64,000 bases of DNA from Thermoproteota archaeon (GCA_029258835.1 JAPDJY010000030.1:1-64000), one strand, 5' to 3'. Counted from the first letter of the stretch, positions 1 through 64,000 are shown. The notes: generated by a model from the letters alone, not told the origin. Translations and numbers: made by a program.

Positions 1-127
1 CGAAGGCCCCATTGGGCAAGTTTTTTCAAAAAGATCCTTTCGTGATCATAACTTCATCCTAGGAGGAGGCACGAATACCACTGAATGAAAATCATTCAGC
101 ATGTGAATGATTTTCATTCAGCGAGAC
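1..127 (+). mobile_element. Structured non-coding insert (3' part only), possibly an IS200/IS605-type right end, abutting a truncated CCG-domain gene
   Basis: Perfect 18-bp inverted repeat (81-98/104-121). All three + frames hit stops before position 90. Partial similarity to the element at 17724-17880. The 5' end is outside the window. Confidence 0.35.
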
Positions 128-444
128 AGCCTCCACGTAAGACACTAGAAAGCATTCCTGGAGTAAAGCTTGTAGAACTTGAGGACAGCCGGGAGCTTTC
201 ACCTTGCTGCGGTGGTCCAGTGAGGATTCCATATTCTTGGATAAGAGACGAGCTTTCGTCTAAGATAATTCGGCTAGCCGCTGAGGTGGGCGCAGAATAC
301 GTGGCAACGGCATGCCCCACCTGTTTCCATAATCTTTACTCTGCATCCATGCTTTCAGAATACAATGTTAAGGCTGTAATGGTCGACGAGTTAGTTAGCT
401 TTGCTGCCGGAGTAACAAGTAAGATCCCCCTATATGAGCCTTAA
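128..444 (+). pseudogene. C-terminal fragment of a CCG-domain (Fe-S)-binding protein (HdrD/GlpC-like); the N-terminal part is separated by an insert or lies outside the window
   Basis: PPRKTLESIPGVKLVEL...PCCGG...TACPTCFHNL is the second half of a CCG domain. The upstream HDPCHLGR motif is absent in all + frames, and the ORF-track start (85) lies inside a hairpin. Confidence 0.7.
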
Positions 445-582
445 TATGCGCCTTAACATGGAGAGACGTTGGCGAAAGTGGTGTTGCAATGACGCTGCTT
501 AATTAACGCTACGCTTATATATTCCCTGAGTTTGGAGAGTCCTGTCGATGCTTCCCGAAAAACTTTGAGTGAAGGTGTGCAT

Positions 583-1836
583 ATGGGAAAGACGCTCGCT
601 GAAAAAATACTTAGCCTCGCCTCCAACAGCGACGTGTATAAAGGAGACATAGTGGTAGTCGAAGTAGACTTCGCTATGGCACAGGATGGAACGGCTCCCC
701 TAACTATTGAAGCGCTTGAAAGGATGGGCGTTGAAAAGGTTTGGAACCCAGAAAAGATAGTGTTGGTTATAGACCATAACGCTCCAAGCCCAAATGAAGG
801 CGTGTCAAGGATCCATAAGTTAATGAGGGAGTGGGCTGTCAGCCAGGGTGTAACGCTTTACGACGTTGGCGAAGGCGTTTGCCATCAATTAATGGTTGAA
901 CGTGGACATGTAAAGCCAGGAAGTGTTGTGCTTGGGGCAGACAGCCATACGTGCACGTACGGTGCACTAGGAGCTCTTGCAACAGGCATCGGCTCGACCG
1001 AGATGGCCGCAGTGTTTGCATGTGGACAGCTTTGGCTGCGGGTTCCGGAATCGCTTCTTATAAGCGTTGATGGAAAGCTTCCAAAAAGCGTATACGCAAA
1101 GGACCTTGCCTTAACAGTCATCGGCAAGATCGGAGCTGATGGAGCAACTTACATGGCTGTGGAGTACACTGGGGAAGCCATAAGCGAGCTAAGCGTGGAA
1201 GGAAGATTAACCCTTTGCAATATGGCGGTGGAGATGGGAGGTAAAACGGGGTTAATCGCTCCTGACGAGAAAGTTGTAGCTTTCCTTAACGAGTGTGGAG
1301 TACCTCAGAACTATCCCCTATTAAAAAGCGATGAAGATGCCGAGTTTAGCGCTAAGCTCGAATTGGATGCCAGCGACGTGGTGCCCGTCGTTGCGTGCCC
1401 TCACTCCGTCGATAACGTTAAGCCGGTATCAGACGTGGCGGGGGTGCCCGTGGATCAAGTTTTCATCGGAACCTGCACGAATGGGAGGATAGAGGACTTA
1501 AGAGTGGCTGGAAGAGTAATGAAGGGTAGAAAGGTTAGGGCGAGAACGATAATTGTTCCCGCCTCTAGGAACGTGTATCTTAAGGCTTTAAGGGAAGGCT
1601 TAATCGAAATATTTACCGAGGCAGGTGCAACCGTCTGCAACCCTGGATGCGGGCCGTGCGTCGGAACCCATCAGGGGATCCCCTCACCAGGAGATGTTGT
1701 GGTCTCAACAGCTAACAGAAACTTTAAAGGAAGAATGGGGTGTGATGAAGCTGAAATATACCTTGCTTCGCCTCACACGGCAGCTCTCGCCGCAGTGACC
1801 GGCGAGATAAGAGATCCGCGGGAGGATGCATCATGA
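583..1836 (+). CDS. leuC: 3-isopropylmalate dehydratase / homoaconitase large subunit
   Basis: GKTLAEKIL start; DHNAP, GADSHTCT, GTCTNGR, CGPCVG and TANRNFKGRMG aconitase-family motifs. ATG at 583 follows GAAGGTG. The leu versus hac specificity cannot be resolved. Confidence 0.9.
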   Translation: MGKTLAEKILSLASNSDVYKGDIVVVEVDFAMAQDGTAPLTIEALERMGVEKVWNPEKIVLVIDHNAPSPNEGVSRIHKLMREWAVSQGVTLYDVGEGVCHQLMVERGHVKPGSVVLGADSHTCTYGALGALATGIGSTEMAAVFACGQLWLRVPESLLISVDGKLPKSVYAKDLALTVIGKIGADGATYMAVEYTGEAISELSVEGRLTLCNMAVEMGGKTGLIAPDEKVVAFLNECGVPQNYPLLKSDEDAEFSAKLELDASDVVPVVACPHSVDNVKPVSDVAGVPVDQVFIGTCTNGRIEDLRVAGRVMKGRKVRARTIIVPASRNVYLKALREGLIEIFTEAGATVCNPGCGPCVGTHQGIPSPGDVVVSTANRNFKGRMGCDEAEIYLASPHTAALAAVTGEIRDPREDAS

Positions 1837-2366
1837 TCAAAGGTAGGGTTTGGAAGTTCCCCGACAACGTGAACACTGACTATATAATACCCGGCATGTG
1901 ACCGCTCTAGGCGGCGCCCGGAAAGTATAAGTTTAAGACGTTGAACATGGACGAATTAGCTAAACATGCCATGGAAGGCATCGACCCGGATTTTTCCAAG
2001 AAAGTCCAGAAAGGTGATATAATCGTCGCTGGGAAAAACTTTGGCTGCGGGTCGAGCAGGGAGCAAGCCCCCCTAGTTCTTAAGCATGCAGGAGTTTCCT
2101 TGGTCATTGCGGAAAGCTTTGCACGTATATTTTACCGTAACGCCTTCAACATAGGCCTCCCCCTTTTAATATGTAAAGAAGCCGTTGAGAATGTAGATGG
2201 AGGGGACATTTTAGAAGTCGACCTAACCACGGGGCGCATCACCAACTTAAGCAAGGGTAAAGAGTTTTATGCAAACCCGATCCCCGACTTCTTAATGGAG
2301 ATCGTTAAGGAAGGCGGCCTCTCAGAATACTACAAAAAGCATGGGCGGTTTCCATGGCAAAAGTAG
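1833..2366 (+). CDS. leuD: 3-isopropylmalate dehydratase small subunit, intron-containing: join(1833..1896,1924..2366), 168 aa
   Basis: ATGA overlap with the leuC stop. Reads [21 protein letters not shown]|KYKFKTL...[11 protein letters not shown]...[16 protein letters not shown]. The frame is blocked only by TGA and TAG inside a 27-nt BHB insert. Confidence 0.9.
1897..1923 (+). other. Predicted bulge-helix-bulge (BHB) intron in leuD mRNA (27 nt)
   Basis: ATAC|CCGG|CA^T|GTGACCGC-TCTAG-GCGGCGC|CCGG|AA^A|GTAT gives an exon helix, a 4-bp central helix, two 3-nt bulges and an intron hairpin. Splicing yields ATA CCC GGC AAG TAT (IPGKY). Confidence 0.85.
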
Positions 2367-3358
2367 GCTATATTGAAGGCGACGGAATAGGACATGAAAT
2401 CGTACCAGCAGCTATAAGAATTCTTAAAGAGGTAGCTCCACAGATAGAATTTATCCCGATTGAGGCCGGCTACGACTACATGAAAAGAACCGGCGCAAAT
2501 GTTCTCATACCTCCAGACTCGATCGAGGTTGCCGCATCATGCGACGCATTACTTAAAGGACCGACTACTACGCCGCCAGGACCAGGAATTCCGAAGGGCG
2601 TCGCCGTCGTTTTAAGGCAAGCATTAGACCTGTACGTGAACTTACGTCCCTTTCAGTACCCTAATAGGATGGACTTGATAATCGTAAGGGAAAACACTGA
2701 AGGTCTCTATAAGGGAATTGAGCACAGACTTACACCCAATGTTGCAATAGGTGTCAGGGTGATCACTAAGTTCAACTCTCAAAGGATCGCAGAGTATGCA
2801 TACCGGATGGCAAGCCAGAAGAAAAGGAAAAAGATAACGATAGTTCACAAGGCAAACGTTATGAAGGAAACCTGTGGCCTCTTTAGGGAAACGTGCCTAA
2901 GCGTTGCGTCAAAACACCCTAAACTGGAAACTGAGGAGATGCATGTGGACACCGCAGCCATGAACCTTGTCCTAAACCCCAAACGCTTCGATGTAATACT
3001 TACAACCAATATGTTCGGGGACATACTTTCAGACCTATGCGCTGGAATCGTTGGAAGCATAGGGCTCTGCCCGTCAGCCAACATAGGCGATAAACATGCA
3101 ATGTTTGAAGCCATTCACGGTAGTGCACCAGACATTGCAGGAAAAGGAATAGCGAATCCTACTGGGATAATCCTCGCCGCAGCCCTTATGTTAGATTATT
3201 TAGGTTACGTGAACGAGGCGGAAATGCTACGTAAGGCAACTCTGAATGTAGTAAATGAAGGTGTAAAGGTCACGCCAGACCTAGGCGGAACCGCGTCAAC
3301 AGAAGAAATGACGGGAGAAATACTGAAGAAATTACGTGAAATCCTTTCGCAACGATAA
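2354..3358 (+). CDS. leuB: Isocitrate/isopropylmalate dehydrogenase family protein (3-IPM or homoisocitrate dehydrogenase)
   Basis: [29 protein letters not shown] and [18 protein letters not shown] motifs; in an operon with leuCD. Confidence 0.85.
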
Positions 3359-3400
3359 AGATGCAGTTAATAATGAATGATGTTGGTGCGGCCGCCGGGA

Positions 3401-3426
3401 TGTTCGCCAGCTCAAACCTCGCTGGC
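3401..3426 (-). other. 26-nt BHB tRNA intron at T-loop position 59/60
   Basis: CCGGG|TTCG|AA^G|CCAGC-loop-GCTGG|CGAA|CA^T|CCCGG is a strict BHB; splicing restores GGGTTCGAATCCC. Confidence 0.9.
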
Positions 3427-3465
3427 TTCGAACCCGGGTCTCAGGCTTGGAGGGCCTGGATCCTA

Positions 3466-3483
3466 TTCCAGCCCAGAACTGGC
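3466..3483 (-). other. 18-nt relaxed-BHB tRNA intron in the D-loop
   Basis: CTGG|AC^G...CTGG|AA^T with a central helix containing two G-U pairs. Removal gives the typical D-loop AGTCTGGACTA. Exact boundaries are less certain. Confidence 0.7.
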
Positions 3484-3584
3484 GTCCAGACTAGACTACG
3501 GCCGCCGCACCTTTAAGCTGTCATCATTTTCTCAACACTTATTTTTATTGTTTTTGCTTTGCCTCCCCTCGAAGGGGGCTTGAA

Positions 3585-4832
3585 CTAGAAAAGCATTACA
3601 CGCTGCTCGAGGATCAGCTTCGTTATGTTTGTCACATTCAATATTTCTTCCTCAGCTATCGCTCTTGCTTCTTCTCTTATGTTGTTCCATGATGCTGTTC
3701 CGTCAACTACCAGCTGGAGGTTAACTAATGGAGGGTCATCTATTCTTCTTCCTATTTGGCCTAAAACGTAAACGTAGGCCTCCTGCACATAATCGACTTC
3801 TACTGCTATTCTGTTTGCTATTGCGTTAGCTAACACGTTATATATTTTCCCGATGTGGCTGTGCGGGTTTTTACCGGCGGTTGCCTCCATACTCATGGGT
3901 CTGTTAGGCGTTATTAAGCCATTACATCTATTTCCTCTCCCAACCTGTCCGTCGTCTCCGCTTTCCGCCGATGTTCCTGTTAACGTAAGATAGTAAATGC
4001 CTTTCTCGTAGTTGTCTCCCATGTTGACTTTCACCTCTACGTCCTTACTTGTAAGGGTTAACGCCAAGTCGCATAGTTCATCCTCTAACTGTTCTTTGAC
4101 GCTTACGTAATGTTCCTTGTCCGGTGTGAGAGATGCCACTATAGCAGCTGCAACGGTGAGAGTGATCTTATTCCTCTCTCTAAATCCCATTATTTTTACA
4201 TCCTCACCGACTTCTGGTAGCTTCCTCTTAAACGCGTCTGAATTGAGAAGCTTCTCTCCTTCTAAAACAAGTCTCTCAGTTTCTGTGAGCGGGGCAAACC
4301 CGACGCCTAGGCTAGTATCATTTGAAAGAGGAACAACCCCGTTTTTCGTTTTTCCCTTCTCGTCGACTATTCTCCGTAAGTCTGTGGATCCTAAGCGCAA
4401 CACGGGCTTGATAACTAAGTGCTTGTTTACGTCTAGGAATCTAAGACGGCGGTTAAATTCTTCCTTAACAGTTTCTATAGCGATCTCCTCAGCCGGTATC
4501 CTTCTTACACCTTCTCTCGCAGACACTTCGGTTGTCACCCTTCCTGCAATAAAAAACATTATTGGTTCCAGTATTTCTCCTCCACCAAAGTCAACCTTCG
4601 CCCTCCCACCAACTAGAAGCGCTTTGTCTACGTTATAGTGGAGTATTCTGCCAAATTCTTCTTGGTAGTACTTTGCAAGCTTCACACTTACTGCTTCAGC
4701 AGCATAATCACATAAGCTATCAGGATGCCCGACTCCCTTCCTTTCGACTATTTCTACCTCCAACCCTTCAACAGGCTGATTATAGAGCCTACTAACTTTA
4801 ATGTTTACCATTGTATTTTTCCTCTCCGTCAA
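3585..4832 (-). CDS. mat: Archaeal-type S-adenosylmethionine synthetase
   Basis: [40 protein letters not shown] and [13 protein letters not shown] motifs. Confidence 0.95.
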
Positions 4833-5072
4833 CTCTCACTAAAAACATGTTTTCCCTCAAGTAGTTCTTAGATCAAAATCTTCTAGTTGGAATTTAACTT
4901 TAACTTTTGATGTCTCTTAGGCGAGTCTCGGCCTTCTCTCGGTAAATGTACACTTCTCTCCTTTAATTTACAAGGAAATATAAAACACGTTGCCTGTGCG
5001 AATAGTAATTTTTAAATATAATTGTCGTTCGTTTAATGTATCGCTTTCCGACATATTCGTTGAGATGATATT

Positions 5073-5732
5073 ATGGCCTTTAAGCACTATGTGAAGGCAA
5101 TAGTTATTGCTGTAATTTTTTCCTTAATCGTTTACTTGTGTGCTTTTCATAGCAGTCCTGTTTATGCTCAGCCTGTAAGACATACTTATTGCTTTCCTGA
5201 CGCTGATGGGAGTAGGGTCGACTTTAATGTAACACTAGACACTGGCATTCTCATTGAAGGGGGTATTAGTTTTTGGTCCTTAACCATAACTGCTTCTACT
5301 AACGATTTTACTATGGTTAAAGGCATTATTCTGAGGGGGGTTGAAAACGGAACAAAGATTTCTAGGGGGGTGCTTCTCCCCGTTTCTAACGCTTTTTCAT
5401 CAGACGTTCTCTTTAACATTACACCTTTAGGTATAATGCCTCTTTATCTTTCCGAAACGTTGATTATCTGGCAAGATGTCGCTGGCTTTCCTAATTCTTT
5501 CTCATTCGACTTAGTTGTAACGGTTGAATACGTGAATGGAACTATGAAGGATGTTCATCTTAAGTCGGATAGTGCGGTGCTAACTTTTATTTTGCCCAAC
5601 CCTAGTAAGAGCCCCCCAGAAGCCATTAACTTTATGGCTACCTGCTACCTTTCCGCCTTTCTGCTTCCCTTAACCGTTGCCGTTATTAACATGCTTGTTA
5701 AGAGAAGCTTCAGGAGGGTAAAAGTTGGGTAG
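5073..5732 (+). CDS. Hypothetical exported/membrane-anchored protein
   Basis: N-terminal signal-like hydrophobic segment and C-terminal TM helix; first gene of the ABC cluster. Confidence 0.65.
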   Translation: MAFKHYVKAIVIAVIFSLIVYLCAFHSSPVYAQPVRHTYCFPDADGSRVDFNVTLDTGILIEGGISFWSLTITASTNDFTMVKGIILRGVENGTKISRGVLLPVSNAFSSDVLFNITPLGIMPLYLSETLIIWQDVAGFPNSFSFDLVVTVEYVNGTMKDVHLKSDSAVLTFILPNPSKSPPEAINFMATCYLSAFLLPLTVAVINMLVKRSFRRVKVG

Positions 5733-6420
5733 TGCCAGCGGGAGACTCAAGACAGTGCTGGGACTCATTGTGGTTTTAACTACTGTGACTTCTCTCTGCA
5801 TGTGGGTTTACTTTTCACCCCAATCCCCCCCTACCTTCCCCAACACTCCTTTCATACTTTCATATTTAAAGGAGCAATATACTGTTTGCGATAATGGAAC
5901 TGCCAAGCTTAGCTCGACTTCACTCGTAACAGTATGGTTTGCCTCTTACAGGAACGCTAGCTCCGTCGTCCTCCTCGTAAGAGACGGGTTAAGTGTTCCT
6001 CAACGAGTTGAGGTGAACCTGTTTACAAGGGAAACGAACGTTTCTAAAGGTGGTTTAAAGTGGTGGATCTATCCATCACCTCCTCTAGGATCCATGGTTG
6101 ATATTGGTGGAAACCCTCACGTGGCGGTCAGTAAGAGTGAGGAATCAGTTCAACAACTTGTAAGGGACACCGTTATCTTCCTTCACATTGATGAAGAGAA
6201 CATTTCAGTTGCGAAGTATGATGGTAAAAGTGGCTTCTTAGTTAACTTAAAGGTTAGGCATGGAGATTCCATCTGTATTTACCGTTTACAATCGGTTCTC
6301 GGAGCCCAGCTAAGCATTTCGAGAAGCTACTATCTCAGGGCTGTTTTGCTATGTAGTTTAATTCCGTCCCTCGTCGTGTTCCTTTTTTCGATACCAAGAA
6401 TTAGGAGGAAGGCGGCTTGA
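5725..6420 (+). CDS. Hypothetical membrane-anchored protein
   Basis: N- and C-terminal TM helices; overlaps both neighbours. Confidence 0.65.
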   Translation: MGSASGRLKTVLGLIVVLTTVTSLCMWVYFSPQSPPTFPNTPFILSYLKEQYTVCDNGTAKLSSTSLVTVWFASYRNASSVVLLVRDGLSVPQRVEVNLFTRETNVSKGGLKWWIYPSPPLGSMVDIGGNPHVAVSKSEESVQQLVRDTVIFLHIDEENISVAKYDGKSGFLVNLKVRHGDSICIYRLQSVLGAQLSISRSYYLRAVLLCSLIPSLVVFLFSIPRIRRKAA

Positions 6421-7358
6421 ATGCTGTGGCTATACGTGGTCTCAGAAAGGTTTTCGGTCGCTTCGTCGCTTTGCACGAGGTAAACCTTGAAGTCCCTGAG
6501 GGAGTATGCTTTGGTTTTTTAGGTCCTAACGGATCAGGGAAGACTACTACGATAAAAATCATACTTGGACTGTTAGAACCCGATGGTGGCGAAGTCTACG
6601 TGTTTGGTAGAAAAGCTGGTAGCTACGAAGTTAGGAGGAGGATAGGTTACCTGCCTGAAAGAATAGAGTACCACAATCATGTTTTATGTGTAGACTTCTT
6701 AAAGTATGTTGGAATTCTCAACCATATGAAACCATCTAAAGCTGAAAGAACTGCCAGAGACATCCTTGTATGGGTCGGCCTTGAAGGGTGGGAAGACCAG
6801 CCAATAGGGACGCTAAGCGCTGGCATGAAGCAGAGGCTTGGCCTCGCTCAGGCGTTAATGGGCGATCCTGATCTGATAATTCTCGACGAGCCTACATCAA
6901 ATTTGGATCCGATAGGGAGAAAAGAAATTTTAGATAAAGTTAAGGAGCTTGCCAGCGAAGGAAAGACTATTTTCTTTTCGAGCCACATCCTTTCAGAGGT
7001 TGAAACTGTAAGCGACTATGTCGGAATAATATTCCATGGTAGGACCATTAAGCAAGGCCGCCTCCACGATATAAAGCGAGAGTTGACCCGCAGGAAGGCG
7101 GAAAAGTACGAGCTGGTGGTTGACAAGACAAGTGAGGTGCTTTCCATTCTAACCGAAAAAGGCGTGGAAGCACACGCTGAGGGCGACCATATAATAATGT
7201 TCACCTCGAATCCTGAGTTTCTTGAAAGGCTTATCCCTAAGGTCTTAGTTGACGCTGACGCTCAGCTAATGAAGTTTACCCCTGTCGGTGACACCCTCCA
7301 AGAAGTCTTCCTACAGTTAGTTTCAGAAGTTTCTTTGGAGGAGGGGGAAAGTGGTTGA
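6417..7358 (+). CDS. ABC-2 type transporter ATP-binding protein
   Basis: Walker A GPNGSGKT, signature LSAGMKQR, Walker B ILDEP, H-loop SSH. Confidence 0.93.
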   Translation: MNAVAIRGLRKVFGRFVALHEVNLEVPEGVCFGFLGPNGSGKTTTIKIILGLLEPDGGEVYVFGRKAGSYEVRRRIGYLPERIEYHNHVLCVDFLKYVGILNHMKPSKAERTARDILVWVGLEGWEDQPIGTLSAGMKQRLGLAQALMGDPDLIILDEPTSNLDPIGRKEILDKVKELASEGKTIFFSSHILSEVETVSDYVGIIFHGRTIKQGRLHDIKRELTRRKAEKYELVVDKTSEVLSILTEKGVEAHAEGDHIIMFTSNPEFLERLIPKVLVDADAQLMKFTPVGDTLQEVFLQLVSEVSLEEGESG

Positions 7359-8358
7359 AGAAACCTTGGTAAAAAGGGTTAGCACGGTCCTTTCACAGAG
7401 CTTCTATATGATCGTGGAAGAAGTCAAGTCTATTTACAAAACTAAAACTTTCGTAGTATTTGCAGTACTGATGTTTCTCCCTGTCCAATTGATTTTGGTA
7501 TCTTATGCAACCAGCCAGTACCCCCAGCTCCTCTTTGAGGTAGAGAAAGCTTTTTTCTTAAACGGTATACTCGAGGAAGGAGCGATAGACGTATTCAGCG
7601 ACGCTTTCGCCTCAGCTATGGGTATTCTGATAATACGTAGAGGCCCCATCCGAGCTAGCCTAGGGGCTACAACATACTACATTAATATACCCATAATAGC
7701 TATAGTTACCCTCCTTACATGCGGCCTTGTTGCAGCTGAAAGGGAGAAGGGAACCCTTCCTGTTTACGTGTCAAAGCCTGTTTACAGGACACAGCTCGTC
7801 CTAACCAAGTTTGCAGCCTTCGCCTTGGTGAGCTTTGCCCTCACGGCTTTAGCATACTCAACAGTTTACTTTACATATGCCTTAACTCTTTTAGGACCCT
7901 TAGGCATGCTCTTTACAGGACTGCCGGAAACCATAAACACGCTACTAGTTTTGATCTTCTTTACTTGGATTTTTATCCTCGACATAGGCGCGATAACCTC
8001 TCTCTTTTCCTCAATAATAGATAGATCCATCCTTGCCGGTGTAACCTCGCTGATAATCCTACTCCTACTATCAATCCTACCCAACATACTCGTAATATTC
8101 GCTGGGGTAGGAATCGCATCATTCACGAAATACTTCAATATTCCGGACCTAATCAATCAACTCATAGACTTTTACTCGCTTGGGTTCGTAGAGTACTACC
8201 AGAATATGTGGCTCATAATAAAGCAGACTGGTTTCTTCTCGCAAATAATCATCTCAAGAATGATTGACCCCGGAACCGCCCTAATCATCGTAATTCTCTT
8301 AATAGTTATACCTCTAATATCGGCATGTTTAATAACAGAGAAAAGAGAAGTGAAGTGA
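7351..8358 (+). CDS. ABC-2 type transporter permease
   Basis: Multiple TM helices; AAEREKGTL...SKPVYR...KF motif. Confidence 0.88.
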   Translation: MVEETLVKRVSTVLSQSFYMIVEEVKSIYKTKTFVVFAVLMFLPVQLILVSYATSQYPQLLFEVEKAFFLNGILEEGAIDVFSDAFASAMGILIIRRGPIRASLGATTYYINIPIIAIVTLLTCGLVAAEREKGTLPVYVSKPVYRTQLVLTKFAAFALVSFALTALAYSTVYFTYALTLLGPLGMLFTGLPETINTLLVLIFFTWIFILDIGAITSLFSSIIDRSILAGVTSLIILLLLSILPNILVIFAGVGIASFTKYFNIPDLINQLIDFYSLGFVEYYQNMWLIIKQTGFFSQIIISRMIDPGTALIIVILLIVIPLISACLITEKREVK

Positions 8359-9569
8359 AAAAGCCTTCCCCTAAAAACAATGGGCTTCCTTCCCAGCTTA
8401 GGAGGAACCAATTGGTGAAGGCTGATTGGGCTTTAGAGGGGCAGCTAAATGAAATAGCTTCAGAGGTGAGACGCTTCGAGAAAGGAAGAGCAATGCTAGT
8501 AAATTTCTTCAAAAAAATTAAGGAGTATGACTTTTTCGATAATAAAATAAGATCCGCCTTCAGCGACATAATAGAAAGTAAACTGTCTTATCCTGTACTG
8601 CCAGTAGACCTAACGGGACTGAAGGTGGCGGGCGTTGATGGAGGAATGTTAAGCAGAAGCCTCCAAATACTCGACATCGTCCTGGTTAGGGCTGTAGCGG
8701 TAGTTTTTAAGTATGAGGTTGGTGGAAAAGTTAAAGCGTACTATTACCCTAAGGAGTATCCTCTCCCTAAGGTGGTCTTTAACCTGAACCCTCTTTCCCA
8801 AGCTGATTTTGAAGTTTCAGCCAGCCTTGAGCGTCTTTCTTCCGAGCTGGAAGTAGCAATAAAGGTTCAAAGGGAGTATGATATAGACCTCCTCCTCCTA
8901 GATGGCTCATTAATCCCCCAAGTCGCTGACAAACCCTTAAACCCCAGCTTGGAGTCAAAATATCTTAGAGTGGTGGGCTTATTCGAGAAACTTTACAGGA
9001 CGTGTTCAGAGAATGACGTAGCCTTAGCAGGCATAATCAAAGATAGCCGTAGCACCCGCTTCGTTCAAACGGTTTCTAAAGTCACACCATTGGTTGCTCA
9101 GAGAAACAACATAGTTAAAGAAGTGTTATCGTTCGACTACCGTTTCTTCATCCAGAAAATGCTTGACCTAGACTTCCTGTTTAGATTGTTAGATAAGGGT
9201 GAAAGGAGCACAATCCTAAAATACTCGGAAAACCCTGAACTACATCCAACCCTGAAGGACATTAGCGGAGATTGGCGTGATAAAATATACGTCACATATG
9301 TTAAACCCGCAGAGTTCGACATGCCTTTAAGAGTGGAGTTTTTAGCCCTAGGCGACCCAATAACCTCCGCTAGGAAGATCACGTCAGCTGTCATGTCCCT
9401 CTCAAGTCATCATCCTGAGTACGCGCTTCCATCCGTTCAACTAGAAGCTCACGCTCAAGTAAAACTGGCTGAAAAAGAAATGAACTTCATATGCGATCAA
9501 CTTATACACAAAATAGGGCTTCCCCCACATCTGTTCAAGCTTAGAAATAAGTCTTTCCCCCCTTTCTGA
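8355..9569 (+). CDS. nurA: DNA double-strand break repair nuclease NurA
   Basis: AGVDGG, LLLDGS, GIIKDS and YALPSVQLEAH motifs; directly upstream of herA. Start is 8355 or 8415. Confidence 0.85.
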   Translation: MKKPSPKNNGLPSQLRRNQLVKADWALEGQLNEIASEVRRFEKGRAMLVNFFKKIKEYDFFDNKIRSAFSDIIESKLSYPVLPVDLTGLKVAGVDGGMLSRSLQILDIVLVRAVAVVFKYEVGGKVKAYYYPKEYPLPKVVFNLNPLSQADFEVSASLERLSSELEVAIKVQREYDIDLLLLDGSLIPQVADKPLNPSLESKYLRVVGLFEKLYRTCSENDVALAGIIKDSRSTRFVQTVSKVTPLVAQRNNIVKEVLSFDYRFFIQKMLDLDFLFRLLDKGERSTILKYSENPELHPTLKDISGDWRDKIYVTYVKPAEFDMPLRVEFLALGDPITSARKITSAVMSLSSHHPEYALPSVQLEAHAQVKLAEKEMNFICDQLIHKIGLPPHLFKLRNKSFPPF

Positions 9570-9578
9570 GGTGAAAGA

Positions 9579-11069
9579 ATGGATGCCGTCGGAACTGTGA
9601 TATGCACCGACGACGGGCCTACAACTTCTAAGTTCAGTTTTGTCGTGACTTCCTCGGGAGAAAGGCTTATTAGAAAAGGACAGTTTATACAGCTTGAAAC
9701 GGAAGAGGGCTTACTAATAGCCGTCATACAGGAGATACTAAAGACCAACCGCTTTTATTATCATGCCGAAGCAGTTAAAGAACTCGAAAAAGGCGGTGTC
9801 AGCTTTCAATCTGTTTTTCCATGCGATAGGTGGGATATGCTTATAGCGTCAGCCAAGCCCTTAGGCGTTCTCAGGGATGACGGTTTTGACAGGGTAATGT
9901 TTCCTCCTTCCCCAGGAGAAAGAGTTTACCTAGCTGATAGCAAGGTTCTTTCAAAGTTCTTTGGGTTAGATGAAGAAAAAGGGCTGGAAATCGGCTTTAT
10001 GCGGCATAATAACGTACCAGTTAAGATCAACATGACACGTCTTCTTCAGAAGCACCTGGCGATCCTTGCTATGAGCGGCTCGGGGAAGTCCTATCTCGCG
10101 ACGGTTCTCTTAGAAGAACTTCTTTCAAGGCGTAGAGAGGATGGAAGGCTTTTTGCTCTAGTAGTTGACGTCCATGGGGAATATGGGGCTTTAGCTGAAA
10201 GCGGTGAAGCGTATAAATCACGCGTCTCACTTCTTAAGGGTTCTTACGTGCAGCTCGCTACACCCATCCTCACCGAGAGACAGTTAGCCATGTTTCAGCC
10301 CGAAATGACTCCTGTTCAGGTTAGGGAGTTAGGGCGTATTCTTTCAGAAGTGAGGTCATCTAGTAACGGCATGTATTCCCTTTCAGACGTAATATCTTTT
10401 ATCGAAACAGACGAGAAGATTAATCCCAGGACTAAAGATGCTCTCCTAGGGTGGCTTTATGATCTGGAGGACACTAAATTGTTTGGAGTTAATGAAAACC
10501 CTGACCTTGCAAGTTTAGCTAAACCTGGCCACCTTTCAATTCTAGATTTAAGTGAAATACTAAGTCTTAGGATTAAACAGATGATCGTCGGTTATATTGT
10601 TCAACGTTTCTTCGAGCTAAGACGTCGCGGCAGAATCCCTCCTACCCTAATAGTTTTGGAGGAAGCTCATCAGTTCTGTCCAGAGGCTAAGCAAGAACTT
10701 GCTATCTCCAAGAGCGTGATCGAGACTGTGGCGAGGGAGGGCCGGAAATTCCACATGGCCCTCTGCCTAATATCGCAGCGACCTGTGAGGCTTGCAACAA
10801 CAGTTCTTAGCCAAGCTAACACACACATCATTCTCCGTGTAACAAACCCGAACGACCTTAAAGCGATAGAGTTCTCCTCAGAAATGATTACACGAGAAAT
10901 ACTGGGCATGATAGCCGACCTGCCTGTAGGGGAAGCATTAATAGTTGGTAGCGCGGTTAATGCCCCACTTTTCGTTAAAATAAGAAAGAAAAGAACGAAA
11001 GAGTCTATGTATGAAGAAACCATAGAAAACGCTGCTAAGCGATTCGAACTAACCTATGATCTCCAATAA
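9579..11069 (+). CDS. herA: HerA-family ATPase/helicase
   Basis: N-terminal HAS barrel; KHLAILAMSGSGKS, DVHGEY, LEEAHQF, REGRKF and SQRP motifs. Confidence 0.9.
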   Translation: MDAVGTVICTDDGPTTSKFSFVVTSSGERLIRKGQFIQLETEEGLLIAVIQEILKTNRFYYHAEAVKELEKGGVSFQSVFPCDRWDMLIASAKPLGVLRDDGFDRVMFPPSPGERVYLADSKVLSKFFGLDEEKGLEIGFMRHNNVPVKINMTRLLQKHLAILAMSGSGKSYLATVLLEELLSRRREDGRLFALVVDVHGEYGALAESGEAYKSRVSLLKGSYVQLATPILTERQLAMFQPEMTPVQVRELGRILSEVRSSSNGMYSLSDVISFIETDEKINPRTKDALLGWLYDLEDTKLFGVNENPDLASLAKPGHLSILDLSEILSLRIKQMIVGYIVQRFFELRRRGRIPPTLIVLEEAHQFCPEAKQELAISKSVIETVAREGRKFHMALCLISQRPVRLATTVLSQANTHIILRVTNPNDLKAIEFSSEMITREILGMIADLPVGEALIVGSAVNAPLFVKIRKKRTKESMYEETIENAAKRFELTYDLQ

Positions 11070-11099
11070 AAATTATCCTCGGTTAAACTGGTTAGCCTC

Positions 11100-11387
11100 T
11101 TACTCTGAGAGGACTATTACTATTCTCTTCACCGCTGGCTCGCATATTTTCTTAACTCCGTGCTGCCCTGGAGCATAATGGCTTCTTATCAATCCTGCCT
11201 TCTCTAATATTTTAATTTGAGCTGAAATGTTGGCTTCAGTTTGCTTAAGGGTTTCAGCTATTCTACTTACATCCATCTTCTTATTACGAAGAAGCTTCAA
11301 TATCTCCCATCTTGTCTCAGAAGATAGTGCCTTCGCTATTCTCGTCACTTTTTTGTCGTTTACCATTAACTCTTCTTCACTGCTCAT
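11100..11387 (-). CDS. ArsR-family winged-HTH regulator
   Basis: AKALSSETRWEIL...IAETLKQTEANISAQIKILEKAGLI. Confidence 0.85.
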   Translation of the reverse strand: MSSEEELMVNDKKVTRIAKALSSETRWEILKLLRNKKMDVSRIAETLKQTEANISAQIKILEKAGLIRSHYAPGQHGVKKICEPAVKRIVIVLSE

Positions 11388-11617
11388 CCACTTCTCACCG
11401 TGGCTTTTTATTTTTGAAATCCTTTTTTCAAAGCATAATTAACTGTAATAACTTATAAATTTTATCTATATGTTTTTACGAGAGAAAACTAAAAATTTGA
11501 ATTTTCCTTCTTTAAATAACAAAATTTATCCAATATGGAAAATCATTCTTCAGATATTTACAACCGAGAAGAATAAAAAGCCCTCCCTATCTTAGTTGCT
11601 ACTAGGTGAAATGGTAA

Positions 11618-12493
11618 ATGAGGCAATTAGCGAAAAATCTTTGTAGGCTAAATTTCGATGATTACGTAATTCTTTCAATACTTGAAAGAGGAATGGAATC
11701 ATATAATTTTGTCCCAATAGAGTTCATAATGGAAATAGCGCCTTTTAGTGAAGAGAAGGCTTTACGTCATTTAAAGAAGCTTCACGAGTTCAAGCTTGTT
11801 GTAAGGTGGATAGGGGATTACGTGGGATACAGGTTAACGGTTCACGGATATGACGCTTTAGCTTTAAACTCGCTTGTAAATTCGGGTGTGCTCGAGTCAT
11901 TTGGTATAGCGTTAGGTGTAGGAAAGGAATCTGACGTTTACGATGCTGTCACGCCCTCGGGTAGGAGAGTGGTTGTTAAAGCACACAGGATGGGTAGGCC
12001 TAGTTTTATACACGCTAAAAGGGTTAGAGGGTACGTTAACACCTCGTCTCTTCAAAGGGAATGGTTTCACGCATCCCGTAAATCAGCTAAAAGAGAATTT
12101 TCCGTACTAAAGCTTTTAAGTGCTGAAGGTGTAGCCGTCCCAGAGCCAATATCATGCAATAGACATATCGTAGTCATGGACTTTGTAGAAGGAGATGAAC
12201 TTGTTAAATGTAAATTTATACCTAAGCCATATCGTGTTCTCGAGGAAATAATAGAAAACGTACGTTTAGCATACCGGTGCGGCATTATTCACGGTGACCT
12301 AAGCGAGTACAATGTTATTTTAAAACCCGATTTGCATATTGCTTTAATTGACTGGCCTCAGTATGCAGATCTTAACCATCCCTCTTCACAGTACTTGCTC
12401 GAAAGAGATATACGCAATGTGCTGTCCTTTTTTAAACGAAAATTTAACGTAACGTTAGATCTAACCGAGGTTCTAAATTACGTCACCAAATAA
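11618..12493 (+). CDS. rio2: RIO2-type serine/threonine kinase
   Basis: N-terminal wHTH ending GYDALAL; GVGKESDVY, IHGDLSEYNV and IDWPQ motifs. Confidence 0.92.
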   Translation: MRQLAKNLCRLNFDDYVILSILERGMESYNFVPIEFIMEIAPFSEEKALRHLKKLHEFKLVVRWIGDYVGYRLTVHGYDALALNSLVNSGVLESFGIALGVGKESDVYDAVTPSGRRVVVKAHRMGRPSFIHAKRVRGYVNTSSLQREWFHASRKSAKREFSVLKLLSAEGVAVPEPISCNRHIVVMDFVEGDELVKCKFIPKPYRVLEEIIENVRLAYRCGIIHGDLSEYNVILKPDLHIALIDWPQYADLNHPSSQYLLERDIRNVLSFFKRKFNVTLDLTEVLNYVTK

Positions 12494-12548
12494 TTTCTAG
12501 GTTAATTAATAGGCTACTAAATTTCATTGTTCAAGCTGGTGATTCGAG

Positions 12549-14579
12549 TTGGAGGGGACGTTTAAGAAAGTGCTTGGAGTGGACATTCTTCCTATGAGTT
12601 CCCCCTCCTCTAAAATGCCTCCAAAGTATGCTGCCTTCCTTTTAGATGATGGAAAAGGTAGACCATACGATTGTCTCGATAAGAGAAGTCTACTATCCCT
12701 TATAAACAACGTTAAGCCGGATATTATAGCACTAGATAATGTTTTCGAACTGGCCTCAGACCAGAAGGGAATAATTTCCTTCATGACAAGATGCCCCCCT
12801 TCCACCAGGCTGGTGCAAGTAACCGGGTCGCCGGTAGACGGGATGGTGCCTCTTTCAGTTTTAGCCTCCCAAAATGGTTTCCCCGTTGGAAGTTTAACCC
12901 CCCTTAAGGCTGCTGAAATATGTGCTAGGCTTGCCGCCAAGGGTATAGGTTACATTGTGAGGGCATTTGAAGATGAAACGAAAATAGTGATTTCAAGAGG
13001 GCGTTGTCCAGGTCATGGCGGATGGAGTTCAGAACGCTTCAAGAGACGCATGTACAACTTAATTCTCCAGACCACCAAGGAAGTTCAAAGACGCCTAAAC
13101 GAATACGGATTGGAGTATGACCTTTACACCGAAGACGTTGAAGGGGGAATGAAGCATAGCCACTTCATTGTTTACGCCAACAGGAGTAAAGTCGAGCAAG
13201 TTGTTAAACCCTACAGGGGCGACGTAATAATCACCGTCCAACCGATCCTGCTAGAACGACTGGAGTGGATCCCTCTCCTCCCCAGCCCTGGCGTTTCAAC
13301 ATTAAAAAGAGGCCTAATTGTAGGTATCGATCCTGGCATCACCTGCGGCGTTGCAGTACTAGACCTTAACGGTAATCTCCTATTTCTACATAGTGAGAAA
13401 GAGCTCTCGAGGAAGGAGCTTGTTAGAAAACTTACAAGCTTCGGCATCCCTGTTTTGCTTGCCTCAGACGTTTCTCCACCACCAACCTTACTGGAGAAAC
13501 TAGCTGGAATACTGAATTCACGGGTTTTCTATCCTCCAAGGTCTCTCACAGTATCTGAAAAAAGAGAGATCGTACAAAGATATTTAGAGGAGAATCACGT
13601 GAAAATCCAAGATTCACATCAACGGGACGCTTTAGCATCCGCCTTAAAGGCCTTCTATACATTTAAGAATAAGTTCGAGAAGGCTGAAGTACGTGTTAAA
13701 TCTTTAGGTCTCCACGTTCCAATCGACCAGCTGAAGATGATGATCTTAAAGGGTGTTTCCATCTCTGAGGCGATAAACCTTCTTTCAAGCCCTAAAGTTG
13801 AAGAGGAAAGGAAACCCGTACCTTTCCGGCAGCCCAATCTTGACGACTTGCTCAGGAAGCTAAAAGCGTATAGGACTAAGATTAAGGATCTAAGACGTAG
13901 CCTCATCAGAGTTAAAGAGCAAAACCTCCGTTTAGCCTCCGAAGTGAAACGGTTAGAAGAGGAAAACCGCTCCCTAAAGGAAGCGTTAGAGTCCGCCCGT
14001 TTCGAACGTACACCTGAAGAAATCAAGAGGATCATGGAGCGCTACAGAGAGGAAAACAGGCTCCTCCGAAGAGAAATCTTCCAGCTAAAGGATGAACTCT
14101 CAAAGGTGAGACAAGAGCTTGCTAGCATGAAAAGAATGCGAATGATGGAGATAAGAGGTCTCGTGTACCCCCTTAAAGTTATAAAATCCTTCACTCGAAG
14201 TGAAATACATAAAACAGACGAGAAAGTAGGGATAAAAGAAGGAGACATCGTATACTTTTTAGACGGTAGCGGCGGAGGGAAAGCCACGGCATCCATCCTG
14301 ATAGACCGAAAAGTAAAAGCTATTATTTCGAAGACGAAAATGTCCCACATGGCACTCGAAGCCTTTTCAGAAGCCAATATCCCCGTCATATCATCAGGCA
14401 AAATTAACATTAAACAACTTGATGAGTTTGCAGTCGTCGACAAAAAAGAGTTCGATACGATCTTACTGAAGTATTTCGAAGAAAAAGAGAAAACCGAGCA
14501 AAGAAGAAGAGAACTACAACTGGAAGAACTACTGGAAGATTACAGGCGGGAAAGGCAACGTGAACTCAATAGCAAATAA
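12549..14579 (+). CDS. DUF460 domain protein (RNase H-like fold plus long coiled coil)
   Basis: GVDI, LVQVTG, GGWS, IVGIDPGITCG and HQRDALASA motifs; C-terminal coiled coil. Confidence 0.85.
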   Translation: MEGTFKKVLGVDILPMSSPSSKMPPKYAAFLLDDGKGRPYDCLDKRSLLSLINNVKPDIIALDNVFELASDQKGIISFMTRCPPSTRLVQVTGSPVDGMVPLSVLASQNGFPVGSLTPLKAAEICARLAAKGIGYIVRAFEDETKIVISRGRCPGHGGWSSERFKRRMYNLILQTTKEVQRRLNEYGLEYDLYTEDVEGGMKHSHFIVYANRSKVEQVVKPYRGDVIITVQPILLERLEWIPLLPSPGVSTLKRGLIVGIDPGITCGVAVLDLNGNLLFLHSEKELSRKELVRKLTSFGIPVLLASDVSPPPTLLEKLAGILNSRVFYPPRSLTVSEKREIVQRYLEENHVKIQDSHQRDALASALKAFYTFKNKFEKAEVRVKSLGLHVPIDQLKMMILKGVSISEAINLLSSPKVEEERKPVPFRQPNLDDLLRKLKAYRTKIKDLRRSLIRVKEQNLRLASEVKRLEEENRSLKEALESARFERTPEEIKRIMERYREENRLLRREIFQLKDELSKVRQELASMKRMRMMEIRGLVYPLKVIKSFTRSEIHKTDEKVGIKEGDIVYFLDGSGGGKATASILIDRKVKAIISKTKMSHMALEAFSEANIPVISSGKINIKQLDEFAVVDKKEFDTILLKYFEEKEKTEQRRRELQLEELLEDYRRERQRELNSK

Positions 14580-14634
14580 CCATTACAATGCTGCTGAAAC
14601 GAAATTAAAACAAACTATTTACTTTCCGAGGACT

Positions 14635-14889
14635 TTACTTCCTTTCAGCTGGATATTCCTCCGTAAGATCCGGTTTAATAAACAAGATATTGTTTCCTCT
14701 AATAAATACTTCTCCATACCTTGCAATCGGCCCGTCCTCGTCAAGCTCCTCTGCATTCGTGAGGCATAGGTTCATGTAAGAGTCTATGTGGGCTAATCGC
14801 CCTTGAATCATTCTGCCATCTTTTAACTTTACAAGAATGAGGTTGTTAACCGCTTTCTGTAGTACGGCGAGAGGTTGGCTTCCCGACAT
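14635..14889 (-). CDS. Sm-like (LSm) RNA-binding protein
   Basis: VKLKDGRMIQGRL...DSYMNLCL...AEE...IRGNNILFI (Sm1/Sm2 motifs). Confidence 0.93.
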   Translation of the reverse strand: MSGSQPLAVLQKAVNNLILVKLKDGRMIQGRLAHIDSYMNLCLTNAEELDEDGPIARYGEVFIRGNNILFIKPDLTEEYPAERK

Positions 14890-15173
14890 TAGGTTTTCCT
14901 CCATTTGTTTTTCTGTCTTTTGTTATCCGAAAAGAATGCCTATCTTTCATTTAAAAAATTTACTCTTTCCTTTTTATACTGTACTTTTCGTGATTAGTAT
15001 TATGTTACACTATGTTGCTTTCACGATTTACTGTTCGTCCTGTTTGTTTTCTGTGGCTGTCGGTCTTAAACTTGAAGGTTTGTTCTTCTTAAAGGAGATT
15101 AAAAGTTAACCTTTTATAACCTCTATGATGAAGTATCTCTAGCAAGGATGTTCTTTGTTTCGGAGGCGTTGAT

Positions 15174-16478
15174 TTGACAACGAGGATGGAATTAGCTCGT
15201 CGTTCGACTTTGACCGATGAAGTAAAGTCTGTTGCGGAGGAGGAGGATGTCCTTCCTGAAAGGTTGATGCGGTTACTTGGTAGAGGAGAAGTCGTCATAG
15301 TCAGGAATGTGCTGCGTGAGATAAAGCCGTTAGGTTTAGGGAAGGGGTTAAGAACTAAAATTAACGCTAACATTGGTTCCTCACCTAATATTCATGATAT
15401 TGATTTGGAGCTTAGAAAAGCGGAGATTGCTATTAATTATGGTGCAGATACCATAATGGATCTTAGCACGGGAGGAAGCATAGATGCCATAAGGAGGGCG
15501 ATACTGAAAAACGTCAGGGTTCCAGTTGGTACTGTTCCAATATATCAAGCAGGCATAGAGGCTGCCAAGAGGAAAGGTGCCATAGTGGATATGGATGAAG
15601 ATGATATGTTTAATGCTGTTGAACGTCATGCTAAGGATGGTGTCGACTTCGTAACCGTTCATGCAGGGGTGACGAAGAGCAGCTTGAAGCGTCTATTAGA
15701 AAGTAAAAGGATAATTCCAATGGTGAGTAGAGGTGGAACCTTTCATGCTGCTTGGATCCTTCACCACGACAAGGAAAATCCATTCTATGCAAATTACGAT
15801 TACTTGCTTGAAATAGCAAAGGAGTATGATTTAACGTTAAGTTTAGGGGACGGTCTTAGACCTGGATGCATACATGACGCAACAGATCCAGCTCAAATCG
15901 AGGAATTACTGGTTATAAGTCAGCTGGTTGAAAGGGCTAGGGAGAAAGGTGTTCAGGCAATAGTGGAAGGACCCGGCCATGTCCCGATACATGAGGTAGC
16001 TGCAAATGTTCGCCTTCAAAAATCCCTATGTAAAGATGCCCCATTCTACGTTTTAGGTCCTTTAGTTACGGATATAGCTCCAGGATATGACCATATAGTT
16101 GGAGCAATAGGAGGCGCCATAGCTGCCCTAGAAGGCGCAGACTTCTTGTGCTACGTAACCCCAGCGGAACATCTAAGCCTTCCCAGCGAGGAAGATGTTA
16201 AGTTAGGTGTTATCGCCGCGAAAATAGCCGCTCACGTCGCCGACATAGCTAAGCTTGGTGACCGTGCGGCGAAGCGAGACCGTGAAATGGCTGAGGCAAG
16301 AATAAAGCTTAACTGGGAGAAGCAGTTTTCCCTTGCTTTAGACCAGGAAAAAGCAAAATCATACCGTAAGCGCTTTCCAGTCAGCGAGAGATCATGTACC
16401 ATGTGCGGTGAATACTGTGCCATGAAGCTGATATCTGAGGCTTTAGGCAGGAAAGACTTCTCTCGCTTAACCTGTTAA
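15174..16478 (+). CDS. thiC: Phosphomethylpyrimidine synthase
   Basis: TKINANIG, MDLSTGG, GTVPIYQ, SLGDGLRPG, EGPGH and CTMCGEYC motifs. Confidence 0.95.
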   Translation: MTTRMELARRSTLTDEVKSVAEEEDVLPERLMRLLGRGEVVIVRNVLREIKPLGLGKGLRTKINANIGSSPNIHDIDLELRKAEIAINYGADTIMDLSTGGSIDAIRRAILKNVRVPVGTVPIYQAGIEAAKRKGAIVDMDEDDMFNAVERHAKDGVDFVTVHAGVTKSSLKRLLESKRIIPMVSRGGTFHAAWILHHDKENPFYANYDYLLEIAKEYDLTLSLGDGLRPGCIHDATDPAQIEELLVISQLVERAREKGVQAIVEGPGHVPIHEVAANVRLQKSLCKDAPFYVLGPLVTDIAPGYDHIVGAIGGAIAALEGADFLCYVTPAEHLSLPSEEDVKLGVIAAKIAAHVADIAKLGDRAAKRDREMAEARIKLNWEKQFSLALDQEKAKSYRKRFPVSERSCTMCGEYCAMKLISEALGRKDFSRLTC

Positions 16479-16496
16479 CTTCCATAATTTCGCATT

Positions 16497-17207
16497 TTAA
16501 CCTTTCTTAATTAAGAGAGCTATCGGTAAGCTGGCTCTCTGCCAAGCCGAGTATTTCCCTTCATATGTTATATTTACAGGTTCACGGCCATAGGTTCCTA
16601 TTACCACCATTAAAGTATTCGGCTTCGCCTGTCTGTAAAGCACTTTGAGCCAACTGTCTGTTCTTGATATAATCTTTTGAGCGACTTCCTTTGGTGGTTG
16701 AAAGCTATATTGTTTGTAAAGCTCTTCGAAGTCTAGGAAGTGAACCCATAAAAAGTCTGCCTTATTAAGCACCTTAACGGTTTCCACGTAACTTTTATTA
16801 TCTGAGTTGCTGGCTCTAATCTCACCTTCACCGTCTATTACGTTAAGGTCTTCCTTTCTGCCTATCATCACCGCCCTCTTCCCAAGACTTGATATAAAAC
16901 TGAAAAGGTTAAAATCAGCTTTATTCCCGCCATTAACCATTTCTCTAAGGACGTGCGGCGTGTAAGGGTTCTCAGATTCTAATGTTATTATTACCTCGGA
17001 ACTACCTATAATGAACTTAGGCTTATAGTATGTGCACTCAAGTAACCCAAAGTTATCGATCACCACCGTCACAATACGACTGGAAACAAATCTACTCGGC
17101 ACTTCTACCTTGGGTGGAATGTTCCTAGGCGGCTCTATACCCATTAAGCTTAGGAGCGTCGCAGCCATCTGTCTCATTGAACCTTGAAGAGGAATTAAAT
17201 CGCCCAT
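16497..17207 (-). CDS. Hypothetical protein, weak alkaline-phosphatase-superfamily resemblance
   Basis: VVIDNFG and FLWVHFLDF segments; the usual catalytic His/Asp set is not evident. Confidence 0.55.
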   Translation of the reverse strand: MGDLIPLQGSMRQMAATLLSLMGIEPPRNIPPKVEVPSRFVSSRIVTVVIDNFGLLECTYYKPKFIIGSSEVIITLESENPYTPHVLREMVNGGNKADFNLFSFISSLGKRAVMIGRKEDLNVIDGEGEIRASNSDNKSYVETVKVLNKADFLWVHFLDFEELYKQYSFQPPKEVAQKIISRTDSWLKVLYRQAKPNTLMVVIGTYGREPVNITYEGKYSAWQRASLPIALLIKKG

Positions 17208-17390
17208 TCTAATAGACCACCCTCAAGGTGTCTTCCCTTAAGAAATGCCATTTTAAACAACACCACTTAATAATATGAAAAAAGACATAAAAAACTTTAA
17301 AATCAATATTAGTAGGGGCGACGGGAAATTTAGCTTTTTCCTTTCCTCATTTTTGAGTCATTAAAACTCAATAACGTTAAGGTGATTTAA

Positions 17391-17723
17391 ATGTCTGAGA
17401 AATGCGATGATAACACGTTTCAAACGGATGAGCAGGTGAAAGGGCAGGAAATGGGGGCGGCAGCCACCCTATTCTTCCTATGCTTTGTATGTATTATCGG
17501 TTATATCTTAGAGGCATTATGGGCTGGATTATATCCATTCACTATAGTTTATTATAGTGAAACTGTGATTCTACTTTCCCCCCTAGCCCTTCTAGGGCTT
17601 TGCGGTTTAGCGTTGCTCTTTCTAGCCCTAGGAATGTTGAAGGCAGGTTATCCTCGTTCAACGGTGCTTATCATCGCCCTTACAGGGATAAGTTTCATAA
17701 TACTTTTATGGCTTCTCTTGTAG
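17391..17723 (+). CDS. Small hypothetical membrane protein (about 3 TM helices)
   Basis: Three hydrophobic segments; AAGGTGA RBS upstream. Confidence 0.65.
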   Translation: MSEKCDDNTFQTDEQVKGQEMGAAATLFFLCFVCIIGYILEALWAGLYPFTIVYYSETVILLSPLALLGLCGLALLFLALGMLKAGYPRSTVLIIALTGISFIILLWLLL

Positions 17724-17880
17724 TTAGGGGTTCACGCTTGATAGGCTTTTATGGGTAAATGTGGGTTTTGGTCTATCAAGCGTTTCCCCGTCATCGGGCT
17801 AAGCCCTGATGGAGCATTCGGGGTAACCCCGGAGCCCCACATCCGAAGACTCCACCCATAGGCCACCCCGTGGCCAAACC
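17724..17880 (-). ncRNA. Structured non-coding element, probably an orphan IS200/IS605 (TnpB) omega-RNA / PATE-like remnant
   Basis: Four hairpins plus a long-range pseudoknot pairing. The minus strand GATGTGGGG...CCCCGAA resembles archaeal tnpB 3' ends. A TTAAAT box lies about 25 nt upstream. Confidence 0.55.
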
Positions 17881-18320
17881 AACACCCACAAACACCTACC
17901 AAAATTTAACTGCTTCGCAAGGCATCTCGTGTCCCTTTTTCCTCTCTTCTCTTTATTTTTTATTCATTATTGAAAAATTTAAACCTCACTTCTTCCGGAA
18001 ACGGTTTAAAAACGAAAAACGAATACGAGGCGGAAGGCGTGACCTGCGTTAATTAGGTATTGCTTCGTCGTGAAGTTTTAATAGAACACCAAAAATCTTA
18101 CAGTAAACTATTAAACTCTTCTTTTAACCGTTGTTTAAATCATATGAACCTGATATGTCTTTTTTCTCGTCTCCCAAAAATCATAGGAACCAAGCTATTG
18201 TCGGTAATTATAAATGAATTAATTTTTAAGGGTAAATGGTCTCTCCGGAAGGTCTAGAAATATTCTTAAGTACTCTTTTCTTTTTCTTTTCCTAGTTTTC
18301 TTAAGCTGGTGGTGTTGTAG

Positions 18321-19277
18321 GTGACATTAATTGATCTCATAGAAGACCGGCAAGTATCCTTCCTACTGTTTGGTGGCAAAGGTGGCGTTGGTAAGACTAG
18401 CTGTTCAGCCGCTTCAGCGGTATGGGCTGCTGAGCATGGCAGAGAAACCCTCATAATAAGCACCGATCCAGCTCATAGTTTAAGTGACAGCTTCAACCAG
18501 CAAATTGGAGGCGAAATAAGGGAAATTAAGGGTGTGAAAGGCCTCTTTGCCCTAGAACTCGACCCAAGAAAAGCTTTTGAAGAGTACCAGAAGAAACTTT
18601 CAGACATGGAGAACTTTGGTGAACAAGCGGAAATGGTTCTTCAAGAGATAGGTGCCTTCTCAACCGTTACTCCCCCAGGAGCCGACGAAGCCCTCGCATT
18701 CGCAAAGGTGCTAGAATTTATTGAAAACCCAGAGTATGACTTAGTGATCTTTGACACGGCTCCAACCGGGCATACACTCCGCCTCTTAAGTTTACCCGAC
18801 ATTCTGAATAGCTGGGTTGTAAGCCTGATAAAAATGCGGGTTTACATAAGCAAACTGGCCGGCCTTTTTAAGCGTTTAATTGGACGTGCCTCTGAAGAAG
18901 ATAAGACCCTCGAAGCCTTAGAGAAGCTGAGAAACACTATAGGAGTCGCGAGAGACATACTTAAAGACCCTCATGAAACAGCGTTCGTTATAGTCATGAT
19001 TCCGGAAGCTATGGCTATTTATGAAACTGAACGCTTGCTTTCATCCTTAATAGAGTATGAGATCCCATGTGACCACATAGTGGTTAACATGGTTTACCCA
19101 GAAATCCCTAACTGCCCTTTCTGCCGTGCAAGACGTCAAATGCAGCAGGAAAACTTAAAGGAAATAAGAGAAATATATGACGACTTTAACATAACAGAGA
19201 TTCCCCTTTTCAACACAGAAATAAGAGGGATTGAAAAACTCAAGGAGTTGTCTAACATTCTTTTTGAAGCTACTTAA
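18321..19277 (+). CDS. ArsA/Get3 (TRC40) family ATPase, single domain
   Basis: GGKGGVGKT, STDPAHSLSD, PGADE and FDTAPTGHTLRLL motifs; CPFC dimerisation motif. Confidence 0.92.
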   Translation: MTLIDLIEDRQVSFLLFGGKGGVGKTSCSAASAVWAAEHGRETLIISTDPAHSLSDSFNQQIGGEIREIKGVKGLFALELDPRKAFEEYQKKLSDMENFGEQAEMVLQEIGAFSTVTPPGADEALAFAKVLEFIENPEYDLVIFDTAPTGHTLRLLSLPDILNSWVVSLIKMRVYISKLAGLFKRLIGRASEEDKTLEALEKLRNTIGVARDILKDPHETAFVIVMIPEAMAIYETERLLSSLIEYEIPCDHIVVNMVYPEIPNCPFCRARRQMQQENLKEIREIYDDFNITEIPLFNTEIRGIEKLKELSNILFEAT

Positions 19278-20391
19278 TGCTCATCGCGACAAGCTCTATT
19301 AAATCGTAAACTTCAATTTCTCCCTCAGCAACCTTCTCAAATTGCACCTTGCAGAATGGGCATGCGGTAACAAGAATGCTGGCTCCCGTAGCTATAGCTT
19401 CATTAACTCTATCTCTCCCTATCCTTTCCGACAGTTCGGGAAAGTTCACTTGAAGCCCCCCGCCACTGCCACAACACTTAGAGTTAGCTCTGCTCCACCC
19501 CATTTCAACCAACTGTACTCCTGGAATGCTTCTTAGGATCTCTCTCGGTTCATCGTACACTCCACAATGTCTCCCTAGGTGGCAAGGGTCATGGTACGTC
19601 ACCTTAACGTCTTTCCCGCCGAACGGGTTTCTCAGCTTAATTTTTCCCTCATCGATACGCCTCCGAACATATTGGGTTACGTGTAAAACTTCAACGTTTA
19701 AGGATGCGTTCAAGTTGGGATACTCCTTCGATAGTGCCATGTAACACCCTGCGCACGACGTAACCAAAACGCTACAGTCTAAGGCTTCTATAGCTTCTTT
19801 ATTATGTTTTGCATGTTCCTCGGCTAGCTTTTTATATCCCACTGCGGCAAGAGGGGCGCCACAGCACCATTCATCGTCTACAAGCGTGTACCCGTCACCC
19901 GCCGTCTTAAGAATCTTCACGGTTGACTCTGCTATGCTAGGCTGCCTGTACGCCGTGGTACAGCCAACAAAGTAGGCAACCTCCCCCTTCCCGGCTCTTC
20001 TCTCTTTAATCGAGGAGAACCTGTTTCTATGTGGCTCACCGTATGGGTTCCTCTCCTTTACGGTTTTCTCGGCCATTTCAACGGTTGACCTAGGAGCTAA
20101 CCCCTGCTCAACTAATGTGGCACGTACCTCCTTCATTATTTCTGGCACGTCAACCCGCGGCAAACACCATTCCTTACATAAACCGCAAGTTGCACACTGA
20201 TACATTACGTCTCCGATTCTCTCTCCTTCTTCTATGCATCCTTCACGCATATAATATGCTAAGAGGCATTTCCCGTAGGGTGTTACCGTTTCAAGCTTAA
20301 GCTGGTTTGCGACTACGCAGACGAAGCGGCACATCTTCATGCAGTCTATTCCGCATAGAACAATAGGATCAGCTTTTACCTCCATAAACAC
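19270..20391 (-). CDS. (Fe-S)-binding protein with CCG domains (GlpC/HdrD-like)
   Basis: CATCGLCKEWC, WCCG, YHDPCHLGR, CCGSGGG and TACPFC motifs. Confidence 0.88.
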   Translation of the reverse strand: MFMEVKADPIVLCGIDCMKMCRFVCVVANQLKLETVTPYGKCLLAYYMREGCIEEGERIGDVMYQCATCGLCKEWCLPRVDVPEIMKEVRATLVEQGLAPRSTVEMAEKTVKERNPYGEPHRNRFSSIKERRAGKGEVAYFVGCTTAYRQPSIAESTVKILKTAGDGYTLVDDEWCCGAPLAAVGYKKLAEEHAKHNKEAIEALDCSVLVTSCAGCYMALSKEYPNLNASLNVEVLHVTQYVRRRIDEGKIKLRNPFGGKDVKVTYHDPCHLGRHCGVYDEPREILRSIPGVQLVEMGWSRANSKCCGSGGGLQVNFPELSERIGRDRVNEAIATGASILVTACPFCKVQFEKVAEGEIEVYDLIELVAMSIK

Positions 20392-20406
20392 ACACCATCT
20401 GCACGT

Positions 20407-21846
20407 TTATAATCCTAATTTTCCCGGATTCATTATGTTATTCGGGTCAAGTACACGTTTAATCTTCTTTAGCACGTTAAACGCCTCGCCGTGCTCTTTA
20501 TGCATCCATCCCGCCCTTACGATCCCGATCCCATGGTGATGGCTTATTGAGCCACCAGCCTTAAGGCATGCATCAAGTGCATCTCTCCAAGCAGAACTGT
20601 AAACCTCTAAGGCTTTCTCAGGATCCTGCTGCTGGGTGAAGAAAATCATGTAGATGGAGCCTCCATCCTCGTAGAAATGGGAGAAGTGCGCCATCATGGT
20701 CACTCCTGGATTTTTCCTCTCTACAGCCTCCTTGACCGTCCAGTAAAGCTTCTCCAGCCTGTCGTATGGAGCGGCCACATCTACCGTGTCAGCGATTATC
20801 CCGTAAGCTGACCTGAACGGGTCAGGGTAATACATGTCATACCTATGATTCCACCAGTGCTCCGCCAGCTCTTTTTCAACTTCGACGCCGCCCTCCTCCA
20901 AGCATACTTGGGTCGCTACTTTCTCCTCTACTTCCACCATTTCCTTCATCCCGTCAAATGCCAGTATGAGGTAGGATCCTCCTTCTGGAAGCTCGGCCCT
21001 ACCCTTAAGAGTGAACTGTGCATCAAGGTAGTCATAAAGTCTTATGACGCATGGTCTTAACCCTTTACGGAAAAGTTTGATAACTGCTTCTATTCCTGAA
21101 TGAAGATCCTTGAATATGAACGCCCTAAACCTCCTCTCCTCAGGGAGAGGCTTTATCTTCAACGTCACCTCAGTTATTATTCCAAGTGTTCCCTCGGATC
21201 CTATAAAAAGCTGCTTCAAATCCGGACCTGTTGCTGATCGAGGCACGGGCTTAGTTCTTATAATCTCTCCTGTTGGCAAGACGACTTCAAGCGCTACCAC
21301 CATATCCTCTATTTTTCCATACTTTGACGAGAGGGACCCGGCAGACCGGCAGGCAACAAATCCGCCTATCGTTGAACAGTAGAGGGAGGCTGGATAATGC
21401 GGCAAGGTGTAACCCTGCTTGTTTAGCTCTTTCTCCAACACTTCACCTATTATCCCTGGCTGGACCGTTACTAAAAGAGACTTATGATCTATACTGACAA
21501 TTTTATCCATTTTTTTGAGGTCTATTATTATTCCACCGTTAACAGGTATGGTTCCTCCGCAGACGCCAGCTCCTCCACCAAACGGTATTAATGGTATCTT
21601 AAGCATATTCGCAAGTTTAACTATCTCTGAGACTTGCTCGGCGTTTTCCGGATGAACTATAAAATCTGGCTCAGGAAGAAATTCCTTCTTTTTTATCCAG
21701 ATAGCAGTCAACGGCCAAGCATCTCTAGAATAACATACTATGTCTGCAACATCAGCATAGACGTTTCCCTCCCCCACAATTCTAACCAGTTCATTGTAAA
21801 CCATCTCTCTCCAGAAACTATTCCGGCCAGGCATGTTTCGCTCCAC
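20407..21846 (-). CDS. FAD-binding oxidoreductase, alkyl-dihydroxyacetonephosphate synthase-like
   Basis: PFGGGAGVCGG, HYPAS..STIGG, SSKYGKIED, PRSATGPDL, GSEGTLG and SHHHGIG motifs (VAO/AGPS family). Confidence 0.85.
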   Translation of the reverse strand: MERNMPGRNSFWREMVYNELVRIVGEGNVYADVADIVCYSRDAWPLTAIWIKKKEFLPEPDFIVHPENAEQVSEIVKLANMLKIPLIPFGGGAGVCGGTIPVNGGIIIDLKKMDKIVSIDHKSLLVTVQPGIIGEVLEKELNKQGYTLPHYPASLYCSTIGGFVACRSAGSLSSKYGKIEDMVVALEVVLPTGEIIRTKPVPRSATGPDLKQLFIGSEGTLGIITEVTLKIKPLPEERRFRAFIFKDLHSGIEAVIKLFRKGLRPCVIRLYDYLDAQFTLKGRAELPEGGSYLILAFDGMKEMVEVEEKVATQVCLEEGGVEVEKELAEHWWNHRYDMYYPDPFRSAYGIIADTVDVAAPYDRLEKLYWTVKEAVERKNPGVTMMAHFSHFYEDGGSIYMIFFTQQQDPEKALEVYSSAWRDALDACLKAGGSISHHHGIGIVRAGWMHKEHGEAFNVLKKIKRVLDPNNIMNPGKLGL

Positions 21847-21858
21847 ACATACACCTCC

Positions 21859-23109
21859 TTAACCTGCATAGAGTCTCCTCGCTAAGAAAACCGTTAAGTC
21901 GTCTACACTTATCCTGATCTTTTTCCTAGCTACTCCCTCAGAGATGTTAACTACGCAAAGGGGACAAGGCGTCACAACGAAGTCCACCTCTGCCTCTAAG
22001 ATCTTCTTCAACTTCTCACTTCTAATTTTACCTGCAATGGAAGGAAAGTGGAACTTGAGGAGTCCCCCTGCACCACAACACTCATCCGCACCCTCCATGC
22101 CTACGTACTCGACGTTAGGTAATGCTTTAAGGATCTCTTCAGCGTACTCTATCACATAACGCCCTACATGTCTGCTTAGATGGCATGGCTCATGCAGAGT
22201 TACTCTTACCTTACCTCCATGGGTTGCTTTCTCCCTTATAGCTTCAATTCCTACTTCCTCAAAGAGGTACTCTACTATATGTCTCACCGTAATCTGCTGT
22301 CTTAGCCGTTTCGCTGCATTCTTCAACTCCGAGGCGCAACCTGCACATGTAACCACGATCTCGCTTACATCAGCGTCTTTCATGCCCCTAAAAAATTCTT
22401 TCTGTAACGTATCTGCCGTTGCACCGTCTCCGATCAGCCTAACGGGAAGACCGCAACACTTCCATCCTTCAGGTATTCCGTAGTCCACATTGAACTTAGC
22501 TAGGACGAGCTTCCCTGCTTCCTTGACCTCTAGAAGCCTCGTCTCAGCTTGGCATCCTGGAAAATACGCAACCTTCCCCTTAGAGCCATCAAGAGGTGCA
22601 TCTTCAATGTACGGTAAACCAAGCCTTTCCAGCCGACCTCTAACGCTTTCCACCCTCTCTTCTCTATCCATCGGCTCAAAAATGTATCCATACCTTGAAA
22701 TGTTATCTAATAGTCTCCTAAGCTGTTCGGGAACTAAGTTCTGTCTTTGAACGAAGATCTTCGCTCTGATCAGTTTCACCGCTTCTGACACTGGAACATT
22801 CTTAGGGCACACCTCTTGGCATCGGCCACATAACGTGCACATGTAAACTACATCTTTTGTCTGCCAGAACTCCCTCACGTTTCTTGATAGCTCATCCGCT
22901 ATTCCCCGAGGACCAGGGTAGAACTGGCTGGTAGCCTTAAAAACCGGGCAGTAAGTGATGCAAAGGGAGCAGTTTTGGCAGTTTTCTATTTGACTGAAAA
23001 CTTCGGCTTCGTACGATGTAAAAACCGAGATATCCTCCTCAGCGAGGATCTTACTTATATGCTCCATTTCCCTTCTCCCCAAAGTAAGCCACCTCACCTC
23101 TTCAAACAA
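21859..23109 (-). CDS. glpC: Anaerobic glycerol-3-phosphate dehydrogenase subunit C-like Fe-S protein
   Basis: Two CxxCxxCxxxCP ferredoxin motifs and two CCG domains; follows glpB. Confidence 0.8.
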   Translation of the reverse strand: MFEEVRWLTLGRREMEHISKILAEEDISVFTSYEAEVFSQIENCQNCSLCITYCPVFKATSQFYPGPRGIADELSRNVREFWQTKDVVYMCTLCGRCQEVCPKNVPVSEAVKLIRAKIFVQRQNLVPEQLRRLLDNISRYGYIFEPMDREERVESVRGRLERLGLPYIEDAPLDGSKGKVAYFPGCQAETRLLEVKEAGKLVLAKFNVDYGIPEGWKCCGLPVRLIGDGATADTLQKEFFRGMKDADVSEIVVTCAGCASELKNAAKRLRQQITVRHIVEYLFEEVGIEAIREKATHGGKVRVTLHEPCHLSRHVGRYVIEYAEEILKALPNVEYVGMEGADECCGAGGLLKFHFPSIAGKIRSEKLKKILEAEVDFVVTPCPLCVVNISEGVARKKIRISVDDLTVFLARRLYAG

Positions 23110-24416
23110 TACGTTGCGTTCAAACCTGCAAAATAACCTGTGGCAGCTGCTACGCCAACTCCGCTCCTCTCCTTCACGTAGTCGTACCCTGAAATTATCG
23201 ATCCAGCAGCAAAGAGGTTTTCATAGGGTTTTCCCCTCAGGGTTAGCGGCTTCATTTGGGGGTTAACTTTGACTCCGCACGCGATTAAGGGCTGCTGTGA
23301 GAATGGATCCCTAACTAAAAGCTTAGGTATTTTCCGCTCATCTAAAGGCTGCCCTCTTCCATCGTACACGGGAAGACCGAAAACCGCCTCTTTCACCATG
23401 TCCTCTTCCTCGGTCAGTCCTCCTCCAATGAACTTTCCTGTTGCCAAAATGCAGGCACCTACTCTGACAGGGATCTTTTTCTCTCCAGACTCGAGTATGA
23501 TTTCTTTAACTCTCATGTTTTCTTCTCTGAAGCCAGCCGCTTTGTACCCCCGAATAACTCTCACTTTTCTTTTTCTCACGCACTCCTCAAGGATCTTAAC
23601 CATCCTCTGCCCCGGGATCGATGGAGGCGGAGATATTAACTCAAAAACCTTAGCACCTGCTTCCTCTTCTATCACTTTCATGTTTTCTTCAGGTGATTCG
23701 AAACCCAACGTGGGGAGCGCTATGTGGGTGGCTTCCCTTTCAGCCACCGCCTTCCGTAGAGCTTCTCCTAGCTCCTTTCTGAATTCATCATCATCCATCA
23801 TCCTAGCCAACTCTATAAATGTAAGATTGAATTTCCTTAAGCGGGGATGACTCAGCCAAGTATACATGGCCTCTTTAAGGTTCACGTTGAATTTTGAGGC
23901 AATATACTCTGCACCCGACGCGCAGAAAGCTGGATTAAAGCCCAGTAACCCCCTGAAACCTGCTATAAGGAGTGAAGCATCCGATAAATCATCTACTTTC
24001 CCGTTAAAGATTGTATGCGGGGCTAGGCAAGTGACTTTAAAGCTTCCGATAGTATTCATGAGAATGACGTTCCTTTCAATGTCACCCTCAAGCCTTATCC
24101 CTGACGAGGTGAGGTCAATAAAGTATTCGACCGCCTCCTTAACCCTTCTAACGCTCTCTTCTCCATTACCTCTCCCGATGATAGCGTAGGGGTGGGTTGG
24201 CGCCGTCTTAACCGTTACTTCTACACCCTTTAGCGGATTCAAGAAGAGCCCTTGACTTGGCGGATAGGCCATCACATCCACTACTCCGGCAGACTGGTAA
24301 GTTGCACCTGAACCCTTATCAACGACTAACACTTCTAATCCTTCATCTGCGGTTTTTGCTGCCGCCACTAGCCCTGCTATCCCTCCACCTATGACGAGCA
24401 CTTCAGCCTCAAGCAT
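23094..24416 (-). CDS. glpB: Anaerobic glycerol-3-phosphate dehydrogenase subunit B
   Basis: VIGGGIAG, PPSIPGQR, LATGKFIGGGL, NLFAAGS and GVGVAAATG motifs. Confidence 0.88.
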   Translation of the reverse strand: MLEAEVLVIGGGIAGLVAAAKTADEGLEVLVVDKGSGATYQSAGVVDVMAYPPSQGLFLNPLKGVEVTVKTAPTHPYAIIGRGNGEESVRRVKEAVEYFIDLTSSGIRLEGDIERNVILMNTIGSFKVTCLAPHTIFNGKVDDLSDASLLIAGFRGLLGFNPAFCASGAEYIASKFNVNLKEAMYTWLSHPRLRKFNLTFIELARMMDDDEFRKELGEALRKAVAEREATHIALPTLGFESPEENMKVIEEEAGAKVFELISPPPSIPGQRMVKILEECVRKRKVRVIRGYKAAGFREENMRVKEIILESGEKKIPVRVGACILATGKFIGGGLTEEEDMVKEAVFGLPVYDGRGQPLDERKIPKLLVRDPFSQQPLIACGVKVNPQMKPLTLRGKPYENLFAAGSIISGYDYVKERSGVGVAAATGYFAGLNATYCLKR

Positions 24417-24418
24417 TT

Positions 24419-26053
24419 TCAGTCCTCCAAAGGTGTTACATCATCCATTGAACCAACACAGTTGTAAGCTGCCTGAGTTATCTCCCACTCACTAAGCTGG
24501 CTTCCTCTTAATACAATACTATGTCCTTTACACCTTTCCGTTAGGAATGCTTTTAGCTCTCTAAAGGCTTCGCTTGCGCTCATTCCTCTTTCCTCGGCGA
24601 GTATTGCCGCCGCTTTGTATGCACACGAGAATCCTTGGCAGGGACCCATACCCATCCGCGTCCTCCTTCTTAAGTCTTCTAGAGTTTTCCCCCACTCGCC
24701 TCTTATTGCATGCCGTAGCTCAGCCTCCGTAACAGACTCGCAGAGGCAGACACTCGTTAAAGCAGATGGGTCGCTTTCTGCACGCGCCAAGATGTTCTGG
24801 CTTAGAGCTCCCTGCCTTGAAGCCAGCCTGCTGACGGTATGGGGAGAAACATTATACTTTAAACTTAACTTGTTTAGGTCTACTTCCCCCTCTGCTCCTG
24901 GAAGAGGCTCCAAATGCGTCCTGCATGCCGCCTCCCGTCCAAGCTTCTCGCAAACTAAATCTGTTATCTTTTCAGCCATTGCCCGGCATACCACCAGTTT
25001 ACCTCCCTCGACGCTTATTAAGCCCTTAACGCCGTCTCTTTCCTCGTGATCGACGACTTTAAAGTTTCTGGTTACGTCTCCCTCCGGGATCCACCACTGA
25101 GCGATGAGCGGTCTAACCCCGCACATAACCCTAACTATACGCGCCTCCCTTATGGATGGGACAGCCATTTCCATGCTTGAAATCAAATACTCAACTTCAT
25201 CATATGTTGCCTCGGCATCGTCGGGGTCCGTGAATATGTCGATGGCTGTTGTTCCGAGGATAGCCCCTGTCTCGTGTGGGAAAAGATATACAGATCTGCC
25301 ATCAAGTGCACGGCAAATTATTCCAAAACCTGTGATCCTCCTGTCGAAAACAACATGTGTGCCCTTGTTGAGCCTTAACGTCTGGCTTACGCCGGCCATT
25401 CTTGAAATCTTGGGAACCCACGCTCCAGCCGCGTTAACCACGATCTTACCGTAAACCTCCTCTTCTTTACCTGTAAGCCTATCTCTCACTTTAACCCCGT
25501 ACACTTCACCGTTCCTTTTTAGTATGTCAACAACTTCCGTGTATGTTCTTATCTCCGCGCCATGCTGCTTTGCTGATAAAGCCGTGAGAACTGCTAGTCT
25601 AAACGGGTCGATGAACATCTCATCGAAGTACGCTGCTAAAATAATGTTTGAGCTCAGTTTTGGCTCCAGTTTTCTGGCTTCTCTGGGTGATAAGATCAAG
25701 ATGGGGCTAGCCTGACGCTTCCGGGTTAAAGTCCCGTAGGTGTCAACAAATTTTTCCCTAAGCTTTAACTCCTCCTCTGTGAGGATCGCTGTTAAGATGG
25801 GCGTTCTGAAAACTATGTGTTTAGCTATGCGTGACAGGTAAACTACCTCTCTAGTACACATTTCAGCAAAATCCGGTTCCTGAAGCGCATACTTTACCCC
25901 TCCCGAGATCATTCCTGCACAAGCACCAGTAGCCCCTGACGCTAAGTCTTTCCTTTCAAAGAGAATCGTTTTTAATCCACGCATAGCGCAGTCTCTTGCT
26001 ATGCTTGTACCAGTGGATCCGCCTCCAATAACTATAACATCATAAGTGTTCAT
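24419..26053 (-). CDS. glpA: Anaerobic glycerol-3-phosphate dehydrogenase subunit A
   Basis: DVIVIGGGSTG...RDCAMRG, VNAAGAW and GVRPL motifs; C-terminal CLCE...RRTRMGMGPCQGFSC (BFD-like). Start placed at ATG 26053. Confidence 0.88.
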   Translation of the reverse strand: MNTYDVIVIGGGSTGTSIARDCAMRGLKTILFERKDLASGATGACAGMISGGVKYALQEPDFAEMCTREVVYLSRIAKHIVFRTPILTAILTEEELKLREKFVDTYGTLTRKRQASPILILSPREARKLEPKLSSNIILAAYFDEMFIDPFRLAVLTALSAKQHGAEIRTYTEVVDILKRNGEVYGVKVRDRLTGKEEEVYGKIVVNAAGAWVPKISRMAGVSQTLRLNKGTHVVFDRRITGFGIICRALDGRSVYLFPHETGAILGTTAIDIFTDPDDAEATYDEVEYLISSMEMAVPSIREARIVRVMCGVRPLIAQWWIPEGDVTRNFKVVDHEERDGVKGLISVEGGKLVVCRAMAEKITDLVCEKLGREAACRTHLEPLPGAEGEVDLNKLSLKYNVSPHTVSRLASRQGALSQNILARAESDPSALTSVCLCESVTEAELRHAIRGEWGKTLEDLRRRTRMGMGPCQGFSCAYKAAAILAEERGMSASEAFRELKAFLTERCKGHSIVLRGSQLSEWEITQAAYNCVGSMDDVTPLED

Positions 26054-26138
26054 TTTACGAATCACCTTCCACATATTCACCCTTAAGGGGTCTTTTACGG
26101 AAGATAAAATTAAGAGCCCTTCAAAAGTTTCCGAGTGG

Positions 26139-27599
26139 TTATGATTGTGAAACTTCAGCATAGCTTGACAGTAGAATGCTCATAAATTTAGGGTGCATTT
26201 CATCGTAAATTTTCTTGTTTTCTTGGTTTGGATTTCTTACTTCTAGAATTTTAACCATGTTTTCCACGGCCTTCTCCACTGTTGGAAATATCTTAACGCC
26301 TATGCATGCTAGAATGGCGGCGCCTAAACCTCCTGCCTCCTCTACCTGTGGAACAACAACCCTTTTTCCTGTTATGTCCGCTTGGATCTGTCTCCAGAGC
26401 TTAGACCTCGCTCCTCCCCCGTCTATCCTCAGTTCTTCTATGGGAATTCCCATCCCTGAAATCATTTCCAGAAGCCCTCTTATTCCAAACCCATTACACT
26501 CCATGATGGCCCTAACTAGGTGTCCTCGCGTGTGGGCAAATGAAAGGTTATGCATCGACCCTTTACCAAAGTTGAAAAGAGGTATTATGACTAATCCGTC
26601 AGCTCCTGGTTTAACCATTTCAGCTTCATCCTCAAGAATATTGTATGCATCCACCCCGACGGTTTCGGCAACATCCTTTTCTAGCTGTCCGAAGTTATCG
26701 CGGAACCATTTTAAGATCGCCCCTGTTCCTGGAATGACTCCTTCCAACACCCATTTTTTCTCTAAGACATGAGGCAATGTGAAAAGTATGCCTAATGGAT
26801 CGTAGACCGGTTTGTCTAAGAGGGCATCCACAAAGGTCCCGGTTCCAGTGGTTGCTTTAACTATCCCGTGGGCGACCGCCCCAACACCTACGCATGCACA
26901 CTGCTGGTCTCCTCCACCAACGACAACGGGCGTTCCTCTTTTGAGTCCGGTTTCCTCCGCAGCTTCTCTCGTTACTTCTCCAATTACGGTTCCTGACTGG
27001 TACAGGTTCACCCACTTATCCACTGTTACTCCAACTTCCTCGGCTAACTCTTCTTTCCATGCTAGTTTTTCCACATCAAATGGACCGTAAAACGCGTTTG
27101 AATAGTCTGAACCCAGAACCCCAGCAAGTTTAAGGTAAAAGTATGAGTCCACAAAGATAAACTTATACGTTTGCTCAAAGACCGAGGGCAAGTTCTCCTT
27201 TATCCATAATGCTTTATTTACGCTTTCTCTCTGTCCTATCTCTTTCTTTAATTTTTGAGCTGAAGGGGGAACTCTAGTGTCCATCCACGTTATCGCCCTG
27301 TAGATGGGGGTGCCTTCTTTATCTATCGGTGTCAAGGTCGCCCTCTGGGTGCAAACGCTAACTGCTAATATGTTTGATGGTGAGACACGTGAAAGCTTTA
27401 TGGCCCTTTGCATGGTGGTTGCTGCAGCTCTCCACCAGTCATCAGGGTTTTGCTCGGATTGTCCTGGAACCTCGGAAATAGTAGGGTACTCTTCATAACT
27501 TCTTCCGACAATGGATCCTTGGGTGTCAAATATAATTGCTCGAACACCCGTCGTACCAGCATCAAAAACTGCCACGAAACTTCTCTCTACATTTTTCAT
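26139..27599 (-). CDS. FGGY-family carbohydrate kinase (glycerol/xylulose kinase-like)
   Basis: DAGTTGVRA, TQRAT, WMDTR, GGGDQQ and DGGGARS motifs. Confidence 0.88.
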   Translation of the reverse strand: MKNVERSFVAVFDAGTTGVRAIIFDTQGSIVGRSYEEYPTISEVPGQSEQNPDDWWRAAATTMQRAIKLSRVSPSNILAVSVCTQRATLTPIDKEGTPIYRAITWMDTRVPPSAQKLKKEIGQRESVNKALWIKENLPSVFEQTYKFIFVDSYFYLKLAGVLGSDYSNAFYGPFDVEKLAWKEELAEEVGVTVDKWVNLYQSGTVIGEVTREAAEETGLKRGTPVVVGGGDQQCACVGVGAVAHGIVKATTGTGTFVDALLDKPVYDPLGILFTLPHVLEKKWVLEGVIPGTGAILKWFRDNFGQLEKDVAETVGVDAYNILEDEAEMVKPGADGLVIIPLFNFGKGSMHNLSFAHTRGHLVRAIMECNGFGIRGLLEMISGMGIPIEELRIDGGGARSKLWRQIQADITGKRVVVPQVEEAGGLGAAILACIGVKIFPTVEKAVENMVKILEVRNPNQENKKIYDEMHPKFMSILLSSYAEVSQS

Positions 27600-27664
27600 T
27601 CATGCTCCCTCCATTATGTATTGAAAACCCGCCCTTATATTTTATTTTTTCACAGTCTCCTTTT

Positions 27665-28087
27665 TCAATATAATAATTTTTTAATGTATTCCGGTATTTT
27701 TGCTTTAGGCACGCTGTCCAGTTCTGGTATATACGGCTTCACGTCAAGAATAGGGCTTCCATCTAATGCGTCTAGCCCTCTAACCTTCAGAACGTTCCTT
27801 TTCCGCTCTAAAAGTTCCACGACAGTTAAGCCAATGCAGTTTGGCCTTAATGGTGATCTTGTACTTAGCACTCCAACTAAAGGTAATCTACTATTTCCTC
27901 TAGGGTGAACCTTCATTGGCACCTTCTTATCGGCTACCTTATGCATATAATAAATTACGAAAACATGTGAAAACCCCTCTATTCCATCTAATGCTTCCTG
28001 TAACTCGTTGTTAATGACGACTTCCGCCTCTTCTTCATTTATTACTTTAACCTGCCCTATTGGTTCAAATACTACTTTGGCCATCAC
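27665..28087 (-). CDS. tsaA: tRNA (N6-threonylcarbamoyladenosine(37)-N6)-methyltransferase TrmO
   Basis: GVLSTRSPLRPNCIGL and GLDALDGSPILDVKPY motifs. Confidence 0.9.
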   Translation of the reverse strand: MMAKVVFEPIGQVKVINEEEAEVVINNELQEALDGIEGFSHVFVIYYMHKVADKKVPMKVHPRGNSRLPLVGVLSTRSPLRPNCIGLTVVELLERKRNVLKVRGLDALDGSPILDVKPYIPELDSVPKAKIPEYIKKLLY

Positions 28088-28213
28088 TCATTCCCCCTCG
28101 GATTTTCATTTGCCATCTTCACATTCTTCACATTTGGTTTGCGTCTTCCACTGGCCTTCTAAAAATAATACTTAAAAGTTCTAAGTGATTGAAGCTGTAT
28201 GGGAGGTTAGAAA

Positions 28214-29275
28214 ATGAGTATCCTACAGCTTATCGAACGCCTCCTTTCCATCCACAGTATTTCAGGTTTCGAAGATGAATTCTCGGAACTAGTAGCCTCC
28301 CTTATAGAGGAGAAGGTTGATGAGTTGGAGGTTGACCGAATAGGGAATGTTATAGCAAAAATTGAAGGCGAAGGATATGAACGTGTTCTAGTGGATGCCC
28401 ACATGGACGAGGTTGGATTCATTGTTAAAGCAATAGATGAAAACGGCTTCCTTCGCTTTACCAACCTTGGAGGAGTAGACAGGCGCATTTTGCCTGCTCA
28501 AAGAGTTATAATACACTCTTCCAAAGGGAAAATTAAAGGAGTCATCGGAGCTGTTCCACCCCACTTTACATCCGAGGAGGAACGCAGGAAGGTACCCGAC
28601 ATAGAGGATCTTTTCATAGACATTGGTGCTTCAAGCAGAGAGGATGTTGTCGAAGCCGGTGTTCAGGTTTCAGACCCTATCTCGTTTGATAGAGGTCTAG
28701 ATGCGCTTATTGGAAAAAGAATTTGTGGTAGGGGCTTTGATAATAAGCTTGGATGCGCGGTAGCTATAGAAACAATCTTTAACATTGAAAGAAGCAAGTT
28801 GCATGCTGACGTTTACTTCTCCTTTACCGTTGAAGAGGAAAGAGGCCTAAGAGGGGTGAGGCCAGTCGCTTTCAAAGTGAACCCGACGATAGCCATCCCG
28901 TTGGACACCACAGGGGCAGCAGACTACCCTAAAGTGAAACCATATATTTCATCAGTTTCCCTGGGGAAAGGTCCTGTTATAAGAGTCGCTGACAGAAAGT
29001 TCGTCGCCGATCAGTCAGTTAAACAATTCCTAGTGAATGTAGCAGAAAAAAATGGGATACCGTATCAAATAGGCGTTGTTATGGGTACGACGAATGCTAC
29101 AGCCGTGCAGCTAGCTAGGGAGGGAGTAGCAACCTGTCCCTTATGTATCCCTCTGCGTTACGCACACTCACCAGTAGAAGTAGCGGATCTCGATGACATA
29201 GAGAATACTGTGAGGCTTCTTGTCCATACGCTAATATCAATTAAATCGTTTAATCAGTTAAGCAAGAAATTTTAA
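28214..29275 (+). CDS. M42 family metallo-aminopeptidase (TET/Frv-like)
   Basis: DAHMDEVG, FIDIGASS, FDNKLG, EEERG and RYAHSPVE motifs. Confidence 0.92.
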   Translation: MSILQLIERLLSIHSISGFEDEFSELVASLIEEKVDELEVDRIGNVIAKIEGEGYERVLVDAHMDEVGFIVKAIDENGFLRFTNLGGVDRRILPAQRVIIHSSKGKIKGVIGAVPPHFTSEEERRKVPDIEDLFIDIGASSREDVVEAGVQVSDPISFDRGLDALIGKRICGRGFDNKLGCAVAIETIFNIERSKLHADVYFSFTVEEERGLRGVRPVAFKVNPTIAIPLDTTGAADYPKVKPYISSVSLGKGPVIRVADRKFVADQSVKQFLVNVAEKNGIPYQIGVVMGTTNATAVQLAREGVATCPLCIPLRYAHSPVEVADLDDIENTVRLLVHTLISIKSFNQLSKKF

Positions 29276-29497
29276 CTTCTTCTCTTCTTCTATAAGACTG
29301 GTTTGATGCTGCCTTTTAACCCCCTCCCAGCTTTTTAAAGGTAGACTGCGCAATCTTTAATAGCATCTGCTTTTTGGAGTGATAAATTTAAAAAAATAAG
29401 GAGAGAAAATGTTATGTAAAAGGCTCTCGGAAGAAAAATTCGCTTCTCTCATTTCGGTAAACTGTGATCTTTAAAAACTTCTTTGCAGGTGGCAGGG

Positions 29498-30025
29498 TTG
29501 AGTCAGGCGAAATATATATTCAAGATCGTGGTTTTAGGAGACGGCGCCGTCGGCAAGACCAGCTTAATTAAACGTTATACGGAGGAAAAATTTCAGTCGG
29601 ATTATATTCTAACAATTGGCGCTAACTTTGCCGTTAAAAACATTGAGGTAGACGGCGTAGTAGTTAAACTTCAAATATGGGATTTAGCCGGGCAGCCTCA
29701 ATTCAAGGAGGTCCGTGGCTCGTTTTATAGAGGTGCAGTCGGTGCGATGTATGTTTATGACGTATGCCGGGTAGAGAGCTATAATAGCCTTTTAAACTGG
29801 AAGGCTGAACTGACAAAGATATGCGGTGAGATACCTGGTGTCCTTCTTGCGAATAAAATCGACTTAGTCGATTATCGCAAAGTAACTCCTGAAATGGGGG
29901 CTGAACTTGCAGAGCGGCTTGGCGGTGTCCCTTACTTTGAGACCAGTGCTGCAACCGGTGTTGGAGTGGCAGAAGCTTTCCAGAAGATAGCAGAACTTGT
30001 TTATAAGGCGGCAACGCAAAAGTAG
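29498..30025 (+). CDS. Rab-like small GTPase (Ras superfamily)
   Basis: G1 GDGAVGKT, G2 TIG, G3 WDLAGQ, G4 NKID, G5 ETSA. TTG start follows AGGTGG. Confidence 0.92.
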   Translation: MSQAKYIFKIVVLGDGAVGKTSLIKRYTEEKFQSDYILTIGANFAVKNIEVDGVVVKLQIWDLAGQPQFKEVRGSFYRGAVGAMYVYDVCRVESYNSLLNWKAELTKICGEIPGVLLANKIDLVDYRKVTPEMGAELAERLGGVPYFETSAATGVGVAEAFQKIAELVYKAATQK

Positions 30026-30043
30026 TTTTACGTTTTTAGTTCC

Positions 30044-31222
30044 TTACTTTTTACATGCGAGTTTTCTGACGATTTCTTGTAATTCATTTAAAAATTGGGT
30101 AGCATGTTTTCTTTTAACGTGGGGCATTACCACTATTCGTAGAAACGTTGGGAATTTTCCCAGCGCCCACCCTTTCCTTCTAAGTTCCAAGTCAAGCTGG
30201 CATATATCTATCATCTCCGACGATATTCCAACTATGTTCATTAATGGTTTAACAGGTGTTCTGAGCCCCTCTATTTCCTCGATGCCCCTTTCAATAATAT
30301 GCGTTACTTGCATACATTTCCTAACTATTTTGATATAGCCCTCTATCCCTAAGTGTTTAAGTAGTGCCCACGTTGCGATAACGGTGGCTCCCGAACGCGT
30401 ACCTAAAATTATCGGGTGCTCGTATTTTCCTCCCGCTAAATATGGTATTTCAAAGCTATTATCTTTAAACATTTTCACGTCTCTAAGTAATATTCCCCCT
30501 GCAGGTATAGGGGCCATTCCCATCTTATGAGGATCTACCGTTATGGAGGATACTCCCTCAACTCTAAAATCAAACCTTGGAATTTCAATACCCATCCTCT
30601 CTAAGAAAGGAAGAACGAAGCCTCCAAAGGCCGCGTCAACGTGCAAATATAAATTCTTGTCTTCTGAAATGTCTGAAAGCGCTTCTATCGGGTCTACTGT
30701 TCCTAAAGCCGTGGTTCCGGCAACACCCACTATCGCAATGGTATTCTTGCTAATCTTACTCTGAACGTCATCAACGTTAACCCTGTACTCCTCGTCGAGG
30801 TTGGCCTTCACCAGTTTTAAGTCTAGAATGTCTGCTGCTTTATCGAAGGACGCATGGGCTGATTCTGGCACTATGACTTCTCTCCCGTTCCTCCCGAGTC
30901 TTCTAGACATATTTCTCGCAATTCGCATCGCTGTTATGTTAGCCTCCGTTCCTCCGCTAACTATTATCCCTGACGCTTCTGGATTCCCAAACAGACTTCC
31001 TAGCATCTTTATAACTTCTCTTTCTATCTGGAATGTCTGAGGGAAAAGTCCTGGATCCCCCAAGTTTTTCTCTAAATACTTGGAGACTATCTTCCTAGCG
31101 AGCGGATGAGGGATTGTGCACATGCTCCCAAGTATTCTTCCTGAACGATAATTCATGTCTAGGGATAGCCTACTTTCAAGTTCCTCTAGAACCTTCTCAA
31201 CTTCAACTCCTTTCTCCTCCAT
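30044..31222 (-). CDS. mfnA: PLP-dependent tyrosine/aspartate decarboxylase (MfnA family; likely aspartate decarboxylase for beta-alanine)
   Basis: ILGSMCT, NLGDPGLFP, SGGTEAN, HVDAAFGG and DPHKMG motifs; adjacent to panE, pps and pok. Confidence 0.9.
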   Translation of the reverse strand: MEEKGVEVEKVLEELESRLSLDMNYRSGRILGSMCTIPHPLARKIVSKYLEKNLGDPGLFPQTFQIEREVIKMLGSLFGNPEASGIIVSGGTEANITAMRIARNMSRRLGRNGREVIVPESAHASFDKAADILDLKLVKANLDEEYRVNVDDVQSKISKNTIAIVGVAGTTALGTVDPIEALSDISEDKNLYLHVDAAFGGFVLPFLERMGIEIPRFDFRVEGVSSITVDPHKMGMAPIPAGGILLRDVKMFKDNSFEIPYLAGGKYEHPIILGTRSGATVIATWALLKHLGIEGYIKIVRKCMQVTHIIERGIEEIEGLRTPVKPLMNIVGISSEMIDICQLDLELRRKGWALGKFPTFLRIVVMPHVKRKHATQFLNELQEIVRKLACKK

Positions 31223-31228
31223 TTCCGT

Positions 31229-32155
31229 TCACGCCTCTCTGCTTCGCTGCCTCTCCTCCAAAGCCTTAATTATAGCAGTTACAGCGAGGTTTGCAGGTGT
31301 ATCCACTCCAACCATCGCACCATATCTGACTATTGCGCCATTAATGTAATCTATTTCGGTCCTCTTCCCTTTTTCTAAGTCCTGAAGCATAGAGTTTTTG
31401 TTTTCAGCAGTCATTTTAGCGACATGAATGGTCTTATTCACAGGGTTCTCCGTAAAGCTTATTTTGTATTTGTTTGCGACTTGCACCCCTTCCTTTACCA
31501 GAACCTTCATAGCTTCTACTAACTGTGGATGTTTAAGTATCTCCCCATTTTTTAGCCCTGTAATTGCTCCAATGGGGTTTATCCCCGCATTAACTAAAAC
31601 CTTTGTCCAAACATCTCCTTCGATAAAATCAGATGTTCTCGTATCAAACCCGGCCTCATTAAAAAGCTCTACGATTTCTTCCACTTTTGAAGGTAGAGAA
31701 GTGAATGGAGCTCCAATTATAGTTTCTCCTCTTCCAGTATGATATACTATTCCTGGAGCTGCAAGCAAGGCTCCCTCAGAAGTCACTCCTCTCAATATCC
31801 TGCTTTTTCCAAGAATCTCCGCTGCCTCGCCCTCTGTACCTAACCCATTTTGGAGGCATAGCACTAAAGTATCTCTTTTCATTAACGGTTTGGCATCTAA
31901 GGCCGCCGCTTTAGTGTCGTATGCCTTGACTGTTAAAAGTAATATGTCTGCTTTACCTGCATCTAACGGGTTAGATGTTGCTTTTACATCGACCACTAAC
32001 TCCTTTTCATCCTTTAACCTTAGCCCCCTTTCCCTTATGGCCCTTACATGCCTTTCTCTGCCGATGAGAACCACGTTAACACCCAATCGTGCAAGCATCC
32101 CTCCGAAAAGGCTTCCTATAGACCCTGCGCCTAAAACAACGATCTTCATTTTCAT
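31229..32155 (-). CDS. panE: 2-dehydropantoate 2-reductase
   Basis: GAGSIG, VKAYD, LQNGLG, KVLVNAGINP and SMLQD...TEIDYINGAI motifs. Confidence 0.93.
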   Translation of the reverse strand: MKMKIVVLGAGSIGSLFGGMLARLGVNVVLIGRERHVRAIRERGLRLKDEKELVVDVKATSNPLDAGKADILLLTVKAYDTKAAALDAKPLMKRDTLVLCLQNGLGTEGEAAEILGKSRILRGVTSEGALLAAPGIVYHTGRGETIIGAPFTSLPSKVEEIVELFNEAGFDTRTSDFIEGDVWTKVLVNAGINPIGAITGLKNGEILKHPQLVEAMKVLVKEGVQVANKYKISFTENPVNKTIHVAKMTAENKNSMLQDLEKGKRTEIDYINGAIVRYGAMVGVDTPANLAVTAIIKALEERQRSREA

Positions 32156-32352
32156 CCCTTCAGAAGGCGGAAACGCATCCCTTACTGCCTTCTCTTTTTG
32201 TTTTTCTAAATATTTTTAGTGAGAGACGGGTTCTTTTTCGAATTGTTATCTAAAAATTTCAGGTTAGTTTTTGTAGAAAACATAACCACTATTTCCCTGC
32301 CTCTCACCTTCATGGAAAGAGATGTTTTAATTTTCTGGAAGCATAGATGGGT

Positions 32353-33177
32353 TTACTTTGAAATTTCATCTTGGCAGACCTCAAGGTAAACTTCTGAAAT
32401 TTCAGGTATGGTCCCTCCTGCCTCTGCTATCTGAGTTAATCTATCCCTTATTATTTTCAGCGTCTCTGACAGTACCTCCCTGTTATCATATTCCTTTAGT
32501 ATTTTTACAAGTTCTTTTTCAGGTTTTTTCTTGAGTTTTCGTGTTTCCTTTACTAAGAGAGGCATGCACCGAACGATGTTATCGACTATGGTTATGCTTG
32601 CAAGCTGAGCTGTTCTGCTGAGCGGGTTTAGGTCTATCGCGATGACCGTTTTCCCCATTTTTCTGAGGGCTTGTGTTCTGTCTCCATCCTCGATTGGCAC
32701 AAGGACGGTGTCTGCAATTAATATCCCTCTTCTATCCACAACCCTTCTAACACTTGAAATCTCCGGGATCTCCCCATTCGCCGTCTCTCCTACTCCTAAA
32801 ATTTCTTTCGCCCCTGCTTCTTCCAAAACCCTTTTTATTGCTTCGAGCCGTTCGGGTCTCCTATAAAACAGGTTTATTTCTATTTTGGCTCCTACTTCTT
32901 CTGCGAGCTCAACGGTCTCCTTTGGTGACAATGCTGCCAAGTTCCCATTAACACTTATTACAGGGTACCTGGCAAGTAAAAGCGCTGCTGCTGCTGCGCG
33001 AATTGCTTTCTTAGCCGGTTCCTGCGTTCTTTCACCGAGTAAGTAATCGAAAGCTTCTCCTCTGCCATGAGCGATAAGTCCTGCTTTCGCAACGATGTCA
33101 TGTTCCATTCCATGTATGATTTTATGCCGTATTCTAAGTGATTCTGCCCTAGGATGCCCTGGCGGGATCTCACTCAT
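32353..33177 (-). CDS. pps: 4-phosphopantoate--beta-alanine ligase (archaeal phosphopantothenate synthetase)
   Basis: HPRAESL, GLIAHGRGEAFDYLLGE, SVNGN, EDGDR and IDLNPLSRTA motifs. Confidence 0.93.
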   Translation of the reverse strand: MSEIPPGHPRAESLRIRHKIIHGMEHDIVAKAGLIAHGRGEAFDYLLGERTQEPAKKAIRAAAAALLLARYPVISVNGNLAALSPKETVELAEEVGAKIEINLFYRRPERLEAIKRVLEEAGAKEILGVGETANGEIPEISSVRRVVDRRGILIADTVLVPIEDGDRTQALRKMGKTVIAIDLNPLSRTAQLASITIVDNIVRCMPLLVKETRKLKKKPEKELVKILKEYDNREVLSETLKIIRDRLTQIAEAGGTIPEISEVYLEVCQDEISK

Positions 33178-33201
33178 ATTTGTTTTTCCTCCTTGGGATT
33201 T

Positions 33202-34119
33202 CTATAGGAGTCTGGCGCCTTTGAAGTCTATTTTACATATCTTAATGAATCCTCTGGGCATACAACTTTTAATAATCTTATATGCCTTTTTGGCTTTGTT
33301 AGATGGTGTAATGCAGAAAACGCTTTCTCCCAGCATTACCATGCTACAGTCCTTGAATCCTTCTTTTTCGAGTTTTAAAAGCGTCTTTTTAACTTTCTCA
33401 GAAGCTAATTTAACCTTATGCATAAATTCTCTTGAAAGTTTCATCATTTTTTCAATATGTGCGTCTCTTAGAATCTCATTGATAAGTTGCTCTCCTGACA
33501 AGTTTATTCTCGCCCTTTTTTCCTTATCTGAGAGAACATTCTTCGTTTTTAAAACTCCTTCTGATCCGCAGACTACAACATAGTTCTCTGGAACTGGTAT
33601 GGTGTCTACTACTCCATACCCTGGAGCTCCCTCTTTTACCCTGATCTCTACACCTCCAACGCTTTGAGATATTACATCACCTAGTCCTGTAAGGTTTTCC
33701 ACCTCAATTAAATGTGCTATTTGGCCTACCTTATTCTTCGTTAAACCTAGTTTTAACGCCTCATTTATGGCTAAAGCGGTACTAAATGCAGCTGCTCCGC
33801 TGGCTCCGAATCCTGCATAAACCGGAATTTGCATTTCTTGCCTTATAGTTAAACTATACTTCTCTGAATATTTCTCATTAGCAATTTTCAGCATTTTTTC
33901 AGCCGTATCCTTAGTTACCTTTACATTGTCAACCTTCATGTTAACAAAAATCTTGATCTCATTCTCTTTTGCAGGTTTTGCTTCAACCGTAGTTATTATT
34001 CCTCTATTTAAGCATACTCCGGCGCCGAGAGATCCTATCTTCAAAGGATCTCTCTCTTCGTTGCATACCCGAAAAAAACCCGTTATGTGTGCTGGACAAA
34101 ACGCCCTCGAGTAAGCCAA
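33202..34119 (-). CDS. pok: Pantoate kinase (GHMP family)
   Basis: AFCPAHITGFF, GSLGAG, GFGASGA and TGLGDV motifs. Confidence 0.9.
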   Translation of the reverse strand: MAYSRAFCPAHITGFFRVCNEERDPLKIGSLGAGVCLNRGIITTVEAKPAKENEIKIFVNMKVDNVKVTKDTAEKMLKIANEKYSEKYSLTIRQEMQIPVYAGFGASGAAAFSTALAINEALKLGLTKNKVGQIAHLIEVENLTGLGDVISQSVGGVEIRVKEGAPGYGVVDTIPVPENYVVVCGSEGVLKTKNVLSDKEKRARINLSGEQLINEILRDAHIEKMMKLSREFMHKVKLASEKVKKTLLKLEKEGFKDCSMVMLGESVFCITPSNKAKKAYKIIKSCMPRGFIKICKIDFKGARLL

Positions 34120-34483
34120 CTTTAGTCCATCCTTCCAATGCGATCGCTTGTTTTCTTGTCTTCAAGTCTCTTGCTAACTTACTAAGATATAAGGTTTTTC
34201 TGTCTTAAGTATATAGTATCGGTTATTTCTTGTTATTTTTTAAATTTTTTAATAAAAAATCGTTAGCTGTCTCACTGAACCATCTATTTGTCTCGATAAA
34301 ATTCCCTCTTATTTTTATGTTACTCCTTGTTAATCACCATTCTTCGTTTTGAGCTCTCCTTTCCTTTTTTCCGTTAAAAAGACATTTCTTTTCTGCTAAA
34401 TAGTCCTTCTTTTCCTTTTAATCTTTCATTTTATCCTAGAAAATCATTAATTTAGAAGGGCTACCTCTCCTAAGGGTGTTGAA

Positions 34484-35473
34484 ATGGAATCTTTGAAATG
34501 TCCAGATTGTAAAGTGCGTGTAATTATTCATGCGGGAGAATACGTATGCCCAAATTGCGGCCTCGTAGTTGGATATAATATGACTTCTCCTCTCTACAGA
34601 ATATCTTCAGAGGAGCCTATCAGGGGAATGTGGGTGAACCCTGAGCCCCAGTCAGGAAGCTATATTGGCTATGAGCACTCATTTATTTTCAAGGACTCAA
34701 AGGGCAATCTCATTCCACCCAATAGGCAAGTAATTTATAAGCGTCTAAAGGTTAAAGCCTTTCGAGAAAGGTTAAAAGCACTCAACAGCGCTCACCACCG
34801 TGCCATTTCAGCTCTTAGAAGAGCCTGCGATAACCTTGAACTCCAACCCTTCGTCAGAGAACGTGCAATATACTTATACAAATACATAGTTCGTCATCGG
34901 AAGGTAAGTAATAACATTTTACTTGTAGCAGCCTGCCTCCTTTATGCTATTAGAGAACAGAAAATGCGTGCCCCAGTAACGTTAACAGAACTTTCTAACG
35001 CCTTTAAAATGCTAGGATATAATGTCACTCCAAAAAGATTAACCAAAATGTTCTTCTTGATTCGCAGAATTACAGGGGAACATCATGAACTACGTAAAAG
35101 TGAAGAGTATATTCCAAGAGCAATTAACACCCTCTTAGAATCCGAAGAAGTTATTGTAAGGATCGAGGAGAGAGGCATAAACTTAGAAGAATACAAAAAC
35201 GAGTTATTATCAAAATGTATGACGATTCTCTCTGAAATAAATCTTAAAGAGCGAGGTGGTCGCAGACCGTTCACGCTAGCTGCAGCCGTCATCTACTGTG
35301 CAGATAAATTGATATCACTAAGGAAAGGTACATCACCTGTTTTAACACAGAGACTCGTATCCCACATTCTAGGTGTAGCAGCATATAGTCTAAGAGATCA
35401 CTACAGTACTTTACTTAAATCAAAGTACATTAAAACCATCTCACGACGATTCAAACAAGCCATGCCATTCTAA
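34484..35473 (+). CDS. Divergent transcription initiation factor IIB (TFB) paralog
   Basis: N-terminal Zn ribbon CPDC...YVCPNCGLV; two cyclin-like repeats (AACLLYAIR; GRRPFTLAAAVIY...TQRLVS). Confidence 0.75.
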   Translation: MESLKCPDCKVRVIIHAGEYVCPNCGLVVGYNMTSPLYRISSEEPIRGMWVNPEPQSGSYIGYEHSFIFKDSKGNLIPPNRQVIYKRLKVKAFRERLKALNSAHHRAISALRRACDNLELQPFVRERAIYLYKYIVRHRKVSNNILLVAACLLYAIREQKMRAPVTLTELSNAFKMLGYNVTPKRLTKMFFLIRRITGEHHELRKSEEYIPRAINTLLESEEVIVRIEERGINLEEYKNELLSKCMTILSEINLKERGGRRPFTLAAAVIYCADKLISLRKGTSPVLTQRLVSHILGVAAYSLRDHYSTLLKSKYIKTISRRFKQAMPF

Positions 35474-35655
35474 TTCCCTTTCTGAATATCCATAGTTTTT
35501 CATTTTCATTCATATTATCTGTTCATACTCGAACAGACTAACTAAAATACTTATTCTTCTTTTTTTGCGTTTAAAAGCTTAAATAGTTTCATCACCTATA
35601 GGTAAAATAGAGTAGTTCTTAATTGTAGATAACAACCTTCTCTGAGGTAGTTGCT

Positions 35656-36957
35656 TTGCCCGCTGAGCACACCTCAAAACAAATTATTGGAACAAAAAGT
35701 CAGATCCTTAGAGGGAAAAAGATCGCCCTCTGTATAACAGGCAGTGTAGCCGCAATAGAATGCCCAATAATAGCTAGGGAGCTAATGAGGCATGGAGCGG
35801 AAGTTTATGCTGTAATGTCTCCTGCGGCCATGAAGTTAATTTCACCTGCTCTCATGGAATGGGCAACAGGTAACCCTGTCATAACAAAGCTTACTGGGAA
35901 AGTTGAACATATCACTCTTGCTGGAGATCACCCTGATGCTGTTTCTTTAGTTTTGGTTGCACCAGCCACAGCCAATACTATAAGTAAGATAGCTTATGGC
36001 ATAGACGACACTCCTGTAACAACAGTTGTCACTACTGCTATCGGTGCCGGAATTCCAATAGTTGTTGTACCTGCTATGCACGAGTCAATGTATCGTCACC
36101 CAATTATACTTGAAAATCTGAAAAGGTTAGAGAAATATGGAATAGAGATCGTTGGCCCTCGCTTTGAAGAAGGAAAGGCCAAAATTGCCCACATCAACAC
36201 GGTAGTTGCAAAAGTAATAGAACGCCTTTCGAAGAAAAAGGATATGGAAGGACTAAAGGTTCTTGTTACTGGTGGGCCAACAAGGGAATACATAGATGCT
36301 ATAAGATACATAAGCAATCCGAGTAGTGGCCGCATGGGCGTCGCCCTAGCAGAGGAAAGTGCTCTCCGCGGCGCAGAAGTAACACTAATTTACGGTGCCG
36401 GTGCCGTTGAACCCCCCTTTACTGTCCAGTTAATTAAGGTTGAAACCACAAGAGAAATGTTAGACGCTGCATTATCTGAGGTAAGTAAAAACTGCTACGA
36501 CATAATAATATGTGCCGCCGCTGTTGCTGATTACGCTCCAAAAACAAGGGTAAATGAAAAAATTTCATCTGGAAAAGAAAACCTAACGATAACTCTCACA
36601 CCATTACCTAAGGTTATTGACGCAATAAGAATCGCCGCACCAAAAGCTTTTCTGGTAGGATTTAAAGCAGAGTACAATGTTTCCAAGGAGGAATTAATTG
36701 CCCGTGCAATAGAGAAGCTTAAAAATGCAAACCTCGACATGGTCGTCGCTAACGACGTGTCTAGGCATGATTCAGGCTTTGCCGCAGAGACGAATGAGGT
36801 CTACATTGTTGACAAGCAAGAAAATGTTTATCACGTACCATTAGCCCCTAAGAAAGTTGTCGCATCAAAGATCCTCGATCTAATCCTCGAAAAACTTCTA
36901 GAAGAAAAGGAGAAACTAGCTGAAGAACAAATAATAAGTCATACAGGTGAAGCATAA
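35656..36957 (+). CDS. coaBC: Bifunctional phosphopantothenoylcysteine decarboxylase / phosphopantothenate-cysteine ligase
   Basis: TGSVAA, APATANTISK, PAMH, TGGPTRE...RYISNPSSGRMG, AAVADY and GFKAE motifs. Confidence 0.95.
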   Translation: MPAEHTSKQIIGTKSQILRGKKIALCITGSVAAIECPIIARELMRHGAEVYAVMSPAAMKLISPALMEWATGNPVITKLTGKVEHITLAGDHPDAVSLVLVAPATANTISKIAYGIDDTPVTTVVTTAIGAGIPIVVVPAMHESMYRHPIILENLKRLEKYGIEIVGPRFEEGKAKIAHINTVVAKVIERLSKKKDMEGLKVLVTGGPTREYIDAIRYISNPSSGRMGVALAEESALRGAEVTLIYGAGAVEPPFTVQLIKVETTREMLDAALSEVSKNCYDIIICAAAVADYAPKTRVNEKISSGKENLTITLTPLPKVIDAIRIAAPKAFLVGFKAEYNVSKEELIARAIEKLKNANLDMVVANDVSRHDSGFAAETNEVYIVDKQENVYHVPLAPKKVVASKILDLILEKLLEEKEKLAEEQIISHTGEA

Positions 36958-36966
36958 AAGATGTCT

Positions 36967-37251
36967 TCAACTTCCTCTCCCAGCAGCGTCTAATATAACT
37001 TTAACGATTGCATCTTCATCTATTCCAAGAAGCGTAATCTTCCTATCCTTTATAAACTCTAAAATAGTACTTCTCACCTCCTTAATGGTTCGTCCCGCTA
37101 GTACCCTCTCCAACTTCTCCAGTTCCTCCTCTGGATAGAAATAAAAGTCACCAGTTATCTTAACATAATTAATTAATTCTTTTTCTAATTCTATCTCCGC
37201 CTCTATCATTTTCCCTCCAGGAACCTTCAGCCTCGCGCTTCCCCGCATCAT
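36967..37251 (-). CDS. Stand-alone lipoate-protein ligase C-terminal (accessory) domain protein
   Basis: KVPGGKMI...VKITGDFYFYPEE...LE. Confidence 0.8.
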   Translation of the reverse strand: MMRGSARLKVPGGKMIEAEIELEKELINYVKITGDFYFYPEEELEKLERVLAGRTIKEVRSTILEFIKDRKITLLGIDEDAIVKVILDAAGRGS

Positions 37252-38189
37252 TCCTCCCTTCCCTTCACCTCTAAATTAACTTCTTCACCTACTCTAAAGT
37301 TAGGCTTTCCCCTCTTTAAAGGTATTATCTTTATTAAGCATCTACCTAGACTTATAAATGCGGAGACGCCTCTTATCCTTTCCCCCTTGCACATAATGCT
37401 AAGGGGGCACACTCTGAAGGTGACGCCACTACCCACTTTCCCACAAACTTTACCCATCATTACGCCTTTAAACATGATGGGGGTACCCTGCTCTACCTCA
37501 ACGCCCTCCTTAAGGATCACTCCCCCCCTATTATAATGAGGGAGTCCACAGTCAAGAATACCAAAGTGCCTCCCTACTCTTACACCCACCCCCCTAAATA
37601 ATCCAACCTTCATGATGTACTCGCTGGGAACGCTTGCCAATGCATAATCTTCGCATGCAAAAACAACCTCACACGGTAATACCTCTCCCTCAACTTCTTC
37701 CCTCCAAAAGGGCTTACTAACCCTACTTAAACCTTCCAACTTTATTGGAAACGACTTCTTAGCTCTGAGTGCGTCCTCAGGACGTTTCACCTCTAAATGT
37801 ACATGAAGGCTTGTCCATGGATCAAAAAACCCGCTTCTCAAAGGTCGCCCTACACCATTTCCTAACTCTATCTCGTCTCCAACCTGCACAGAGGGTCTAA
37901 CATGCATCATCCTAACTATCAAATCAGGCCTTTCTACAGCTTTCACCATGATCAAGTAATCATACTCTTCATGAGGAAATTTCCTAGACGGCGTACGAAC
38001 CCTTCTAATATCGACAACCCTGCCAGGAGTTAAGCACGGTACCTCCTCACCCCCCCAAAGAAAGTATACATCCATCGCTCCTCCATAAGTATGTGCATGA
38101 TACGGGCTGTTAAACAAGGAAAAATAGTCGACGCCTCTTACTTTACGTATTGATATCCTCTCACAAATACCTATTACGACCATCATCAA
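37248..38189 (-). CDS. Hypothetical protein with M23-peptidase-like motifs
   Basis: HTYGGAMD...MHV...RSGFF...HVHLEV. Confidence 0.6.
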   Translation of the reverse strand: MMMVVIGICERISIRKVRGVDYFSLFNSPYHAHTYGGAMDVYFLWGGEEVPCLTPGRVVDIRRVRTPSRKFPHEEYDYLIMVKAVERPDLIVRMMHVRPSVQVGDEIELGNGVGRPLRSGFFDPWTSLHVHLEVKRPEDALRAKKSFPIKLEGLSRVSKPFWREEVEGEVLPCEVVFACEDYALASVPSEYIMKVGLFRGVGVRVGRHFGILDCGLPHYNRGGVILKEGVEVEQGTPIMFKGVMMGKVCGKVGSGVTFRVCPLSIMCKGERIRGVSAFISLGRCLIKIIPLKRGKPNFRVGEEVNLEVKGREE

Positions 38190-38259
38190 CCCTCTAACCG
38201 GATAGTTTTTATCTTGTTCTAAACATCTTTAGAATGTAAAAATATCCAACGGTGGCAAA

Positions 38260-39057
38260 ATGTCCTCTGACTTTGAAAGAGCCTTGGAAGAATGCTTAAA
38301 ACCTTTAAAAATATTCGATAACTATGAAGCTTGGCTCGCTTGGTTTAAGGGCGCAGAAGCCAGAGCAAACCTTTACTTATCAAAAATTAAAATGTTCACC
38401 AAGAACTTGTCTGGTCTAAGAGCTCTTGATGTAGGCTGTGGAGTTGGTGGAGTATGCTCTGCCTTAGCAAAACTCTCTAATCATATGGTTGGAGTCGAAA
38501 TAAATGAAGTTCTGCTTCCATTAGCAAAACTTAACGTTGAAAATTCACTTCATGAATCAAGTAGCGTAGACTTTGTTTTAGCTAGTGGATTAAACCTGCC
38601 TTTCAGAGAAAACAGTTTTGACTTAGTCCTCTGTAATGACGTTCTAGAGCATGTAAGCGATAAAGAGAAGCTTATCAAAGAAATCTTTTCGGTTCTTAGG
38701 AAAGATGGCCACCTCTTCCTTACAACACCTAACAGGCTATATCCCATAGAACCGCATACTGGTATGATAGGTGTAACCTTAATACCTAGAAGACTAGCTA
38801 ACAAACTAGCCTCGTATAAGTTTGGCTTTAAAATGGATCTACCGGATCTTATAACATATAAACACTTGGTAGCTTTAATTAAATCAAACGGCTTTAAGTT
38901 CATCATAAACCATCCTAAGTGGCTAACTTATGACAACGTAAAAATAATAAATCATGGCATCATGAAACGTCTTCTAAAATCTAGAGCGTTCACATGGATG
39001 CTTGCCCTATTCTCTCCCCTCTTCACCGCATTATGTAAAAAGCCGACCAATAAATAA
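38260..39057 (+). CDS. Class I SAM-dependent methyltransferase
   Basis: LDVGCGVG, LPFRENSFDLV and DVLEHV motifs. Confidence 0.88.
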   Translation: MSSDFERALEECLKPLKIFDNYEAWLAWFKGAEARANLYLSKIKMFTKNLSGLRALDVGCGVGGVCSALAKLSNHMVGVEINEVLLPLAKLNVENSLHESSSVDFVLASGLNLPFRENSFDLVLCNDVLEHVSDKEKLIKEIFSVLRKDGHLFLTTPNRLYPIEPHTGMIGVTLIPRRLANKLASYKFGFKMDLPDLITYKHLVALIKSNGFKFIINHPKWLTYDNVKIINHGIMKRLLKSRAFTWMLALFSPLFTALCKKPTNK

Positions 39058-39391
39058 AAGAGAAAAAGAAAAGTTGAAAAGTAATCCGAGAACAAGCAAT
39101 CATTTCTTAGCTAATCCGTTATTTTTGACATAAATTGTTCCTTCAAGTAACTGAAAATTTCTTTCTCCCTTACCGGAGGTCTCTCAGGGAAACTGATGTT
39201 CCTGAAAGGATGCTCCTGAAATAACCATCACATCTCCTGAGCTAGAGGCAGCTTCCCATCCAAACTTGAACACTTACATATCGAAGACTTGCCTTATCAG
39301 GCAATTATAACACAAAAGCTACTCTTAAAAAAAGGAAGTTTTTTATCAGAAACCAGCTTGTTCCTTTTTTACGAGAAGCTCCGCTTTCTTT

Positions 39392-39763
39392 CTATATTTC
39401 TCCAACAAATGCCGGTGTTTCTGCAAGGTAAATTATTGGTATAAATCTCGCTTTTGGATCAACTTCCACTGCCTTAACGAATTCTATTTTTTCCTCTTGA
39501 TGGCCAATGTAACGTATAAAATTGCCTTTCGGAGGCTCATCATCCACTACGTATACGAAGAATGGCAACCCTCTAAGCTCGTAATATCCAGGAAAACTTC
39601 CTATTAGTGCACCGTAAACGTGTTTTCCCTCTTTCTCAAAGTAAAACATGTATGTTCCCCTTTCTCTACCCCAAGCGACGAGCAGCCTGATCAAATCCGT
39701 CAGGCTTCTAAGACGTAACGAAACTGCAGGTCTTATTTTCCTCTCAACAATTCCTTCTTCCAA
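39392..39763 (-). CDS. Hypothetical protein
   Basis: Coding-like ORF in a run of - strand genes. TTG start follows a GGGGGAG RBS; start uncertain. Confidence 0.65.
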   Translation of the reverse strand: MEEGIVERKIRPAVSLRLRSLTDLIRLLVAWGRERGTYMFYFEKEGKHVYGALIGSFPGYYELRGLPFFVYVVDDEPPKGNFIRYIGHQEEKIEFVKAVEVDPKARFIPIIYLAETPAFVGEI

Positions 39764-39789
39764 GCATCTCCCCCTTCCCCTCTTTAGCG

Positions 39790-40281
39790 TTACCTCTTTA
39801 GCGTTACGGTTTTCACGCATGTTGAATCTGGTGTTGGCGGTTTAACCAGTTTAACATCCACGTTTGGACTCACTTCAAGAGCCATGGCTTTAACCATTGG
39901 GAAACAAATTGTCGAACAGGGGTTGTCCTTTCCTTTGAAAGCCTCGTAGAGTGGGCAGTATATGTGAATAAACCTGTACGTGTTCTCCCCCTCAGCTTCA
40001 CACCTCATTTTCATTCCTGTTAAATTCCCTGCTATTCTCCATGCTTCAGCAACGTCCTTTAAACCGTCGCCGACGCCTAACCGTTCACGCAATACCCTTG
40101 CCTGCTCTTTCCCTTGCCTCTCGAAAACGGCAACTAAAGCCTTCCTTCCCTCTTCCCCAAACCTATCAATTACCTCGTTCGTTAAATCAGCGATAGCATT
40201 CATTAAACTTTCTTGGACGAGCTTCAGCTTCACCCCCCCAGGTAATAAATTGAAGAGTGCCAGCATCTTAGCTACTTTCAT
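39790..40281 (-). CDS. Hypothetical V4R / ATC-hydrolase-like small-ligand-binding protein
   Basis: CPLYEAF...C...C...C pattern typical of the L-2-amino-thiazoline-4-carboxylate hydrolase-like family. Confidence 0.6.
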   Translation of the reverse strand: MKVAKMLALFNLLPGGVKLKLVQESLMNAIADLTNEVIDRFGEEGRKALVAVFERQGKEQARVLRERLGVGDGLKDVAEAWRIAGNLTGMKMRCEAEGENTYRFIHIYCPLYEAFKGKDNPCSTICFPMVKAMALEVSPNVDVKLVKPPTPDSTCVKTVTLKR

Positions 40282-40522
40282 CCTTCTCTCCCCCAGAGCA
40301 GATACAAGTCATAGTCTCCATAACTCCCTCCATCTGCCTAATAACCCCAAAAACGAAATCGTCAAGTTCCTCCACGTTCTTCACACTTACCTTAAGAATT
40401 ATATCATAAATTCCATATACAAGGTCCGCACAGTCCACGTTGTTAAGCTCCCTCAACTTTGAAAGGACTGGCTTTTCGTGTCCAGATGCCACTTTAATCA
40501 ACACATACGCATTCAACACCAC
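40268..40522 (-). CDS. Stand-alone Lrp/AsnC ligand-binding (RAM) domain protein
   Basis: AYVLIKV...VYGIYDIILKV...IRQMEGVMETMT. Confidence 0.85.
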   Translation of the reverse strand: MVLNAYVLIKVASGHEKPVLSKLRELNNVDCADLVYGIYDIILKVSVKNVEELDDFVFGVIRQMEGVMETMTCICSGGEKDESS

Positions 40523-40689
40523 CCTATCTCCCTCCAAGTACCAATGAAAAGACGGCAATGGTTAGAGGTGCTCCATAAACCATATAAATCTTTTTCAACA
40601 GCTCTTCTACCCACCCAATAAAACAGTCAATCAAATATCTAAAAATCTCCTTTCCTTCATCTTTTCCTTTTTCTTATTAAAGGAAGCTG

Positions 40690-41019
40690 TTAAGATGCTA
40701 ACTTCACAATCGGAATACCTTTCCGCCCCTCTATTTTCTCTTTCTTTTCTTCTTTTTCATGCCCTTTATGTTCCTTCAATTGTTCTTCTTCGATCACCTC
40801 TTCACCATCTCCTTCTTTAACCCTGCAATCATTAATATTACATATTTTTTCCGTTCCCTCCTCTTCCTCGTTTTTTAGTATCTTAAATCCATAAGTCTCT
40901 TGGATCAGTACACTAATTTGTTCCTCCACTCTCTTAAGCCTTCGATCTATGTTCGAGATCTCCTCAATCAAAAGTTTTATAACACCTCCATCCACCTTGC
41001 TTCGCCCTAATTTTACCAT
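40690..41019 (-). CDS. Hypothetical acidic protein with a short coiled coil
   Basis: ATG follows GAGGAGG; charged composition. Confidence 0.6.
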   Translation of the reverse strand: MVKLGRSKVDGGVIKLLIEEISNIDRRLKRVEEQISVLIQETYGFKILKNEEEEGTEKICNINDCRVKEGDGEEVIEEEQLKEHKGHEKEEKKEKIEGRKGIPIVKLAS

Positions 41020-41067
41020 GTGCAGCCCTCCTCAAAGGTGGCTTAGACATGGTTGAAAGATAAAAAT

Positions 41068-42450
41068 TTATGTGATACCTGTATTCCACATTCTCATGTC
41101 TCTCCGTCCCGCCCTAGCAAAACAGTATGTAAAAGTAAGAATCCAGAGTATTGCCGTTACCACCACAGCTAGGCTACTGTAAATTGTTAATTCTTTTATT
41201 TGCTTTATTAGGTAGACAGCTAAAGCAAAAGCTGCTTTCATCCCCGTTCCCCAGTACACGCACAACATCACTCTAGGAAGCTCATAGTAAGGTATGTATA
41301 CGTTCAATATGTAACCAATGTTAGCCATGGTAAATATTAAAGACGGCTTGCTCGCTAGAAATCCCAGAACTACTGGTGTAAGAATTTTAGGTAGTATTGC
41401 AAGCGTCCTCAACTGTCCCCCTGTAACCATGTCAACTCCTAAAAACCCTCCAGCGATTAGAAGTCCTATAAGCGACGGGTTAACCCCCCTCCCCCTCCTA
41501 ACCCCCCTCACCATACATATCAATGTAACCAGCGAAATTATTCCTAGACAGACGTAATTAACATAATCGTAGAGAAACCGTGGGTTGCTACCCCAGACGA
41601 CGTAGTATGGCGGCCAACCGGGAATGTAAATGTATGGCAACCCTACATATGCGAGGAGTAGGAAGGCGGCTGCTTCAAAGAGGGCTATGGCCCTATAGGG
41701 AGGCTTTGTTATAGCTACCCCGAACGTTTTAGCTTCAAACTCTGCTGCTCCCGCAAAGATCAGCCATATGACCGATCCTAAAGCCAACGCGTCCACTATG
41801 CACATGGAAAGCGTGTACGTAACGACCATATTGTTTACCCATGAATCCCAGAGCCAATTTGCGAAAAAAACGTGGATCCCCTCTAAATAGTAAAGGGCAG
41901 CAAGGTAAACTGGTATTCCACATATTAACGTAAAGACGGTTAATGCGGTAATCCCCCGAACAACTCGCCCTTGCCTCCAAAACCATCTACTAGTATTAAG
42001 CGCCCTCCCAGCTAGAATAACCCCCGCCAGAATGCTCAAAACTGGAGATAGGGTTGGAAGCACGAAGAAGCAAAATAAGAGTAACGTGTTAAATCCATAA
42101 AATATCCTATAACGTAAAGGCACTATAGTCGTAGTATTATCTAGTACTTCAAACGTTTTAAGCAGCCTTTCACGGCTTAAAACAATAAACAGAAACCAAG
42201 GGAGCGAAAAGAATAAGGGTATAAGAAAATAATTAACGGTTACCATCCAAGGATTTTCAGCTTCAAAACTCTGCAGGAAAACGTGGAGAACAGGATAATT
42301 GAAAATAACAATGTCGCTAAAGGGATATGGCAGCAACTTTACCGGTGATAAGATAAAAAGAAGTAAAAAGTATAGCGGGATGAAGACAACTAGTAAAAAT
42401 AGGAGTAATCGTGAAAGGAGGACGCCACCAATCCTGAAACTCAATGACAT
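41068..42450 (-). CDS. Hypothetical polytopic membrane protein
   Basis: About 10 or more hydrophobic segments; no family motif recognised. Confidence 0.7.
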   Translation of the reverse strand: MSLSFRIGGVLLSRLLLFLLVVFIPLYFLLLFILSPVKLLPYPFSDIVIFNYPVLHVFLQSFEAENPWMVTVNYFLIPLFFSLPWFLFIVLSRERLLKTFEVLDNTTTIVPLRYRIFYGFNTLLLFCFFVLPTLSPVLSILAGVILAGRALNTSRWFWRQGRVVRGITALTVFTLICGIPVYLAALYYLEGIHVFFANWLWDSWVNNMVVTYTLSMCIVDALALGSVIWLIFAGAAEFEAKTFGVAITKPPYRAIALFEAAAFLLLAYVGLPYIYIPGWPPYYVVWGSNPRFLYDYVNYVCLGIISLVTLICMVRGVRRGRGVNPSLIGLLIAGGFLGVDMVTGGQLRTLAILPKILTPVVLGFLASKPSLIFTMANIGYILNVYIPYYELPRVMLCVYWGTGMKAAFALAVYLIKQIKELTIYSSLAVVVTAILWILTFTYCFARAGRRDMRMWNTGIT

Positions 42451-42720
42451 ACCCCCTTAATCAAAACATCACCGTTAACTTTCTCTCCTTTTTTTATCAC
42501 ACTTCGTTTTAATGTACTTATCTCTCTTACATTTTTCTCCTTTCTATTACCTTTAACTTACTTAAAGTCAAAGGGAACGCGCTCACACGCTAAATTTAGT
42601 AAGAAAAGTCAACTCTGATAACTCACAAGGATGACTCATGTTACTTAACTATTCATCTTTCGGTTACAAAAACAAAGAAATAAAAGGAGACAAGGTAAAT
42701 AGTCCTAAAGGGGAGGGTAC

Positions 42721-43203
42721 GTGTTGAATGAATTGAAGGAACAAGTAAAACGCTATTTGAATCTTTGCAAGGAATACATAAAAATGGTTACCATGAAAGA
42801 ACCTGAAATAAAGAATTGGAAAGGCGATCTTATCGACGGATATAATGCACTCTGGGATACGATCCTGTCCTACCTAGATGATTTAAGAGAATACATAGAA
42901 GCACGTAAAAAGGTGATAAGTGAATTTGAGGCTCATCTCTTCTGGATGAAGCAGCTTCTTGAAACAAACAATGTAGGTGACGCTTCCTTTTATCTTAAGC
43001 AGGCAATGGAAGACTTAGTTGACATGAAAAGCGCCGCTACTATAGAGAAGGAGGTTGCAGAGAGGATCGAAGAACAAACTCAATTCATACTGAAGTTGAT
43101 GGAGGGCGTCAAGGCTACTAAGAGGCGCGTAGAGCTATTTGAAAAATATTATCCGCAACTTGAAAAGATGCTTGAAAAAATGATATGCATGCTTAAAGGG
43201 TAA
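42721..43203 (+). CDS. Hypothetical helical protein
   Basis: Amphipathic helical pattern; GGGAGG RBS. Confidence 0.65.
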   Translation: MLNELKEQVKRYLNLCKEYIKMVTMKEPEIKNWKGDLIDGYNALWDTILSYLDDLREYIEARKKVISEFEAHLFWMKQLLETNNVGDASFYLKQAMEDLVDMKSAATIEKEVAERIEEQTQFILKLMEGVKATKRRVELFEKYYPQLEKMLEKMICMLKG

Positions 43204-43208
43204 ATATC

Positions 43209-44012
43209 TCATACTCTTCGGAGTGCTTCATTAACTTCCCGCCTAATACGTTCAGCGGCTTTCCTCGGATCCCTCGCCTCATAAATCATCCTGCCAACGA
43301 TCGCGTAATCCGCTCCTGATCTGAACACACGGGCAATTCTCCCTCCCTGAACACCTATTCCCGGGCTGAAGATTAGCTGGTTTCCTCGTAAAACTTCCCT
43401 AACTCTCTCTATTACTTCAGGATTAGTTGCGCCGACGATGACTCCATCGGCCCCCCACTCAACAGCTTTCCTAGCGAAGAGAAAATATTGTGGAACGGCC
43501 TCTTTCTCATTTACAATCACCATCCGTCCATACCCTTCCTTAGCGCCTAAATGTGACATGTATACTAAAAGAATAACTCCTCTCCCTCTTTTTTGAGCCT
43601 CATCGAAAACCCCTTTCAGAGCCCCCTCCCATCCGACGAACGGGTTAACTATAACCGCATCGAATCCCCCATCAAAGAAGTGTCGAGCCGCCCACTTATT
43701 AGTATGTTCAACATCGTTCAGCTTACAATCCATAATTGTCACCAATCCATGTTCCTCAGCATCCTCGATTACCAGTTGTAAAAGGTCAAATAGCCCTAAA
43801 GGAAGAAGCAACTGGTAATTAACCTTCAATGCGGCTATAAAATCTGCAACTTCACGTAAAATGAACCGGGCATCGTTAAGAATTCTTAACCTGTCCTTTT
43901 GCCCTCTAACCTGAACTGAATGGTCCAAGGCAAACACTATACGGCTATCCTTTTCTTCCGAGGCCCTTTTTAGCTTCTCTAGAAATTTCACGCTCAATCC
44001 TTCCCAACCCAC
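43209..44012 (-). CDS. pyrF: Orotidine-5'-phosphate decarboxylase
   Basis: ALD, DCKLNDVEHT, VGAT, SPGIGVQGG and IVGRMIY motifs. Confidence 0.92.
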   Translation of the reverse strand: MGWEGLSVKFLEKLKRASEEKDSRIVFALDHSVQVRGQKDRLRILNDARFILREVADFIAALKVNYQLLLPLGLFDLLQLVIEDAEEHGLVTIMDCKLNDVEHTNKWAARHFFDGGFDAVIVNPFVGWEGALKGVFDEAQKRGRGVILLVYMSHLGAKEGYGRMVIVNEKEAVPQYFLFARKAVEWGADGVIVGATNPEVIERVREVLRGNQLIFSPGIGVQGGRIARVFRSGADYAIVGRMIYEARDPRKAAERIRREVNEALRRV

Positions 44013-44028
44013 ACATTAAGATCTTTAG

Positions 44029-44481
44029 CTAGTAAATTAGCTCGAGTATCTTCTCAATAACTTTAGGGAGTGCGGCCTCAACTTCCCTCGAAAGCGAAGT
44101 ACTCATTTTATTGTACTCCTTCGGTTCGACACCTACTACAATTACTTCAGGCAAAATGTTTAGCTCCTCCGCCACCTCCATTAACGTGTAAAGGTTCATC
44201 TCATGTAGAGAAGCTAAAACCCGTACTTCTTCTCTCTCAAGCTGGCTAGGGTTAATAACGTAAACATCACCCGGTTCCCCTCCCCCCAAAGCAGCGTCAA
44301 CCACAATAACTCTATCTGCCTTCTCAAAAAATTCCAGAAGCGCCACTCCACCTGTTCCTCCATCAATCACTTCAACGTCCTCCGGGAGCTTAAGCTCCAT
44401 TAACTTCTTCACGACATGTACACCTACCCCCTCGTCTCCAAAAAGATAGTTTCCAACTCCTATTACGAAGGTCTTACCCAA
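44029..44481 (-). CDS. Hydrogenase maturation protease
   Basis: GVGNYLFGDEGVG, DGGTGG, VVDAA and SLHE motifs. Confidence 0.9.
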   Translation of the reverse strand: MGKTFVIGVGNYLFGDEGVGVHVVKKLMELKLPEDVEVIDGGTGGVALLEFFEKADRVIVVDAALGGGEPGDVYVINPSQLEREEVRVLASLHEMNLYTLMEVAEELNILPEVIVVGVEPKEYNKMSTSLSREVEAALPKVIEKILELIY

Positions 44482-44634
44482 GTTTCTCCCTCCTCCAACA
44501 TACTTAACTCCCAATTAGTTCCCTGCCTTATTTTAGAAATAATAGCTCCATTTACATCATTTCAGACTTTAAAAATAAAAATTCCTCATTATTTCCTTTC
44601 TTTATGCTTGTATTCTACTTCCTCTGACCCCTAC

Positions 44635-45243
44635 CTAGTCTTCTATAGTTTTCCTAAGGAACAGAGCATGGATCCTCGTATCCTCTGCGAGCTCGGGATG
44701 GAACGATGTAGCTATGACCTTTCCCTGACGTGCCCCTACAATGTTTCCCTTCCAGCTACATAGGATCTCCGCTTCTCCATCCACTTCTAGGATCACGGGT
44801 GCCCTGATGAAAACTCCTTTAAACGTACCTCCTATTAACGGTATTTCAATCTCTGCTTCAAACGACTCTCTTTGCCTTCCAAAGAAGTTCCTTTCTACAA
44901 CTGCATTCAGAATTCCCACTCTGGGCTGTTGAACTTCTCCCAACACTCTATCCCTTATTTTTTTGGCTAGCACGATTAAGCCTGCACACGTCCCGAGGAT
45001 AGCTATACTCCTCCATGCTTTCCTTAGAAAACGTGAAATCCCCGTTCTCTCCATCATACTACCTATTACAGTACTTTCCCCTCCGGGAATTATGAGTCCA
45101 TTAACCTCTTCCAATTCTTCCTCTTTCTTGACGATGACCACCTCGCCTCTAATTCCTTCTTTGCTCATAGCCTCCCTTACGGCGTGGACATGTTCCTCAA
45201 TTGCCCCTTGGAACCCTAACACTCCTATGGTAGCCTTCCTCAA
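44635..45243 (-). CDS. pdxT: Pyridoxal 5'-phosphate synthase glutaminase subunit
   Basis: [29 protein letters not shown] and FHPEL motifs. Confidence 0.95.
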
Positions 45244-46166
45244 GCCCTAGCCCCTCTCTCCTGCATTCTAAGCTCTAAGGTTTTAATGTCCATTCCAACC
45301 ATAGACTTTTTCTCGTCAATCATTTTCTGTGCCTCTGCTACCGTCTCAGGGTCATCCCAGAAGGTAGTAGCCAAAACGATAGCCCTAGCTCTCTCCATAG
45401 GGTCTTCTGACTTAAATATCCCTGACCCTACAAATATGCCATCGCATCCGAGAGACATCATGAACGCGGCATCTGCGGGAGTAGCTATCCCCCCAGCGGC
45501 AAAGTTGACAACCGGAAGCCTTCCAAGCCTTCCAACTTCGGAGACCAGCTCATAGGACACTTTAAGCTCACGGCTTATCCGGATAATCTCCTGCCAATCT
45601 TCCTCTTCAACTATAGCTTTCAACCGTCTCATTTCAGCCGTCATAAGCCTCATGTGTCTTACCGCCTCAGCAACGTTCCCGGTTCCAGCCTCCCCCTTAG
45701 TCCTTATCATTGAGGCTCCCTCTTCGATCCTTCGTAAAGCTTCTCCAAGATTCCTTGCTCCATTAACAAATGGAACTTTAAAATCCCACTTCCAAATATG
45801 TCTCTCCTCGTCGGCCGGCGTCAATACTTCTGACTCGTCTATAGCATCAACACCTATCGCCTCTAAGATTTTAGCCTCATAAACATGTCCTATCCTACAC
45901 TTAGCCATAACCGGAATCGAAACATGATCCATTATTTCCTCTATAACCTTCAAACTTGCAGTTCTAGCGACTCCTCCAGCCTTCCTTACATCGTAAGGCA
46001 ACTTGTCAAGTGCCATTACCGCTACAGCTCCCGCCTCCTCTGCGATCTGAGCCTGCTCAACATTAGTAACATCCATAATGACCCCGTGCTTCTGCATTTG
46101 CATAAATCCCCTCTTAACGCGAACCGTTCCTTCAACAAATTCCCCTTCCAAAAACTCCACCTCCAA
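45240..46166 (-). CDS. pdxS: Pyridoxal 5'-phosphate synthase lyase subunit
   Basis: [25 protein letters not shown] and [13 protein letters not shown] motifs. Confidence 0.96.
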
Positions 46167-46309
46167 CTCGTGTTAAACCTTACTCAAGATTTAACTTGAA
46201 TATATTTATGTTTTTCCATAGGCATGTACCCTTTCTCTTTAAACGCTAAAGCCTTTTAAGCAACCAGCAAATTTTATTCTTGTAAAGGAGCTGCCGGGAG
46301 AGGGTATAC

Positions 46310-48310
46310 TTGATATCCTCATGTGAGAAACTTTTTGAACCCCTAACTGTAAAAGGGATGACCTTACGTAACAGAGTTGTTATGCCCGCAGTACAACTTG
46401 GGTACTGTGAAAACGGCTTTGTCACCCAGAAGCTAATAGATTTTTATGTTGAACGGGCAAAAAATCAGGTAGCCCTCATAATAGTCGGAGGATGCTACAT
46501 AAACCAAGTCGCTATGGGCGTACCGACAATGGTAGGGATTTCCGATGATAAGTTCATTCCCGGGCTTAAAAAACTTACAAGTGCAGTTAAAGCTCATGGT
46601 GCAAAGATCGCCGCCCAGCTCTACCACTCCGGAAGGTATGCCTTCTCAATGGTGATAGGGACGAGGGCGCTTGCCCCGTCATCAATAAGGTCAAGGCTAA
46701 CCAAGGAAATCCCAAAAAACATGACTCTCGAAGAAATAGAGAAAACCATAGACGACTATGGAGAAGCCGCTAGACGAGCTAAGGAAGCAGGATTTGACGC
46801 AGTTGAAATATTGTCTTCAGCCGGCTACTTAATTGGGCAGTTCCTCTCCCCCCTAACAAACAGAAGACGAGACAAGTACGGTGGAACCCTCAGGCGACGC
46901 ATGAACTTCGCGCTTGAAGTCGTGGAACGAGTAAGAGAAGCCGTCGGCCCAAACTTCCCCATTCTCTTCAGGTTAAGCGGCGACGACTTCATGAAGGGGA
47001 GCAACGACTTCCACGAAGCAAAAGTGGTAGCTGCAAAGCTTGAAGACGCAGGCGTAGACATATTAAATGTTACAGGCGGATGGCATGAAACAATGATCCC
47101 ACAGTTAACAATGAACGTTCCCAGAGGTGCATACGTATACTTAGCTGAAAACGTGAAAGACGCTGTGGACATCCCTGTAATCGCATGTAACAGAATTAAC
47201 GACCCATTATTAGCAGAGAGGATCCTAAGGCGGAAGAGGGCCGACCTCGTTGGAATAGCTCGTGGCCTTATAGCAGACCCTGAATTCGTGGTGAAAGCGG
47301 CTGAGGGGCGCTTCGACGAGATAAGACGGTGCATAGCATGTAACCAAGGATGCTTTGATAGCGTGTTCATGCTGCGCCCGGTAACATGCCTTGTAAACCC
47401 GGCTGCTGGAAGAGAGAAAGAACTTGAACTTAAACCCGCCGAAAAACCGAAGAACATTTTAATAGCTGGAGGTGGGCCTGCCGGAATGCAAGCAGCTATC
47501 ATCCTGAAAAAGCGAGGCCATAACGTTACAATATACGAGAAAACTGATAAGCTAGGAGGACAGCTTATACTGGCTGGAGTTCCGAAAGAAAGAAGGGAAT
47601 TCAGAACATTTGTAGAATACCTCCGCAGGCAAGTCGAACTACTGGGCATAAAGGTCGTGTTCAATACGGAAGTAACACCGGAACTCGTAGAGCAAGTAAA
47701 ACCAGATGTGGTGATCGTGGCCACCGGGGCCAGGCCGTTAAGGCCGAACATACCTGGAATTAACAAGAAAAACGTCGTCTATGCCCATGACGTCCTCGCC
47801 GGGAAGGTGGATGTGGGAGAAAAAGTGGTGATAGTTGGCGGAGGCGGCGTCGGCTGCGAGACAGCGTTGTACCTCACCGAGGAAGGCGTAATAGACGTAG
47901 ACACGATGATATTCCTCCTTGAAAGAGGCGCGATCTCCTGTGATAGGGCGCTGAAACTTCTAAAAAAGGGCAGGGATGTAGTGCTTATTGAAATGATGGA
48001 GAAGATAGGGCGAGACATAGGTTTAACGTCCCGATGGGTTATAAATCAAAGCCTTAATATCCACGGCGTCCGAATAATAACGAATGCTAGGGTTGACGAG
48101 ATAACAGATGACGGGGTTGTAGTTAACAACGGTGAACAATTTTTCGAAGCTGACACCGTAGTCATAGCTGTTGGTGCAGAACCTAACAATGAGCTGATAA
48201 AACAACTTGAAGGGAAAGTTCCTGAAGTCTACGCAATAGGAGACTGCGTAAATCCCAGAAAAGCCCTTGAAGCAGTTCATGAAGCAACGGAGCTGGCGGT
48301 AAAAATTTAA
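46310..48310 (+). CDS. NADH:flavin oxidoreductase, 2,4-dienoyl-CoA reductase (FadH)-like
   Basis: OYE barrel (GFDAVEI...GYLIGQFLSP), CIACNQGC Fe-S motif, GGGPAG FAD-binding domain. Confidence 0.88.
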   Translation: MISSCEKLFEPLTVKGMTLRNRVVMPAVQLGYCENGFVTQKLIDFYVERAKNQVALIIVGGCYINQVAMGVPTMVGISDDKFIPGLKKLTSAVKAHGAKIAAQLYHSGRYAFSMVIGTRALAPSSIRSRLTKEIPKNMTLEEIEKTIDDYGEAARRAKEAGFDAVEILSSAGYLIGQFLSPLTNRRRDKYGGTLRRRMNFALEVVERVREAVGPNFPILFRLSGDDFMKGSNDFHEAKVVAAKLEDAGVDILNVTGGWHETMIPQLTMNVPRGAYVYLAENVKDAVDIPVIACNRINDPLLAERILRRKRADLVGIARGLIADPEFVVKAAEGRFDEIRRCIACNQGCFDSVFMLRPVTCLVNPAAGREKELELKPAEKPKNILIAGGGPAGMQAAIILKKRGHNVTIYEKTDKLGGQLILAGVPKERREFRTFVEYLRRQVELLGIKVVFNTEVTPELVEQVKPDVVIVATGARPLRPNIPGINKKNVVYAHDVLAGKVDVGEKVVIVGGGGVGCETALYLTEEGVIDVDTMIFLLERGAISCDRALKLLKKGRDVVLIEMMEKIGRDIGLTSRWVINQSLNIHGVRIITNARVDEITDDGVVVNNGEQFFEADTVVIAVGAEPNNELIKQLEGKVPEVYAIGDCVNPRKALEAVHEATELAVKI

Positions 48311-48578
48311 AAAATTTTCCTTTATTTTGCTTTTTAGCTTGTTTTAAGGAACTTCTTTTTAAGTTATAGATTTAATATTTTGGTGGGTTTGAATTTTCGG
48401 TGATTCTGTGAGAAATTCTTCTTTTGCCTTTATCGATTAAGGAGGGAAAAATTTTATTAGATGATTCTGTGAAATTATTAGTGCAGGTTTTTCTGTTTCC
48501 CACAGTTTTTCATTTAAAACAGGTCTTTTACCAGAGTATAACTTTTAAACTAAGAGCTTTCTTGAAGGAGGTGGTATA

Positions 48579-49658
48579 GTGGGGAGAATCAAGGTGGCTA
48601 TTGCAGGCCTTGGCAACTGCGCGTCCGCACTCATTCAAGGAGTATATTATTATAAAGATGCTAAGGAGGGCGACCAGATCCCAGGGTTAATGCACGTAAA
48701 CTTTGGAGGGTATTACCCACGTGACCTAGAATTCGTGTGTGCATTCGATGTTAACAGGAATAAGATAGGACGCGACATAAGCGAAGCTATATTCGCTGAG
48801 CCAAATTGCGTCCCAAAGTTTGCGGATGTTCCAAAGCTAGGTGTCGAGGTGCTGCCAGGGCCGATCTCAGACGGCGTAGCCCCTCACATGGTGGAGCCAT
48901 TCTACACGTACGACCGGAGCAGGATGGAGGCTGTCGACGTGGCGTCAGCACTCCAAGATTCTGGAGCAGAGATCTTAGTAAACTTTATTCCAGTTGGCAG
49001 CTACGAGGCGACTAGAATCTACGCGCAAGCAGCCTTAGATTCTGGTTGCGCTTTCGTCAATTGCATTCCAGAGTTCATAGCGTCAGATCCGGAATGGGCC
49101 AAAAAATTTGAGCAAGCAAACGTTCCAATTGCTGGAGATGACATAAAGAGCCAGATAGGCGCCACGATCCTTCACAGGACCATAGTAGATCTCCTGATAA
49201 GCAGGGGTGTAAAAATCGAAAGCACATACCAGTTGAACATAGGCGGCAACACGGACTTCCTTAACATGACCGTGGAGGAACGATTAAAAACGAAAAGGAT
49301 AAGTAAGACTGAAGCCGTAACAAGCCTCGCACCATACGAATTTCCTGTCAGAATAGGGCCATCCGACTACGTCCCATTCCTAGGCGATAAGAAGGTCTGC
49401 TACATAAGAGTTGAAGGCAAGAAGTTTGGAGACCGACCAGTAACGATCGATGTAAAACTTGTGGTCGACGATTCCCCTAATAGTGCAGGAGTCGTAATAG
49501 ATGTTGTAAGGGCGGTAAAGCTCGCCTTAGACAGAGGCGTGTCAGGACCCCTAACGAGCATATCCGCATACGCATTTAAGCATCCACCAGTACAAGTACC
49601 AGACCATGTAGCCCGCCGGTGGGTTGAAGAATTCATAGAGGGCAAAAGAGAACGCTAA
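48579..49658 (+). CDS. ino1: Inositol-3-phosphate synthase
   Basis: GLGNCAS, GDDIKSQIGAT, QLNIGGNTDF and DSPNSAG motifs. Confidence 0.94.
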   Translation: MGRIKVAIAGLGNCASALIQGVYYYKDAKEGDQIPGLMHVNFGGYYPRDLEFVCAFDVNRNKIGRDISEAIFAEPNCVPKFADVPKLGVEVLPGPISDGVAPHMVEPFYTYDRSRMEAVDVASALQDSGAEILVNFIPVGSYEATRIYAQAALDSGCAFVNCIPEFIASDPEWAKKFEQANVPIAGDDIKSQIGATILHRTIVDLLISRGVKIESTYQLNIGGNTDFLNMTVEERLKTKRISKTEAVTSLAPYEFPVRIGPSDYVPFLGDKKVCYIRVEGKKFGDRPVTIDVKLVVDDSPNSAGVVIDVVRAVKLALDRGVSGPLTSISAYAFKHPPVQVPDHVARRWVEEFIEGKRER

Positions 49659-50845
49659 AACCCCATTCCACCGCATTTTTTATTATATTCGTCTATTTTA
49701 GAGTAAACTTCCACAACTACCTTCTTTGCCCTTCTGATGCATTCTTCAAGCTTTAAACATGCAAGCTGAACACTGCAGATAGGCTCCCCTTCCTCAACTA
49801 GGCTTCCAGGCTGCGTGATATCGAATAGAAATGGTATTCCATGTAAGTCCGGTATAACATAATTCTCTTTCGCAAAAACGATGTTCTTAACCGCGAATCC
49901 CTTCACGCTTATTTTACTTGGCACCCTCCCTTGGCAAGCGTTAATGTGTTCCCTTACAATGTTCATCCCAGTCACCATTGAGACGCACTCTAGCGTACCC
50001 TGAAACCTAGGGTTAACCTCCATGAAGACCGGCTGTCCGCCTCTAACTACAAAGTCCACCCCGTTGCATCCTAGAACACTTAAACTTCTGCAAATTTTCT
50101 CGGCTGCCTCGCTCACTCTCCTCCGGATCTCCTCTTTTTCATGCGGCACTATGTTTCCGCAGTAAACGAACTCTCTTCCTCCAAGCCATGAAACCCCTAT
50201 AAGTTGCCTATTTACGGTAACCGTAACAGCCTTCTTACCGGTGCAAAGCACTGATGCGCTAACATCATCACCGGCAATGTACTCTTGAACCAACACTCTA
50301 CCTTTCCCTTTAAGCTGGCTGAATTTCTGTTCAACCTCTCTTTCATTACAAGCCAAATGTATTCCAAGCCCTCCCCCTCCAGCTTCCCTCCTCACGATAA
50401 CCGGAAACCCTATTTCCCGCGAGGCCCTAACAGCTTCCTTACGGCTCTCCACGAGAAACGTTTCAGGCACCATAATACCTTCTCTCTTAACCTTCTCATA
50501 GACCTCGAGTTTTGACCTAACCTCCCTCACTTTAGATGGCTTGTTACCTATAATTGGTGCCACTCTCTCAAGCCTGCTTAAACATTCCCACCGATCATCT
50601 AATCCGCTCCCAACTAAAACGCCGTCAACACCATGCTTACGAGCCATCTGCTCGGAAAACTTAACGGTTAACTCTGCTAAGTCGCTCCCGGCTTTAACGT
50701 AGTCCTTCAAGACAACTATGTCGTCAACCCATCCATAAATGTCAACGTCACCCCAGTAGTCAACAGCGAAAACCTTAAAGCCGCACTTCTTCGCTTGAAC
50801 AGCTATCGGCCTAGCATTAAAGCCGATAACTAAAACCCTCTCCAA
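49655..50845 (-). CDS. ATP-grasp domain protein (archaeal, possibly cofactor biosynthesis)
   Basis: DYWGDVD, GGGGLGI, QEYIAG, GVDF and EVNPRFQG motifs. Confidence 0.85.
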   Translation of the reverse strand: MERVLVIGFNARPIAVQAKKCGFKVFAVDYWGDVDIYGWVDDIVVLKDYVKAGSDLAELTVKFSEQMARKHGVDGVLVGSGLDDRWECLSRLERVAPIIGNKPSKVREVRSKLEVYEKVKREGIMVPETFLVESRKEAVRASREIGFPVIVRREAGGGGLGIHLACNEREVEQKFSQLKGKGRVLVQEYIAGDDVSASVLCTGKKAVTVTVNRQLIGVSWLGGREFVYCGNIVPHEKEEIRRRVSEAAEKICRSLSVLGCNGVDFVVRGGQPVFMEVNPRFQGTLECVSMVTGMNIVREHINACQGRVPSKISVKGFAVKNIVFAKENYVIPDLHGIPFLFDITQPGSLVEEGEPICSVQLACLKLEECIRRAKKVVVEVYSKIDEYNKKCGGMGF

Positions 50846-50848
50846 AGG

Positions 50849-51559
50849 TCACGTCTCCCCTTTCACCTTGGCTACAACCTCTCTGACCTTCAAAAGGTAC
50901 TCACTTATACTACCCTTCTTATCAACAGCAATAGCTAAGATCCTCTCTCGGGGGAGCTTATGTAAAACCACAAGGAACTCTTCACCACCTATAACAGAGT
51001 ATTCGCTTCCATCCCTACTTATCCTATCACATACCGTGATTACGGCACTTAGCATACCAGAAGTCGTAACATAGTCTAGTGACGGGTAAGCGTCAAGAGG
51101 CATACCTTCAGCTGTCAAGACAGCTACCATAATAGCTTCAGGCATCACCTTCTTAACCACTGGTATAATTCCTTTCTCAGCATAACTTTTAGCTTCATCA
51201 ACAGCAGCTATTTGGATAGCTGCCGCTTTAACCCGGGAAACGACCCTGTCTATTCCTTCCAACTCCACGAGGTCCCTTTCAAGGAGAACCGCTAGGTTCA
51301 TCCGCGGCTTAACCGGCACACTAACCACAAAGTTCTCCCCAGAACGTGTAATAACATAATCCAACTCTTTCTTAGCTAAACCCTGAAGCACCTGGGACGA
51401 AATAGACGTTAAAGATGCTATTAAGGGTGCAGCCCCCTCCTCCATTTCCCCAATAATCACCCTAGAAAAGCCTTCCCTAGTCGCCAAAATAACCCCCTTA
51501 ACTCCTGGAGTCTCGCTTAAATCCTTAAGCAGCATCTTAACTTCCCTTTTAACATCCAT
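50849..51559 (-). CDS. Tandem roadblock/LC7 (LAMTOR-like) domain protein
   Basis: Two repeats of a helix plus 'vilatrEG / avltaEG' plus helix and beta-strand pattern. Start placed at ATG 51559. Confidence 0.7.
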   Translation of the reverse strand: MDVKREVKMLLKDLSETPGVKGVILATREGFSRVIIGEMEEGAAPLIASLTSISSQVLQGLAKKELDYVITRSGENFVVSVPVKPRMNLAVLLERDLVELEGIDRVVSRVKAAAIQIAAVDEAKSYAEKGIIPVVKKVMPEAIMVAVLTAEGMPLDAYPSLDYVTTSGMLSAVITVCDRISRDGSEYSVIGGEEFLVVLHKLPRERILAIAVDKKGSISEYLLKVREVVAKVKGET

Positions 51560-51654
51560 GCCTCTACCTCCCTCATACCATCGCTTTTTAACGCACATTC
51601 TCCGAGAAACCGTTAAAGCTCTCTCCCTTTATAACTTAACGGGTGAAATCTAAA

Positions 51655-52380
51655 ATGAAGATCACATTTCTCGGGACGGCTGCAAGCATACCAACTCCAA
51701 CCAGAGGGTTACCAGCAATCCTCTTCGACGAAGACTTACTAGTTGACTGTGGAGAAGGAACATCTCAAAAACTTTTAATGACTGATTCTCTGGAAAACAT
51801 AAAGCAAGTGGTAATAACCCACAGTCACCTAGATCACTCGGCCGGGATAGGAAGTCTAATTTGGTCTATGTGGCTCCATGGGCGAGAAGAAAACCTTCTA
51901 GTAAGCGGACCACCTTACATTGAGGACTTCATTATGTCCTTATTAAACTTGGTGAAAACTCCCTTAAAACAATTAACATTTAAGATAGAGTATGTGGCTA
52001 CCCTTAAAAACATAGAATTTGCACTTACAGAGCATCATCCCGAAACGTACGCTTTAAAAATTGAACGGAACGGCGTCTCTGTTTGCTACTCAAGCGATAC
52101 TGCTCCCTGCCCATCAGTCATCCACTTGGCACGTGGTTGCGACGTACTAATACATGAAGCCACGTTTCCAGAAGAAGAGGCAAAGCTCGCCCACGCTCTT
52201 AGACATAGCACCCCGAGAGATGCGGGACTAACAGCCTCCCAGGCTAAAGTCAAAAAACTAGTACTATTCCATTGGTCTTGGCACATGGAGGGAAAGGAAA
52301 AATCCCTAATCCGTCAAGCCGAACAATATTTCGACGGTGAAGTAATCTTGGCCTATGATATGCAATCACTTTCACTATGA
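51655..52380 (+). CDS. RNase Z-like metallo-beta-lactamase
   Basis: FLGTAAS.PT, DCGEG, THSHLDH, SDT, HEATF, HST and LFH motifs. Confidence 0.85.
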   Translation: MKITFLGTAASIPTPTRGLPAILFDEDLLVDCGEGTSQKLLMTDSLENIKQVVITHSHLDHSAGIGSLIWSMWLHGREENLLVSGPPYIEDFIMSLLNLVKTPLKQLTFKIEYVATLKNIEFALTEHHPETYALKIERNGVSVCYSSDTAPCPSVIHLARGCDVLIHEATFPEEEAKLAHALRHSTPRDAGLTASQAKVKKLVLFHWSWHMEGKEKSLIRQAEQYFDGEVILAYDMQSLSL

Positions 52381-52685
52381 CTTCTTACTTTAGGCACCTA
52401 CCAGCGATTTTCTTATAAAAAATTTTAAATATTCTTCCTTATTTTTCTTTCTTTTAGAAAAATTAAACAACTTTATGATATATGTAACATTATATGGAGG
52501 TGATTCTGCAAAATTATTGCAAATTAACCAAAAACAAAGATAAATTTTTAAGAATATTACAATTATAAGGATGCTTTTGCCAGAAAAAATTTTAATAAAA
52601 AATTTAACAAGTGATGTGAAAAATCAAGTAAGCAGTCCAAAATTTAAGATGACTTTTATATAAGTGAAGGGGGAACAAGCGAAAT

Positions 52686-53168
52686 TTGAGAAGAAATAGA
52701 TTGAAGCTTGATGTTTTAGATAAGCAAATTCTTGAATCGATATGTAAAGATGCCCGTAAGCCGTTAAGGAAGGTAGCCGAGGAACTCGGCGTTTCTGAAC
52801 CTACTCTCTACAGTAGGGTTAGAAGCCTTCAACGGAGAGGAATTATAAAACGTTTTACTGTAAAGCTTGACATGGAACTTTTAGGTTACATGACGAAGGG
52901 CTTCGTGCTGATGAATGTTAACCCCGCAAAAGAAGAAAAGATTGTCAGCGTCTTAAGTGAAATCCCTGAAGTAGTTGAAATTCACAGGCTCTTAGGAGAC
53001 AACGACTTAATGGTTAAAGTTATTTGCAGGGATGTGGCCGAAATGCGTAGGCTTGTTCTCGAAAAAATTAGAGATCTTGAAGGCGTCGAACTTGTTAAAG
53101 GGTTTCTAACAATAAAAACAGATAAAGATTCCTATGAAAATCTGATTTCAAAACTTAAAAGCGAATGA
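52686..53168 (+). CDS. Lrp/AsnC family transcriptional regulator
   Basis: LDVLDKQIL...DARKP...AEELGVSE HTH plus RAM domain. Confidence 0.92.
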   Translation: MRRNRLKLDVLDKQILESICKDARKPLRKVAEELGVSEPTLYSRVRSLQRRGIIKRFTVKLDMELLGYMTKGFVLMNVNPAKEEKIVSVLSEIPEVVEIHRLLGDNDLMVKVICRDVAEMRRLVLEKIRDLEGVELVKGFLTIKTDKDSYENLISKLKSE

Positions 53169-53303
53169 ATAATAATATTTTACCTCTGCGTGAATAGCAT
53201 TCGGTTACCAATGTTGAAAAGCTAAGTTTATATTACTAAATTAAATTTCTTGAGTATCGCTGAAACTTTAAGTGTTGAATAAAAGTTAGGTGGAGGTTGC
53301 TAT

Positions 53304-53726
53304 ATGTCTTTTTCTAAGGATGAAATGCTGGAGGCTCTGAAAGCTTTTACTCTAGATTTCATCGTTAAAACATATGACTTCCTTAAAAATGTGGGTAAGG
53401 AAGGGGAGTATGCAGAACTGCTGGGAAGAGAACTAGCAGTCCGTGTTCAAAGAGCATTTGGGAAGGACAAGAAGCATGCAATAACATACCTAAACTTGAT
53501 TTTAACGTCCCTTGAGCTTCCCCAGTTTCATCAAGAAGGCAAGAAGTACGTGTTTGAATGCAACTCTGATGAATGTTCCCTCATGAGAACGTCGATCGTG
53601 ACGAAAACAGATTTTAGTCACGTCTTCTGCGAAAAATTCCTTGGAAGATTCCTTAAGGAATCGGGTTTTTCCACAAAGATCCAGCTTCCATTAGAAGGGA
53701 GAAACGGAAGGATAGAAGCAAAATAA
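53304..53726 (+). CDS. Hypothetical protein (possible V4R-like fold)
   Basis: GGAGGT RBS; helix-rich N-terminus with C..C..C in the C-terminal half. Confidence 0.6.
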   Translation: MSFSKDEMLEALKAFTLDFIVKTYDFLKNVGKEGEYAELLGRELAVRVQRAFGKDKKHAITYLNLILTSLELPQFHQEGKKYVFECNSDECSLMRTSIVTKTDFSHVFCEKFLGRFLKESGFSTKIQLPLEGRNGRIEAK

Positions 53727-53904
53727 CTGAACTGCTTGAAGTATGGGCGTCTGCCACCTAAAAGTAAGGGTTTCTGTTCGAAACATTTTAAGCTCCTCCG
53801 CCAACTATTTTTCTTAAAAATGAAAGACTTTTTATTTCTGACTTTTCATTTCTCTTGTGGCACCTGTTTATGTTATCTTTCTGTCTCGCTTTTGGGTGGT
53901 GTTT

Positions 53905-54690
53905 ATGGCTAAAAGTAGTGTTTTCAACTATTTGCTGAAGGTTCGCTCTGAGGACGGGGTGGTACACTTAACTTTAATAGATCCTGACCCCCTTAAACAG
54001 ACACCTGAAGTCGCCGGGCAAATGGCTAAGTACGCTTATGAAGCTGGCACAGATGCCATAATGGTGGGTGGCTCAACAGCCTTCGGAATACTGGATGAAA
54101 CCGTAAAGAACATAAAGGATGCAACAGGTCTTCCTGTAATCCTCTTCCCGGGGAACGTTTCAGGGATTTCTAAACATGCCGACGCGGTCTTCTTCATGAG
54201 CGTCCTCAACTCAAGGAATCCCTATTTCATCTCGAAAGCCCAAGCTTTAAGTTCGTTTGCAGTTAAACTCTATGGGTTAGAGCCGATAGGGATGGCCTAC
54301 CTCATAGTGGAGCCAGGTGGAACAGCAGGTTACATCGGAGAAGCAGCCCTCCTTCCTCGGAGTAAGCCTGCAGTAGCCGCCGCGTATGCGCTTGCCGCCC
54401 AGTACATGGGCTTCAAACTAGTATACCTTGAAGCCGGTTCTGGTGCGGACAAACACGTTCCCAGCGAAATGATTTCTCTCGTCTCGGATGTCCTCGATAT
54501 TCCATTAATAGTTGGCGGCGGAATTAGAACCGAGGAAGACGCTGTAAACGTGGTGAGTGCGGGAGCCGACATGATAGTTCAGGGGACAATGATTGAAAAA
54601 ACCATCCTGAAAGATAAGGGTGGCTATCTCTCTAAGGTGATTAAGGCAGCAAAGAATGTGGGGAAAGAAAGAAAAACGAAAAATGCATAA
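53905..54690 (+). CDS. Geranylgeranylglyceryl phosphate synthase
   Basis: HLTLIDPD, DAIMVGGS, LFPG, YLEAGSG and VGGGIR motifs. Confidence 0.92.
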   Translation: MAKSSVFNYLLKVRSEDGVVHLTLIDPDPLKQTPEVAGQMAKYAYEAGTDAIMVGGSTAFGILDETVKNIKDATGLPVILFPGNVSGISKHADAVFFMSVLNSRNPYFISKAQALSSFAVKLYGLEPIGMAYLIVEPGGTAGYIGEAALLPRSKPAVAAAYALAAQYMGFKLVYLEAGSGADKHVPSEMISLVSDVLDIPLIVGGGIRTEEDAVNVVSAGADMIVQGTMIEKTILKDKGGYLSKVIKAAKNVGKERKTKNA

Positions 54691-54808
54691 ACTTTCTGTT
54701 CCCTTCTTCCGCATCTTCTGCCGCCCGTTTGTCAAGCGTTCCTCCTCGGAAAGGTTTAAAACACACCTTTCTCCTAACTCGTGTTCGAGGCTTCCACGGG
54801 GGAAGGCA

Positions 54809-55942
54809 ATGTCTAATGAAAAACTTCTGAGAGAACTCAGAAGTAAAGTAGACGAGCTTGACAGAGAGCTCATCGGGATACTCGCTGAAAGATTCAAAAT
54901 CGTCAAAGAGATAGCCAAAGTCAAGTCTCAGCTTAAACTTAGCGTGAAGGATCTGCAAAGGAAAGCCGAAGTAATGTATAACGTCGAAAAAGCCGCTAAG
55001 GAAAAAGGAGTTGACCGGAACTTCGCCCACGAATTATTCCTAAGCGTAATCAGGAAGGAGTGGGAAATTGAAAAGGAAGCTAGAGGTGAACTTTTAAAGG
55101 TTGCGTATCTTGGACCGAGAGGGACTTTTGCGGAGGAAGCCGCTAGGACGTACTTTAGCGAGGTAGAAGCTGAGTTAATACCGGTAACGACCATTTCGGG
55201 GATAATTTCGATGGTTGAAAAGGGACATGCAGACATGGGGGTTCTACCCATTGAGAACTCGGTTGAAGGCTCTGTAACCACAACACTCGACCTACTTGCA
55301 AGAAGCAACGTTAAGATATGCGGCGAAGTGATCCTCCCTGTAAACCACAGCTTAATAGCGAAGACTAAAGTTGATTTTAATGAAATAACAGCCGTTTACT
55401 CACACCCTCAAGCCATAGCACAATGTAGAGGTTTCCTATCTAAGAACCTCCCCCATGCACGGCTTTACGAAACCAGCAGCACAGCCGAAGCGGTTAAGCG
55501 TGTCGCCGTCGAAGACGCACATGACGTAGCTGCAATAGGCAGCCCTGCAGCAGCAGAACTCTACGGGTTAATCGTCCTCGCAGATGGGATACAGGACGAG
55601 CAAACAAACGAAACACGATTCGCAGTCATAGGAACAGATATTATGCCGTTTACGGGCGACGATAAGACCTCAATAGCCATTTTCCTCCTTCAAGACAGGC
55701 CAGGAGCCCTATGTGAAGTGCTTGAGGAATTTAAGGTTCGGAACATTAACTTGACGAGGATCGAGTCGAGACCCAGTAAGAAAACGCTGGGAGACTACAT
55801 CTTCTTCATAGACTTGGAAGGACATGTAAATCAGCTGGAAGTTAAGAAGGCAATTGAAAGAATAGGTGCGAAGGCAGGCTACGTAAAACTCTTAGGCTCC
55901 TTCCCTAAGGCTAGGAGGCGAGGGAGCGTTGGGGAAGTGTGA
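54809..55942 (+). CDS. pheA: Chorismate mutase / prephenate dehydratase
   Basis: N-terminal AroQ domain (LRSKVDELDRELIGILAER); YLGPRGTF, PIENSVEG, SHPQAIAQC and NETRF motifs; ACT domain (ESRP). Confidence 0.93.
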   Translation: MSNEKLLRELRSKVDELDRELIGILAERFKIVKEIAKVKSQLKLSVKDLQRKAEVMYNVEKAAKEKGVDRNFAHELFLSVIRKEWEIEKEARGELLKVAYLGPRGTFAEEAARTYFSEVEAELIPVTTISGIISMVEKGHADMGVLPIENSVEGSVTTTLDLLARSNVKICGEVILPVNHSLIAKTKVDFNEITAVYSHPQAIAQCRGFLSKNLPHARLYETSSTAEAVKRVAVEDAHDVAAIGSPAAAELYGLIVLADGIQDEQTNETRFAVIGTDIMPFTGDDKTSIAIFLLQDRPGALCEVLEEFKVRNINLTRIESRPSKKTLGDYIFFIDLEGHVNQLEVKKAIERIGAKAGYVKLLGSFPKARRRGSVGEV

Positions 55943-57023
55943 GGTAGTGTGGCTAAGTGGACTTTACCGTTTAGCAGATGCAATTAGAGAAAGGTTTTTT
56001 GGTGAAACCGTAACCTTCTCAAGAAACGTTTTTATCCCTCTCGTAAACCTCTGCCGAAACAGGTGTGCTTACTGCGGCTTCAGAAAGAACCCATGGGATA
56101 ACGATGCAAAGCTTCTTCTCCCTGAGGAAGTTAAATTATTACTGAGGAAGGGAAAGGATGCAGGCTGCTCGGAAGCCCTCTTCACGTTCGGGGAAAGACC
56201 GGAGGAAAAATATCCTTCAATACGGGACAAACTAAACCGTTTAGGTTACGAGTCAACCCTAGACTACCTGTACGATATGTGCTCCGAAGCGTTAAAGCTC
56301 GGGCTTCTCCCCCACAGCAACCCCGGCGTCCTTCATAAAAAAGAAGTTAAAATGCTTAAAGAGGTAAACGCCAGTATGGGGCTAATGCTAGAAAACGTAA
56401 GTGATCGTCTCTGCATGGATGGTGGACCACACGCGTGCAGTCCCGGCAAGAAACCCGAGCTACGCCTCAAAACTTTAGCTTACGCGGGGGAGTGTAAGGT
56501 TCCGTTCACAACGGGAATCCTGGTTGGGATAGGAGAGACTTTAGATGAAATTGTTGCAAGCCTCTACGCTATAAAGCAAATACATGAAAGGTATGGCCAC
56601 ATACAAGAGGTTATTATTCAAAATTTCGTTCCGAAACCTGGTACACCCATGGAGAACCATCCACCACCAACCTTAAATTACTACTCAACGGTAGTTGCTT
56701 TAGCTAGGGTGATCCTCCCGGGGGATGTGAGCGTGCAGGTTCCACCAAACCTTAACTTGGGAAACATAGGGTTCCTGCTCAGCATCGGTGCCAACGATCT
56801 AGGCGGAATTTCCCCCATAACACCTGATTACATTAATCCTTCTGAGGCGTGGCCTGAAATAGAAGAAGTTAAATGTCTTGTTAGCGAGATGGGTAGGTTC
56901 TTAAGGGAGAGATTGCCCGTTTATCCGAAATATCTTAAAGAGGACGATTTCCTATCAGAAAAAGTGGCTGAGGTTGCCAGAATACTCTCAGATGAAAACG
57001 GTTTTAGGAGGTCCACTTCTTGA
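55929..57023 (+). CDS. cofG: FO synthase subunit 1
   Basis: TFSRNVFIPL, CRNRCAYC, PHSNPG, HIQEVIIQNF and QVPPNL motifs. Confidence 0.93.
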   Translation: MGKCEVVWLSGLYRLADAIRERFFGETVTFSRNVFIPLVNLCRNRCAYCGFRKNPWDNDAKLLLPEEVKLLLRKGKDAGCSEALFTFGERPEEKYPSIRDKLNRLGYESTLDYLYDMCSEALKLGLLPHSNPGVLHKKEVKMLKEVNASMGLMLENVSDRLCMDGGPHACSPGKKPELRLKTLAYAGECKVPFTTGILVGIGETLDEIVASLYAIKQIHERYGHIQEVIIQNFVPKPGTPMENHPPPTLNYYSTVVALARVILPGDVSVQVPPNLNLGNIGFLLSIGANDLGGISPITPDYINPSEAWPEIEEVKCLVSEMGRFLRERLPVYPKYLKEDDFLSEKVAEVARILSDENGFRRSTS

Positions 57024-58138
57024 TACTGGACTCCGTTGACGGCGAGGTGGCGTATGTACTTGACCGTGCCCTTGACGGGCACCCCCCTACGGTCAATGAA
57101 GCCGAGAAACTATTTAAGGTAAAAGGAAGAGAGTTTCTCGCACTGATCTGCGTCGCTGACGAGCTAAGAAGACGCATAGTTGGAGACATAGTAACTTATG
57201 TCATCAATAGAAACATAAATTTTACAAATATATGCGTTAACAAATGCTTGTTTTGCGCTTTCAGCAGGCCAATGAGGTCTCCTGAAGGCTACATGATTTC
57301 CAAAGACGAGTTAAAGAGAAAGGTAGCAGAAGCAGTCAAGGCCGGGGCAACGGAGGTCTGCATCCAAGGAGGTCTGCATCCCTACGCTGACTTAGAAACC
57401 TACATGGAGATATTAAGGTCTGTCAGGGAGGTTTCCCCTGAGATACATATTCACGCTTTCAGCCCTATGGAAGTTAAGCACATATCGGTTAACTCTAACA
57501 TGTCTGTAAGGGAAGTTCTGCGTGCTCTTAAAGAGGAAGGGTTAAATTCTATGCCTGGAACCGCCGCAGAGATCTTAGTAGACGAAGTTAGAAGGATTAT
57601 TTGTCCCGACAAGGTGAAGACCGCAGAGTGGGTGCAGATCATCAAAGAAGCTCATAAACTCGGGATACCAACCTCCAGCACTATGATGTATGGACATGTC
57701 GAAAGCGAAAGGGACAGAGCAATTCACATAGATATACTTAGAAGGGTTCAGATGGAGACTGGCGGCTTCACCGAGTTTGTACCATTAAGCTTCGTCCACG
57801 AAAAAACCCCACTATACAGGATGGGTTTAACACGTCCCGGTGCAACGGGAATGGACGACGTTAAAGTTTATGCGGTTTCTAGGCTTATGCTTAGCGGACT
57901 AATAAGGAACATACAAGTGTCATGGGTCAAGCTCGGAGTTAAGTTCGCCCAGTTCTGCTTAAATGCGGGTGCCAACGACTTTGGCGGAACGTTAATGGAA
58001 GAGAACATTTCAAGGATCGCCGGCTCAACGAGCGGCGAGTTTCTCCCCCCATCCGAAATAGAGAGAGTGATAAGGGATTGCGGGCGGATTCCAGCGCAGA
58101 GGACGACAACATATGAAATAATAAAAATCAGTAGTTAA
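57020..58138 (+). CDS. cofH: FO synthase subunit 2
   Basis: NRNINFTNIC...CLFCAF, SMPGTAAEIL, NIQVSWVKLG and GGTLMEENIS motifs. Confidence 0.93.
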   Translation: MILDSVDGEVAYVLDRALDGHPPTVNEAEKLFKVKGREFLALICVADELRRRIVGDIVTYVINRNINFTNICVNKCLFCAFSRPMRSPEGYMISKDELKRKVAEAVKAGATEVCIQGGLHPYADLETYMEILRSVREVSPEIHIHAFSPMEVKHISVNSNMSVREVLRALKEEGLNSMPGTAAEILVDEVRRIICPDKVKTAEWVQIIKEAHKLGIPTSSTMMYGHVESERDRAIHIDILRRVQMETGGFTEFVPLSFVHEKTPLYRMGLTRPGATGMDDVKVYAVSRLMLSGLIRNIQVSWVKLGVKFAQFCLNAGANDFGGTLMEENISRIAGSTSGEFLPPSEIERVIRDCGRIPAQRTTTYEIIKISS

Positions 58139-60144
58139 GCCCTTTTTATCTCGCTAAAAAGCTCTATAGCATTAGCTTTAACACTGGAGAAATCCTTCTT
58201 TGAAATATAATTGTTCTTTAAGAGGAAGTTCAGCCCATCATATAGCTTTAACTCCACCTCTTTCTGACTCAAAATGTTCATCATATCCAAAATATCTCTT
58301 ATGCCCTTAGCGAACTCCGGATTTTTCAGGTGTTCTTCGAACCGTTCCTTTAAAAAGCTGGCTACCGGCGTAATGTTAATCGGTAATGCCCCCCTCTTTA
58401 AACCCAAACTAGGCTTAGGCTCACCTCTTCTAGAGAGTACCATAGGTGGAATGACGATTATACGTGACTTGCCATCCTCCGCCATCTCAGCAATGTAAAT
58501 GCTCAAGTACACCGGCTGCACCTCTTCAACATCAAAAATCCTAACCATCAACTTCACCAGTTTTGCCTCGTCTTCCTCCTGAACCTTCAAAAGCCTCTCC
58601 AAATACTCGTAAAGTGCCCTCAGCTTTTTACGGTACGTTTCCTTAACCTTCTCCACTTCCAATATGCGCCTTCTCATTTCCCTCTCCACGACACTTACCC
58701 TCTCCTGTTCTTTCAACATTAATTCCCGAAACGTCTTCTCCATCAGTTGCCTCTCTCTCCGCACCTCCTTCAGCACATTCTCCACTCTCTTCTTAGCATC
58801 CCTCAACATACTCTGAGATAACTCCATGTACTTCCTCAGTCCATCAATGCGTTCCACAGCCTGCCTTAAAAGGCCTATACTTTCCTCCAGCATTACCTCC
58901 TTACAAGCCTCCCCCCCAATGTTAGACGTGAATTTTAAGAATCCATTTAGTAATGAAGTAAGTGAGCCAATTTTCTCCTCAACGTCCAAAAATGCCTTCC
59001 TTGCTTCTTCATGAAGCCAAGCATTTAGCTCCTTAACCTTCTGAAACTTTTCGCCCTCAAGCCTTACCTTGTTATCTTCAACTTCCCTCCTAACCTTCTC
59101 AAGCTTCTCTGAGTACTCCCTCTCAACGTTCTCCCTTTCCCTCTTCAACATTTCAAAGTACGCCTCTGCAACCCCTACAACCCCCCCACTCAGCCTTTTC
59201 AGCCTCTCAGCGTTCTCCCTTACATCCTCCAGTATTCTCATAAAATCTCCTCTTATCCTTTCAAGCGCCTCCCTCCTTAAAGTCGGCCTCAAAACAGCCG
59301 CACCCTTAACCCTAACCATCCGCGCACTACTAAGTAACGACGCCAGCTCCTCAGCATACTCATAACCTACAAGGCTGTTAATCGAGAAAGATCTCCTTTC
59401 CCCTCCTTTCCTAAGAAACGACATAATCCTCTCTATAACTTCGAGAGGATCTCCCTCCTTATCTAGGCTTGCCTCAATATGCTCAAAACTTGGAGGTGAA
59501 AAAAAGTCTATAGTCATCGGGTCCTCAAATATCCCATCTACAATCAAATTTCCTCCCTCTCCACACGGGACAATCCAGAAAGGCCAGAGAAAATTAGCTA
59601 CAGCAGTAATACGCATTTCCTTCCTCCGCAACAGCTTCAATCCCTGAGACCTAATAGCCTCCAAAAACAAGAACACCCCAGCAAGCTCAACATCAAAAGA
59701 GGCAGCTTCACCACCCTCCACAGTCAAAAAGGGAGTAGAGAAAACCTCCTTAACCATCAAACGAGAATTATACTCCTTAACCAGCGAGTCCAAAACGCTG
59801 TTAAAAAAGTCTGAAGGAAGGGGCTTAACATGTTCTCCACCAATCTCCCCCTCAAACTTCCTAAAAAATTCCTCTGCAACCTGAGCAAGAAAACCCCTAG
59901 CGACCTCTTCATCGTCTCCCACGTCGACAGCGACAGCGAAAATAAGATCTCCCGATATCTTATACACGAAAACGGTATCCTCCATAGCCATAGTTTGAAT
60001 CCCGCCATGCCCTATCTCCTTCGCGAAGGAGAAAACTGCCGCGAGAAAACCCGAAAGAAGAGCCTCGTCAACCTCACCACCCCCATAACTCCTATGGAAA
60101 ACAGGACTACCCGACCTCTGAAAAACATAAAATTCCCGGATCAT
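58135..60144 (-). CDS. Longin-like domain protein with a long coiled coil
   Basis: N-terminal MIREFYVFQRSG...DEALLSGFLAAVFSFAKEI pattern; central heptad-rich region. Confidence 0.7.
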   Translation of the reverse strand: MIREFYVFQRSGSPVFHRSYGGGEVDEALLSGFLAAVFSFAKEIGHGGIQTMAMEDTVFVYKISGDLIFAVAVDVGDDEEVARGFLAQVAEEFFRKFEGEIGGEHVKPLPSDFFNSVLDSLVKEYNSRLMVKEVFSTPFLTVEGGEAASFDVELAGVFLFLEAIRSQGLKLLRRKEMRITAVANFLWPFWIVPCGEGGNLIVDGIFEDPMTIDFFSPPSFEHIEASLDKEGDPLEVIERIMSFLRKGGERRSFSINSLVGYEYAEELASLLSSARMVRVKGAAVLRPTLRREALERIRGDFMRILEDVRENAERLKRLSGGVVGVAEAYFEMLKRERENVEREYSEKLEKVRREVEDNKVRLEGEKFQKVKELNAWLHEEARKAFLDVEEKIGSLTSLLNGFLKFTSNIGGEACKEVMLEESIGLLRQAVERIDGLRKYMELSQSMLRDAKKRVENVLKEVRRERQLMEKTFRELMLKEQERVSVVEREMRRRILEVEKVKETYRKKLRALYEYLERLLKVQEEDEAKLVKLMVRIFDVEEVQPVYLSIYIAEMAEDGKSRIIVIPPMVLSRRGEPKPSLGLKRGALPINITPVASFLKERFEEHLKNPEFAKGIRDILDMMNILSQKEVELKLYDGLNFLLKNNYISKKDFSSVKANAIELFSEIKRA

Positions 60145-60574
60145 ACTCCCCACCAGAAACCAAATCAGCCATTAACTTCCAGCTAAAACACCCCCTCTTA
60201 AGAAAAACCTCCACTAAAACACAGAAACTTAATCATCCCTCCTAACTCCTTCAACCTTAGATCAAATATAAAAATGTCATAGCTCTCAAATATGAGTTTT
60301 ACGTGTTCCCTATCTTCAACTCCTCCCTCCCCCCTTTAGAATTTAAAGCAGAAATGTTAACGGAACAACCTCCCTAAAAAAAGAAAATTCTACTGAAAGT
60401 ATTCTACTGAAAACCCTTAAGCTATAAACCGCTTTTAAATATTTAAAGGTTTAAACCCATTAAACGATTAACCTTTTCGATCAAACCACCCGAAAACTTT
60501 TTATTTACAATAGAATTATATCCAACAACCAAACCACCAAAGAAGCTAATCTCAACATGCCAGGAGGATGGAAA

Positions 60575-60850
60575 ATGTCCGAAGAAAACAGCATATACGT
60601 AGGTTCAAAGCCAGTCATGAACTATGTCCTAGCCTGCATTACCCTATTCCACAATGGAAAGGACGAGGTTACTATTAAGGCAAGAGGCAGATCTATCAGT
60701 AGGGCGGTGGATGTAGCTGAAATAGTTAGGAACCGTTTCATGAGCGATGTTTACCCGAAGGAGATCAGAATCGGCACTGAGACGATAAACACGGAGACCG
60801 GTAACCCTATCAACGTTTCAACTATTGAAATAGTGCTTGCCAAGAAGTAA
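60575..60850 (+). CDS. albA: DNA/RNA-binding protein Alba
   Basis: [29 protein letters not shown] and VSTIEIVL motifs. Confidence 0.96.
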
Positions 60851-61014
60851 ATTCTATAGAAGGCCTTTCTTAAGGAACCTTTCTCTTTTTCTTACTTAAA
60901 TCCTTTACAGGAATTTTTCAGTAAAAATTAATTTTGCCTGAAAGTAATACTCCTTTCGGTGTTAGCATATTAAAATGAAATCTAATGTGGCTGGATTGAT
61001 GTGAAGTATTGGTG

Positions 61015-62364
61015 ATGGCTTTGAGCGTTCATCCGTGTGAATACAGGTATTATACTCCTGAGATGAAGGAGATATTTACCGAGGAAAGTAAGCTTCAGAA
61101 GTGGTTGGAGGTTGAGGCTGCGCTTGCAAGAGCTCATGCAAGGCTGGGTAGGATTCCCGTTGAGGCGGCGGAGGAAATTTCGCGGAAGGCCTCGGTTAAG
61201 TACGTTCGGCTCGAACGCGTTAAGGAGATCGAGAGGGAGATAAGTCATGACGTGATGGCTATGGTTAGGGCTCTCTCGGAGGTTTGTGAGGGCGACGCGG
61301 GAAAGTACGTTCACTTGGGAGCTACGAGCTACGATATAGTTGATACGGCATGGGCCTTAATCCTTAAAGATGCCATCTCTATTGTGGAAGGGCGGCTTGA
61401 GGAGTTGAAGGACACTCTCTTAGATTTGGCTCTAGAGCATAAGGAGACTGTTTGTGTGGGGCGTACCCATGGACAGCATGCCTTACCTTTCACTTACGGC
61501 ATGAAGTTCGCCATATGGGCTAGTGAGGTGAACAGGCACATAGAACGTCTCAGGGAATGCGCTAGAAGGGTTATAGTTGGGAAGATGAGCGGTGCCGTTG
61601 GGACGATGGCCGGTTTCGGCAAGGATGGCTTTGAAATTCAAAGGCTGGTTATGGAGGAGCTGGGGATAGGTGAGGTGGAAATAGCAAATCAGATAGTTCC
61701 CCGGGACGGTTATGCAGAACTGATCCTTTTAAATGCCCTTATAGCTGCAACCCTAACCAGGATTGCCAAAGAAATTAGGAACCTCCAAAGGACGGAGATT
61801 GGGGAGGTTTTCGAGCCCTTTGGAGCCAAGCAGGTTGGCTCCTCAACGATGAGCCATAAGAGGAACCCTCACAAATCCGAGAGGGTGTGCGGCATTTCGA
61901 GGGTGATAATGTCTCACGTTTTCCCCGCCTTAGAGAATGCCGCTCTCATAGAACATGAGCGAGACCTGACAAATTCGTCTGCTGAGCGCATAATCCTCCC
62001 TGAATCCTTCATCCTTTTGGACTACGTTCTAACCCAACTGATCCAGATACTTAGGGGTCTAGAGTTCAACTATGAAAACATAGAGCGAAACCTGAACTTG
62101 ACCGGCGGCCTCTTGATGAGCGAGAATGTAATGCTAAACTTGGTTAGGAAGGGGATGGGAAGGCAGGAGGCACACGAAATACTTAGGGAGATAGCGGTTA
62201 AATGTGTTAGGGAGAAGGTACCCTTTAAAAAGGCGATTTTAAGCCACGAGGTTCTCGGGAAAATGGTCACCGAGAAGGAGCTCGACGAATGGCTTAACCC
62301 TCGAAACTACATAGGTACAGCGGTTGAGCAGGTTGAAAAGCTGGCTAAACAGCTTAGAAGCTAA
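61015..62364 (+). CDS. purB: Adenylosuccinate lyase
   Basis: HDVMA, HLGATSYD, GRTHGQHA, GSSTMSHKRNP and HERDL motifs. Confidence 0.95.
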   Translation: MALSVHPCEYRYYTPEMKEIFTEESKLQKWLEVEAALARAHARLGRIPVEAAEEISRKASVKYVRLERVKEIEREISHDVMAMVRALSEVCEGDAGKYVHLGATSYDIVDTAWALILKDAISIVEGRLEELKDTLLDLALEHKETVCVGRTHGQHALPFTYGMKFAIWASEVNRHIERLRECARRVIVGKMSGAVGTMAGFGKDGFEIQRLVMEELGIGEVEIANQIVPRDGYAELILLNALIAATLTRIAKEIRNLQRTEIGEVFEPFGAKQVGSSTMSHKRNPHKSERVCGISRVIMSHVFPALENAALIEHERDLTNSSAERIILPESFILLDYVLTQLIQILRGLEFNYENIERNLNLTGGLLMSENVMLNLVRKGMGRQEAHEILREIAVKCVREKVPFKKAILSHEVLGKMVTEKELDEWLNPRNYIGTAVEQVEKLAKQLRS

Positions 62365-63614
62365 ACAGCAGAAAACTCCTTAAGAGTTTTCTGCTTTAAA
62401 AGGACGTCTAGTAGTTTGCTCTTACTCTCCCAATACTTCCATTCAACCTTAAGGTTCGACTTAACGAAGCTAAGTGCTTCACTCAACGTTTCGAAAACGA
62501 ATGGCTTCCTCCTTAGAGCATTCCTAACGGTTTCCCTTATCACCCAAACCCCTAAGGGCATGATGTAGCCTGGCCTAACCTCACGAAAAACGATGGTTAA
62601 AGCCTGCCTTCTAACCCTAGCCAGATACTCTGCTACAGCTAATCGTGCCGCATAATATGCTCCGGCGACGTTACTTGCATACCTCTTACGGCCCCTGTGA
62701 TCCTCATAATCCCCAACGACGACAGGTGCGACATTTCTCATAAGCCAAGCCGTGCCAGGGTACCATGCCTCAAGCTGTTCAAACCCCCAGGAATGGGGCA
62801 CCATAACTATTAGGAAGTGATTGTCAAGGTATGATTCTCTGAAAACAAGTATCTTATCTATCTCTGGGTAAAGCTTGACCTTGGCTATTATTCTACGTGA
62901 AATAACGTCGTCCGTAGCGGTTATCGCCCACCTAGTTGGAACAAGCCTCCTACCTCTACCAGTTCCAAGTAAAGCTGCCGAAAGTAAACGTGAAACATAA
63001 CTTACGGGAATCCCTTCAAAGTACAGGTAAGCTATCGCCTCTTCCGCTTTAAGATCCTCATCATAAATGGCCTTGTCGACTTGCCGTGGAACCAGCGGCT
63101 CCTCGGCAATCTTAAACTCCCTTAAGGGTGCCATGGGACCCATAGGCTGCGAGTGGCTGTCAAACTCCACCTTAAAACGAGGCGTTCTCTCCAGTGAAAC
63201 CTCGACATCGACAGGCCTAGCACTCATAGCCGCCTCCCGTGCCTCTGAAAGAATCCTCCCACCACCCCGTTCTCCCTTTACGTCAACTTTAACGGAAGCC
63301 CTTATAAGAACACTCCTATACCTTAGAATCTCATCTATACTCTTACCAAACCAGTCTTCAACCTTGTCAAAGACCTCGACGTTTCTCCCAGTAATCGGTG
63401 GAACCATGGGTCCCGCCGAAACCATTGGATAACCGTAATGCCCCACGAAAAAGGATGGAGGTGATGAGCCGAAAAACTCCCGCTTTAAAGTGGCCTTTTT
63501 AACCGGCATGAAGGATGCCACTTTCACGAGGATCGGGCAACGAGGCTTACCACATAGCAACCTTGAACCCTTACATACAACACATATATCCCGTGGGAGT
63601 CGCGGTTTAACCAT
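62361..63614 (-). CDS. nreA: Nre family DNA repair protein
   Basis: CVVCKG..LLCG..CP, GSSPPS, RRLVPTRWAITATD, GAYYAARL and PLGVWVIRE motifs; C-terminal PIP box QKTLKEF. Confidence 0.9.
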   Translation of the reverse strand: MVKPRLPRDICVVCKGSRLLCGKPRCPILVKVASFMPVKKATLKREFFGSSPPSFFVGHYGYPMVSAGPMVPPITGRNVEVFDKVEDWFGKSIDEILRYRSVLIRASVKVDVKGERGGGRILSEAREAAMSARPVDVEVSLERTPRFKVEFDSHSQPMGPMAPLREFKIAEEPLVPRQVDKAIYDEDLKAEEAIAYLYFEGIPVSYVSRLLSAALLGTGRGRRLVPTRWAITATDDVISRRIIAKVKLYPEIDKILVFRESYLDNHFLIVMVPHSWGFEQLEAWYPGTAWLMRNVAPVVVGDYEDHRGRKRYASNVAGAYYAARLAVAEYLARVRRQALTIVFREVRPGYIMPLGVWVIRETVRNALRRKPFVFETLSEALSFVKSNLKVEWKYWESKSKLLDVLLKQKTLKEFSAV

Positions 63615-63841
63615 GGTAATCCTACCAGAAGGCCTCTAAATTCCTCAGCACTAATTTATGAAAAAAGGAAAAACAATGCAAAAATCTTTCTCTAAATTTA
63701 GGCTGTTATACGTGCACCTTTATTCAACCTGCTGAAAGGCTGAGTATGGAAGCTGTAGGCAAAACCTAGCAAAAAACAGGAAAGATTTGTAATAAAAATT
63801 TGTAATAAAAAAGTGTTTTTGTGTTAACTCTGTTTTCCTGT

Positions 63842-64000
63842 TTATGCGAAGGCGCCTTCTACTAGGATTGCTACAGCTGCACCGATTATCGCAATGATGC
63901 CGCCAAGGACTGCTAGGAGTGCCATGCCTAAAGTACCCATTGTCGCTGCTCCAAGGATCAACTCTATGATTCCTAAGATCAACACAATAGCAGTGCTTGC
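63842..64000 (-). CDS. Partial (C-terminal) small membrane protein
   Basis: Open hydrophobic frame ASTAIVLILGIIELILG...LVEGAFA* running in from the window edge. Confidence 0.6.
   Translation of the reverse strand, partial: ASTAIVLILGIIELILGAATMGTLGMALLAVLGGIIAIIGAAVAILVEGAFA

Follow-up and report, generated by a model that had tools for sequence, protein, structure and literature searches.

A probable bulge-helix-bulge intron of the archaeal tRNA type in a LeuD-family dehydratase gene of Jordarchaeia

The stretch of DNA analysed here (the window, 64,000 nt) corresponds to contig C2:1-64000 of a 2.72-Mb genome in 91 contigs, and its host is an Asgard archaeon of the class named Jordarchaeia or Freyarchaeia (PMC11291895), with Candidatus Jordarchaeia archaeon QC4 as a named relative; the initial annotation, which had suggested a probable Asgard origin from the sequence, was correct in this respect. 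The genes of interest form a cluster (Table 1) headed by the large subunit of an aconitase-type dehydratase, which is given in the ORF list as 532..1836. The small-subunit ATG overlaps the large-subunit stop codon (ATGA), indicating translational coupling, and both this coupled start at 1833 and the 27-nt insert with two stop codons downstream of it were found as initially described. Read without splicing, the frame across the insert gives M-stop-PL-stop-AAPG and then continues as KYKFKTL... to a stop at 2364-2366; the frame 3' of the insert stays open as far as 2366, with the ORF list resuming at TTG 1941, the truncation to which attention had already been drawn. Excision of 1897-1923 in silico yields a 168-aa protein in which the split Lys codon (A/AG) is rebuilt and the sequence IIPGKYKF is formed, in agreement with the in-frame IIPGKY proposed at the outset, and the predicted joined sequence from 1896 to 1924 reads ...ATACCCGGCA followed directly by AGTATAAG...

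Exon 2 matches TIGR02087 (LeuD/DmdB-family small subunit) from profile position 22 to 156 of 157, so that the match lacks precisely the 21 residues encoded by exon 1, and the nearest solved homologue is 3vba, the small subunit of the M. jannaschii isopropylmalate/citramalate isomerase (2e-48). The name leuD used in the initial annotation thus held at the level of the family; as a specific gene identity it appears likely but is not proven, because exon 2 by itself scores below both the leuD and the HacB equivalog cut-offs. Two other LeuD-family genes are present in the genome (at C15 and C33), and with 58% and 45% identity they are paralogues, not spare copies.

Table 1. Genes and intron elements at the interrupted locus, in window coordinates
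Feature	Position	Strand	Details
HacA/IPMI-family aconitase-type dehydratase large subunit	583..1836	+	TIGR01343 605 bits, TIGR02086 575 bits, both above cut-off
LeuD/HacB-family small-subunit gene	1833-2366	+	interrupted at 1897-1923
Exon 1	1833..1896	+	21 codons and first base (A) of Lys codon; conserved in 11 genomes
Outer helix h	1887..1890 AUAC (5' strand) with 1925-1928 GUAU	+	RNAfold; five-genome comparison
Central 4-bp helix H	1891..1894 CCGG (exon) with 1918..1921 CCGG (intron)	+	RNAfold; comparison
5' bulge CAU	1895..1897	+	predicted cut 1896/1897
Probable 27-nt BHB intron, phase 1	1897..1923	+	in-frame TGA 1899-1901, TAG 1908-1910
Inner hairpin h'	1898..1917	+	GUG(A)CCGC / loop UCUAG / GCGGCGC
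3' bulge AAA	1922..1924	+	predicted cut 1923/1924
Exon 2	1924..2366	+	AG of Lys codon, then YKFKTL...FPWQK and stop
Isopropylmalate/isohomocitrate-type dehydrogenase, third cluster gene	2354..3358	+	TIGR02088 393.7 bits, just below 409.8 cut-off

The RNAfold minimum-energy structure of 1880-1935 is a strict hBHBh' motif, identical to the textbook bulge-helix-bulge (BHB) drawn in the initial annotation. Both bulges sit 3' of their central-helix strand, as they do in tRNA substrates of the BHB type, and it is established from EndA biochemistry that the enzyme cleaves each 3-nt bulge behind its second base; this rule also agrees with the joint in the EF-1alpha RNA contig described below. The fold energy of the junction is not significant alone (z = -1.5, with 14 of 200 shuffled sequences as stable), and strict BHB motifs occur 22,147 times in the genome over both strands and 51 lengths, or approximately 8e-5 per position and length. 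The rarity of the junction lies in its geometry, not in its fold energy.

Alignment of the gene across relatives, proposed along with the initial annotation, covered 11 Jordarchaeia/Freyarchaeia genomes, five from the family of the window and six from its sister family. The insert was found at the same codon in all five family genomes and in none of the six sister-family genomes, and it was also absent from approximately 150 outgroup LeuD loci (genomes and metagenomes), all of which read straight through the site. Its length is 27 nt in G000 and G003, 29 nt in G001 and G002, and 25 nt in G004, with three of the five shifting the frame, and a single cut rule produces the same conserved 13-residue sequence in every one of them, matching the six insert-free sister-family orthologues. 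The inner hairpins differ in both sequence and length and all pair (GUG(A)CCGC, GUAGCCUGA, GUAGC, GGU(A)GCCG, GUAGCC(U)CGC), forming 5-9 bp in each of the five genomes with 100% of inner-helix cells paired. The central helix is perfect in four of five genomes and relaxed in G002 (3/4 pairs), for 95% of cells paired overall, and the outer helix has 3-4 bp in G000-G003, with G004 mismatched at the second outer pair. Among alignable pairs, 90.9% of cells were paired as compared to 18-47% when the partners were slid, and two inner-helix pairs have compensatory changes on both sides; these figures come from five related genomes, whose kinship overstates their independence, and should be read as indicative rather than as a test. 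Parsimony places the gain of the intron in the ancestor of the window's family, once that family had separated from its sister family, and the intron has been conserved since before a genus-level split. When metagenome contigs were scanned for further variants of the leuD intron, none was closer than 64% identity.

The coding sequence around the insert is under strong constraint. Over the five intron-bearing genes, pS was 0.46-0.81 (near saturation) and pN 0.04-0.12, giving an omega of 0.04-0.07 where computable, and this copy of leuD is therefore not a pseudogene. Exon 1 by itself showed a pS of 0.3-0.95 versus a pN of 0.02-0.06, a constraint equal to that of exon 2, and none of the five genes contained a further stop or frameshift. 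Ever since the intron first appeared, exon 1 must accordingly have been translated as part of the joined frame.

The genome encodes two EndA-family proteins (190 and 308 aa, encoded at L119:1210-1779 and L120:862-1785), each with an N-terminal and a catalytic domain and with the M. kandleri alpha-beta enzyme (5x89) as best solved match, together with one RtcB gene (607 bits). Asgard EndA has been described as the broad-specificity (alpha-beta)2 type with an L1 loop, accepting relaxed motifs (PMC5829648). Three single-copy genes carry inserts that follow the same rule as that of leuD. For EF-1alpha, the one match above the family cut-off starts at profile position 19, and MSASKPHLNLVVIGHVDHG lies upstream of a 43-nt insert that splits GHVDHG/KST; its motif combines a CGGC/GCCG central helix with AAU and AAG bulges and a hairpin of 10 bp, and applying the cut rule restores GHVDHGKSTLMGHLL. 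In aIF2gamma, a 30-nt insert sits at the P-loop codon homologous to that of EF-1alpha (GHVDHG/KTT), and the cut rule gives GHVDHGKTTLV. The cbf5 gene has a full-length family match with two internal stops, and its 27-nt insert splits the catalytic Asp codon (GTL/DPK), the rule giving GHAGTLDPKVTGVLPV. Just 1 kb downstream of leuD, on the minus strand at approximately 3384-3505, a tRNA-Gly(TCC) is recognised by ARAGORN after BHB excisions of 18 nt and 26 nt; ARAGORN and Rfam found no tRNA in the unspliced 64-kb window because this tRNA gene is interrupted. The leuD intron is thus one of several such introns in the protein genes of this genome.

Evidence at the RNA level came from EF-1alpha, parts of which are present in three metatranscriptome runs of one marine-sediment sample. 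RNA contig X24 record 6 (251 nt, depth 2.49) joins positions 2734 and 2778 of L113, and the missing segment, 2735-2777, is exactly the predicted 43-nt intron. Three equivalent registers are possible for the joint, and the record is one low-depth assembled contig, in which mismatches also cluster 130 nt from the joint within a conserved stretch. A second contig from an RNA library, X25 record 10, has a single mismatch over 303 nt and retains the intron, representing either pre-mRNA or DNA carry-over. None of the DNA contigs of the sample spans the intron site, and the joint could in principle stem from an intron-free co-occurring strain. The joint in X24 nevertheless supports the mechanism directly in this organism or its population, for EF-1alpha only and not for leuD itself. 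Along with the inserts in the three other genes, it supports the initial proposal that tRNA-splicing machinery is used on mRNAs here. For leuD, no RNA run was listed with the gene, which has no bearing on its expression.

To look for introns independently of the motif, the ORFs in 400 kb of G006, a closed genome of the sister family, were compared by tblastn with this genome, resulting in 207 orthologue pairs. The comparison recovered the leuD insert blind, against the intronless G006 orthologue, and otherwise yielded aIF2gamma, one ambiguous 15-nt case (on C12), and one 33-nt case (on C38) that upon inspection was a gene boundary with a ribosome-binding site and start codon rather than an intron. 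Approximately 1% of these genes carry an insert lacking in the sister family. A de novo genome-wide census, requiring a strict BHB and frame repair and then also a hexamer coding score, returned the same counts for true and mirror geometry (e.g., 213 versus 213), because operon junctions and any excision of the same length near a real insert also repair the frame; leuD and EF-1alpha lie outside its cut-offs, and it gives no genome-wide number. Detection by pairs of tblastn HSPs missed short exons, and the frame-split matches that it found were not BHB introns; the split frame of a Bud32-like kinase gene, for example, is a plain 2-nt frameshift.

Several other readings of the insert were weighed. 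Ribosomal bypassing, as in T4 gene 60, would leave the message unspliced, with take-off at the Gly codon preceding the insert and landing on the GGA at its end. The insert is indeed bracketed by CCCGG...CCCGG, a GGN codon occurs just before it and near its end in all five genomes, a hairpin and nearby stops follow the take-off site, and bypassing would also work with insert lengths not divisible by 3. We nonetheless consider it very unlikely: landing would give G-E-Y in G002 and G004 versus the invariant G-K-Y of 11/11 orthologues, the CCCGG repeat is a by-product of the palindromic central helix, codons matched for take-off and landing are absent from EF-1alpha, aIF2gamma and cbf5, with the EF-1alpha insert missing from the RNA contig, and conservation is seen in the BHB geometry rather than in a bypass signal. 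The idea that the repeat is a target-site duplication was likewise dropped, as the repeat follows from the palindromic helix and is absent in EF-1alpha (CGGC/GCCG). There is similarly little chance that exon 2 is expressed alone, from TTG 1941 or ATG 1947, with exon 1 left as a peptide of at most 22 aa and the insert tolerated. A possible start at 1941 is in the ORF list and the genome has two LeuD-family paralogues; against this, purifying selection on exon 1 is as strong as on exon 2 and acts in the frame set by the cut rule, the family profile needs its first 21 positions, the conserved IIPGKY would be lost, and there would be no reason to keep the BHB shape while the hairpin sequence turns over.

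A shared pseudogene, in which an old insertion killed this leuD copy and paralogues took over, would fit the finding that each of the five genomes has in-frame stops or a frameshift, as well as the paralogues at C15 and C33. We give it even less credence, given the low omega with synonymous sites near saturation, the lack of any other stop or frameshift, the intact operon with its coupled start, paralogues that are only 45-58% identical, and the presence of the same kind of insert in essential single-copy genes; decay alongside an intact paralogue, which the initial annotation had named as a possible objection, was thus not what we found. It had raised an assembly artefact as well. The insert occurs in five genomes, including the separate public record QC4, and the stretch is listed in DNA runs of 19 studies (a listing, not a read alignment). 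Read-through of TGA and TAG by recoding could keep the frame in G000 and G003, where the insert is a multiple of 3, and is ruled out by the 25- and 29-nt inserts of the three other genomes; together, artefact and recoding have a negligible probability. A self-splicing intron and an intein were also rejected: a group I or II intron has a core of hundreds of nucleotides compared to the 27 nt here, and no Rfam match reached the gathering threshold in the window, while an intein does not agree with an insert of nine codons that contains two stops and is out of frame in three genomes.

The reading that we favour, and hold to be very probable, is that the pre-mRNA for the small subunit of a LeuD-family dehydratase contains an archaeal tRNA-type BHB intron at 1897-1923. 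The operon would be transcribed with the insert, and the exon-intron junctions are predicted in silico to fold into the hBHBh' motif conserved in five genomes. The two-subunit EndA would then cleave both 3-nt bulges 3' of their second base, and RtcB, for which the gene is present, would presumably join the exons, forming the Lys codon and the conserved IIPGKYKF. Splicing of the leuD message is indicated by the comparison and by the EF-1alpha RNA, and it would be obligatory for a full-length LeuD-family protein. A point against the BHB reading is that the intron lies 64 nt past a coupled re-initiation start, such that splicing must outrun the ribosomes.

The closest known counterpart is the crenarchaeal cbf5 intron of Desulfurococcales and Sulfolobales (Watanabe 2002, Yoshinari 2006, Yokobori 2009 = PMC2738675), which like that of leuD is short, lies within the coding sequence and has a BHB at its junction. 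The tRNA splicing endonuclease and a ligase excise it, as predicted for leuD, and both introns are found in lineages with hetero-oligomeric EndA and show lineage-specific gain or loss. By comparison, leuD encodes a metabolic dehydratase subunit and not an RNA-modification enzyme, belongs to an Asgard archaeon, and is spliced by prediction; the Jordarchaeia genome has several interrupted protein genes, with its own cbf5 split at the catalytic Asp codon. The non-canonical tRNA introns of Freyarchaeia/Jordarchaeia and Atabeyarchaeia share the motif, cut rule, size range and lineage, whereas the host RNA of leuD is an mRNA read by ribosomes, in which the exon half of the motif is bound by codons instead of tRNA structure. 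The BHB intron of Haloferax volcanii HVO_1309 (PMC7714728) is similarly an EndA substrate in an mRNA, yet it is located in the untranslated 5' leader and interrupts no reading frame, in contrast to the leuD intron within coding sequence. Eukaryotic HAC1/XBP1 splicing by IRE1 and RtcB is alike in outline, with an endonuclease acting at two RNA elements, an RtcB-type ligase and no spliceosome, but it employs another nuclease and recognition element and is regulated by stress; leuD is no member of this class, with no IRE1-type element or regulation shown, and a regulatory role of its intron like that in HAC1/XBP1 is pure speculation.

As of 2020, cbf5 was described as the only archaeal example of a BHB intron in a coding sequence, to which the Haloferax 5'UTR intron was added (PMC7714728); predictions of introns in further protein genes are noted as unconfirmed (PMC2738675). 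In the literature that we searched, with subscription journals largely outside it, BHB introns within coding sequence were those of crenarchaeal cbf5 only, and nothing newer than 2020 on protein genes was found. As searched, the report on heavily interrupted tRNA genes in Freyarchaeia and Atabeyarchaeia (PMC11291895) and a 2026 preprint on Asgard tRNA introns (bioRxiv 10.64898/2026.10.13.758758) do not mention introns in protein genes. Mechanistically, the leuD intron is of the cbf5 kind, and it is of interest for its lineage, for the kind of gene affected and as one of several such introns.

A broader proposal, that Jordarchaeia carry BHB mini-introns in mRNAs across the genome, numbering perhaps in the tens and affecting essential translation factors too, with removal required and possibly rate-limiting, is one that we find rather doubtful. 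If true, a close archaeal relative of eukaryotes would have to process its RNA before translating it, and EndA/RtcB activity could gate metabolism as HAC1/XBP1 splicing does. The narrower finding would place an mRNA intron of the EndA/RtcB type in an ordinary metabolic gene of an Asgard lineage, in addition to EF-1alpha, aIF2gamma and cbf5, and the EF-1alpha contig provides an initial RNA trace of precise excision. It raises the question of how splicing is coordinated with coupled translation. Because annotation pipelines call such genes pseudogenes or truncate them, metabolic reconstructions of Asgard archaea will overlook intact pathways. Overall, a prokaryote related to the ancestor of eukaryotes would tolerate, and depend on, the removal of introns from its mRNAs.

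An interrupted tRNA-Gly(TCC) gene lies in the window itself, and ARAGORN detected it only once both of its bulge-helix-bulge (BHB) introns had been excised by the same rule, with a cut after the second base of each 3-nt bulge; in the unspliced 64 kb window, neither ARAGORN nor Rfam reported any tRNA. Two EndA-family genes were found, and the 308-aa protein encoded by one of them is extended at its N-terminus by about 135 aa, a stretch for which there was no Pfam match.

Coordinates of the interrupted genes, repeats and EndA-family genes (G000, genome of the window; C12 and C27, its contigs; L numbers, sequence loci)
Feature	Location	Strand	Basis
tRNA-Gly(TCC) gene interrupted twice, by non-canonical BHB introns of 18 and 26 nt	window about 3384-3505	minus	ARAGORN after excision
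EndA-family genes (two)	L119:1210-1779 and L120:862-1785
Direct repeats on both sides of the leuD intron	window 1890-1894 and 1917-1921; also present at this site in relatives (L004, L006)
EF-1alpha intron, 43 nt	L113:2735-2777 (G000:C27)	minus
aIF2gamma intron, 30 nt	G000:C27 minus-strand index 6963-6992	minus
cbf5 BHB intron, 27 nt	L222 (G000:C27:11929-11955)	+
Bud32-like kinase gene, plain frameshift (about 2 nt missing)	G000:C27 about 21050-21052	minus
15-nt in-frame insert with TAA	G000:C12 index 49141-49155	+	comparison with orthologue in G006 (closed sister-family genome)

Elsewhere in the genome, the cbf5 intron splits the codon for the catalytic Asp (GTL|DPK). The frameshift in the Bud32-like kinase gene falls at HGDLTT|NMIL, a site with no BHB; sequencing error, a pseudogene and recoding are all candidate explanations. 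For the 15-nt insert, a possible mini-intron candidate, the BHB is weak (central helix AUCC/GGGU, flanking helices almost absent).

The direct repeats flanking the leuD intron read CCCGG in the genome of the window and TACCYGGAA in two other genomes of the family (G001 and G003). They are a consequence of the palindromic central helix and the pseudo-symmetry of the motif. They might also be read as a hint that insertion duplicated the target, but the EF-1alpha intron has no comparable repeat.

The introns of EF-1alpha and aIF2gamma, two paralogous GTPases, share their position, GHVDHG|K, a P-loop codon homologous between the two genes, and have in common the central helix CGGC/GCCG and the 5′ bulge AAU. 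Exon 1 of leuD, too, ends in GGCA. A preference for the same kind of target, or else a common origin, might explain the likeness among the EF-1alpha, aIF2gamma and leuD sites.
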